From Clostridia bacterium (GTDB lineage Bacteria; Bacillota; Clostridia; Oscillospirales; CAG-272): DNA of 41,188 nucleotides. Positions 1 through 41,188 of this stretch are shown piece after piece. The position numbers and the translations under genes are program-made. The notes beneath the pieces were generated by a model, which saw only the letters and a program-made list of their open reading frames with translations, had not been told where the DNA came from and did no database searches. The first letter of the stretch is position 1. Every line of letters starts with the position of its first letter. The stretch lies in assembly GCA_017508465.1 (NCBI GenBank), contig JAFVYW010000153.1, positions 1 through 41,188 on the forward strand, in the 5' to 3' direction.

Positions 1-149
1 CCGTATGTATATACGCCTATCGTTCGCAAACGAAGATTTCTGCTCTAAATTAAGCGAGCCCCAAAGGCGCTTCGCACTAAGAATTCAGCATTTTAGTGAA
101 AATTCTTATTCAATACCAACGTATGCTGAATTCTTAATGACTCAGCCCC
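1..149 (-). mobile_element. Partial copy (cut by the window edge) of the MITE-like repeat at 4867-5170, in the opposite orientation
   Basis: The reverse complement of 1-149 matches 4867-5015 with 3 substitutions by manual comparison; it ends in ...GACTCAGCCCC followed by a T-run. Confidence 0.8.
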
Positions 150-162
150 TTTTTTTATGGGG

Positions 163-238
163 TTGACTTTTATCGTTTTCATCTGTATACTAAAGATGGA
201 AAAAATATCTTGCATATTTTCCAGAAATATGTTATAAT
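163..238 (+). promoter_or_regulatory. Two tandem sigma-A-type promoters upstream of mgsA
   Basis: TTGACT(163-168)-17 bp-TATACT(186-191) and TTGCAT(210-215)-17 bp-TATAAT(233-238, with an extended -10 TG). Confidence 0.65.
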
Positions 239-301
239 AACGACGGTAAATCCGTATTTTACCGATGATACCTATCGGAATTCAATAAAAAGGAAAAGAA
301 A

Positions 302-691
302 ATGAAAATTGCTTTAATTGCACACGACAAGAAAAAGAGCGAGATTATCGAGGTAGCAAAGAAGTATCGCGATGTCCTCGCAGAGCATGAACTCTACGCC
401 ACAGGTACCACGGGTACGATGATAATGGGTGAAACGAAGCTCGATATTTTCCGCCTCAAAAGCGGTCCTCTCGGCGGTGACCAGCAGATTGGCGCGATGC
501 TTGCGAATGGTGAGCTTGACCTCGTTATCTTCCTGCGCGATCCCCTGACGGCGCAGCCGCATGAGCCGGATGTTTCTGCGCTTCTTCGCCTTTGTGATGT
601 TCAACGCATCCCCCTCGCTACCAATGCGACGAGCGCAGTGATTATGCTCGAAGCCCTGAAAAACAAAACATTTTATCAAATGGTGAAATAA
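302..691 (+). CDS. mgsA: Methylglyoxal synthase
   Basis: Motifs [44 protein letters not shown] and PLATN; AAGGA RBS. Confidence 0.97.
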
Positions 692-703
692 GGAGAAAAG
701 CGT

Positions 704-1429
704 ATGATTCGCGTGCTTGTATGGAACGAATTTGTTCATGAAAAAACCGAGGACGCCGTATTGGCGGTTTATCCGGAAGGCATTCATCAGGCGATCGCTG
801 GCTTCCTTTCGGAAAACGAAGATTTTGAAGTCAGGACCGCTACACTCGATGATGTGGAATGTGGTCTTACCGAAGAAGTTCTTGCCGAGACCGATGTTAT
901 CATCTGGTGGGGACATATGGCGCACAACCGAGTGCCCGATGAAGTTGCTGAACGCGTATATAATGCCGTTCTCTCGGGCATGGGCTTTATCGGACTTCAT
1001 AGCGCCCACCATTCCAAGCCCTTCCGCCGCCTGATGGGTACGGGGGCAGACCTCGGCTGGCGTGAGGATGGGGATTGGGAGCGTCTGTGGGTTATCAATC
1101 ACAACCATCCCATTATGGCAGGCATCACCGAGCGTTATATTGAGCTTGCGCATGAAGAAACCTATGCCGAGCCCTTTACCATTCCGAATCCTGACGAGGT
1201 GCTTATGATTGGTTCATACGAGGGAAGCGAGGTATTCCGTAGCGCCGTGACCTTCCATCGGGACAATGGCAGGATTTTCTACTTCCAGCCTGGACACGAG
1301 ACCTTCCCGACCTTCTACCATAAGCAAATACAGAGAATTATCACCAACGCCGTCCGCTTTGTCGCGCCCGTCTGCGAGAGAAAGACGCTCGGTTGCCCGC
1401 ATATCAGGAAAATTGAAAAAGTAACCTGA
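704..1429 (+). CDS. ThuA-domain (trehalose utilization-like) protein
   Basis: IRVLVWNE, YPEGIH, WWGH.AH, GLHSAH.SKPF and FYFQPGHETFPTFY are typical of the ThuA family; 12 bp downstream of mgsA with an AAGGAG RBS. Confidence 0.9.
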   Translation: MIRVLVWNEFVHEKTEDAVLAVYPEGIHQAIAGFLSENEDFEVRTATLDDVECGLTEEVLAETDVIIWWGHMAHNRVPDEVAERVYNAVLSGMGFIGLHSAHHSKPFRRLMGTGADLGWREDGDWERLWVINHNHPIMAGITERYIELAHEETYAEPFTIPNPDEVLMIGSYEGSEVFRSAVTFHRDNGRIFYFQPGHETFPTFYHKQIQRIITNAVRFVAPVCERKTLGCPHIRKIEKVT

Positions 1430-1445
1430 AAATCATAACTGATAC

Positions 1446-1481
1446 AAAGAAAGCTCCGGCGATTTCCGGAGCTTTCTTTTT
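1446..1481 (+). terminator. Rho-independent terminator
   Basis: AAAGAAAGCTCCGG-cgattt-CCGGAGCTTTCTTT followed by T's. Confidence 0.85.
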
Positions 1482-1502
1482 CTGAAAAAACGGGCATTTC
1501 CC

Positions 1503-1531
1503 TTGACAAAGGCGGAGGGCTGTGCTAAAAT
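1503..1531 (+). promoter_or_regulatory. Sigma-A promoter of the MFS gene
   Basis: TTGACA(1503-1508)-17 bp-TAAAAT(1526-1531) with an extended -10 TG; AGGAGG RBS at 1545-1550. Confidence 0.75.
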
Positions 1532-1556
1532 GATTTGGTAAAAAAGGAGGTGCGAA

Positions 1557-2831
1557 ATGGAAAAGTGTACATCCAGGAAGGCAATCCGCGCCTATACATG
1601 GCTCTTTTGTCTCTCTTATACGATAAGCTATATGACGCGCATCAACTATGGCGCTATTGTTTCGGCGATGGAGGAGACGCTCGGTGAGGGGAAGGATGTC
1701 CTCTCGCTCGCTCTGACATGTAGCTTTGTCACCTATGGCGTCGGTCAGATTGTCAGCGGTATGCTTGGCGACCGCTTCTCCCCGAAACGCCTTGTGGCGC
1801 TAGGCTTCCTTGTCACCACGCTGATGAACCTCCTCGTCCCCTTTTTCCCGAATCCGACGGTCATGCTTATTCTCTGGGGAATCAATGGCTTCGCACAGGC
1901 GCTTATGTGGCCTCCCATGGTTCGCATTCTCGTCGCAATGTTTGATGATGAAACATATAAAAATATTACCGCAAAAATTTCCTGCGGCGCATCGTATGGC
2001 ACGATAGCTGTCTATCTGCTCTCACCTCTCTTGCTTCTGGTATCCGACTATCGTAGCGTCTTTTGGTTCAGTAGCGCGATGGGGGCCCTGATGCTTGCTC
2101 TCTGGCTTCGCTTTGCCCCGGATGTCGGAAAAAGAGAAGAGAATCCCATATCCCTCACAGCTTCCTCCAAAGAAGCGACGCGTGGCACATGGCGCACGGT
2201 ATTCACCCCTATGTTTCTGATGATTATGGTGGGCATAGCCCTGCAAGGTATGCTGCGCGATGGTGTTACCACATGGATGCCCTCCTATATCTCCGAGATA
2301 TATGATATCAGTAATATCCTATCGATTTTGTCGGGTGTCATCATGCCTGTTTTCAGCGTGTTCTGCGTCAGACTTTCTACTCTTCTTTATCAGAAAAAGG
2401 TTAAGAATCCGACCACCCTCGCAGGCTTTTTCTTCCTTGCCAGCGCCGTAGCGGCGCTTGTCCTCTTTCTTTCCGGAGGAAAAAATCTTGTCATCTCCAT
2501 CCTCTCGTTCGCCCTTCTGATTGGTGGCATGCATGGCACAAACCTGATGCTCACCACGATGCTCCCTCCCTACTTCAAAGGGCAGGGCAAGGTCTCGACG
2601 GTCTCGGGTGTTCTCAATTCCTGTACCTATGTCGGAAGTGCCGTTTCCACCTATGGGATCGCCCTGCTTTCGACAAGGATGGGGTGGAATTTCACCGTCG
2701 CCCTCTGGGTGTTGACTGCGGTGCTTGGCGCTCTCGTCTGTCTTTTTGCTGCCCGTTTGTTTGCCCGCCGTTTTTCTCTTCCCGCTCGGGATGCAGAATC
2801 AACGCCTGGTGCAAATGCGGAGGATTCATAA
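1557..2831 (+). CDS. MFS transporter (OPA/sugar-phosphate permease-like)
   Basis: About 12 hydrophobic segments, YMTRINY in TM1, MFS motif A (GMLGDRFSPKR), and TWMPSY. Confidence 0.85.
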   Translation: MEKCTSRKAIRAYTWLFCLSYTISYMTRINYGAIVSAMEETLGEGKDVLSLALTCSFVTYGVGQIVSGMLGDRFSPKRLVALGFLVTTLMNLLVPFFPNPTVMLILWGINGFAQALMWPPMVRILVAMFDDETYKNITAKISCGASYGTIAVYLLSPLLLLVSDYRSVFWFSSAMGALMLALWLRFAPDVGKREENPISLTASSKEATRGTWRTVFTPMFLMIMVGIALQGMLRDGVTTWMPSYISEIYDISNILSILSGVIMPVFSVFCVRLSTLLYQKKVKNPTTLAGFFFLASAVAALVLFLSGGKNLVISILSFALLIGGMHGTNLMLTTMLPPYFKGQGKVSTVSGVLNSCTYVGSAVSTYGIALLSTRMGWNFTVALWVLTAVLGALVCLFAARLFARRFSLPARDAESTPGANAEDS

Positions 2832-2863
2832 ACCGCCTTCTCTGAAAATGTCGGTTTTTAGGA

Positions 2864-2919
2864 AAATCTTCACAAATCTTCACAAATTTATTGACAAAAG
2901 AGAAGCAATATGCTACAAT
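2864..2919 (+). promoter_or_regulatory. Sigma-A promoter with a tandem direct repeat just upstream of -35
   Basis: AAATCTTCAC twice (2864-2883); TTGACA(2891-2896)-17 bp-TACAAT(2914-2919). Confidence 0.7.
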
Positions 2920-2954
2920 AGTCAACAGGGGAAGTTTCTCCCGCGGAGGAAAAC

Positions 2955-4862
2955 ATGATTTTTGTTAGCGACTATTTTGCAATAGTCATAGGTATTGTAC
3001 TCATATGGTTTTACTTTGTCAATCTGCGTCTGCCATCGAGGCAAGCGGTGATTTTTGCACAGAGCCTGGTTCTGTCGGTTGTTACATCGCTCTTCGGCAT
3101 TCTCTCGGATATTGTGACAAAGTTACCTACGCACAATCACGCCTTTTGCATATTATCTCTCTCCCTGTATCATATTATAGAATATCTCGCGATGGCATGG
3201 GTTTCGCTCTATCTGATGAACAAGATTCTCGAGCATACAAACGAGAAAAAATGCGTCCGCGTCGCATCCTGGATGACCGCGATTCTCGCTATTATCTATG
3301 CGGTACTTCTTATCGTCAATGTGAACACAGGTATTGTTTTCAAAATCGAAGACGGAATTCATTCGCGCGGACCGCTGATTTATTTTGCATATGTCGCGGA
3401 TGTTCTACTCTTCTTCATGACGATACTGTGCTATGTCCGTAATCGCAGGATCGTATCGAATTCCTTGACGCGTGCTTTGCGACACACGCTCCCATTGATT
3501 GCGTTCAGTATTATTGTACAACTTGTTTTTGAGGATGTGATGCTCAGCGGTTTTATTATCGTTGTCATCAACATGGTAATCTACTTAAACTTCCAGAAAA
3601 AGCGTCTTGGTGAGCATGTCCTCACCGCCCTGGATGACCGTTCTAAGTTCTTCCAGGATCTGAATTTGCTTCTGAAGCGTCATCGCCCGCGCCAACTCTT
3701 TCTGATTAACCTGAAAAACTTTTCGGTAGTCAACCAGAAGTTCGGTCACCAATTTGGTGACGAGGTACTGTTTGTCTTTGCTCGCAGCCTGACGAGCCAG
3801 TTTGTCAAGGCAAGCGCTTATCATATGAATGGTACAGTTTTTGCTCTTTCGCTCCCTTATGTGGATAAGGTCAAATTGCAGGAGAATACCGAGAAGCTTC
3901 AGGATCTTCTTGACACGGGTATTCGTGTGGGCGATCGTCGCATCGATCTTGACTATGTCTGCGTTGAGTACATCTTAAGCGGAATCGAAAAAGAACCGCA
4001 CGAACTTTTTGACAGCATGGAATATACAGGAAGCGTCGCATATAACCGTGGCGAGCATTTCGTTTGCTATGACGAGGCGTATGCGAAAGAGATGCAAAAC
4101 CGCGCCCGACTCATAACGCTTTTGTCGACCATTGACAGCGCTCATGGATATGAAGTGTTCTATCAGCCCATCCGCGATATAAGAAAAAATGCATACGCTT
4201 CTATGGAAGCCCTGATTCGCCTTCGTGATGCAAATGGCTCGCTTGTTTCTCCCGCTCAACTGATACCCATAGCAGAAGAAACAGGTAAAATACATAACAT
4301 CACATGGTTCGTTCTGGAAGAGGTCTGCCGTACATTGAACCAGAACCCCATTTTTGCTGACATCCATGTTTCTATCAATATCTCCATGACACAGCTTCTC
4401 GATAAAGGATTCCTTCATCGTATCAATGAGATTGTCGACTCCTATCGTATCGCACACTCCCGTATCGTTTTTGAAATCACCGAGCGCGTGATGCTTGAAA
4501 ATCTCGAGGACACCGAAGCGGTTATGAAAGCGATTTCCAGTATGGGCTACGCCTTCTATCTGGATGATTTCGGCGCAGGCTGCTCAAACTTCTCAACACT
4601 GCTCCAATTGCCATTCAAATGCATTAAGCTGGACCGTGCTTTTCTCGCCAATACAATGCAGGGTAATGTCAGGACAGGTATCGTCCGTCACCTTTGTGAA
4701 ATGTTCCACGACGCAGGACTTTCCGTCACCGCCGAGGGCGCCGAATGCGCAGAGGATGTCGCCACTCTTGTGGAGTGTGGTGTTGACAGTATTCAAGGCT
4801 ACTACTTCGCCCGTCCGATGCCACTTAATACATTGATTGAATTTCTCGCCAAAGATGAATAA
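2955..4862 (+). CDS. Membrane-anchored degenerate-GGDEF/EAL protein, likely c-di-GMP phosphodiesterase
   Basis: N-terminal multi-TM region; GGDEF-domain hallmarks (LKNFSVVNQKFGHQFGDEVL) with the signature replaced by NGTVF; EAL motifs FYQPI, EALIR, SINIS, FEITE, LDDFGAG, IKLD, AEGAE and IQGYYFARPMP. Confidence 0.9.
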   Translation: MIFVSDYFAIVIGIVLIWFYFVNLRLPSRQAVIFAQSLVLSVVTSLFGILSDIVTKLPTHNHAFCILSLSLYHIIEYLAMAWVSLYLMNKILEHTNEKKCVRVASWMTAILAIIYAVLLIVNVNTGIVFKIEDGIHSRGPLIYFAYVADVLLFFMTILCYVRNRRIVSNSLTRALRHTLPLIAFSIIVQLVFEDVMLSGFIIVVINMVIYLNFQKKRLGEHVLTALDDRSKFFQDLNLLLKRHRPRQLFLINLKNFSVVNQKFGHQFGDEVLFVFARSLTSQFVKASAYHMNGTVFALSLPYVDKVKLQENTEKLQDLLDTGIRVGDRRIDLDYVCVEYILSGIEKEPHELFDSMEYTGSVAYNRGEHFVCYDEAYAKEMQNRARLITLLSTIDSAHGYEVFYQPIRDIRKNAYASMEALIRLRDANGSLVSPAQLIPIAEETGKIHNITWFVLEEVCRTLNQNPIFADIHVSINISMTQLLDKGFLHRINEIVDSYRIAHSRIVFEITERVMLENLEDTEAVMKAISSMGYAFYLDDFGAGCSNFSTLLQLPFKCIKLDRAFLANTMQGNVRTGIVRHLCEMFHDAGLSVTAEGAECAEDVATLVECGVDSIQGYYFARPMPLNTLIEFLAKDE

Positions 4863-4866
4863 AAAA

Positions 4867-5170
4867 GGGGCTGAGTCATTAAGAATTCAGCATACTTTGG
4901 TATTGAATAAGAATTTTCACTAAAATGCTGAATTCTTAGTGCGAAGCGCCTTTGGGGCTCGCTTGATTTAGAGCAGAAATCTTCGTTTGTGAACGATAGG
5001 CGTATATACATACGGCAAGCGAGCAAACGGAGATAGAACGAAAAACCTAAATAAAAAAAGAGAAAACCGTAGGTTTTGACCTTAGTTTTCTCTTAATCTG
5101 TAAACGACAGAGGCACATTGATTGTACCTCTGTCGTTTTTCGTTCGGTTATGCCTAAATGAAGCAGCCCC
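4867..5170. mobile_element. 304-bp non-autonomous MITE-like element with imperfect terminal inverted repeats
   Basis: Left end GGGGCTGAGTCATTAAG and right end (reverse complement) GGGGCTGCTTCATTTAG; near-identical second copy at 1-149; no transposase-sized ORF; lies between convergent genes. Confidence 0.75.
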
Positions 5171-5186
5171 TTTTTATGTAAAACAA

Positions 5187-6515
5187 TTATTCGGCAGCCT
5201 CGCCGCTCATGACAACGATATTCGTTACATGGGTGTTCAGGCCGTTGTACCAGTAAACGAAACCGGTAACATCGATAACATCGCCAACCATCATGGTAGC
5301 GACGGTCTGATATACTTCACTTTCAGGACCAGTGAGGTAACGCTCAACACAGAAGGAGTATTCCCCTTCGCCCAAACCAAGGGTGAGGTAAATATCATCA
5401 CCAGGCTCATCATTCTTGTAGGAGATTGCCTTTACAGTAAGTCCCTTGAAGACAGCAAGCTGGTTCTGGTAGTGGATAAGAGTATCCATGCCGAGCTTCG
5501 CGGTAAGGTCAACGGGAGTAGCCACCCACTCGCCTTCGAGAACCTCGAAGGAGCAGTCAGTGATTTCCACTTCACCCGACCATTCAGCCTTGTAACCGGT
5601 AACGCGGATTTTTTGACCGACAACGAGTGCTTCGCTCTCTTCTTCGGTACAGGTCATTTCATATGCGAAATATGCGCCATCCTCGTCCTGAAGATAAACG
5701 GTGATTTTGTTATCCCACCAGGACTGTGTTGCCTGAACATACGCCTCGATAACAACTTCGCTTTCCAGGGGCGCGTTGATGTAATCAAGATAAGTCATCG
5801 CACCTTCGCCCTTTTGCGCCTTGCTCATCGATACGATGTGAGGGTTCGCGCCATTGTACCAGTAGAGGAAACCAATAACATCAACAACATCGCCAGCCTT
5901 GAGAGTGCTTACATACTCATAAAGAGCAGTTTCAGGACCAGTGAGGTAACGCTCAACACAGAAATCATAGTCGGCGCCGTTTTTGGTAAAGGTAAGGTAA
6001 ATATCATCGCCTGGCTCGTTGTTCTTGTAGGAAACAGACTTGACGGTCATGCCCTTGAAGAGTGCAAGCTCGTTCTGATGCTTGATGAGGTCATCGGTGC
6101 CGAGCTTCGCGGTAAGGTCAGTGGGAGTAGCCACCCAGTTGCCCTCGAGAACCTCAAAGGAGCAGTCGATAATTTCCACTTCACCCGACCATTCAGCCTT
6201 GTAACCGGTAACGCGGATTTTCTGTCCCTTTACAAGAGATGCGCTCTCCTCTTCGGTACAAGCCATCTCGTACGCGAAATATGCGCCATCCTCATCCTGA
6301 AGATAAACGGTGATCTTGTTATCCCACCAGGACTGTGTCGCCTGAACATATGCTTCGATGACAACTTCGCTCTCCACAGCGGCTGCCATATATTCAGCAT
6401 GTGTCATAACCTTGACATCGTCTTCGTCAGGGGGCGTGGGAGGTGTGGGCTGTACGCAGGAGAAGCATGCGAGAGCCATGACAAGAACAAGAAGAAATGC
6501 GAGTAATTTTTTCAT
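5187..6515 (-). CDS. Lipoprotein with two tandem ~203-aa repeats, probably built from OB folds; function unknown
   Basis: Signal peptide with lipobox-like Cys (ALACFSC), Pro-rich linker, then a duplicated unit (EVVIEAYVQATQSWWDNKITVYLQDEDGAYF...GQKIRVTG...GDV.DV.GF.YWYNG) at a 609-bp offset. Confidence 0.8.
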   Translation of the reverse strand: MKKLLAFLLVLVMALACFSCVQPTPPTPPDEDDVKVMTHAEYMAAAVESEVVIEAYVQATQSWWDNKITVYLQDEDGAYFAYEMACTEEESASLVKGQKIRVTGYKAEWSGEVEIIDCSFEVLEGNWVATPTDLTAKLGTDDLIKHQNELALFKGMTVKSVSYKNNEPGDDIYLTFTKNGADYDFCVERYLTGPETALYEYVSTLKAGDVVDVIGFLYWYNGANPHIVSMSKAQKGEGAMTYLDYINAPLESEVVIEAYVQATQSWWDNKITVYLQDEDGAYFAYEMTCTEEESEALVVGQKIRVTGYKAEWSGEVEITDCSFEVLEGEWVATPVDLTAKLGMDTLIHYQNQLAVFKGLTVKAISYKNDEPGDDIYLTLGLGEGEYSFCVERYLTGPESEVYQTVATMMVGDVIDVTGFVYWYNGLNTHVTNIVVMSGEAAE

Positions 6516-6555
6516 TTTTCTCTTTCCTTTCGAAAAAAATATATTTCCAAAAAAT

Positions 6556-6584
6556 ATTATACAACAAAAGAGTGGCTATGTCAA
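6556..6584 (-). promoter_or_regulatory. Consensus sigma-A promoter for the repeat lipoprotein
   Basis: Minus strand reads TTGACA(6584-6579)-17 bp-TATAAT(6561-6556). Confidence 0.8.
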
Positions 6585-6595
6585 GAATGAAAAGT

Positions 6596-8194
6596 TTATT
6601 TTTTTCGTCTCTGTTTTACATAGCCTATTGTGCAATATGCTATAATTCCGCACCAGACAACACCGAGCGCAATAAGAAGGACAATCGATCCTGTCGGCAT
6701 TTTGCCAAGATCGATATAAGCGTCCGTCAGCTCAATCTGGTCGAGGCGATAGAGCGCCGTCATCTCATCAAAGAGGTTTTCTATGAATGCGTTGTCAACT
6801 GTTTTGTTGCGCCTCACCGCCTTTGTGACCTCTTCGATCATCTGTCCCGCCGCCTGACGCGCCGAGGCAGAGCCGTTGAATACAGGGGTGACAAAGGTGT
6901 GTTCCGTGTTCGCGAGCATAAGCTTTGCCGCCTGGATTTTGATGGCGTAATGGGCGTCGTTGTCCTCGCCTTCGCGCGCAAGGTAATCAAGGTATTCAGG
7001 GTTCTGCTGCGCCTTTTTTGTGACGGGAACATAGCCTTCCGTCTGCGAGTAGGCAATCTGTACCTCGTCGGTCAGCAGATATTGCACAAACAACCAGGAG
7101 GCAAGCACCTCGCCGGGGTCCTCTTTGTTGAAGATACAGACGGACGGTCCCTGTGAAATCATCACAGGCTCTTCGACATTGACCTGGGGAATGGGGCGTA
7201 CCACGGTCTCAAAATCCACGAGGTTTTCCTCGGAGATATCTGACAGAGGCGCGTCCGAGCCCATCCAGGAGGCACCCGCCGTCGAGTCAATGGCGAAAAT
7301 GCATTGACCTGCATTCAGGAAGTTGCCGGGATAGGAGGAGATGCCGAAGGTGGAAAAGGCGCGGTTTTCCACATGAGGTACAAGCCCGAGCAGAATTTCC
7401 TTTGTCGTGTCATTGAACATCAGGATTTTCGCATCCGCGGAGGTGTATTGCGCACCCATCTGCTTGAGCATCTGTATCATCATGTTGTCGGTGGATTTAT
7501 AAATGAAGGGGATCATTGTTTTCTGACCATTGACCTTGTAGGTGCCGTCGGGGTTCTTTTCTGTCGCTTTGTCACTCACCTCGAAGATAAAATCCCATGT
7601 CAGAACATCGGGGACCTCGTAGCCGAGCTTTTCGACAAGGTCGCGGTTGATATAGCATGCCTCGGTCGAACGCATAAAGGGCATCGCGTATTGCGCGCCG
7701 CCGAACTGACCTTCGATAAGGAACTTGTCTACCATCTCTTCCTTTGTCGGTGCATCGAAATTGACGCCGTCAGCGCCGAGACCAAAGGTCTCATCGTTGA
7801 TGAGTGAGTCGAGAGGGACAATAATATTCTTTCCCGTATTGTAGGTGGCTATATGGTCGGGATAAGAAATGGCGATATTTGGTGTCGTGCCCGTCGAGAT
7901 ATTCGTGATGGCATCCTTATAAATATCATTATAGTTGGTGTAATAGCGGTTGACAATGTGGATGTTCGGGTAAATCTTCTCGAAATCCGCCGCCGCTTTT
8001 TCATAAATGTTCTTTTGCGAGATGTTCGAGTCGTTCTTCGACCAGAACACAATCTCATACTGCTTTGTGGTATCAAAGGTCTCGGGTACCTCGAAGGGAG
8101 GCGGTGCTTCCACCTTCGCACCATGGCAGGAAAAGAGAGAAAGAAGAGAGAGGAGAAGGGTGAGGGAGAGAAATAAGGAAACGATTCTTTTCAT
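6596..8194 (-). CDS. ABC transporter solute-binding lipoprotein (CUT1/UgpB-like) with an extra C-terminal TM helix
   Basis: Lipobox LFSC; PNIAISYPDH, YAMPFMRSTE, SQGPSVCIF, ASWLFVQYL and EGYVPV; overlaps the permease stop codon; hydrophobic C-terminal segment followed by KQRRKK. Confidence 0.9.
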   Translation of the reverse strand: MKRIVSLFLSLTLLLSLLSLFSCHGAKVEAPPPFEVPETFDTTKQYEIVFWSKNDSNISQKNIYEKAAADFEKIYPNIHIVNRYYTNYNDIYKDAITNISTGTTPNIAISYPDHIATYNTGKNIIVPLDSLINDETFGLGADGVNFDAPTKEEMVDKFLIEGQFGGAQYAMPFMRSTEACYINRDLVEKLGYEVPDVLTWDFIFEVSDKATEKNPDGTYKVNGQKTMIPFIYKSTDNMMIQMLKQMGAQYTSADAKILMFNDTTKEILLGLVPHVENRAFSTFGISSYPGNFLNAGQCIFAIDSTAGASWMGSDAPLSDISEENLVDFETVVRPIPQVNVEEPVMISQGPSVCIFNKEDPGEVLASWLFVQYLLTDEVQIAYSQTEGYVPVTKKAQQNPEYLDYLAREGEDNDAHYAIKIQAAKLMLANTEHTFVTPVFNGSASARQAAGQMIEEVTKAVRRNKTVDNAFIENLFDEMTALYRLDQIELTDAYIDLGKMPTGSIVLLIALGVVWCGIIAYCTIGYVKQRRKK

Positions 8195-9066
8195 CCTTTT
8201 GTACCTCCTCTTGCGACACCTTCCATAACTCTGTCACGGAAGATTAAGAATAGAATAATCAGGGGCAGTGAGACGGAAACGACCGCTGCCATCATCGCGG
8301 GGACATTATCTCGTCCGAAGCCGCTTTCGCGAATGGCCTGAATGCCATTGGAAACGAGATAGTATCTCTCATTGTCGGTGATAAGTCTTGGCCAGACATA
8401 AGAGTTCCAGCACTCGATTATCTTCAGAATAATTATGGTAATTACGGTGGGCTTTGAAATGGGGAGCATCACGCGCCAGAGATAGACGATATCACGCGTG
8501 CCGTCGACCTTCGCCGCAAGATATAGCTCATCGGGAATCTGCGCGAAATTCTCTTTGAGCAGATAGATATAGAACACGCTCGTAATCGAGGGCAGAATCA
8601 GACCGGTAAAGGTGTTACGCAGGTTCATATCGGTGATGGTGACATAGTTTGTGATAACGACAAGCTCGGTCGGTATCATCATCAGGGCAAGAAAAAGGGT
8701 AAAGGCAATATTCTTGCCGGGGAAGTCGAGTCTGGCAAACGCGAAAGCGGCAAACACCGTCACCACAAGCATGAGCGCAGTTGTCAGAAGGGTGTAAATC
8801 AGGGTGTTCAGGAAGTAAGAAAAGAGGGGAACCGCGGTGAACGCTTCGATGTAATTCTCGAAGGTCGGACTTAAAGTGAAGAATTTCGGGACAAACTCCG
8901 CGTTATAGGAGGCGAAGGATTTGAAGCTCGAGAGAAGCATCCAGTAGAAAGGGAAGAGAACAAGCAGTGCCCATATGCCGAGCGCGGTATAAATCAGCGC
9001 GCTTAAAATCTTTGAGAGCCGCTTGTTTTTCTTTTCTGAAAGGAGGTAACTTGATACAGTACTCAT
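8191..9066 (-). CDS. Carbohydrate ABC transporter permease (MalG/UgpE type)
   Basis: FPFYWMLLSSFK, AAFAFARLDFPGK, EAA-loop variant ELYLAAKVDG, and WNSYVWP. Confidence 0.93.
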   Translation of the reverse strand: MSTVSSYLLSEKKNKRLSKILSALIYTALGIWALLVLFPFYWMLLSSFKSFASYNAEFVPKFFTLSPTFENYIEAFTAVPLFSYFLNTLIYTLLTTALMLVVTVFAAFAFARLDFPGKNIAFTLFLALMMIPTELVVITNYVTITDMNLRNTFTGLILPSITSVFYIYLLKENFAQIPDELYLAAKVDGTRDIVYLWRVMLPISKPTVITIIILKIIECWNSYVWPRLITDNERYYLVSNGIQAIRESGFGRDNVPAMMAAVVSVSLPLIILFLIFRDRVMEGVARGGTKG

Positions 9067-9078
9067 GCCGCACCTCCT

Positions 9079-9972
9079 TTAAGTATAATGCACATACTTC
9101 TTGCTGACAAGCAAGTTGATGGCGGTAATGGTGAGGACAATCATAAAGAGAACGATGGCCGCCGCGGACGCGAACGAGGGATAACCACCGCTGTTGCCGT
9201 AAAGCATATCATATACATAGCCGACAAGGGTATTCATGCCCGCGGCATTAAGGTCTGTGCCAAAGAGGGCGACCGAGTCGCTGTATGCTTTGAATGCGCC
9301 GATAAAACCCGTGATGACAAGATAGAAAATCATCGGGGAAATCATCGGGAGCGTGATACGCGAGAACATACGCCACCTCGATGCGCCATCGAGCTTTGCC
9401 GCCTGATAATAGTCCTCCTTGACCGAGGCGAGGGCGCTGGTCAGGATTAAAATCTTAAAGGGCATGACAATCCAGATGGTATAAAAGCAAAGCACGAACA
9501 TCTTCGCCGCATACGGACCATCAATAAAGTCCACAGGACCTTGACCGAACCAGGAGAGCAGGAGATTGATGAGACCGTCGGAATAGGGCGTTCTCTTGAA
9601 GAGTATCATGAACACAAGACCGACTGCCAGGGTGTTCGTTACATAAGGCAGAAAGTAGATGGTCTGGAACAGCTTGCGAAGCGCTTTGATTTTTGAGAGC
9701 CCGAGAGAAATCAGAAGAGCGATGCCCGTCGAGAGGGGAACGGTAATGGCAACCAGAATCAAGGTGTTCTTCAGGGCGGAGAGAAAATAAGGGTCACGAA
9801 GGACATAGGCATAGTTGTAGAAGCCAACACCCAGATGTTCGCCCGAGGCAAAGTTGTACCCTTCCTCGAAGGAATAAATGAGTACATCAATGAGGGGGTA
9901 CACCATAAAGACACCAAGAAAAAGTATGGCAGGTAAGAGATAAAGCCATCCTTTCAGTTTTTTAAGTTTCAT
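9079..9972 (-). CDS. Carbohydrate ABC transporter permease (MalF/UgpA type)
   Basis: LYLLPA, VGFYNY, ALKNT, FLPYVT, EAA-loop variant YYQAAKLDGASRW, and ITLPMISP. Confidence 0.93.
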   Translation of the reverse strand: MKLKKLKGWLYLLPAILFLGVFMVYPLIDVLIYSFEEGYNFASGEHLGVGFYNYAYVLRDPYFLSALKNTLILVAITVPLSTGIALLISLGLSKIKALRKLFQTIYFLPYVTNTLAVGLVFMILFKRTPYSDGLINLLLSWFGQGPVDFIDGPYAAKMFVLCFYTIWIVMPFKILILTSALASVKEDYYQAAKLDGASRWRMFSRITLPMISPMIFYLVITGFIGAFKAYSDSVALFGTDLNAAGMNTLVGYVYDMLYGNSGGYPSFASAAAIVLFMIVLTITAINLLVSKKYVHYT

Positions 9973-9995
9973 AAAATCACCTCATCAGGGTTGCT

Positions 9996-10805
9996 TCATG
10001 GCTTGTCCACATGGGAAAGGTACCATGAAAAGATAGAATACAGGAGATAGGCGCCGAGGGTTACAACGAGCAAATAGGCGCATAAAAAGAGCGGGTAAGG
10101 CATATGCAGGAGGAATGGCTCCAGAAAGGAGATGTCCGATGCCTGATGCCTGGAGAGGAAAAACAGATTGAACGGAGTTATGCTTTGCTTTGTGAGAATT
10201 GGATAAAAAAGTTCGTTTAATAAGGTGGCAGACAGAGTCATGCAGGTGAAGAGCAGAAAGGTGCGAAGGAATGTGGCGGGACGGAGCCTTTGATATTCAC
10301 GGGAAAGTATGTAGACGCCTACGATAATCTGAACACCATGCTGAATCAGCGCCTGCGCATTGATAAATACATTGTGGGAAAAGACCGTGTCCGGGATGCA
10401 GTAAACACACAGACCTGCCACAAAGGAAAATGAGGCAAGAAACAAAGATGCGACATCGTGCAGTTTTCCCTTTTTTGAAAAAATTACTATCGGTAACACA
10501 TAAAGAATCATTGCGCAAAGCTGCAGAGGAATGTTTCTCCAGGAGAAAACAAAATGAAATTTACCCTCGGAATAGGGGAAACAGTAGTAAATCTGTCTGA
10601 TGAACTCAAAAATCAGGATAACAATCCAGAATAAAAACAGAATACCACGATATATCCCTTCAGGGGCTCTGCGAAAAAATCTGACGAGAATATAGGAGAT
10701 CAGAAATACAAGGCAACAGAAAAACAGGTGGAGAGCACCAAAGGCACGGGGAAGCGGCTCCGTTTGCTGAAGCACGGGCAGAATATGTGTCAGGAGGGCT
10801 GTCAT
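9996..10805 (-). CDS. Integral membrane protein, YwaF/TMEM164-like
   Basis: Multi-TM; FGALHL, IPLQLC, QHG and NLFFL match the family pattern as I recall it. Confidence 0.7.
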   Translation of the reverse strand: MTALLTHILPVLQQTEPLPRAFGALHLFFCCLVFLISYILVRFFRRAPEGIYRGILFLFWIVILIFEFIRQIYYCFPYSEGKFHFVFSWRNIPLQLCAMILYVLPIVIFSKKGKLHDVASLFLASFSFVAGLCVYCIPDTVFSHNVFINAQALIQHGVQIIVGVYILSREYQRLRPATFLRTFLLFTCMTLSATLLNELFYPILTKQSITPFNLFFLSRHQASDISFLEPFLLHMPYPLFLCAYLLVVTLGAYLLYSIFSWYLSHVDKP

Positions 10806-10806
10806 T

Positions 10807-11466
10807 TTAAAGGTTCGGTTTGAGGGATTGGGAGAGCAAAAATTCGACTACCCGTGTATCCTCATAGGCGTTCACCCAGCTGTGATGACCGACGCCATCA
10901 AAGATGGTGAAGCGCACATTGGCTCCATTCCTTCTCGCCCCGTTTACCATGTCGATGCTGTTCGAGATATCCACTACGGTATCTGCATTTCCATGGAACG
11001 CCCAGATTTCCTTCCCCTTCAGTGCTGTGGTACGCCAGGACATACCACCGCCGCAGACAGGGGCAAAGGCGGCGAAGGCATCCGGGAAGGTCATCGCCAT
11101 CTCCCATGTGCCAAAGCCACCCATCGAAAGACCGGTGATTGTCATACGATTCTTATCAACACGATATGTTTCCGCCACGCGATCCACAAGCGCCTTAAGA
11201 TCGAATACCCTCTGGTTCCATACCTGCTCCAGCGGGCATTGAGGACAAAGGGCAATCGCCTCGAAGTTCAGCGTACCCTCCGAGAGATAGCGTGCGACAC
11301 CGTGTACATTGACGCGTTCCAGGTCACTATCACCGTCACCACGCTCTCCTGCACCATGCAGGCAGAGAATCATCGGGTACTCTTTTTCTTCGCTGTAATT
11401 GTCAGGAAGATACAAAATGTAACCAAAAGTTTGCGAATTTTCGATTTTGACATCAATTCTTTTCAT
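10807..11466 (-). CDS. Alpha/beta hydrolase (phospholipase/carboxylesterase or prolyl-oligopeptidase-like)
   Basis: LHGAGERG, nucleophile GLSMGG, FHGNADTVV (Asp) and GVGHHSW (His). Confidence 0.88.
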   Translation of the reverse strand: MKRIDVKIENSQTFGYILYLPDNYSEEKEYPMILCLHGAGERGDGDSDLERVNVHGVARYLSEGTLNFEAIALCPQCPLEQVWNQRVFDLKALVDRVAETYRVDKNRMTITGLSMGGFGTWEMAMTFPDAFAAFAPVCGGGMSWRTTALKGKEIWAFHGNADTVVDISNSIDMVNGARRNGANVRFTIFDGVGHHSWVNAYEDTRVVEFLLSQSLKPNL

Positions 11467-11478
11467 GATTCCTTCCCC

Positions 11479-12096
11479 TTATCTGATAAAATTCGTTCTT
11501 TTACGCGCTTCCCGCACAGGTGTGCCATAAGCCTCTTTTCCAAGGCGAATACTCTTGATCAGGAAAGCGGCGTTGCGAGCGAGGGTACGCATATTCTGCA
11601 TTCCTTCTTCGTCGGCTGACGCTTCCCCGGGAAGCATACCGTGGACGCTGTTCCAGTATTGTCCCGATACGACGGGCATGCCGCTGATGGTAAAATATTT
11701 ATTGAGCTCATCGAAGGTGGCAGATGTACCGCCGCGGCGTGCCACCGTTATGGCAAAGCCAACCTTCATTTCTTTGGAATAGGGCGTCGAGTAGAAGAGA
11801 CGGTCGAGCAGGGCAATCAGGGTTGCATTTGCGGATGCATAATATACAGGCGAGCCGACAACGAGACCATCGCACTCACGGAAAATGGGAGCGAGCGTGT
11901 TGACAATATCGTCAAAAACGCATTTTTCAAGCTCGCCGCAGCGGCCGCATGCGATACAACCGCGCACGGCAAGATGACCGACATCGAAGTATTCGACTTC
12001 TATCCCCTCCTCAACAAAGGTCTTTCTGACCTCTGAAAGAGCGAGCGCTGTGTTTCCGTTTTTTCTTGGACTTCCGTTTAAGATGAGTACCTTCAT
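11479..12096 (-). CDS. Flavodoxin-family iron-sulfur flavoprotein / NADPH-dependent FMN reductase
   Basis: NGSPRKNGNT, CIACGRC...C and GSPVYY; start moved to the ATG at 12096 because a GGAGG RBS precedes it. Confidence 0.9.
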   Translation of the reverse strand: MKVLILNGSPRKNGNTALALSEVRKTFVEEGIEVEYFDVGHLAVRGCIACGRCGELEKCVFDDIVNTLAPIFRECDGLVVGSPVYYASANATLIALLDRLFYSTPYSKEMKVGFAITVARRGGTSATFDELNKYFTISGMPVVSGQYWNSVHGMLPGEASADEEGMQNMRTLARNAAFLIKSIRLGKEAYGTPVREARKRTNFIR

Positions 12097-12146
12097 ATAC
12101 TGACCTCCTCGGGTATTTTGTCTGGGCACTATTCCTTATTATATGT

Positions 12147-12265
12147 ATTATAGCACGCGTGCGCGCTTTTTTCAATGGATAATTTTATTTTTTTGAAAAA
12201 CAAAAGTTAATTTTCGGAAAATAAAAGGAATTTCTATTGTTTTTTCCTTGTTTTTATGATATAAT
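12147..12265. promoter_or_regulatory. Divergent promoter region
   Basis: Minus strand TTGAAA(12175-12170)-17 bp-TATAAT(12152-12147); plus strand extended -10 TGATATAAT ending at 12265. Confidence 0.6.
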
Positions 12266-12292
12266 GGTGAAAACATCTGAAAGGAGGAGAAT

Positions 12293-13807
12293 ATGCACAT
12301 TTTAAAAGAAAAGTGGCGTGAAGCGCTCGCTTCCGTTCTGCCTGTAAGTGCCATCGTGCTGCTGCTCTCAATTACCATCGCGCCGATGAGCCTTTCGGTT
12401 TTTCTCTCCTTCCTCTTCGGATCGGTATTCCTCGTCTTTGGTATGGGACTTTTCTCCCTTGGCGCAGATACGGCGATGATGCCTATGGGCGAATATGTTG
12501 GCGCCTCTTTGACGAAAATGAAGAAGATTTTCCTTCTGATTCCTCTTTCCTTTTTTGTCGGCGTTCTCATTACCGTTTCCGAGCCTGATTTGCAGGTGCT
12601 TTCGCAATATGCTCCTTCAATAGACTCCACCATCCTGATCTGGTCGGTGGGTATCGGCGTCGGTGTGTTCCTTGTGCTTGCGATGCTGCGTATCCTGTTT
12701 AATATCAAGCTACGCACCCTTCTTCTCACATCCTACCTTCTCGCTTTTGGTATGGCGTTCTTTGTCAATCCGGACTTCTGGCCGATTGCCTTCGATGCAG
12801 GTGGCGTTACCACAGGACCGATGACCGTCCCCTTCATCATGGCGCTTGGTACCGGTGTCAGCGCCATCCGTTCAGATAGTGACAACGCGGCGGACAGCTT
12901 TGGTCTTGTCTCTCTTTGCTCCGTCGGACCTATCATTGCCGTTCTCTTCCTCGGACTTATCCTGGAGCCCGAAGGCGCATTCGTTCCCATCACCACGCCT
13001 GTGGTCGAGGAATCCCGTGCGCTTGCGTTGGCGTTCTTCCATGCGGTTCCGCATACGATGCTGGAAGTGCTTCGCGCCCTTCTTCCCATCACCGCCTTCT
13101 TCCTTATATATCAGCTTTTTGTCAGTCGTCTGCCCATAAAGCATCTTGGAAAAATCCTCATCGGTGTAATATACACCTTTGTCGGTCTTACCCTTTTCCT
13201 TACAGGCGCAAATGTCGGCTTCATGCCCGCAGGCTACGCCTTGGGAGAAATTCTCGGTGCGACGAGCTTCAGATATCTCATGATACCTATCGGCATGCTG
13301 ATTGGTTACTTTATCGTAGCCGCCGAGCCTGCCGTCCAGGTTCTGCAAAAGCAGGTTGAGGATATTACCTCGGGTACGATACCACGCCGTGCGCTCGGTA
13401 TCACCCTCGGTATCGGTGTTGCTATTTCTGTCGGACTTGCCATGACGCGTGTGCTGACAGGGATATCGATTATGTATTTCCTCGTCCCTGCGTATGTGAT
13501 TTCCCTTGCACTTACCTTTGTTGTTCCCGATATCTTTACATCCATCGCCTTTGATTCGGGCGGTGTTGCTTCGGGACCTATGACCGCGACATTCCTTCTC
13601 CCCTTTGCGATGGGAGCGTGTGTCAGTGTCGGTGGCACGATTGTTACCGATGCGTTCGGTGTTGTTGCGATGGTCGCGATGACGCCCTTGATTGCCATTC
13701 AGATACTCGGTCTTGTCTATAAGCTCAAGCTTCGCCATGCGCACAAGATGGCAGAAGAAAGAGAAGAGACGGTCGAGATTATCGAATTCTCCGAGGATTG
13801 GAGGTAA
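12293..13807 (+). CDS. DUF1538 membrane protein with two fused domains
   Basis: Two homologous halves: EPDLQVL...FDAGGVTTGPMTVPF and EPAVQVL...FDSGGVASGPMTATF; AGGAGG RBS. Confidence 0.9.
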   Translation: MHILKEKWREALASVLPVSAIVLLLSITIAPMSLSVFLSFLFGSVFLVFGMGLFSLGADTAMMPMGEYVGASLTKMKKIFLLIPLSFFVGVLITVSEPDLQVLSQYAPSIDSTILIWSVGIGVGVFLVLAMLRILFNIKLRTLLLTSYLLAFGMAFFVNPDFWPIAFDAGGVTTGPMTVPFIMALGTGVSAIRSDSDNAADSFGLVSLCSVGPIIAVLFLGLILEPEGAFVPITTPVVEESRALALAFFHAVPHTMLEVLRALLPITAFFLIYQLFVSRLPIKHLGKILIGVIYTFVGLTLFLTGANVGFMPAGYALGEILGATSFRYLMIPIGMLIGYFIVAAEPAVQVLQKQVEDITSGTIPRRALGITLGIGVAISVGLAMTRVLTGISIMYFLVPAYVISLALTFVVPDIFTSIAFDSGGVASGPMTATFLLPFAMGACVSVGGTIVTDAFGVVAMVAMTPLIAIQILGLVYKLKLRHAHKMAEEREETVEIIEFSEDWR

Positions 13808-13811
13808 AACC

Positions 13812-14519
13812 ATGCAGAAAATGTACTTTTTTATAACGATTGCTAATCGCGCGGATGACAAGGAATTTGTGGAATTCTTTGAGAGAGAAAATGTACAGAA
13901 CATTTATTCGACGCCTGCCCATGGTACAGCGAGCAGCTCCGTCCTCGATCTTCTCGGGCTTGCCGAGAGCGAGAAAACGGTACACATCTCTCTTCTTCTG
14001 CATGATAAGATGAAGAGCATTATCAAAGAACTGACGAGCGAAATGTGGATTGACCTTCCGGGCAGAGGTATCGCTCTCGCCATTCCTCTCTCCAGCATTG
14101 GCGGGCGCGAGACGCTCGGATATTTCAGTGGCGGAGAAAATCCCGAAACACCTAAAGAAAGTGAGGAAAAAGTTGTGGAAGCAAGACCTCAGGACAGAAA
14201 AACCGATTTGATTGTAGTCATCTGTGAAAAAGGACATACCGATCTCGTTATGGATGCTGCACGCTCCGCTGGCGCAAAAGGTGGTACGGTCACCCGTGCC
14301 AAGGGTACAGGCGCGCAGTATACCGATAAGTTCTTCGGCCTTTCCATCGCCGAAGAAAAGGAGATTATCTATATCGTTTCCTCGGGCGAGCATAAAGGAG
14401 ATATTATGACACAGATTATGACGCAGGCGGGTAGCCATACCCCAGCCCACGCTGTCGTTTTCTCCCTCCCCGTTACCGATACGGCAGGACTTCGTCTCTT
14501 CGATGAGAAGGCGGAATAA
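13812..14519 (+). CDS. PII-family regulator with two tandem PII-like domains
   Basis: VMDAARSAGAKGGTVTRAKGTG...EEKEIIYIV...VFSLPV and a first repeat AHGTAS...SEKTV...ALAIPL; ATG at 13812 after GGAGG, 4 bp after the DUF1538 stop. Confidence 0.85.
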   Translation: MQKMYFFITIANRADDKEFVEFFERENVQNIYSTPAHGTASSSVLDLLGLAESEKTVHISLLLHDKMKSIIKELTSEMWIDLPGRGIALAIPLSSIGGRETLGYFSGGENPETPKESEEKVVEARPQDRKTDLIVVICEKGHTDLVMDAARSAGAKGGTVTRAKGTGAQYTDKFFGLSIAEEKEIIYIVSSGEHKGDIMTQIMTQAGSHTPAHAVVFSLPVTDTAGLRLFDEKAE

Positions 14520-14550
14520 ATCCATATCTGTAAAAAGGATACCGATAACT

Positions 14551-14597
14551 AAAAAAACACTTGCTTCCCATGGTGGTAGCAAGTGTTTTTCTTTTTT
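14551..14597. terminator. Bidirectional terminator between convergent genes
   Basis: AAAAACACTTGCT...AGCAAGTGTTTTT stem with A-tract and T-tract flanks. Confidence 0.85.
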
Positions 14598-15404
14598 TTA
14601 CTTAAGATCCTTGCGGGAGAAGAGATGGATGCCAAGGGCAAGGCTGCCTGCGATGGTCAGGATAGGCGAAAGCAGGATATACAGGACATCCTTCGCCGTG
14701 TAAGTGACACCAGAGCCAATCAGGCTTGAAGTGAAGAAATTCAGCGCGTTGATAAATTCGACGATGCCAAACCATGAGGAGCTCTTGTCAAGAAACGCGC
14801 CTGCGGTCATGAATACCGAGCCGATAATCGAAAGACCGAAGGACAGGGCAAGATAGAGCAAAATGCAGATACCCATGTTTTTCGATAAGGTAGCGATGAA
14901 GGTGACAATTGCCGCAATCGCAAGATAGACAATCATCTCAAAGAGCAGCGAGAGCAGGAGATAGCCAAAATCCGACATCGTGAACTTCTCGCTCTGATAC
15001 GGGAAGAAGCAGAGAGAAAAGGCGAGGGTGAGAAGCGCGTGGGCGAGCATCAGGACGCACATCACGCTTGCGGAAGAAAGAAAATGCGAGAGAAAAATGA
15101 CGCCTCTGGATTTGCCCGAGATGATTTTGTTGCGTACCGTGCCATGACTGAAATCCTTGCATACGATGATGGAAATCAGAATCGGCATGACAAGACCGAG
15201 GTTATCCCCGGGAAGAAATGCGCCAAAGAACATGGATTTTGCATTCATCATTCCATCGAGGAAGTCCTCAAGCTCGAGAGCGCTGAAAAGGATTTTGTTC
15301 AGAAGTGGATTGATGAGCGCAAAAACGCCTGCCAGAATGGCGGCAATCAGAAAGAGCTTATCCTTCAGAATGCGTTTGAGGTCGGTGATGTATAAATTAC
15401 GCAT
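14598..15404 (-). CDS. ABC-2 type exporter permease
   Basis: About six TM segments, DFSHGTVRNKIISGKSR motif, ends in RKDLK; ATG at 15404 follows AGGAGG and overlaps the ATPase stop. Confidence 0.85.
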   Translation of the reverse strand: MRNLYITDLKRILKDKLFLIAAILAGVFALINPLLNKILFSALELEDFLDGMMNAKSMFFGAFLPGDNLGLVMPILISIIVCKDFSHGTVRNKIISGKSRGVIFLSHFLSSASVMCVLMLAHALLTLAFSLCFFPYQSEKFTMSDFGYLLLSLLFEMIVYLAIAAIVTFIATLSKNMGICILLYLALSFGLSIIGSVFMTAGAFLDKSSSWFGIVEFINALNFFTSSLIGSGVTYTAKDVLYILLSPILTIAGSLALGIHLFSRKDLK

Positions 15405-16320
15405 GCTTGCCACCTCCTACGAGAGATAAGTAATAGTCTTCAATGCTGGAGTGGTAGGTGTTCACGGCAGTAATCTGAATGCCCGATGCGATAATCTCAC
15501 CGAAAATCTGGTTAAGATTGACATCTCCCTCGACACATACGCCACCCTCCGTTACGGTAACGGCATCCTCGCCACAAAGGGCACAGAGCCGAGAGGCGAG
15601 AGCCTCATTGTCTGTCGCTTTGATCATTGTGGTATGTTTGCATACCTGCTCGAGCTGTTCTGCGGTTATTTCCTGGAGAATTTTACCCTTGGAGATGATG
15701 CCGTAACGCGTTGCTACGAGGGCAAGCTCGGTCAGAATGTGCGAGGAGATGAGGAAGGTGATACCGCTCTCACGGTTCAGACGCAAAATCAATTCGCGAA
15801 TCTCAACAATTCCCGCAGGGTCCAGACCATTCATCGGCTCGTCGAGAATAATAAACTCCGGCTCTCCGAGAAGAGCCATCGCAATACCGAGTCTCTGGCG
15901 CATACCAAGAGAAAAGTCGCCTGCGTGTTTTTTGCTTTCCCAAAGGTCAAAAAGACCGACCTTTGCCAATGTTTCTTTACATTTTTCTTCATCTTTGATG
16001 CCAAGAATGCTACATTGCATCTTCAGATTGTCCTGCGCGGACAGGTTCATATAAATCGATGGCGCTTCTACAATTGCACCAACACGGGCGCGCGCCTGAC
16101 GGATGTCAGGGCTGTTTCCTTTCACGCCGAAGAGCGTGAACTCGCCCTCGTCCGCATGAATCAATCCGCACACAAGTCGGATGACCGTAGTTTTGCCCGA
16201 ACCGTTTTCACCAACAAAGCCATAAATATCACCTTTTTTGATGTGCATGGTGACACCGTTCAGAACACGGTTCTTCTGATAACTTTTTGTCAGCCCTTCG
16301 GCTACAAGTACATATTCCAA
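15397..16320 (-). CDS. ABC exporter ATP-binding protein (BcrA/lantibiotic-immunity-like)
   Basis: Walker A GENGSGKTT, signature FSLGMRQRLG, Walker B ILDEPMNGLDP, and SSHIL; TTG start. Confidence 0.93.
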   Translation of the reverse strand: MEYVLVAEGLTKSYQKNRVLNGVTMHIKKGDIYGFVGENGSGKTTVIRLVCGLIHADEGEFTLFGVKGNSPDIRQARARVGAIVEAPSIYMNLSAQDNLKMQCSILGIKDEEKCKETLAKVGLFDLWESKKHAGDFSLGMRQRLGIAMALLGEPEFIILDEPMNGLDPAGIVEIRELILRLNRESGITFLISSHILTELALVATRYGIISKGKILQEITAEQLEQVCKHTTMIKATDNEALASRLCALCGEDAVTVTEGGVCVEGDVNLNQIFGEIIASGIQITAVNTYHSSIEDYYLSLVGGGKHA

Positions 16321-16562
16321 ATTCTTCTTTTCCTTTCTTGATTGTTTTTGTTACACTTAAGAGTATAGTCATTCTGCTATGAGAAATCAACATACCATTG
16401 GTTGAGATTTCTGCGCTGTGCCTGATTGCAAGCAACAAACTGCGCTTTTTGTATCTTCAGTATAGCACAAATTATGCAGAAATGCAATAGATAATTGCTA
16501 TATCTTATTTTGCAAAAATAAAGTGACGGATTTGCATCCGTCACCCAGATAGAATGCGTAAA

Positions 16563-17144
16563 TCACATTCTTCGTATAAAATCTTCGACAATATTCCGTT
16601 TGGAGCGGGGAACTGCGCTGATGTGCCTGACGAGATACAGGACGCAGGACACCGCGAGCGCAAGAAGGGATAAAACAGTGGTCGTCACACTTAAGGATTT
16701 GGGAAGGTCTGTAAAAAGCAGGTGTAAAAACAGGGTACAGAACAAAACACATCCAGTGATTTTTCCGTGGATTTTTGCCCCCTCCACGCGCGAGGTGTAG
16801 TGTATGGCAATCAGACTTGCGATGCCACATGCTGTTTCCTTGACGGCGAGAGCAATCAGGAGGATTTTCAAAATCGGGTAATAGGAAATCAGACCGAGCA
16901 ATAACAGAAAATCAGTCATTTTGTCAGCGATAGGGTCGAGCGCCTTCCCGAGACTGCTGATCTCACCAAGATGCCGCGCGAGAAAACCATCGGCAAGGTC
17001 GCTTGCCCCCGATAAGAGAAAGACTAAAATCGCAAGAGAGTGCATTCCCTCAATGAGCGCGAGATAGAGAATTGGTGCGAGAAGCATACGGTAGAGTGTC
17101 AGAATGTTCGGAAGGGTGAGAATCCCTCTTTCTTTTTCCATCAT
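16563..17144 (-). CDS. CDP-alcohol phosphatidyltransferase (PgsA-like)
   Basis: LPNILTLYR and SDLADGFLAR...S.LGKALDPIADK signature. Confidence 0.92.
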   Translation of the reverse strand: MMEKERGILTLPNILTLYRMLLAPILYLALIEGMHSLAILVFLLSGASDLADGFLARHLGEISSLGKALDPIADKMTDFLLLLGLISYYPILKILLIALAVKETACGIASLIAIHYTSRVEGAKIHGKITGCVLFCTLFLHLLFTDLPKSLSVTTTVLSLLALAVSCVLYLVRHISAVPRSKRNIVEDFIRRM

Positions 17145-17222
17145 AGAGAACTCCTTTTTTGAAAGTTTGTCCTCTCGTCATCATTTCATTCAGGAAAAAG
17201 AGGGAAAAGTTTTGCCCTGAAC

Positions 17223-17251
17223 TTGACAAGTGTATGTGCATGTGTTAAAAT
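17223..17251 (+). promoter_or_regulatory. Sigma-A promoter upstream of the Mrr-like gene
   Basis: TTGACA(17223-17228)-17 bp-TAAAAT(17246-17251) with an extended -10 TG. Confidence 0.75.
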
Positions 17252-17285
17252 AAAGTATGATAAAATATTTCAGAGGGGAGAGCAT

Positions 17286-18272
17286 ATGAAAAACGCAAGA
17301 GCCAAAGCCAAAAGCGCTATCATAACTTTTTTGAAAACGGTAACCAGCGCGACAAGACGCGAGGTTCTTGACGGCGCACTCTTGTCATTTGGTCTGTCAA
17401 AAGAAGAGCTTGAAGGAAAAAATCAAGGTGGCCGATACGGTACAGCGCGCTCCTATCTTGGTGCGACGCTCTCTGAACTTGTCCGCGTGGGTGATGTCGG
17501 CAGAGGTGGCAGAGGCTATCTGTTAGGAAAAGAAGAAGCCGTTGTGATTCGCGAGGACGAAACCGAGCGCAAGCTCCGTGTCTCTTTGAAAAGTCGCGCC
17601 CTCACTAAAAATGAGCTTGTTCGTCATCTGGAAAATATCTTTGGCACAAGAGAGACGAGAACGCGTGAGGACGACAGACTTCTTTATACCATTACAGATA
17701 CCATTCTCTCGCGCCTTGTGGCAGAGGGTGAGGTGAAGATGGAAGGAAATCGTTATGTTCTTTGCCCGAAGCCTGTCTGTCAGAATTGTCCCAAGGAATT
17801 GGACGAATTCAAGCTTGCCTTCTTTGACCTCCTTGCTGCGCGTGGTGGTCCTGCGTTTGAGAGATATGTGGCAGGCTTGCTCGAAAAGTATTATCTCATG
17901 ACAGGCAAAGAGGTGCTTTTTTCCGAAACGCTCGGAGGCAGTGACGATGGCGGGATCGATGTCCGCATTGATGTTGTCGACTCATTTGGCTTTGTCGACC
18001 ACATATTAGCGCAAGTCAAGTGTCGCAGAAAAATGCATGTGACCGAAAAAGAGGTCCGCGAATTCTATGGCGCGCTTTGCGCAAGAGGCGGTAGCCGCGG
18101 TATGTATATCACAACCTCCACCTTCCATATCGGTGCGCAGAATTTTCTCGACTCTCTCGATAATGTAGTAGGTGTTGATGGCGAAAAGCTCTTTTCTATC
18201 GCGATGCAGACACTCTATGGCATTCGTAAAAGCAAAGCAGGGTATACCTTCGACACCACAGTATTTGACTAA
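17286..18272 (+). CDS. Mrr-family (type IV-like) restriction endonuclease with two putative N-terminal winged-helix domains
   Basis: FERYVAGLL, SDDGGIDV, AQVKC, VREFYGAL, GMYITTSTF and VDGEKL match Mrr_cat; start moved to the ATG at 17286 after AGGGGAG. Confidence 0.85.
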   Translation: MKNARAKAKSAIITFLKTVTSATRREVLDGALLSFGLSKEELEGKNQGGRYGTARSYLGATLSELVRVGDVGRGGRGYLLGKEEAVVIREDETERKLRVSLKSRALTKNELVRHLENIFGTRETRTREDDRLLYTITDTILSRLVAEGEVKMEGNRYVLCPKPVCQNCPKELDEFKLAFFDLLAARGGPAFERYVAGLLEKYYLMTGKEVLFSETLGGSDDGGIDVRIDVVDSFGFVDHILAQVKCRRKMHVTEKEVREFYGALCARGGSRGMYITTSTFHIGAQNFLDSLDNVVGVDGEKLFSIAMQTLYGIRKSKAGYTFDTTVFD

Positions 18273-18304
18273 AATGTAAGTAATTGTTTACAAGGAGATG
18301 TAAA

Positions 18305-19855
18305 ATGAGGATAAAAATTCTTGCAGGCGAACATTGGTGGGGCTTCAACAGCATTCATGCGCCAATGCAACCGTTTGATGAAAATACAAAATATCAAGGT
18401 CACCTTTTCCTCGATGGTGGTAACCAATCCGCGCCTCTTCTCGTTTCCGACAAGGGCAGATATGTTTATGCGGAAAATGCATATATTCTTCACATGGAAG
18501 ACGGCTTTCTTTCTTTAGAGGGTGGCGAGGAGCCCGTCCTTTTTGAAGGCGGTAAAAATCTTCGCGATGCCTACCTGGCACTCTCGCGGAATTTCTTTGA
18601 CCGTACAGGAGCAGTACCACCTCTGAAGTTTTTTGAGACGGCACAGTATAACACCTGGATGGAGTTTACCTACAATCCTACACAGGAGAGCGTTCTTGCC
18701 TACGCGAAAAGCATTGTAGAAAGTGGTTATACCCCCGGCATTCTTATCATCGACGAAGGCTGGCATACAAGATACGGACTTTGGGAATTTGACCTGGCGA
18801 AATTCCCAGACCCCAAGGGTATGATAGACGAATTGCATTCTATGGGATTCACCGTCATGCTTTGGGTAGTTCCTATCGTTACGGCAGACGGACGCGGCTA
18901 TCTTGGCATAGATGGTGGCGCCTCTTATCTGAAACCAAAATGGGAGGAAAATCCTTTGCTCAAAACGGATGAGGGCAAGGTCGCTCTCGTACGATGGTGG
19001 AATGGTTATAGCGCGATCCTGAACTTCTGTTTACCCTCGGCAAAGGAATACCTCGGCGAAAAATTACGCTTTCTGATGGAAGAATATGGCGTTGACGGCT
19101 TTAAGTTCGACGGTGGTAGCCTGGATATGTATCGTGCGGATAATGTTCAGAATGGTACACAGAGCAGATACTCGGCAATAGAACTCAACAAGGCATGGAA
19201 CGAATTTGGCGAACAATTTGCGTTTCATGAATATAAAGACACCTATGACAGAGGTGGTAAATCGGTCATTCAGCGTATCCGCGATCGCGCTCACCGTTGG
19301 GATGGGGATGGGCTTTGTAGCCTGATTCCTTTTGCTCTTGTTGAAGGACTGATGGGATACACCTTCCTTTGCCCCGATATGATTGGTGGCGGAGAGTGGT
19401 CCTATACGGAAATGGGCATTCCGTGGGACGAAGAGCTTGTTGTCAGAATGGCAGAATGCTCCGCACTCTTCCCGATGATGCAGTTTTCGCTTGCCCCCTG
19501 GCGCATTCTCTCTGACGAGAACGCGCGCCTCTGCCTGGATCAGGCAAGGCTTCACGATGCCTTCGCGCCTCGTATTATTGAGGAAGTGAAGAAGAGCGCA
19601 CAGACAGGCGAGCCTATCCTTCGCCCCTTGGAATACAATTTCCCTGGAGCAGGATATGAATGCACTACCGATATGTTTATGTTCGGCGAGGACATCCTTG
19701 TAGCTCCCGTTCTTGAACAGGGCGTAAACACCAGAACCCTCACTCTCCCCTGTGGCAAATGGCTCTACCGTGGCGAAACCGAGTATACGGGTGGTACGGA
19801 AGTCACCGTTCCTGCGCCCCTCGGCACTTTGCCATATTTTGAGAAAGTTCAATAA
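18305..19855 (+). CDS. Glycoside hydrolase family 31 (MYORG/NET37-like branch; alpha-glycosidase)
   Basis: QYNTW, IIDEGW, KFPDPK.MID.LH..GF.VMLW, nucleophile GFKFDGG, acid/base PDMIGGG, PMMQFS and ILVAPV; ATG at 18305 after AAGGAG. Confidence 0.92.
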   Translation: MRIKILAGEHWWGFNSIHAPMQPFDENTKYQGHLFLDGGNQSAPLLVSDKGRYVYAENAYILHMEDGFLSLEGGEEPVLFEGGKNLRDAYLALSRNFFDRTGAVPPLKFFETAQYNTWMEFTYNPTQESVLAYAKSIVESGYTPGILIIDEGWHTRYGLWEFDLAKFPDPKGMIDELHSMGFTVMLWVVPIVTADGRGYLGIDGGASYLKPKWEENPLLKTDEGKVALVRWWNGYSAILNFCLPSAKEYLGEKLRFLMEEYGVDGFKFDGGSLDMYRADNVQNGTQSRYSAIELNKAWNEFGEQFAFHEYKDTYDRGGKSVIQRIRDRAHRWDGDGLCSLIPFALVEGLMGYTFLCPDMIGGGEWSYTEMGIPWDEELVVRMAECSALFPMMQFSLAPWRILSDENARLCLDQARLHDAFAPRIIEEVKKSAQTGEPILRPLEYNFPGAGYECTTDMFMFGEDILVAPVLEQGVNTRTLTLPCGKWLYRGETEYTGGTEVTVPAPLGTLPYFEKVQ

Positions 19856-19889
19856 TAAATGCAGTATTTCTGAACAATACTTTTCCTAT

Positions 19890-20031
19890 CAAGGCGGAGC
19901 CTTGTATATCATCTGTTCTGAAAGAACAGTATATCATCCGCAACTTGTTGCGGTATATCATCAATGCGGAGCATTGTATATCATCTGTTCTAAAAGAACA
20001 GTATATCATCAGTCCAAAGGACTGTATGCAT
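19890..20031. repeat. Array of six short hairpins separated by a constant TATATCAT linker
   Basis: Linkers at 19905, 19930, 19954, 19977 and 20002, with degenerate TATGCAT at 20025; each intervening 15-17 nt is a perfect stem-loop. Confidence 0.9.
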
Positions 20032-20172
20032 CCGCTGGGTTTTCGCCTACGGCGAATATACGCACACCCTGCGCCTGACAAGCGAGCTTGTCGATCTACG
20101 GGTGGCGTATGCGAACCAGTTCTCGCTTCGCTACGCTTGCGAGAAGCAGGTCCGAGACCGCTTCTCCGACAA
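20032..20172. other. Highly structured element ending in an inverted, degenerate copy of the tRNA-Tyr 3' end
   Basis: Nested stems (TTCGCC/GGCGAA, GACAAG/CTTGTC, CACCC/GGGTG, TTCTCGC/GCGAGAA); 20146-20172 on the plus strand resembles the tRNA T-arm and acceptor 3' strand. Confidence 0.6.
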
Positions 20173-20208
20173 AAAAAGAGACCCGACTAAAGTCAGGTCT
20201 CTTTTTTT
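20171..20208. terminator. Terminator immediately downstream of tRNA-Tyr (bidirectional shape)
   Basis: AAAAAAAGAGACC...GGTCTCTTTTTTT. Confidence 0.85.
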
Positions 20209-20292
20209 GGTGGGGGAAGCTGGATTCGGACCAGCGAAGTCAGTGACAACAGATTTACAGTCTGCCCCCTTTGGCCGCTCGGGAATTCCCCC
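20208..20292 (-). tRNA. tRNA-Tyr (GTA), 85 nt, long variable arm, encoded CCA
   Basis: Reverse complement GGGGGAATTCCCGAGCGGCCAAAGGGGGCAGACTGTAAATCTGTTGTCACTGACTTCGCTGGTCCGAATCCAGCTTCCCCCACCA folds as a cloverleaf with anticodon loop CTGTAAA. Confidence 0.97.
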
Positions 20293-20310
20293 ATTCACAA
20301 GTGCCTATAT

Positions 20311-20339
20311 AGTATAGCATATATTTTTTGATTTGTCAA
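20311..20339 (-). promoter_or_regulatory. tRNA promoter
   Basis: TTGACA(20339-20334)-17 bp-TATACT(20316-20311) with an AT-rich upstream tract. Confidence 0.8.
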
Positions 20340-20493
20340 ATGTTTTTTTCAAAAATATATAAAAAATTTTAAAAAAACAAAAAAGAGGATATTATGCTCG
20401 CCTTTTTCACTAAAAAACAAGAGAAGCCCTGCACCCAAAGACGAGCGCAAGGCTTCTGAATTGAACTCTGTGTGAGTTAATTGTGGTTTTGAA

Positions 20494-22344
20494 TTAGTCT
20501 TTTGTTTCTTCCGTAGGAACATCCTCTGCGGGAGCTTCTTCAACAGGAGCATCCTCTGCGGGAACTTCTTCAGCAGGAGCTTCTTCAGCAGGAGCATCCT
20601 CTGCGGGAACTTCTTCAGCAGGAGCTTCTTCAGCAGGAGCATCCTCTGCGGGAACTTCCTCTGCGGGAGCCTCCACAACTGCGTCTGCTTCAGGAGCAAT
20701 GCCAGCAACTAGAGCACGACGTGCTTCAAGGTCAGTCGTGATGGTTTCAAGGGTTTTCTTGTCTACATTATAAACAAAGGTGAGACCGATAAACATAAGG
20801 ATTGCACTGAACAGGTAGAGACCCGCAACAAGCCAGCACATATTCTTTGCGGTGGTGGGATCCTGACCGATTGTGCCAAGTTTTTCGTCGTAACCGAGCC
20901 ATCCCATAATGAGAATAACGGCCGCAGGACCGACACCTTGAGCGAGTTTTCTAAAGAAGGAGTGAATTGAGTAAACAACGCCTTCCTCACGTGTGCCGTA
21001 TTTCCATTCGTTGTAGTCGATAGCGTCACCCATCATAGCCCAGGATACGCAGGTGTAAACACCCATACCGACACCGAAGAACACAAGACCTACAATGTAA
21101 ACGATAAGACCGAGGTTTGCGTCGGGAATCATCGGGAAAACCATCATAATGAGAGCACCAAGAAGTGCGCCAGCGTTACCGACAACCGACGCTTCCTTCT
21201 TGCCCCATTTTTCAACAATCTTCTTGATGAAGGGAATGAAAATGAACATAGGAAGGAAACCGATAATCATAACTACGCCAGAAAGCGATGCCTTACCAAA
21301 GTAGGTAGCAAACATAATAGTGTTTGCGGTAGTCGCAGACTGCATTCCGAGGAACATACCCATAGCGGCGATGGTAGCGCCGACTGCAGGACGATTCGCT
21401 ATGAACTTACCGAAGGACTTGAAAATGTTGACCTTTTCTGTCTGCTCGTTTGTCTTTACTGTATTCTCATCTACACGGATGGTGATCTTTTTGATCATAA
21501 ACAGAAAGGCAATGAAGCCAAGCACACCCATAATCAATGCAGCGATAAATACACGCTCTCCAAGAAGAATTTCAACATCGCTACCAGTCGAGGGGTTAAG
21601 AACCTGATCACCGGGGGCATAAGGTTCACCTGTGAGGGGGTTTTTCATAAAGTCGTCAGCCTTGAAGCCGTCGGGAACGATAATCTTGTCGAGGAAACTC
21701 GTCGTACCATCGAACTTAACCTTTTGCCAGATAAGCATAGGAAGAATGATACCAGGAAGCATGTTGCCGAACATCGAGCCGATGGAACGCCAGGTAGAAA
21801 GTTCTGCCTGTTCACGCTTATCCTCGGTGACGAGGGGGAGCATCGAACCGTAAGGAACATTTGCGATGGTATAGCAAGCGTCCCAAATGACATAAGCGAG
21901 AACGAATACGGTCGACTTCAAAACAGAAGCGAACCATGCCTCACTCATACGGATAGATGTGGGCAAGGGAAGGAATACAAGTGCGCCAGCAACAAGCAGA
22001 CCGACAGCGCCAATCAGAATATAGGTTTTGAATTTACCCATCTTGTATTTGCGTTTGTCGTTGTCAATCATTGTGCCGAGCATGGGGTCGTTGATTGCGT
22101 CCCAAATTTGTGTGATAAGCACGAGAACAGAGAGAATCGTAGGGTTAAGCATCATGTAAACAAGCCAGAAGGTCTGTACCGTGCTTTTGAGTGCGAAACT
22201 CATGTTACAACCGAAGTCACCAGCGGCATAAGCGAGTTTATCTGCTATACCGAAAGGCTTGGTTTTGTCATTGGCGAACGAGGTAAAGAAACTTCTGACT
22301 TTACCAAAGAAACCGCCCTGACGGGTGTTTTGTGTGTTAGACAT
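20494..22344 (-). CDS. GPH-family (MelB/UidB-like) glycoside:cation symporter with a loop insertion and acidic repeat tail
   Basis: AYAAGDFGCN, WDAINDPMLG, GKFK.YIL, YTIANVPYGS, GDAIDYNEWKYG.REEG and FRKLAQG. Confidence 0.92.
   Translation of the reverse strand: MSNTQNTRQGGFFGKVRSFFTSFANDKTKPFGIADKLAYAAGDFGCNMSFALKSTVQTFWLVYMMLNPTILSVLVLITQIWDAINDPMLGTMIDNDKRKYKMGKFKTYILIGAVGLLVAGALVFLPLPTSIRMSEAWFASVLKSTVFVLAYVIWDACYTIANVPYGSMLPLVTEDKREQAELSTWRSIGSMFGNMLPGIILPMLIWQKVKFDGTTSFLDKIIVPDGFKADDFMKNPLTGEPYAPGDQVLNPSTGSDVEILLGERVFIAALIMGVLGFIAFLFMIKKITIRVDENTVKTNEQTEKVNIFKSFGKFIANRPAVGATIAAMGMFLGMQSATTANTIMFATYFGKASLSGVVMIIGFLPMFIFIPFIKKIVEKWGKKEASVVGNAGALLGALIMMVFPMIPDANLGLIVYIVGLVFFGVGMGVYTCVSWAMMGDAIDYNEWKYGTREEGVVYSIHSFFRKLAQGVGPAAVILIMGWLGYDEKLGTIGQDPTTAKNMCWLVAGLYLFSAILMFIGLTFVYNVDKKTLETITTDLEARRALVAGIAPEADAVVEAPAEEVPAEDAPAEEAPAEEVPAEDAPAEEAPAEEVPAEDAPVEEAPAEDVPTEETKD
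20506..20672 (-). repeat. Coding tandem repeat: 15-bp units in a 45-bp higher-order period, (A/V)PAE(E/D)n
   Basis: Repeated CTTCTTCAGCAGGAG and CATCCTCTGCGGGAA units; encodes APAEEVPAEDAPAEE repeats. Confidence 0.92.
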
Positions 22345-22526
22345 AAGGATTTCCTTTCAAAATATTTAATCCGTCAATATCATATCATATTTGTTTGTTT
22401 TTGTCAACCTGAAAAAAGCAAACAGTACACAATTGGTGAAAATTAACAAAAATGGGATAGTTTTATCAGCATAACTGCCAACAAAAAAGGTCTGTAACCA
22501 TGCAAAGTTTCAGACCTTTGAAAAAA

Positions 22527-23270
22527 CTATATCACAAAATTGTCGTTATCATTGACGATAAGGATTCTGTAAGGCAGTGTGCCCTTCAGCGCTTCGATCT
22601 TCGGGAATTTGGTGTCACACTTATTGACATGCCAGAACACGAGATTGTCGCATTGAATCTTGTCAAGGAACGGCATCTGTTCAATATCGAAATGCGCAAG
22701 CTCGGTGATTACCATGTCGAAATGCTTCTCGAAGCATACCTTCGGGAAATCGTCGTGACGAAGTCCGTGCGACATATCGCCTGTAATCAGGAGACGTTTT
22801 CCTTCTGCCTCAATCATAAAACTATATGTGGGGTGGTTGTACTGGAGAAGATGTTTTGTCGGAATGGCACTGACACGGATAGTACCATCGTCATAATTCA
22901 GAGTCTCGTCAAAAACAATAGCATGAAGTCGCTCTTCATCCAAAGGTGTATCACTTGTGCCGGCGTGGTAAGCAAGCAAACCGTCCCAGAATCTGCGTTC
23001 TGGTATATAAAAGTTTACATTTGTTTCTCTGAAATACCAGGAACAAAGGTTCGCGAGCGAGAAAAGGCAACCTGTGTGGTCGCTATGTACATGGGTGATA
23101 AAGACCGCCTTTAAATCGTTCATACTATGGCCGCTCGCAAGAATGCCTTCCACCACGGGCGCGCCACAGTCGAAGATATAAACATTTTCACCGACCTCGA
23201 GCATCGCGCACGAACAATGTCTGTCAGGCGCAGGAACACCATGACTTGTTCCTAAAAAGGTAAGTTTCAT
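22527..23270 (-). CDS. Metallo-beta-lactamase-fold hydrolase, RNase Z/BN-like
   Basis: MKLTFLGTSHGVP, FDCG, THVHSDH, TKH, TGD and ELAH; ends in TAG. Confidence 0.85.
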   Translation of the reverse strand: MKLTFLGTSHGVPAPDRHCSCAMLEVGENVYIFDCGAPVVEGILASGHSMNDLKAVFITHVHSDHTGCLFSLANLCSWYFRETNVNFYIPERRFWDGLLAYHAGTSDTPLDEERLHAIVFDETLNYDDGTIRVSAIPTKHLLQYNHPTYSFMIEAEGKRLLITGDMSHGLRHDDFPKVCFEKHFDMVITELAHFDIEQMPFLDKIQCDNLVFWHVNKCDTKFPKIEALKGTLPYRILIVNDNDNFVI

Positions 23271-23293
23271 ATCTGCCTCCGGTTTTTTTCTTT

Positions 23294-23378
23294 AGTATAG
23301 CACAATCGTGGAAAAATGCAAGGGCTTTTCACAAAAAAATTCTTTTCTCTTGCCATTTTATCAGAAATATGTTATACT
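23294..23378. promoter_or_regulatory. Divergent sigma-A promoters
   Basis: Minus strand TTGCAT-16 bp-TATACT (23321-23294); plus strand TTGCCA(23350-23355)-17 bp-TATACT(23373-23378). Confidence 0.65.
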
Positions 23379-23405
23379 ATTGGCATCAAATCAAACGAGG
23401 TGCTT

Positions 23406-24371
23406 ATGAAAAAACTTGCTCGTCTCCTTGTCATCTTCCTCTTCCTGTCCTCCTGTGGCTTTCCCGAGATTGCCCCCGGACCGCTTGACGGCGAGGAGTT
23501 TGACTATGACTATTATGCCATCAACATGAATACCGACTTCCCGATGAAAGACACCTTGCCACCTGGAGAAGGGAAAACAGCGCGCGTCATTTTTCTCATA
23601 GGACAATCGAACGCGACAGGATGCTCCCTGACATCTTATCTGAAACAATCGGTCGGCGAGGAAAAATATGCCGAGTTCGAGAGGGGATATGACAATGTGA
23701 AAATTCACTTTTTCCTCGATAATGGAAAATATAACTCTGACGGCGAGTTCCTTCCCGTCACTCTCAACCAAGGTGCAGGGGAAGGCTGCTTCGGCCCTGA
23801 ACTTGGCATGGCAGAGGTTCTTTCCGGCGCATTTCCCGACGAAACCGTCTTTCTCCTGAAGTTCACGATGTCGGGCTATTCACTCAATCACCATTGGCTT
23901 TACGGTTACGAACGCGCATCGATTTACAACGCCTTTCGCGCTTATGCAACTACCGCGCTCTCCTTCCTCGCGGAAAATGGCTACACGCCCTCGGTCGATG
24001 CCGTCTGCTGGATGCAGGGCGAGTCTGACACCACCGAGTATAAGGCATCACGCTACCTCGAAAACACCAAGCGTTTTGTCTCCTACCTGCGTGAGGATCT
24101 CGCCGCTTATGCAAACCCCAGAGGGATTTACTTTATCGATGCCGGCATTTCCTCCAGCCCCTATTGCGAGCCCGCCTACCCTGAAATCAACGAGGCGAAA
24201 AAAACCTTTTCCACCCTTTCACCTCTCAATGTTTATTTCCCGACCATCGAAAAGGGACTGACTACCCTGTACGAACCTGTCGGAGCGCCTGACCTCGGTC
24301 ACTATGATGCATGGTGTGAGCTTGAACTTGGACGCCTTTTCGGTCAGGAAATTGTAAAAATATACACTTAA
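23406..24371 (+). CDS. SASA-domain (sialate O-acetylesterase/CE6-like) lipoprotein
   Basis: Lipobox LSSC; GQSNA, FGPE, WMQGESD and DLGH; start moved to the ATG at 23406 after GAGG. Confidence 0.88.
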   Translation: MKKLARLLVIFLFLSSCGFPEIAPGPLDGEEFDYDYYAINMNTDFPMKDTLPPGEGKTARVIFLIGQSNATGCSLTSYLKQSVGEEKYAEFERGYDNVKIHFFLDNGKYNSDGEFLPVTLNQGAGEGCFGPELGMAEVLSGAFPDETVFLLKFTMSGYSLNHHWLYGYERASIYNAFRAYATTALSFLAENGYTPSVDAVCWMQGESDTTEYKASRYLENTKRFVSYLREDLAAYANPRGIYFIDAGISSSPYCEPAYPEINEAKKTFSTLSPLNVYFPTIEKGLTTLYEPVGAPDLGHYDAWCELELGRLFGQEIVKIYT

Positions 24372-24387
24372 GTTTACATAATATATG

Positions 24388-24434
24388 AAAAGCACCTGTG
24401 ATAGCGGAAAACCGTTTTTCACAGGTGCTTTTTT
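24388..24434. terminator. Bidirectional terminator
   Basis: AAAAGCACCTGTGA...TCACAGGTGCTTTT. Confidence 0.85.
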
Positions 24435-24443
24435 ATTTGGAAA

Positions 24444-27400
24444 TCAGAAGAGTGCGTTTACACTCTCAACATAGGCACCCAGGCGCTCGATAAGAGAGGC
24501 GAGAGGTGCATCATTTTCCTTCGCGTAGTCATAATAAGCGCGAAGATTGAACGCGCCGCTCTTGTCGCCTATGGTATAGGTGACGGTTTCATAGAGCGTG
24601 TCGGGGGAGTGTTTGAGAATGAAGTATGTTTTGCCGTCGGAGACCTTCGTCTCGAAGGAGACTACCTCGTCGCCAATACGGAAGGTGGGCGTCGCATCTT
24701 CCATACCATCGGCAAGAACGAAGTAGAAGGTAGGACGCTCCGCAAGGCAAAGGCCTGCGCCCTGCATGCCACTATCCTTCGTTAAAGCGACAGAGGAAAG
24801 AGAGGTAAGCGTTTCTGGTGCATTCTTCGCGTTGTAATCTTCGCCAAGCACCTGATTGCGTACGGCTGCCGCGGCATTCGCCACGCGTGTATTTTCGTAG
24901 AAATACTTCGCGCTCTCGGCAAGATAAGAAATCATATTTGCGGCGAGCGCCTTTTCTTCCTCGCTTGCGCCATTCTTGTAGAACTGCTCGAGGTATCTCT
25001 GAATATTGATTTCATAAGTGCGTACCGAGCCGTCGGCGAGAACAATCTCGATGTGCTGATTTACAAATGCATCTTTTGCTACGGTGTCAAGCGTAAAGAT
25101 CTTGTAGCTTGTCGCGCCAGAAGCGTAGTCACGAAGTGTGTCAAAGGCAAATACCTTTTCGCCAACCTTGATGGATGTGATGCCCTTATCCTTTGCCAGA
25201 TAGAGATTATAGGAAAGTGAGTTTGCAATCACAATATTGTGAGAGACAATCACGCCTTCGTAAGCATAGGTGGGTGTTGTGGGAATGTAGAGATTGAGTA
25301 CAGGCGTGTCAAGATTTGCGACGCGAGGGGAAGTAATCTCGAGGCTCGAGAGGGTAAAGCCTGCGCCGCTTGCCGTGATGGTAATTGTGCTGACCTTGGT
25401 ATCGGCATCGGGGGTGAAGGTATAGGTAATCTTGTTGTCGACAGGGGTGACGGTCTTTTCGAATGCAGTGCCGTCTACCTTGATGGTGTAGGTCTTTGTG
25501 CCGTCAGATACGATAGCGCTCACACAGATAGGAGCATACTTCGGCAGGACACCTTCGCCATTTGCGAATGCGCCCGAGAAGGTTACCTTCGTGCCTTGCA
25601 CATTCAGTTTGCCATCGGTGAGAGCAACCTCACCGTCCGAGGTAACGCTTTCCATCAGCGCATCGCCTGTCAGGGCAAAGTTAAGATTGAGATAAGCGAG
25701 AGAGCCATCCTCTGCAACGACTACAAAGATGACCTTCTTGCCGAGGTTTTCGCGGATAAAGGTAGCAAGCTCGACCGTAGCATCACCCTTTTCATCGAAG
25801 GCGAAGTCAGCGAGAGGTGCTGCGCCATAGACCTGTTCGAGAAGCATTCCTGCGCCCTGTGCATTGGCAGGTGCATTCAGGAAGGTGAGTGTTTCGGGGA
25901 AGGCGAGACCGGAAAGTCCATACAGACGGAAGGTCTGTCCCTGGTGTTCGTTTGCATGAAGGGAAAGAGTTGCACCATGAATGTTCGTAATCGTCGAAAG
26001 ATCATATTCGAAATACGCCTTCTGTGCGCCCTCTTCGTTTTCGGGAGAGGAAACAACGAGGTTATCGCTGGACATCGTGCCCGAAGTGACAGAATTGCTC
26101 TTTCTTGCACCGATAAGCTCACCATTGTCGTCAATCGCGTTGCGATAGCATACGGCATTGTCAATAAACATAGCTACCTCGACCGAGCCGTCTGACTGAA
26201 CGCCGAAGTTCGAGAAGCGGAAACGGAAACCGAAGCCCTCGTTGCTCGTTCCCGAGTTGATATCGTCGACAAGTGCCTGGTTTACAGTAAATGTGCATGC
26301 ATATGTGGTCCATTTTCCTACATCGTCTGCTTCAATCACGCAAGCCTGTGCCGCGGGCATGCCGCTGATGGCGGAAGCATTGTGCGACTTTTTCGCGATA
26401 TCGACATTCAGCGTACCTGTTCCCATGGATTTCAGACGGAAAATGAAGGTGTATGTGTCACCGATATTCTCTTCTGTGATATTGGCGGTATCGATAAGAC
26501 CTGTGAGGAAGAAGCGGTTGTAGCTCTTGTTGTGAAGGACACGAAGAGAACCGCTGCCGCCTGGGTTGAGGTTTTCAAGGGTAGAATATGCGACACGGTA
26601 AAGCTTTGTGCCATTGGCATCCGTAAAGCTTTCAAATCCGTTGGCGAGTGCCTTGTTTGCCAATGCACCGCTGTCAAAGTTGTTTTCTGTACGGGAAACG
26701 GGACGGAATGTGTTTTCGCTCTCCTGTACCGAGTAATATCTCATATCGTCCACATACATTGTGGTATTCGCAAGCCCCTGGATACAGAAGTGGATAGGAC
26801 GCGCGTCACTTGTAATCTTGGAAACGCGATTGCCGACCATCTCCGAGGTGACCTCGAAGGTGTAATTGACAGTTGTCCATGTGTTTGCCTGTACATTCGT
26901 AATTATTTGCGCTTGAGCCACTTTGTTCGCTGCCGAACCATCGGATGTGCCTGCCGCCACCGTGGAAAGACCGACACGGAAGCCCGCGGTGGGAACGCTC
27001 GTCAGATAGAGTTTGAAGGAGACATGGAATTTCTTCCCGACATCTGCCGTGGTAAATGCACGCTCTGGGCTTTCAATGAGTTTAAGGAACTTATAAACAT
27101 TGTAGTTGCCCGAGGGAACTACGATCTTCATGCTGTTTCCGCTTACAGCGATGCTACTGTCTGCCGTCAGACCGTCATTTTCCATTTCCTCATGCTTCGC
27201 GTACGAACCCTGCATGTAGATGTCTTGCGTGTCATACACATTTTCAGCACGGCGTGTCGCCATGGTGAATGCCTCTTCGTTGAAGTCGAGGAAATTGATT
27301 GTCGTCTCGAGGGATGTGCTGTCTGCTTTCACCTGGAATGCGATTTCACCGGAGGTCTTTTCGGTGTCCGCCACAACAGCAAGGACAAGCGTATCCTTTC

Positions 27401-30400
27401 CTTGTGCCTTCAGGTCGAGAATGGCGCGCGTCAGACCAATCACACAGTCACTACCGGTAAATACATCAAAGCTGCCGAGTGCGCTCTGGTACATAACTGC
27501 CGTCTCGTCAATCGTACCGCTGACACGGTTGAGCGCGGGTGCGTTCAGGTAGTTGAGCTTTGCGATATCAAAAGTATCGCCCAGGGCATCGGGTTCAATC
27601 ACATATGCGCGGATAGCGCCTTCGCCACGGAGGACATTAAGTGCCACGGCATAAGGCGTGGTTGTTGTAAGTGAGGAAATATCAATGGTGAGGTAAGATA
27701 CGGCGTTATTGTAGCTTTGCATGCCGCTCGTCAGACCGCTGACAAGATAGCCGTCATTGTTGTCAAAGGTGTCGTTTTCGTATTTGCCACTCACGACATA
27801 GCCACCATTGACAGGAGCAAGTTTTTCTACCGTCGCGTTCTTGACGGCGAGCGTCGGCGCTATTGCATCATTGGTTCTTTCTTTGGAAATGGTAGGATCT
27901 ACCACCGTTTCCGTCACCTTCATATTGTCAATATAAACGCTCTCTTCGGAGATGACATTCTGCGCAGTGAGAAGGAAGAGCTGCGATTTTTGTATACTAC
28001 TCTTTACATAATCGGGATTATCAATGCGATAAGTCAGGGTGACGGTACGCCACTCGCCTGCCTTAAGGTATACCAGCGTGTGTGCTTCGTTGTAAAGATC
28101 GACGAAGTATTTACCGTCGGACTGCACATTGTTTTTCGGAAGTTGGACTCTCGCGTGGAAGGGGCGGTCAATGGTCGAATAGACATCAAAGGTAATGGTA
28201 TAGACGCGACCGAGATCGTCCTCGGTGAGCGTAGAACCGAACAGACCGTTGATTCTCGCTACCTGACCGACATTGAGACGCATAGCGGTGGTATGGTTGG
28301 GCGAGGTAACAAAGTTCTGCGAGGCGAATACGCCACGACCGTCCTCTGCTTCAAAATCACTTTCAAATACAGTGCTGATGCCACTTTCCCTGATAGCTTC
28401 TACATAGAAGACAGGGGATACGCCCGAGGGAAGAGAAGCGATATACTCGCCGACATCCACCTCGACAATTCCGCGTCCCGTGACACCTACCTCACAGATA
28501 GCGTCCCCGAGAGGCGCGTTCTTGTAATCGTCCGCATTCTCACATACAACACCGTAAATGCGAAGTCTGCCCGACGCTTCATTGGTAACGAAGAAGCGAA
28601 GGGAAGTGCCAAAGTTGTGAGTGATGTTCAGGGGATTGAATACGAAATAGATACCGTTTTTGCCCTCTTCTGTACCCTTAAGGGTAAAGGAACCGTCCGT
28701 GCTTTCTACCGTAGCCGCGGTGAACACTGTATCGAATTTTGTGCAGAAGGAGACGCTCTTTCTTGCTTTCAGGGCGTTACCATTGTCGTCCGTCAGTGTT
28801 TCGGGAACGAGTACGGTATAAATAGTGCCACCTTCAAGTCCTGATGGGTGGAAGGTCCATTCGTTGTTTGCATAGGCGCTTTCCCACCAGCCGTCTACAC
28901 TCTCACCCGTTACGGTGTTGATGACCTTGACTTTGTCCTTGATTTCCCATTCGGGAATTGAACCTGTGAACTTAACAATAATGTTATCTTTGACATCGAC
29001 TGCCGTTGTGCCATTCGTCGGGAGAATGTATTCGCACACGGAGGCTCTGCCGTACAGATGATAATCGCAGAAATCGAAGAGCGCCTGATACATATCATAG
29101 TCACGATCTTCGTTGTAACCATAAACTGTTGTATGTCCAACGCCCTCCATCGACATATCGAATGTCGCCACATTGAGCGAGCGAAGCGCGTTGAGCATGA
29201 GGTTCAGGTGCGTATCGTTGGTGAAGTTACCGTCGCTTTCGCCTTGTGTCAGAACGGTAGGTACATTGTCCTCATAAATGAAGTAGGTTGCACCGCCGTT
29301 GGACGAATAGACGAGATTGACGCCCGAAGGAATGGCAGAGCCATTCTGGTATGTAAGCCATGGTTGCGTGCCGGAGCATTCGCCTTTGTGACCGGAGATA
29401 TACTCTTCGTTGGGTTGCAGTTCGGGATGTGCCGTACCGAGCAGGTTGACTGCCGCGCCCTTGGAGTGTCCCCATGCACCGATTTTATCAAGATCGAATT
29501 TAAACAATTCAGGGTACATATCCGCGAGTGCGCGTACCTGGCGTACTGCCGCCGTCTGTGCCTGCACACCCGTCTTGAAACGGAGGGTAAAGGCGTTTCG
29601 TCTGCCACCCTCGCCCTCGAAATAACCGAAGTGGTCGGTTCTCGCCATGGGAGTATACGCGTGGTCGTAGTTGACAAACGCGTAGCCACGGAACATGAAG
29701 CCTGTCGAAATCGGACGGGTTGCCGTCTGGGTAGCATCGGAGCGGAGTTCTGATGAGGATGCGAGCATCATGACGGGCACTTCATTCACAGGATTTGTCG
29801 GGTAGGCGATGTCCGTGTAGAGGTTCATATCAATTCTGTCGCCGTTGGTCTTGACACAGTCCCAGAAGTCCTCTGCGATTGCATAGCGGATTTTTATTTC
29901 ACGCGTTTCTTCGTTTACCCATACGGCATCGTCGGAGACCTTTTTGTAAAGAGGCGTTACCGACGCGCCCTCTGCAAGCATCTCGCCTATGGTGTAAGTG
30001 TAATCGGCGTTCTGCGTATAGTATGCATAACCGTCACCCTGTGGAATACAACGGTTGCCCTCGGCATCCTGATAAACCTTCGTGCCGTCATACAGCTCCT
30101 TCTGTCCCCAGATGATGGTGACCTTATCGCCACGCGCGTAATCACCCGTGGTCCGTTTGAGGTCGATATTCCAGATGTCCATGATGTATTCGAGGATACC
30201 ATCAACACCATTCATCTCATAATTGAAGTATTGTACACCGCGCTTTAAGGAATAACCCGCGGGGAGAATGTAGTTATAATCCTTCCAGATTTCAAGAGCG
30301 CCTGTATAGGTTGCATACTTCGTACGAACGAGCTGAAGCGACCAGTCAAGGTCGGGCGTGTTTGCGCGTTTTTCATTCTTATAGTCGACCACCATAACGA

Positions 30401-30833
30401 CATAGCCCTGCGCGAGCAGGTCACGGATGATATCGACATCGCTCATCGTGCCATATCGTGTGGTGTTGGTGTTGATAACATAAAGCACCAGGGGCTTGCC
30501 CGTTTTTGAGAGCTTGACGGGATTTGGCTCCGTGGTATCGTAGAAATGCTCCATGGTATCCGCCGTTTCTGGTTCAGGAAGCACCGTCGCGTCATTGTAA
30601 ACGGTGATATCTACGGGAATGCCGATGTAACCGTCATTCGCCATTGTTGTTGTCTCACCGACCTGATAGTCCACGAGGGCATCGCGGATGGCAGGGAATT
30701 CGTCCGCCTTACCTTCCACCGTGCCACTTTCCTTGTAGACGGGTTCTTGCTTTACAATTGCCGCCGCACTTGTTGCAAACATGCCGAACAGCATAACTAT
30801 CGCGAGGATAACAGAAAGAATTCGTTTTTTCAT
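24444..30833 (-). CDS. Large secreted multidomain protein (~2130 aa): N-terminal alpha/beta-hydrolase, Ig-like and CBM-like beta-sandwiches, C-terminal duplicated module
   Basis: Signal peptide MKKRILSVILAIVMLFGMFATSAAA; IGAWGHSKG nucleophile elbow; Ig-like PTNG...IIVKF...LEGGTIYTV; several jelly-roll-like segments ending in (Y/F)(I/V)D(N/D); start moved to the ATG at 30833 after AAAGGA. Confidence 0.75.
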   Translation of the reverse strand: MKKRILSVILAIVMLFGMFATSAAAIVKQEPVYKESGTVEGKADEFPAIRDALVDYQVGETTTMANDGYIGIPVDITVYNDATVLPEPETADTMEHFYDTTEPNPVKLSKTGKPLVLYVINTNTTRYGTMSDVDIIRDLLAQGYVVMVVDYKNEKRANTPDLDWSLQLVRTKYATYTGALEIWKDYNYILPAGYSLKRGVQYFNYEMNGVDGILEYIMDIWNIDLKRTTGDYARGDKVTIIWGQKELYDGTKVYQDAEGNRCIPQGDGYAYYTQNADYTYTIGEMLAEGASVTPLYKKVSDDAVWVNEETREIKIRYAIAEDFWDCVKTNGDRIDMNLYTDIAYPTNPVNEVPVMMLASSSELRSDATQTATRPISTGFMFRGYAFVNYDHAYTPMARTDHFGYFEGEGGRRNAFTLRFKTGVQAQTAAVRQVRALADMYPELFKFDLDKIGAWGHSKGAAVNLLGTAHPELQPNEEYISGHKGECSGTQPWLTYQNGSAIPSGVNLVYSSNGGATYFIYEDNVPTVLTQGESDGNFTNDTHLNLMLNALRSLNVATFDMSMEGVGHTTVYGYNEDRDYDMYQALFDFCDYHLYGRASVCEYILPTNGTTAVDVKDNIIVKFTGSIPEWEIKDKVKVINTVTGESVDGWWESAYANNEWTFHPSGLEGGTIYTVLVPETLTDDNGNALKARKSVSFCTKFDTVFTAATVESTDGSFTLKGTEEGKNGIYFVFNPLNITHNFGTSLRFFVTNEASGRLRIYGVVCENADDYKNAPLGDAICEVGVTGRGIVEVDVGEYIASLPSGVSPVFYVEAIRESGISTVFESDFEAEDGRGVFASQNFVTSPNHTTAMRLNVGQVARINGLFGSTLTEDDLGRVYTITFDVYSTIDRPFHARVQLPKNNVQSDGKYFVDLYNEAHTLVYLKAGEWRTVTLTYRIDNPDYVKSSIQKSQLFLLTAQNVISEESVYIDNMKVTETVVDPTISKERTNDAIAPTLAVKNATVEKLAPVNGGYVVSGKYENDTFDNNDGYLVSGLTSGMQSYNNAVSYLTIDISSLTTTTPYAVALNVLRGEGAIRAYVIEPDALGDTFDIAKLNYLNAPALNRVSGTIDETAVMYQSALGSFDVFTGSDCVIGLTRAILDLKAQGKDTLVLAVVADTEKTSGEIAFQVKADSTSLETTINFLDFNEEAFTMATRRAENVYDTQDIYMQGSYAKHEEMENDGLTADSSIAVSGNSMKIVVPSGNYNVYKFLKLIESPERAFTTADVGKKFHVSFKLYLTSVPTAGFRVGLSTVAAGTSDGSAANKVAQAQIITNVQANTWTTVNYTFEVTSEMVGNRVSKITSDARPIHFCIQGLANTTMYVDDMRYYSVQESENTFRPVSRTENNFDSGALANKALANGFESFTDANGTKLYRVAYSTLENLNPGGSGSLRVLHNKSYNRFFLTGLIDTANITEENIGDTYTFIFRLKSMGTGTLNVDIAKKSHNASAISGMPAAQACVIEADDVGKWTTYACTFTVNQALVDDINSGTSNEGFGFRFRFSNFGVQSDGSVEVAMFIDNAVCYRNAIDDNGELIGARKSNSVTSGTMSSDNLVVSSPENEEGAQKAYFEYDLSTITNIHGATLSLHANEHQGQTFRLYGLSGLAFPETLTFLNAPANAQGAGMLLEQVYGAAPLADFAFDEKGDATVELATFIRENLGKKVIFVVVAEDGSLAYLNLNFALTGDALMESVTSDGEVALTDGKLNVQGTKVTFSGAFANGEGVLPKYAPICVSAIVSDGTKTYTIKVDGTAFEKTVTPVDNKITYTFTPDADTKVSTITITASGAGFTLSSLEITSPRVANLDTPVLNLYIPTTPTYAYEGVIVSHNIVIANSLSYNLYLAKDKGITSIKVGEKVFAFDTLRDYASGATSYKIFTLDTVAKDAFVNQHIEIVLADGSVRTYEINIQRYLEQFYKNGASEEEKALAANMISYLAESAKYFYENTRVANAAAAVRNQVLGEDYNAKNAPETLTSLSSVALTKDSGMQGAGLCLAERPTFYFVLADGMEDATPTFRIGDEVVSFETKVSDGKTYFILKHSPDTLYETVTYTIGDKSGAFNLRAYYDYAKENDAPLASLIERLGAYVESVNALF

Positions 30834-30856
30834 AAGTATTTTCCTTTCGTGAGCAA

Positions 30857-30886
30857 AATACGGCATATGCCCACATATGCCGTATT
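30857..30886. promoter_or_regulatory. Intergenic hairpin between the two large genes (attenuator or mRNA-stabilising stem)
   Basis: AATACGGCATATG-ccca-CATATGCCGTATT. Confidence 0.55.
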
Positions 30887-30914
30887 CAGAGATCAAAGAA
30901 CAGGAGGCTCGGGA

Positions 30915-33900
30915 TTACGCGATATAGTCTGCACATGCCATGAAATAGCCATACAGTGCATGCGCATAAGGTTCGGACACCGCCTTGCCTGCGATGTAGG
31001 TATCGAGGTTGTAGACGAGCGTATCATTTCCTGCGGTAACCGTCAGGTCTTGTGCCATGCGGTACGCGGGGACTTGAACCACGATGTACTTGAGTTCGAC
31101 ACCGTCCTTTATGATTATATCGCTGTATTCATCGTAAACTACACCGTTTACTGTCAATATGCCATCGTAGTCCGCTCTGACATAAAAGACAAAGCCGGGC
31201 GTCTGGTTGAGGTCGAGTGCCGCACCGCGCAGGTTTTCGTACTCGCCGATTTCCTTGACATTCTTTTCTTCCCACACATAAGGGGTAAAACCATTACTTT
31301 GGAGCAGAGCTTCAATTCTTGTGACACTCGCACCACCGAAGTAAACATTTGCCTTGTTGATGTAGTCCATCGTGTGAAGGACAAGAGCCTTTGTCTTTTC
31401 ATCGAGTTCGGTTTTCATCGCCGCCTCGGCATAGCCGACGAGGGAGATGTAGCGATCGACCATAACGGTTTTCTCACCGAGGTTTACCGAGAGGGAGACG
31501 AGCTTTGATTTGTGTGCATCCTTGGGCGCGAGGTCAGCGAAGGTAATCTTATAAAAGGATACTGCGCCTACCGTTTTTACTTCAAACTCGCCGACAGGCG
31601 TGCCATTGATGGAGACGATTTCATCCGTTGCGGGAATATATGCATGGAAGTCAATCGCCACATTCAGCGTGTAGTTTGCCGAGAGTGTTGCGCCACCGGT
31701 ATAGCGTGTGGTGTAGGTTGCATTTTCGCTCGCATATTCGGGAAGCGCTTCGTTGTATACAGGTGTATAGGTGTTGCCGTTCAGAGTAACCACAAACGCA
31801 TCCAGTGCGGGAACGCGAACAGGGGCGCCTGCTTGGTAAGAAACAACGACGGCATCATCGGGAAGTTCCCATGTGAGTTTTATTGCCTCTTCTTCAGGAA
31901 GAATGGCGAAGGTGCTTTCTCCGTCTGTACGGGCGAGAACATAACCCTCCTTCACGGTCAGGTTTTTACCAGATGTAAAGGCGTTTCCATAACTGTTGAC
32001 GCCTGTGACATTAGCCGTATCGAAGGTGCAACCTTCAAGCAGGGTGACCTGCTTTTTGACATCCCATTCGTCGGGGATGACATAATCGTCATTTGCGCCG
32101 TTGAGAAGCTTGTTGCTCTCGTCGGAATAGATATGATCGAAATTGAGGTTCACACCTTCAAAATGCGTATTTTTGAAGGTAACTGTGCCGAAGTACGCAC
32201 CTTGGAAGGTTGGTATCCTTGCGCCACCCTCTTCGCGGATTTGGTTGTCTGAAGCGAACAGAGGATATTCATTACCGCGCACGACAGAGTCTTCGACATG
32301 GAAATAGGAGCCATACGCGATAATACCGTTATTCATGGAGGTGGTATCGGAACTTAAAATTTTGTTTTCGTTGTAAGAAAGAATACCTTTGTGCGCGATG
32401 TTGATGTCGCAGTTCCTGAAGGTGAACTGCGTTATCGGTTTGTCTGCCTTCGTCGCATACGAATTGAGCTTGATGATAAATTTCGAAGTGGTGATATTCG
32501 CCGAATAAATCGAACAGTTTGTTGTTGCGCCATAGAAACTGTTGCTAAATTGGAAGAGTGCGGTCTGTGCTGTCAGGGTGAGGTTCTCGCGAGGATCATC
32601 TTCACGACCGAGGATAACGGTCGCGGAATAATTGTCCGCGAAGAAAAACATCGCGAGAGCGGAAGCACTACTGATGGCACCGCCTGTTTCCGAGGAATAA
32701 ATATGAAGTTTTCCACGAGGATAAAAGCGCGTGGTGCTGTCGGTTGCGGTCATCGCGAAGGTATGACCTTTCAGGTCAAGTGTCAGGTCACCATTCGGAC
32801 CAAGAGTTGCGCCCTTGGCGAGTTCGATGTCATTTGCTAAAGTGAGAAAGACGGGCTTTTTATAGTTGCTCGTGGCTTTGATATAGGAAATCAGGTCGTC
32901 GCCATTACGGACTGATCCGTCACCGATAAAGAGCGAGGTGCGCGTATCATCTGCAAGAAAGACCTGTGCATCGGGCATCGTGTAGTTGCTCGCCACAAGA
33001 CCAGAGCCGTCTTCCTTCACATAACTTGCATCAGCACCTGTGAAGGTGTTGATACCATGGAAGAAGATACGATTGCTACCGTCATAACCTGCCTCCGCAG
33101 CTGTGATATAATAGTCTGATGTACAGTTCTGTGTAGCGGACGCAGTTCCACCCTCGGGGAGATAGGGGTAGTTGGTATCATAAGTTACAGTACCATCTTC
33201 ATTCTCTACCTTATTGACATAAGTGTAGAACGCGCTGAAGTTTGGTTCGATGTTGGTAAAGGTGCAGTCACCGAAGGAGAGCGTACCGAAATATCTTCCG
33301 TTCAAACGCGCTGGATTTGCAAGGAAGTTCACGGCGCTTTCTGTTTTGGAGAGGAATGTGCAATTATCAAATGCAATCGCGCTGTTCATATTGAATGCAC
33401 CAACATTGGAGCTAAAACCACCTAAATTATGTGAAAGAAAACCGCCATCAAGGCTGAATGTCGCATCACTTGCGTTGATTTTCAAAGCGGAAGGCGTAGC
33501 CTGTGAATGCGAATTTACAGTGAGTGTCGCCTGTTTTTTGAGTGATTTGTAGGTGCCACCTTGGAAATTGATTTTACTGGTGCCTTTGGTACCATTGCCA
33601 AAAGCGATCATAGCATGATTGGACTCGACCGTCAGGAGCTTATCGTCATTGTTGGCACTGATGAAATTCATCGACGCGGTATGACCGCTACCCACTGCCA
33701 TAAACAGACCTTGATTTGCTGATGTGTTAGTATTTTTGACTGTACCTGCAGCGGTTGAAGTGCGGAAGGTCAGGGAAGTGTTGTTTTCGCTTACGGTTAA
33801 GCGCATTCCTAAAGAAAAGGTATAACCCGAGACATCAATGGTGAGTTTTACACCCGACTTCACGGCCATCTGTGCCGTTGTGCTGACATCCGAGGTGAGT

Positions 33901-34190
33901 TGAAGCGTTGTTTTCTTGCCAGAAACATGAATGTTCGTAAAGTCGGTTGTGAAGGTGTCATTGTTCGTCTTGACGACGACTTCAACGAGGTCGGTGCCGA
34001 CGGCTTCCGCTTTTGCCCACGCCTCTGCCAAGGTGTAAGCCACCGCCGTGTCGGGATTGATTGTCTCTCCGACGATAAGAACCGATGGCTCGGTACTCTC
34101 GGTTTCTGTCGCAAAAACTGTCAGAGCGAGGAGTGTCATAAGCATGCATAGAGATAGCATTAAGAAGAAGATTCTACAAATTTTTTTCAT
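30915..34190 (-). CDS. Secreted surface protein (1091 aa) with two putative beta-helix repeats and the same C-terminal module as its neighbour
   Basis: Signal peptide ending in VFA; internal duplication (LTSDV...LTIDVSGYTF versus LANDI...LTLDLKGHTF; GRYFGTLSFGDCTF versus GAYFGTVTFKNTHF); rich in Asn/Ser/Thr/Gly. Confidence 0.75.
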   Translation of the reverse strand: MKKICRIFFLMLSLCMLMTLLALTVFATETESTEPSVLIVGETINPDTAVAYTLAEAWAKAEAVGTDLVEVVVKTNNDTFTTDFTNIHVSGKKTTLQLTSDVSTTAQMAVKSGVKLTIDVSGYTFSLGMRLTVSENNTSLTFRTSTAAGTVKNTNTSANQGLFMAVGSGHTASMNFISANNDDKLLTVESNHAMIAFGNGTKGTSKINFQGGTYKSLKKQATLTVNSHSQATPSALKINASDATFSLDGGFLSHNLGGFSSNVGAFNMNSAIAFDNCTFLSKTESAVNFLANPARLNGRYFGTLSFGDCTFTNIEPNFSAFYTYVNKVENEDGTVTYDTNYPYLPEGGTASATQNCTSDYYITAAEAGYDGSNRIFFHGINTFTGADASYVKEDGSGLVASNYTMPDAQVFLADDTRTSLFIGDGSVRNGDDLISYIKATSNYKKPVFLTLANDIELAKGATLGPNGDLTLDLKGHTFAMTATDSTTRFYPRGKLHIYSSETGGAISSASALAMFFFADNYSATVILGREDDPRENLTLTAQTALFQFSNSFYGATTNCSIYSANITTSKFIIKLNSYATKADKPITQFTFRNCDINIAHKGILSYNENKILSSDTTSMNNGIIAYGSYFHVEDSVVRGNEYPLFASDNQIREEGGARIPTFQGAYFGTVTFKNTHFEGVNLNFDHIYSDESNKLLNGANDDYVIPDEWDVKKQVTLLEGCTFDTANVTGVNSYGNAFTSGKNLTVKEGYVLARTDGESTFAILPEEEAIKLTWELPDDAVVVSYQAGAPVRVPALDAFVVTLNGNTYTPVYNEALPEYASENATYTTRYTGGATLSANYTLNVAIDFHAYIPATDEIVSINGTPVGEFEVKTVGAVSFYKITFADLAPKDAHKSKLVSLSVNLGEKTVMVDRYISLVGYAEAAMKTELDEKTKALVLHTMDYINKANVYFGGASVTRIEALLQSNGFTPYVWEEKNVKEIGEYENLRGAALDLNQTPGFVFYVRADYDGILTVNGVVYDEYSDIIIKDGVELKYIVVQVPAYRMAQDLTVTAGNDTLVYNLDTYIAGKAVSEPYAHALYGYFMACADYIA

Positions 34191-34222
34191 TTTTCTCTCC
34201 TTTTTTGTGTATTTTCACTATC

Positions 34223-34251
34223 AGTATAACATGGCACAAGAGGCATTTCAA
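34223..34251 (-). promoter_or_regulatory. Sigma-A promoter for the large-protein pair
   Basis: TTGAAA(34251-34246)-17 bp-TATACT(34228-34223). Confidence 0.7.
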
Positions 34252-34298
34252 TACAATTTTTAAGAATAATTTGCAAAAAACAGACTTTTTTGAAAAGG

Positions 34299-34336
34299 AA
34301 AAGCCGTGTGGTTATAAGGAGAAAAACCACACGGCA
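34299..34336 (-). terminator. Terminator downstream of the alkaline phosphatase gene
   Basis: GCCGTGTGGTT...AACCACACGGC stem with an A-tract on the left (U-tract on the minus strand). Confidence 0.75.
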
Positions 34337-34391
34337 ACTTGGTATATAAAAGAGTTTCAGATAGTGAAGATCTTGAGGGAGTCTGACCTTT

Positions 34392-35765
34392 TTAATTCAA
34401 CGGTGCAAATGTACTCTGGTCGCCAAAATCGTCCTTGCCCATCCATTTGGCAATCGTTATTGCAATCTGTGTATTTTCAACAAAGATATAGTGGAAGCAC
34501 TCTGTGTCCTTTCCCCATGCAAAAACACGGACATCTGCCCCAGTGTGATCGTCTGTGGCAAAAACAGGCTTGTTATCAAAGTCGGGAAGAAGCGCTCCTG
34601 TCTCGTGGTCAGCGGTGATGATGACCATCGTCTCGGGATGATAGAACGCGTATTCCATAAATCTTGCAATCGCCTGATTGAAGCGCATGACCGCGAGATA
34701 CGCGTTGTCGAGGTCATTGTTGTGACAATGCTTATCAATATACGCCTCCTCGTACATTAAGAAGAAGCCATCTTTGTCGTCAAGCTTGTCAAGCATATCG
34801 GTGATATGCTTCTCGATGGTCTCCATACCTCTTTTATTGTAGTGATTGTAGCCACAATCAAGAAGTCCGCCCTTGGTGTATTGGAAGGCGAATTGACTGT
34901 CGATGATATCGGAGGAATCTCCGCGGTCGAAGGCATGCGCGGAAAAGGAGGCGGGGGTTGCGCCCGTCGCGCTTTCGGTCGACATAACACCTGCACCCAT
35001 CCCCATCGAGAGCGCAAGTTCGGGAAGGGAGAGAAGTGGTGTTCCGTCGGGTAATTGACCGACACAACCATTTTCCGTCTTATATCCTGTCGCGAGTGCT
35101 GTTCCGCCTGCCGCGCTGTCGGTCGTGCCCGAGAGGGAATTGGTTCTTGAAAAACCGATGTGCGGAAGAAGATAACCATAGAAGATTTCCTCGCCGTCGG
35201 AGTAATCACATTCCACCTGATGCATTTCAGGCAATTTCGACTGGTACACACCCATGCCGTCACCGATCAGCAGAATGAAGTTCTTTGCTTCCTTGACAAC
35301 AGGCGTTGCCACCGTGACCTCTTCGGGAACGACGGCATCGTAGTTATTTGTCGGGAAATAGGTGTCAATAAAGTAATATGCTGCCGCCGCAATCACGAAA
35401 GCCTCTCCTTCCATCGCAACTCTGCCATCCTTCGCCATAAAGGCAAATTCGACACCCGATAGTTCAGGGGAAAGCTGCGCGGAGAGTTCTCTCGAAGTCT
35501 CACCGACAATAATCTCGTAATCAGAGACGGGGGCATCCGTGTCAGAAATTACAGGCAATTTCACGCCACAACGCGCGGAAATCTCCTCCTGAATATACTC
35601 CGCCGCGCGCTCGTTGTAATCGTTCTCTTCGGCCGAGTATACAATCGCATACTCCTTGATGGACACGCCGCAAAGCGTCGACCTCGTCCCCTTGCCACAT
35701 CCGCCGAGCAGAACCGCAGCGCAAAGCACAAGCATGGCGCAAAGACAGATAACTATTCTTTTCAT
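34392..35765 (-). CDS. Alkaline phosphatase lipoprotein with an extra N-terminal domain
   Basis: Lipobox LGGC; IGDGMG, TDSAAGGTALATG (catalytic Ser), ATPASF, EEAYIDKHCH, TADHETG and DHT. Confidence 0.92.
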   Translation of the reverse strand: MKRIVICLCAMLVLCAAVLLGGCGKGTRSTLCGVSIKEYAIVYSAEENDYNERAAEYIQEEISARCGVKLPVISDTDAPVSDYEIIVGETSRELSAQLSPELSGVEFAFMAKDGRVAMEGEAFVIAAAAYYFIDTYFPTNNYDAVVPEEVTVATPVVKEAKNFILLIGDGMGVYQSKLPEMHQVECDYSDGEEIFYGYLLPHIGFSRTNSLSGTTDSAAGGTALATGYKTENGCVGQLPDGTPLLSLPELALSMGMGAGVMSTESATGATPASFSAHAFDRGDSSDIIDSQFAFQYTKGGLLDCGYNHYNKRGMETIEKHITDMLDKLDDKDGFFLMYEEAYIDKHCHNNDLDNAYLAVMRFNQAIARFMEYAFYHPETMVIITADHETGALLPDFDNKPVFATDDHTGADVRVFAWGKDTECFHYIFVENTQIAITIAKWMGKDDFGDQSTFAPLN

Positions 35766-35793
35766 AAGTTTACCTCAATACCGTTTTTCTTTC

Positions 35794-35886
35794 ATTATAA
35801 CATATATGAGGCATAAAATCAACATCAAAAAGTATTTGAGATATCTTTACTTTTTTCTTGCCTTTTGTCACGGAATGTGTTATAAT
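35794..35886. promoter_or_regulatory. Divergent sigma-A promoters
   Basis: Plus strand TTGCCT(35858-35863)-17 bp-TATAAT(35881-35886); minus strand TTGATT(35822-35817)-17 bp-TATAAT(35799-35794). Confidence 0.65.
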
Positions 35887-35911
35887 GAAGAAAAAGCGAA
35901 AGGAGTATCCC

Positions 35912-37627
35912 ATGGGAAGAACATTTACAGAGCATCATAAAAGACAACTTCATAGCCTGAATGGCTTCTTTGGCTTCTGCACAGATAAAGAAAAGAAGGG
36001 GCTTTCTCTCGGGTGGCAAAAAGGCATCCCGAGCGAGAGGAAGGTTGCCGTACCGCAGGTGTGGAACAGCGAGGTGGATCTGCTGACCTATACAGGTGTC
36101 GCGTGGTATGAAAAGCGCTTTTTCACCGAGGGTGGTACGCTGCACTTCGTGTTCGATGGCGTAATGACAGAATGCACCATCTGGCTCGATGGAGAATTGC
36201 TTTGCTCTCACTATGGTGGATTTACATCTTTTGAGAAAATTGTCAAAAATGTAAACAAAGGTGAACATATTCTTGTTTTGCGCGTCGACAACTCCTTTGA
36301 TGAACACTCCATTCCACAAGCCTATGTGGATTGGTATCACTATGGTGGAATTGTACGCGGCGTGAGCGTGGAAACCCTTTCTGGTATCTGTATCCTGCGC
36401 TCGCATATCGAATATTCTCTTGATGAACAACGAAAGAACGCCAAGGTTCAGTTCAGCCTCGACCTTTATAATGCATGTGACACCTCCTTGACCGATACCA
36501 TTACCGCGACAATCGACGATAAGACAATATCTATCCCCGTCACGATGAACCCTCACGAAACTCTTCATCTGCGAAGCGAAGAAACAGCGCTTTCCAACAT
36601 TCGCCTTTGGGATATCGGAAAACCCGAACTTTACACCGTCACCTTCGAGAGCGCGACCGATGACCTCTTTGACAGAACAGGCTTCCGCACCTTTGAAGTA
36701 AAAGGACACGACATTCTTCTCAACGGCAGAAAAATCGAAATCCGTGGCACGAACCGTCACGAAGAGCACCCCGATTTTGGCTTCGCCTTTCCACCCGCTT
36801 TGATGCAACGCGATATCGATCTCATCAAAGCCATGGGCGCGAACGCCATTCGTGGCTCGCACTACCCGAACAGTAAGGAATTCCTCGACCTCGTCGATGA
36901 AAACGGATTGCTTTTCTGGAGCGAAATTCCCATCTGGGGTGTCGGCTTCCGTCCCGAGCTTCTTGCCGATGAAGTTATTATCGCTCGTGGACTTGAGATG
37001 CATCGTGAGATGCTTGCGCAGTATTATAACCACCCCTCGATTGTCATCTGGGGCATGCATAACGAGATTGCCACAGGCACCGAATATGCCTTGCCGATGT
37101 CGAAGCTCTACTATAATTTTCTCAAAGAAAATGGCGGTAATCGCGCCGTGGTGTATGCCTCTTGCCACCCCCTGATTGACATCTGCTTTGACTATACCGA
37201 TATCCTGTGCCTGAACCTTTATTTTGGTTGGTATCGCGGATATGAAGAGAACGCGTGGGAAAACTTCTTCGATGCATTCGATAAGCGCCTTCTCGAAATC
37301 GGACAGTCGCATAAACCTATTATCATGAGCGAGTTCGGCTTTGCCGCCCTCTATGGGAACCACGATGCCGACGATATCCTCTGGAGCGAGGAATATCAGG
37401 AGCGAATGTTTGAGCATGTGCTTACCCTCTATCATTCGCGCGAGAATATCGCAGGATTTTATATCTGGCAGTTTGCTGACATCCGCACCAGCAGGGAGGC
37501 AGGACTTAACCGCGCACGCTCCTTCAATAACAAGGGCGTGATGAATGAGCATCGCAAGCCAAAACTTGCTTATCGCAAAATCAAATCCCTGTATAATATG
37601 TTTGAACAAGAGGAACAAAGCCTCTGA
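35912..37627 (+). CDS. Glycoside hydrolase family 2, beta-glucuronidase-like
   Basis: YGGIVRGV, GTNRHEE, IRGSHYP, acid/base WGMHNE, nucleophile MSEFG, WQFAD and the NxKG uronidase motif (NNKG); ATG at 35912 after AAGGAG. Confidence 0.92.
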   Translation: MGRTFTEHHKRQLHSLNGFFGFCTDKEKKGLSLGWQKGIPSERKVAVPQVWNSEVDLLTYTGVAWYEKRFFTEGGTLHFVFDGVMTECTIWLDGELLCSHYGGFTSFEKIVKNVNKGEHILVLRVDNSFDEHSIPQAYVDWYHYGGIVRGVSVETLSGICILRSHIEYSLDEQRKNAKVQFSLDLYNACDTSLTDTITATIDDKTISIPVTMNPHETLHLRSEETALSNIRLWDIGKPELYTVTFESATDDLFDRTGFRTFEVKGHDILLNGRKIEIRGTNRHEEHPDFGFAFPPALMQRDIDLIKAMGANAIRGSHYPNSKEFLDLVDENGLLFWSEIPIWGVGFRPELLADEVIIARGLEMHREMLAQYYNHPSIVIWGMHNEIATGTEYALPMSKLYYNFLKENGGNRAVVYASCHPLIDICFDYTDILCLNLYFGWYRGYEENAWENFFDAFDKRLLEIGQSHKPIIMSEFGFAALYGNHDADDILWSEEYQERMFEHVLTLYHSRENIAGFYIWQFADIRTSREAGLNRARSFNNKGVMNEHRKPKLAYRKIKSLYNMFEQEEQSL

Positions 37628-37706
37628 AAAGTTTAAAAATGATAACAATTATTTACAAATTACAACATTTTATAGCATAAAAACCAAAAAGAAAGGGGAA
37701 CATACC

Positions 37707-38714
37707 ATGCAAAACAACGATAGAAAACCAATCGAAAACGCATGTGGCGCGTCCGATTTTATTCTCGTTAAAGAGAGCTACGGCTATGATATCGATGCCT
37801 ACATCGGAAATAAAACGGAGGTCACTATTCCCGAGACCATTGATGGCGTGCGTGTCGCCCATATCAATTCTCTCGCCTTCTCTCCACGAAACCCTCGCTT
37901 TGATAAGGAGCATCAGGCGTTTCTGCGTGAGAACTTCACGCATGTTTTCATCCCTGAAAGTGTCCGCGTAGAACGCCTCGCCTTTGCCGGATGTCTGAAA
38001 CTTCAGATTGAAAAGGAAGAATACTGGTCGCAAGAAAAATGGCTCTATTACGCGCCCGATTGTCCCTCGCCGTTTACGCCGATAGTACGCGAGGGCGAAA
38101 AGGGCATCTATCGTACTCCCGACACCAATAAAATTTTGTGGAATGAGTTCGTCGTCAGTGGCGAATATCACACCATCGGCGCAGGTGCTTTAATGAGCCG
38201 AAACAATCATATTGTCTATGTATGCGAGGGTGTGAAGCGCATTGAAGCCGGTGCATTTACCTTTATGGAGACAATGCATACCGTCTACCTTCCCTCCACA
38301 CTTGAATATCTCTCGCCGAACGCCTTTATCGAATGTGATGCATTGCCACCCGAGATGATACCTGAAAAATTCCGTACCCCACCGCAAAAGCAGTATACTG
38401 CCACCCTCGATATTCACTATGAAAAATGGTCGGATGGCTCTTCCTATCGTATAAAGGACGACCTGACCATAAAACTTGACGGCAAAAGACTTGGTTACAG
38501 GATTAATCGCATGGATTACCACTTGCTCGAGCTCACCGCGGATCATGCGGTAGTATTCCTCTCAAAAGTCAAAATGCCTGTTACAATCCCTGTCTCGACC
38601 CCCGTAACCTTTACCTTTGGCGTCAGATCGAATGGCGGGATTATCGAAGGCTCTCGCTATTATGACTACGATGACAATTACGAGTATACCTTCACCCTCT
38701 CCAATATAAAATAA
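37707..38714 (+). CDS. BspA-type leucine-rich-repeat protein without an obvious signal peptide
   Basis: EVTIPETIDG..V..I...AF, VFIPESV...AFAGC, and EGVKRIEAGAF...VYLPSTLEYLSPNAFIEC; ATG at 37707 after AAAGGGG. Confidence 0.75.
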   Translation: MQNNDRKPIENACGASDFILVKESYGYDIDAYIGNKTEVTIPETIDGVRVAHINSLAFSPRNPRFDKEHQAFLRENFTHVFIPESVRVERLAFAGCLKLQIEKEEYWSQEKWLYYAPDCPSPFTPIVREGEKGIYRTPDTNKILWNEFVVSGEYHTIGAGALMSRNNHIVYVCEGVKRIEAGAFTFMETMHTVYLPSTLEYLSPNAFIECDALPPEMIPEKFRTPPQKQYTATLDIHYEKWSDGSSYRIKDDLTIKLDGKRLGYRINRMDYHLLELTADHAVVFLSKVKMPVTIPVSTPVTFTFGVRSNGGIIEGSRYYDYDDNYEYTFTLSNIK

Positions 38715-38833
38715 GCACGCGCAATTGGGTGGTGTCATAAGCGGAGAATTTGAAAAGTGCTATGAAGTGCGAGCATCGCATTTGTCTGGTCAAATACTTT
38801 ATGGGATAAGCCCCAACCCCTATACAAGCAGAA

Positions 38834-38886
38834 AAGAGCAAGGATAAAAGGATAAACCTTCCATTCTTGCTCTTATTTTTTCTTCT
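38834..38886. terminator. Terminator-like hairpin
   Basis: AAGAGCAAG...CTTGCTCTT followed by a T-rich tract. Confidence 0.6.
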
Positions 38887-38887
38887 G

Positions 38888-39037
38888 TCGATATGCTACG
38901 CTCCCATTCGATATGAGATAAATCCCTCGTTTGCGAAGCAAACATATCGAGTGCGTCAGCACATATCGAGTTTGTATATCTCGCCTTTGGCGAGGTATGC
39001 AAATCATATCGAAAATCCCGCAAGGGATTTATATCGA
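38888..39037. repeat. Array of four hairpins each followed by ATATCGA, preceded by two reverse-complement copies (TCGATATG)
   Basis: TCGATATG at 38888 and 38908; ATATCGA at 38944, 38963, 39006 and 39031, each following a stem-loop. Confidence 0.85.
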
Positions 39038-39089
39038 TGCATGATACTCTTAACGGAGTATCACGCTATTTGCGCGTGCCTTTTTCTCA

Positions 39090-40082
39090 TTACATATGTT
39101 CTTTGATCATTCTTGTCAGATTTTCCGTCATTTCCATAATGCCGTCGGGATTGGGATGTACAAGTCCCGTGGTGAGTTTTGACGGATTGGTAAGCACGGT
39201 CTTGCCGTTGACATAAACGACATTTGGAAGATTGAACTCCGCTACCACACGGGCGAGAATTTCACGGAAGCATTCCGCCTTTCCATCCCCGACAATGTCA
39301 CTCCTGCAAGTATAGACATCGATAGCAAAAATCATTGCATTGGGGTGCGCCATAGCGATACGAGGGACAAAGTAACGCACACGCTCCTCGTAATCTGTAG
39401 GCTCGATGTCGAGAATATTGATGCCCATCTCGAGCGTTGCAAAATCAAATTCGCACTCGTCGGCGATAAAGTCTGCCATCTCGCGCTCAAGACACGCCGA
39501 ACCGGCAAGACCAAGGTTTTGCACATCAGCACCGAGATTCGCCGCCACCCGCTCGGTATAGTAATAATAAGGATGCAGTGCGATACTTCCGTGCGTGATT
39601 GATGAGCCGTATGCAAGATACTTCTTTGCAGGGTACATATCTTCATCCGGCACGGCGATATCGCCCTCTACCTCAACAATCTGCGGTCTTACCGAAAAGA
39701 CAAGACGCACCACATCGGGTGAAAATCTGTGTCCGTATTCTTCGGCGAGTTGCTTTAGTATCTTCAGATTTTTGGCTTTGGGAATTGTGACCTCGCATAT
39801 ACCGGAAAACTTTTTCGTCGTTTCAGGCCAGTCGGCAACAAACTCTCCGTGATACACCGTAATCGTACCACTCACGCCTTCATCATACGCCAGTCGCAAA
39901 GTCACAGCGTCTCCCTTCAGCACAAAACGGCATTCAATGCCCGTCGCGTTTCTGCTTTGTACCTTTCCTCTTTCTGACAGATGCTGTTCTACCTCGAGTG
40001 GCACTCTGATTGTACCGTATGCACCACTCGGCAACTCTTCCAATGCCTCGCAACCATGAATATCAATATTTTGGAAAATCAT
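39090..40082 (-). CDS. SGNH/GDSL hydrolase with an N-terminal accessory domain
   Basis: Block I YGSSITHG, block II NLGLAG, block III EMGIN, block V LVHP; promoter TTGACA-17 bp-TACAAT on the minus strand near 40114-40142. Confidence 0.85.
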   Translation of the reverse strand: MIFQNIDIHGCEALEELPSGAYGTIRVPLEVEQHLSERGKVQSRNATGIECRFVLKGDAVTLRLAYDEGVSGTITVYHGEFVADWPETTKKFSGICEVTIPKAKNLKILKQLAEEYGHRFSPDVVRLVFSVRPQIVEVEGDIAVPDEDMYPAKKYLAYGSSITHGSIALHPYYYYTERVAANLGADVQNLGLAGSACLEREMADFIADECEFDFATLEMGINILDIEPTDYEERVRYFVPRIAMAHPNAMIFAIDVYTCRSDIVGDGKAECFREILARVVAEFNLPNVVYVNGKTVLTNPSKLTTGLVHPNPDGIMEMTENLTRMIKEHM

Positions 40083-40253
40083 TCGTGAATCTCCTTTTGT
40101 AAAACGCTACCTTATTGTACCACATAATGCTATTTTTGTCAAGATGCGCTCCCTCTTTGTACCAGGATACGCTCCGCGCCCATACACTTAACCCTCCCTT
40201 TTTTTCTTTCCGTTTTTCACACTTCAATCTGCAACAAAACCACCCCAAAAACA

Positions 40254-40286
40254 AAAGCACTCACGGAAAATCCGTGAGTGCTTTCT
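40254..40286 (-). terminator. Terminator downstream of ppdK
   Basis: AAAGCACTCACGG-aaaat-CCGTGAGTGCTTT. Confidence 0.85.
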
Positions 40287-40350
40287 TCGCTCATTTGCTA
40301 TCGCAAACGAGCAAAATGTCGATATTCTGTAAACCGTAATTTACAAAATC

Positions 40351-41188
40351 TTACTTTTTAAGGGCTGCCTGCGCTGCTGCCAGACGAGCGATCGGAACTC
40401 TGAAGGGCGAGCAGGAAACATAGGAGAGACCGATGTTGTGGCAGAATTCTACGGATGCGGGGTCACCACCATGCTCACCGCAGATACCGATGTGCATTTC
40501 AGGACGAACACCACGGCCGAGAGCGATTGCGGTCTTCATGAGGCCACCAACGCCAACCTAGTCAAGCTTTGCGAAGGGATCGTTTTCGAAGATCTTTGCA
40601 TCGTAGTAAGCATCAAGGAACTTACCAGCATCATCACGGCTGAAGCCGTAGGTCATCTGGGTAAGGTCGTTCGTACCGAAGCAGAAGAATTCAGCCTCGG
40701 ATGCGATTGCATCAGCGGTGATACATGCGCGAGGAATCTCGATCATGGTACCAACTTCATACTTGAGCTCAACGCCTGCTGCAGCGATTTCTGCATCAGC
40801 AGTTTCAACAACGATGTTCTTGACATACTTAAGCTCTTTGATTTCGCCTACAAGAGGAATCATGATTTCAGGAACATCCTTCCAGTCGGGATGGTTCTTC
40901 TGAACATTGAGTGCTGCACGGATAACAGCCTTGGTCTGCATTCTTGCGATTTCAGGATAGGTAACTGCAAGACGGCATCCACGGTGGCCCATCATGGGGT
41001 TCGCTTCATGGAGAGACTCGATAACTGCATGAATTTCAGCAACGGTCTTGCCAGTGTTCTTCGCGAGGAGAGCGATATCGCCATCTTCGGTAGGAACGAA
41101 CTCATGAAGAGGAGGATCGAGGAAACGAATGGTAACAGGGTTGCCTTCCAGAGCCTCATAGAGCTTCTCGAAGTCAGACTGCTGCATA
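40351..41188 (-). pseudogene. ppdK: 3' part of pyruvate phosphate dikinase, interrupted by an in-frame TAG at 40558-40560 (true pseudogene or sequence error); the 5' part is outside the window
   Basis: TIRFLDPPLHEF, EANPMMGHRGCRL, GTMIEIPRA and FGTNDLTQMTYGFSRDD, then FAKLD*VGVGGLM continuing in the same frame to [10 protein letters not shown] and [19 protein letters not shown]. Confidence 0.85.

Follow-up and report, generated by a model that had tools for sequence, protein, structure and literature searches.

The nearest described relative of the locus analysed here is Gut-1 (RF01706), whose Rfam consensus consists of three variable hairpins on a UGAAAU linker. The motif is known only from uncultured gut bacteria, and Weinberg et al. 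(2010), in the part of their paper used here, rated it 'RNA: Y', that is a probable non-coding RNA, from human gut samples (PMC2864571). Our literature search found no paper on Gut-1 biology; the motif is named only in the discovery paper and in a 2026 structure-prediction benchmark, and it has been an orphan since 2010. Very small DNA hairpins provide a second point of comparison. According to the sections of the two sources drawn on here, a d(GNA) loop closed by a C:G pair is about 2-3 kcal/mol more stable than one closed by G:C (PMC3201870), RNA versions of DNA mini-hairpins are considerably less stable, and the DNA mini-hairpins mark single-stranded DNA priming sites and phage N4 promoters (both PMC13037366).

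The window (the whole stretch of DNA that was analysed, 41,188 nucleotides) carries an array that can be set beside both. It shares with Gut-1 the same architecture, namely tandem small hairpins with variable stems on a short constant linker, and matches to Gut-1 occur in the array's own genome. Below we describe its anatomy, the strand on which its pairing is maintained, its relatives and its position behind a tRNA gene.

Results

Anatomy of the array

A first-pass annotation of the window had reported six hairpins on a constant linker. Reading the + strand, we found exactly this at 19890-20031, which is made up of six perfect 6-7 bp hairpins and five exact GTATATCATC linkers, with stems, linkers and loops as the annotation had given them. 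The features of the array are as follows.

19890-20031, + strand: the whole array, with six mini-hairpins of 15-17 nt, five TATATCAT linkers and a closing degenerate TATGCAT
19890-19904, + strand: hairpin H1, CAAGGC-GGA-GCCTTG (sequence)
19913-19929, + strand: hairpin H2, CTGTTCT-GAA-AGAACAG (sequence)
19938-19953, + strand: hairpin H3, CCGCAA-CTTG-TTGCGG (sequence)
19962-19976, + strand: hairpin H4, CAATGC-GGA-GCATTG (sequence)
19985-20001, + strand: hairpin H5, CTGTTCT-AAA-AGAACAG (sequence)
20010-20024, + strand: hairpin H6, CAGTCC-AAA-GGACTG (sequence)
19905-19912, 19930-19937, 19954-19961, 19977-19984 and 20002-20009, + strand: TATATCAT linkers between the hairpins (sequence)
20025-20031, + strand: degenerate TATGCAT closing the array (sequence)
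19888-19938, + strand: first copy of an internal tandem duplication, hairpins 1-2 with linkers (BLAST, alignment)
19960-20010, + strand: second copy in the same duplication, hairpins 4-5 and their linkers (BLAST, alignment)

The repeat unit is a mini-hairpin of 15-17 nt plus a constant linker of 8-10 nt, and every stem pairs perfectly, begins with C and ends with G. With up to one mismatch allowed, the 10-mer GTATATCATC occurred five times in the window, each time inside the array, the chance expectation at this tolerance being 2.28 matches over the entire 41 kb. Folding 19880-20040 with DNA parameters gave z = -8.1 (+ strand) and -7.8 (- strand), none of 200 shuffles being as stable, and RNA folding of 19880-20215 gave z = -8.5 and -9.0 for the two strands.

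Two relations among the hairpins that the annotation had pointed out are both seen in the sequence: one double change (G:C to T:A) separates H1 from H4, and H2 is identical to H5 outside the loop. Because units 1-2 and 4-5 arose by tandem duplication (a 51-nt match with 94% identity), each of these pairs consists of paralogous copies and not of independent hairpins. This two-unit duplication shows that arrays change by unit copying. The sequence of H3 recurs exactly in nine other loci.

On the - strand of the array, the linker TGATATAC(T) resembles an extended -10 promoter element and UGAUGA resembles box C; we treated both as chance features of an AT-rich linker.

Relation to Gut-1

At the Rfam gathering threshold there was no match in the window. 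The same whole-window scan also returned nothing for the tRNA-Tyr gene described below, which E-value mode (19700-20400) scored at 49.6 bits with a cut-off of 29, so that a blank gathering-mode scan is no proof of absence. In E-value mode, of the matches to the array only Gut-1 on the - strand also came up at a second locus. Weak C/D-box snoRNA rows, which stem from the box-C-like UGAUGA in the antisense linker, and Plastid-rpoB rows were rejected as chance matches to the UGAUGA-like linker and one stem.

In the cmscan alignment, three units of the window array were laid on the three model hairpins of Gut-1, with 16.6 bits (E = 0.5-2, - strand), which is below the gathering cut-off of 50. The linker of the array reads UGAUAUA on the strand of the Gut-1 model and UAUAUCA on the structural strand, and the Gut-1 consensus UGAAAU is not matched; UGAAAUA in Gut-1 and UGAUAUA in the antisense array differ by a single base. 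Across the host genome (the genome to which the window belongs) the model found 25 matches, the top scores of the other arrays being 51.5, 49.7 and 48.4 bits, so that the best lies just above the cut-off. Arrays with an intermediate ATATCAC/ATATCGC linker scored 34-42 bits.

The annotation had been unable to assign the array to a named family. That statement no longer holds, since the architecture is that of Gut-1, Gut-1 is present in the same genome and intermediates bridge the two at 34-42 bits. The comparison with Rfam that it had proposed did uncover the Gut-1 architecture; the window array itself stayed below the cut-off. With only 16.6 bits, the window array is therefore a sister class of Gut-1 and not a formal member, that is, a new linker variant of the Gut-1 kind.

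The array family in the host genome and its relatives

The host assembly comprises 155 contigs and is 58% complete. Of the 43 chains listed in it, we count about 40 as true arrays; these fall into at least four linker classes, are without exception intergenic and have no fixed orientation to neighbouring genes, both directions being seen. Of 164 segments bounded by linkers, 81 were hairpins, compared with 0-2 for three control motifs. The classes are TATATCAT (five arrays), ATATCAC/ATATCGC, ATTTCAT, and TATGGAAT with its complement ATTCCATA, the last of which sits behind tRNA-Met. Downstream of tRNA-Met on contig C94 (~13400-13650), a sense arm has TATGGCAT/TATGGAAT as its linkers, and the arm that converges on it has ATTCCATAC. 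A CCGCAA-type hairpin, as in the window array, is found again in this convergent arm, which indicates that hairpin modules are common to different linker classes.

Many arrays and many tRNA genes of the host assembly lie at contig ends, and metagenome contigs break inside the window array. The summed depth of metagenome contigs was high over 19918-19991 and 20066-20102, which reflects many look-alike copies in the communities. Repeats of this kind fragment metagenome assemblies at tRNA loci, and this matters for genome completeness and tRNA counts. Elsewhere in the host genome, on contigs C61 (~261), C134 (~2386) and C90 (~35854), we noted a repeated promoter-plus-leader cassette with a TTGAAA-type -35 and a TATGATATAAT-type -10 followed by AAACTCACCGATAAATAAGAAT; the C134 copy precedes a methyltransferase-like ORF.

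A ATATCATC-N12-20-GTATATCATC pattern was found in 22 of 61 related genomes and its reversed control in none, with the qualification that loci in relatives were chosen by the exact-linker pattern and that related genomes are not independent. The two-linker pattern of the TATATCAT class was present in 17 of 36 genomes of the same genus and in 4 of 24 from other families of the order, and a triple ATTTCAT pattern in 21 of the 61. The carriers are uncultured Clostridia from animal and human guts. The array family is dispersed, intergenic and order-wide. The annotation had predicted a dispersed, multi-copy intergenic family with covarying stems, and the host arrays, the 22 carrier genomes and the covariation described next bear this out.

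Stems are maintained by pairing on one strand

We assembled a unit set from 60 regions of relatives, the loci found by pattern search and four host contigs. Among its 185 distinct units, 143 have perfect stems and 117 distinct hairpin sequences occur, the linker alone being constant. The covariation set started from the 48 units with exactly 16 nt between linkers; four whose hairpin was already present and one duplicate of a window unit were excluded, and the 43 units kept were joined by two window units to give 45. Across these 45 distinct, equal-length units, 96.7% of cells were paired, compared with 65% in shuffles, and 77 cells had changed on both sides, compared with 21.6 in shuffles; none of 500 shuffles reached either value. 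Slid controls were 28-35% paired. The stems are maintained by pairing, not by sequence, and the selection on structure over sequence that the annotation had read from a single modular element is recovered here across the family.

Only for the strand reading TATATCAT is the pairing maintained. On this strand, internal wobbles were G.T in 24 cases and A.C in 3 (p = 5e-5), or 20 and 3 when counted by distinct hairpin sequence. Triloops outnumbered tetraloops (107 versus 54). GNA made up 65 of the 107 triloops, and 63 of these 65 were closed by C:G, which makes the C(GNA)G loops remarked on in the annotation diagnostic; GNRA and CUUG loops occurred 14 times each. The sense hairpin was the more stable in 43 cases and the antisense hairpin in 6 with DNA parameters, and in 41 versus 8 with RNA parameters. 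Both parameter sets favour the sense strand, and the energy models therefore do not discriminate between DNA and RNA.

The same polarity was found in the ATTTCAT class, where GNA and TNC triloops stood at 31:1 and tandem sheared G.A pairs at 14:0, and in the ATATCRC class, where G.T wobbles stood at 5:0. The wobble test was neutral in the Gut-1 class proper (5 versus 4); the polarity strand there is the complement of the Rfam model. From the polarity of the TATATCAT class, the structural ('sense') strand of the window array is the + strand. The fact that pairing is kept on the TATATCAT strand alone indicates that the element acts when that strand is unpaired.

Arrays stand behind tRNA genes

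At 32 of 69 distinct loci in relatives, a tRNA or tmRNA gene lies within 450 nt of the array. The array was downstream of the tRNA in 58 of 60 array-tRNA pairs, and arrays in relatives stand just downstream of tRNA terminators. In compact composites the proximal arm is sense and lies 51-86 nt from the tRNA, and the distal arm is antisense and lies at 123-155 nt; arm pairs in relatives were convergent in 26 cases and divergent in one. The linkers of convergent pairs are complementary, and in one composite the outer linkers pair in both the MFE and the centroid structures predicted for it.

Terminators flank the arrays moderately often, 41 of 95 upstream and 35 of 95 downstream compared with 117 of 690 background windows, and since they are enriched on both sides, the terminator test yields no direction. 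The sense strand of the arrays agreed with the local gene-strand majority in 3 cases and opposed it in 9, which is not significant in this small sample, and no link to replication direction was seen for the 12 arrays with gene-strand majority as proxy.

Around the window array we located the following features.

18284-19855, + strand: GH31-family glycoside hydrolase gene, 523 aa (ORF; Pfam PF01055, PF21365)
20038-20117, + strand: repeated module of ~80 nt, predicted three-way junction (BLAST, consensus fold)
20121-20169, + strand: two GC-rich hairpins from module to terminator (MFE structures)
20170-20209, both strands: bidirectional intrinsic terminator, A7, 12-bp stem, T7 (sequence, self-complementary match, folds)
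20208-20292, - strand: tRNA-Tyr (GTA) (ARAGORN; Rfam tRNA, 49.6 bits)
20311-20339, - strand: promoter-like site of tRNA-Tyr, TTGACA, 17 nt, TATACT, with TG before the second hexamer

Counted from the tRNA, the order is tRNA-Tyr, terminator and, at 199 nt, an antisense array arm. The window locus has this antisense distal arm only, and the ~80-nt module stands at the near-arm position; tRNA-Tyr is the probable anchor of the entire composite at 19856-20207. The terminator, which is common to the GH31 transcript (+) and tRNA-Tyr (-), was not listed by a simple terminator scan (its stem and tail fall outside the rule), and its reading rests on sequence.

The first hairpin begins 35 nt after the GH31 stop codon. 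In two relatives, the GH31 orthologues (66% and 64% identity) are followed by a plain terminator and no array, and the array is not conserved together with the GH31 gene. The search for an empty site that the annotation had suggested was fruitless: none was found among close relatives, and these nearest orthologues have diverged too far for an insertion to be delimited. Immediately before the GH31 gene, at 17223-18272, we noted a 349-aa ORF with an Mrr_cat restriction-endonuclease domain. On the other side, tandem 15/30/45-nt repeats (~11 copies of the 15-mer) occupy 20506-20674 at the 3' end of an MFS_2 transporter gene (20494-22344, - strand) and, judged by eye, encode an Ala/Pro/Glu-rich repeated C-terminal tail.

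The ~80-nt module recurs in host contigs C101 (two tandem copies) and C102, and C90 holds a shorter match of 47 nt with 79% identity. Its consensus fold includes two compensatory pairs across three copies, and its strand signals are mixed, with U.G pairs on the + strand and a GNA-type loop on the - strand. One DNA-run contig (X1; a single contig, depth 5) joins 20174 back to 20034. Such a join would mean that a strain variant carries the module twice in tandem, in agreement with the two tandem copies in C101. Contigs C44, C90, C100 and C107 carry structured modules behind tRNA terminators with a common GGTTCGCATAC motif that is tRNA T-arm-like, and the same motif is found in the window's ~80-nt module on the - strand.

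Candidate partner proteins

The annotation had raised a mechanism of the REP/RAYT type and proposed to look for a flanking partner. No Y1 transposase (PF01797) was found in the host genome (58% complete) or in the array-rich relatives G003 and G025; the family is present in relatives G014, G049 and G058. There is also no conserved head of the GTAG type, and the stems are not conserved in sequence, so that the REP-like reading is right in spirit, as a dispersed and structure-selected repeat, but is not supported as to mechanism. The partner search gave a divided result: an HUH transposase was not found in the 58% complete host genome, and a different gene recurs beside the arrays of relatives. 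This gene, PF05635, encodes an Avd-like four-helix-bundle protein that is related to the accessory protein found with diversity-generating retroelements. It lies within ~500 nt of 10 of the 69 TATATCAT-class loci in relatives, and hairpin arrays, with yet other linkers, were present at 11 of the best 30 PF05635 loci. Neither the window nor the 58% complete host genome yielded PF05635 with the Pfam model, a protein query or a purpose-built profile.

Discussion

We propose, with a probability of roughly 45%, that the array forms one arm of a modular DNA repeat, non-coding and non-autonomous, that stands behind tRNA genes in uncultured gut and rumen Clostridia and is a sister class of Gut-1. We lean towards DNA rather than RNA as the single strand in action, because the preferred C(GNA)G loops are those of a very stable DNA mini-hairpin that is much weaker as RNA. 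Such a strand would most likely arise by extrusion from a supercoiled duplex, or when replication or transcription opens the DNA near heavily used tRNA genes. In canonical composites terminators are often seen beside the arrays, identical linkers may provide the homology for duplication, loss and shuffling of units, and the linkers of convergent pairs are predicted to pair mutually into a branched, ladder-like fold. The window copy would then be the distal arm, enlarged by its internal duplication, of a tRNA-Tyr composite whose proximal arm was replaced by a different repeated module. It is also located in the 3' tail that the GH31 transcript carries before the common terminator.

That the array works as RNA is an alternative which we consider rather doubtful. 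It would be transcribed here as the 3' tail of the GH31 mRNA, and elsewhere by read-through from tRNA genes or as a small RNA of the Gut-1 type. It could serve as a 3' exonuclease barrier, as a processing substrate whose AU-rich linkers are cut, or as a multi-site sponge that takes up a protein with affinity for the single-stranded UAUAUCAU linker. The window copy does lie between the GH31 stop codon and the only good terminator, array-like sequence is contained in RNA-library contigs, and Gut-1 itself was rated 'RNA: Y' in the consulted part of Weinberg et al. 2010 (PMC2864571). The 24:3 excess of G.U over A.C points the same way, tolerance of G.U being a classical RNA signature, as do the occurrence of the RNA-stable GNRA and CUUG loops, 14 of each, and the 41 versus 8 preference for the sense strand with Turner parameters. 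However, the public runs gave contigs, which hold no strand or end information, and not transcripts. Triloops (107) prevail over tetraloops (54), and C(GNA)G, the loop that the family prefers, has little stability in RNA form according to the portion of PMC13037366 used here. The polarity falls on the strand complementary to the Rfam Gut-1 model, the arrays keep no fixed orientation to neighbouring genes, and a single linker-binding protein would leave several linker classes per genome unexplained.

There are two further explanations. The linker might be an iteron-like site for a protein on double-stranded DNA, repeated every 23-25 bp with the palindromes as spacers, and bound by the Avd-like four-helix-bundle protein or by gyrase as at BIME elements. 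Regular spacing and identical linkers within an array would fit, as would the PF05635 genes near 10 of 69 loci and the arrays at 11 of the best 30 PF05635 loci, and the position between convergent transcription units resembles that of BIME elements. But spacers that are always palindromic and a wobble and loop polarity on one strand are unexplained by duplex binding, the linkers vary between arrays of one genome, and PF05635 was not found by three methods in the host genome (58% complete); we regard this explanation as improbable. Still less probable, in our judgement, is a neutral by-product of slippage at the linkers and templated quasi-palindrome correction, with neither a selected function nor dedicated machinery. 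The internal duplication, the lack of a fixed orientation to genes and the failure to find a partner enzyme are what such a process would leave behind. If hairpins were corrected from their other arm, however, either strand would be restored equally, and neither the 24:3 wobble bias nor the bias of 65 to few for GNA loops would be predicted. The same hairpin types also recur across genera and families, as with H3 in its nine other loci, and the arrays are placed strictly on the downstream side of tRNA genes (58 of 60 pairs).

Returning to the tRNA-linked DNA repeat, we also entertain a broader form of it, which we think unlikely. Gut-1 and its sister classes might together form one superfamily of strand-specific arrays of single-stranded DNA mini-hairpins behind tRNA genes, read or maintained by the Avd-like protein, and not small RNAs, with linkers homogenised per array and hairpin modules common across linker classes and genera. 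If true, this would define a novel type of element that works at the DNA level, and Rfam would have modelled Gut-1 on the wrong strand.

The Gut-1 motif appears as one class of a much larger, tRNA-tied repeat family whose carriers, Clostridia of gut and rumen, are abundant. Folding in this family takes place on one defined strand, opposite to the catalogued Gut-1 strand, and its loops are of the stable DNA-hairpin type. New here are the polarity of the strands, the loops of DNA type and the anatomy of an orphan distal arm.

Comparison with known systems

A CRISPR array has constant repeats of at least 23 nt and unique, non-palindromic spacers. We rejected this reading, since here only 8-10 nt are constant and each variable part, 15-17 nt long, is a perfect palindrome. 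Readings as a CRISPR-like array, an iteron array or a type III antitoxin were likewise set aside, as the variable parts are palindromic and no cognate gene adjoins.

REP, BIME and REPIN elements are short extragenic palindromes that occur many times per genome, between genes and near terminators, in mosaics and inverted pairs and with presumed folding of single-stranded DNA. The host arrays resemble them in all of this, being multi-copy extragenic palindromes within one genome. In REP elements, however, it is the stem sequence that is conserved, together with a 5' tetranucleotide read by the RAYT, whereas here the linker is constant and the stems vary; the arrays are moreover anchored at tRNA genes, and no Y1 (RAYT) transposase was found in the host genome. 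Integron attC sites are also recognised by structure, folded from one specific DNA strand and set in arrays. They measure 57-141 nt, have gene cassettes between them and are used by the IntI recombinase, in contrast to the units here, which measure 23-25 nt and have nothing between them.

The d(GCGNAGC) mini-hairpins are close in another respect, as the C:G-closed C(GNA)G loop on one specific strand dominates the array family; the cases presented in the part of PMC13037366 drawn on here are single hairpins in origins and promoters, not arrays on constant linkers. Gut-1 remains the closest system. Its consensus has three variable hairpins, whereas the window array has six units with far more varied stems, and the loops and wobbles of the family point to the strand complementary to that of the Rfam model. 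Gut-1 entered the literature as a stand-alone non-coding RNA; what we find here is a dispersed, tRNA-flanking repeat with several linker classes.
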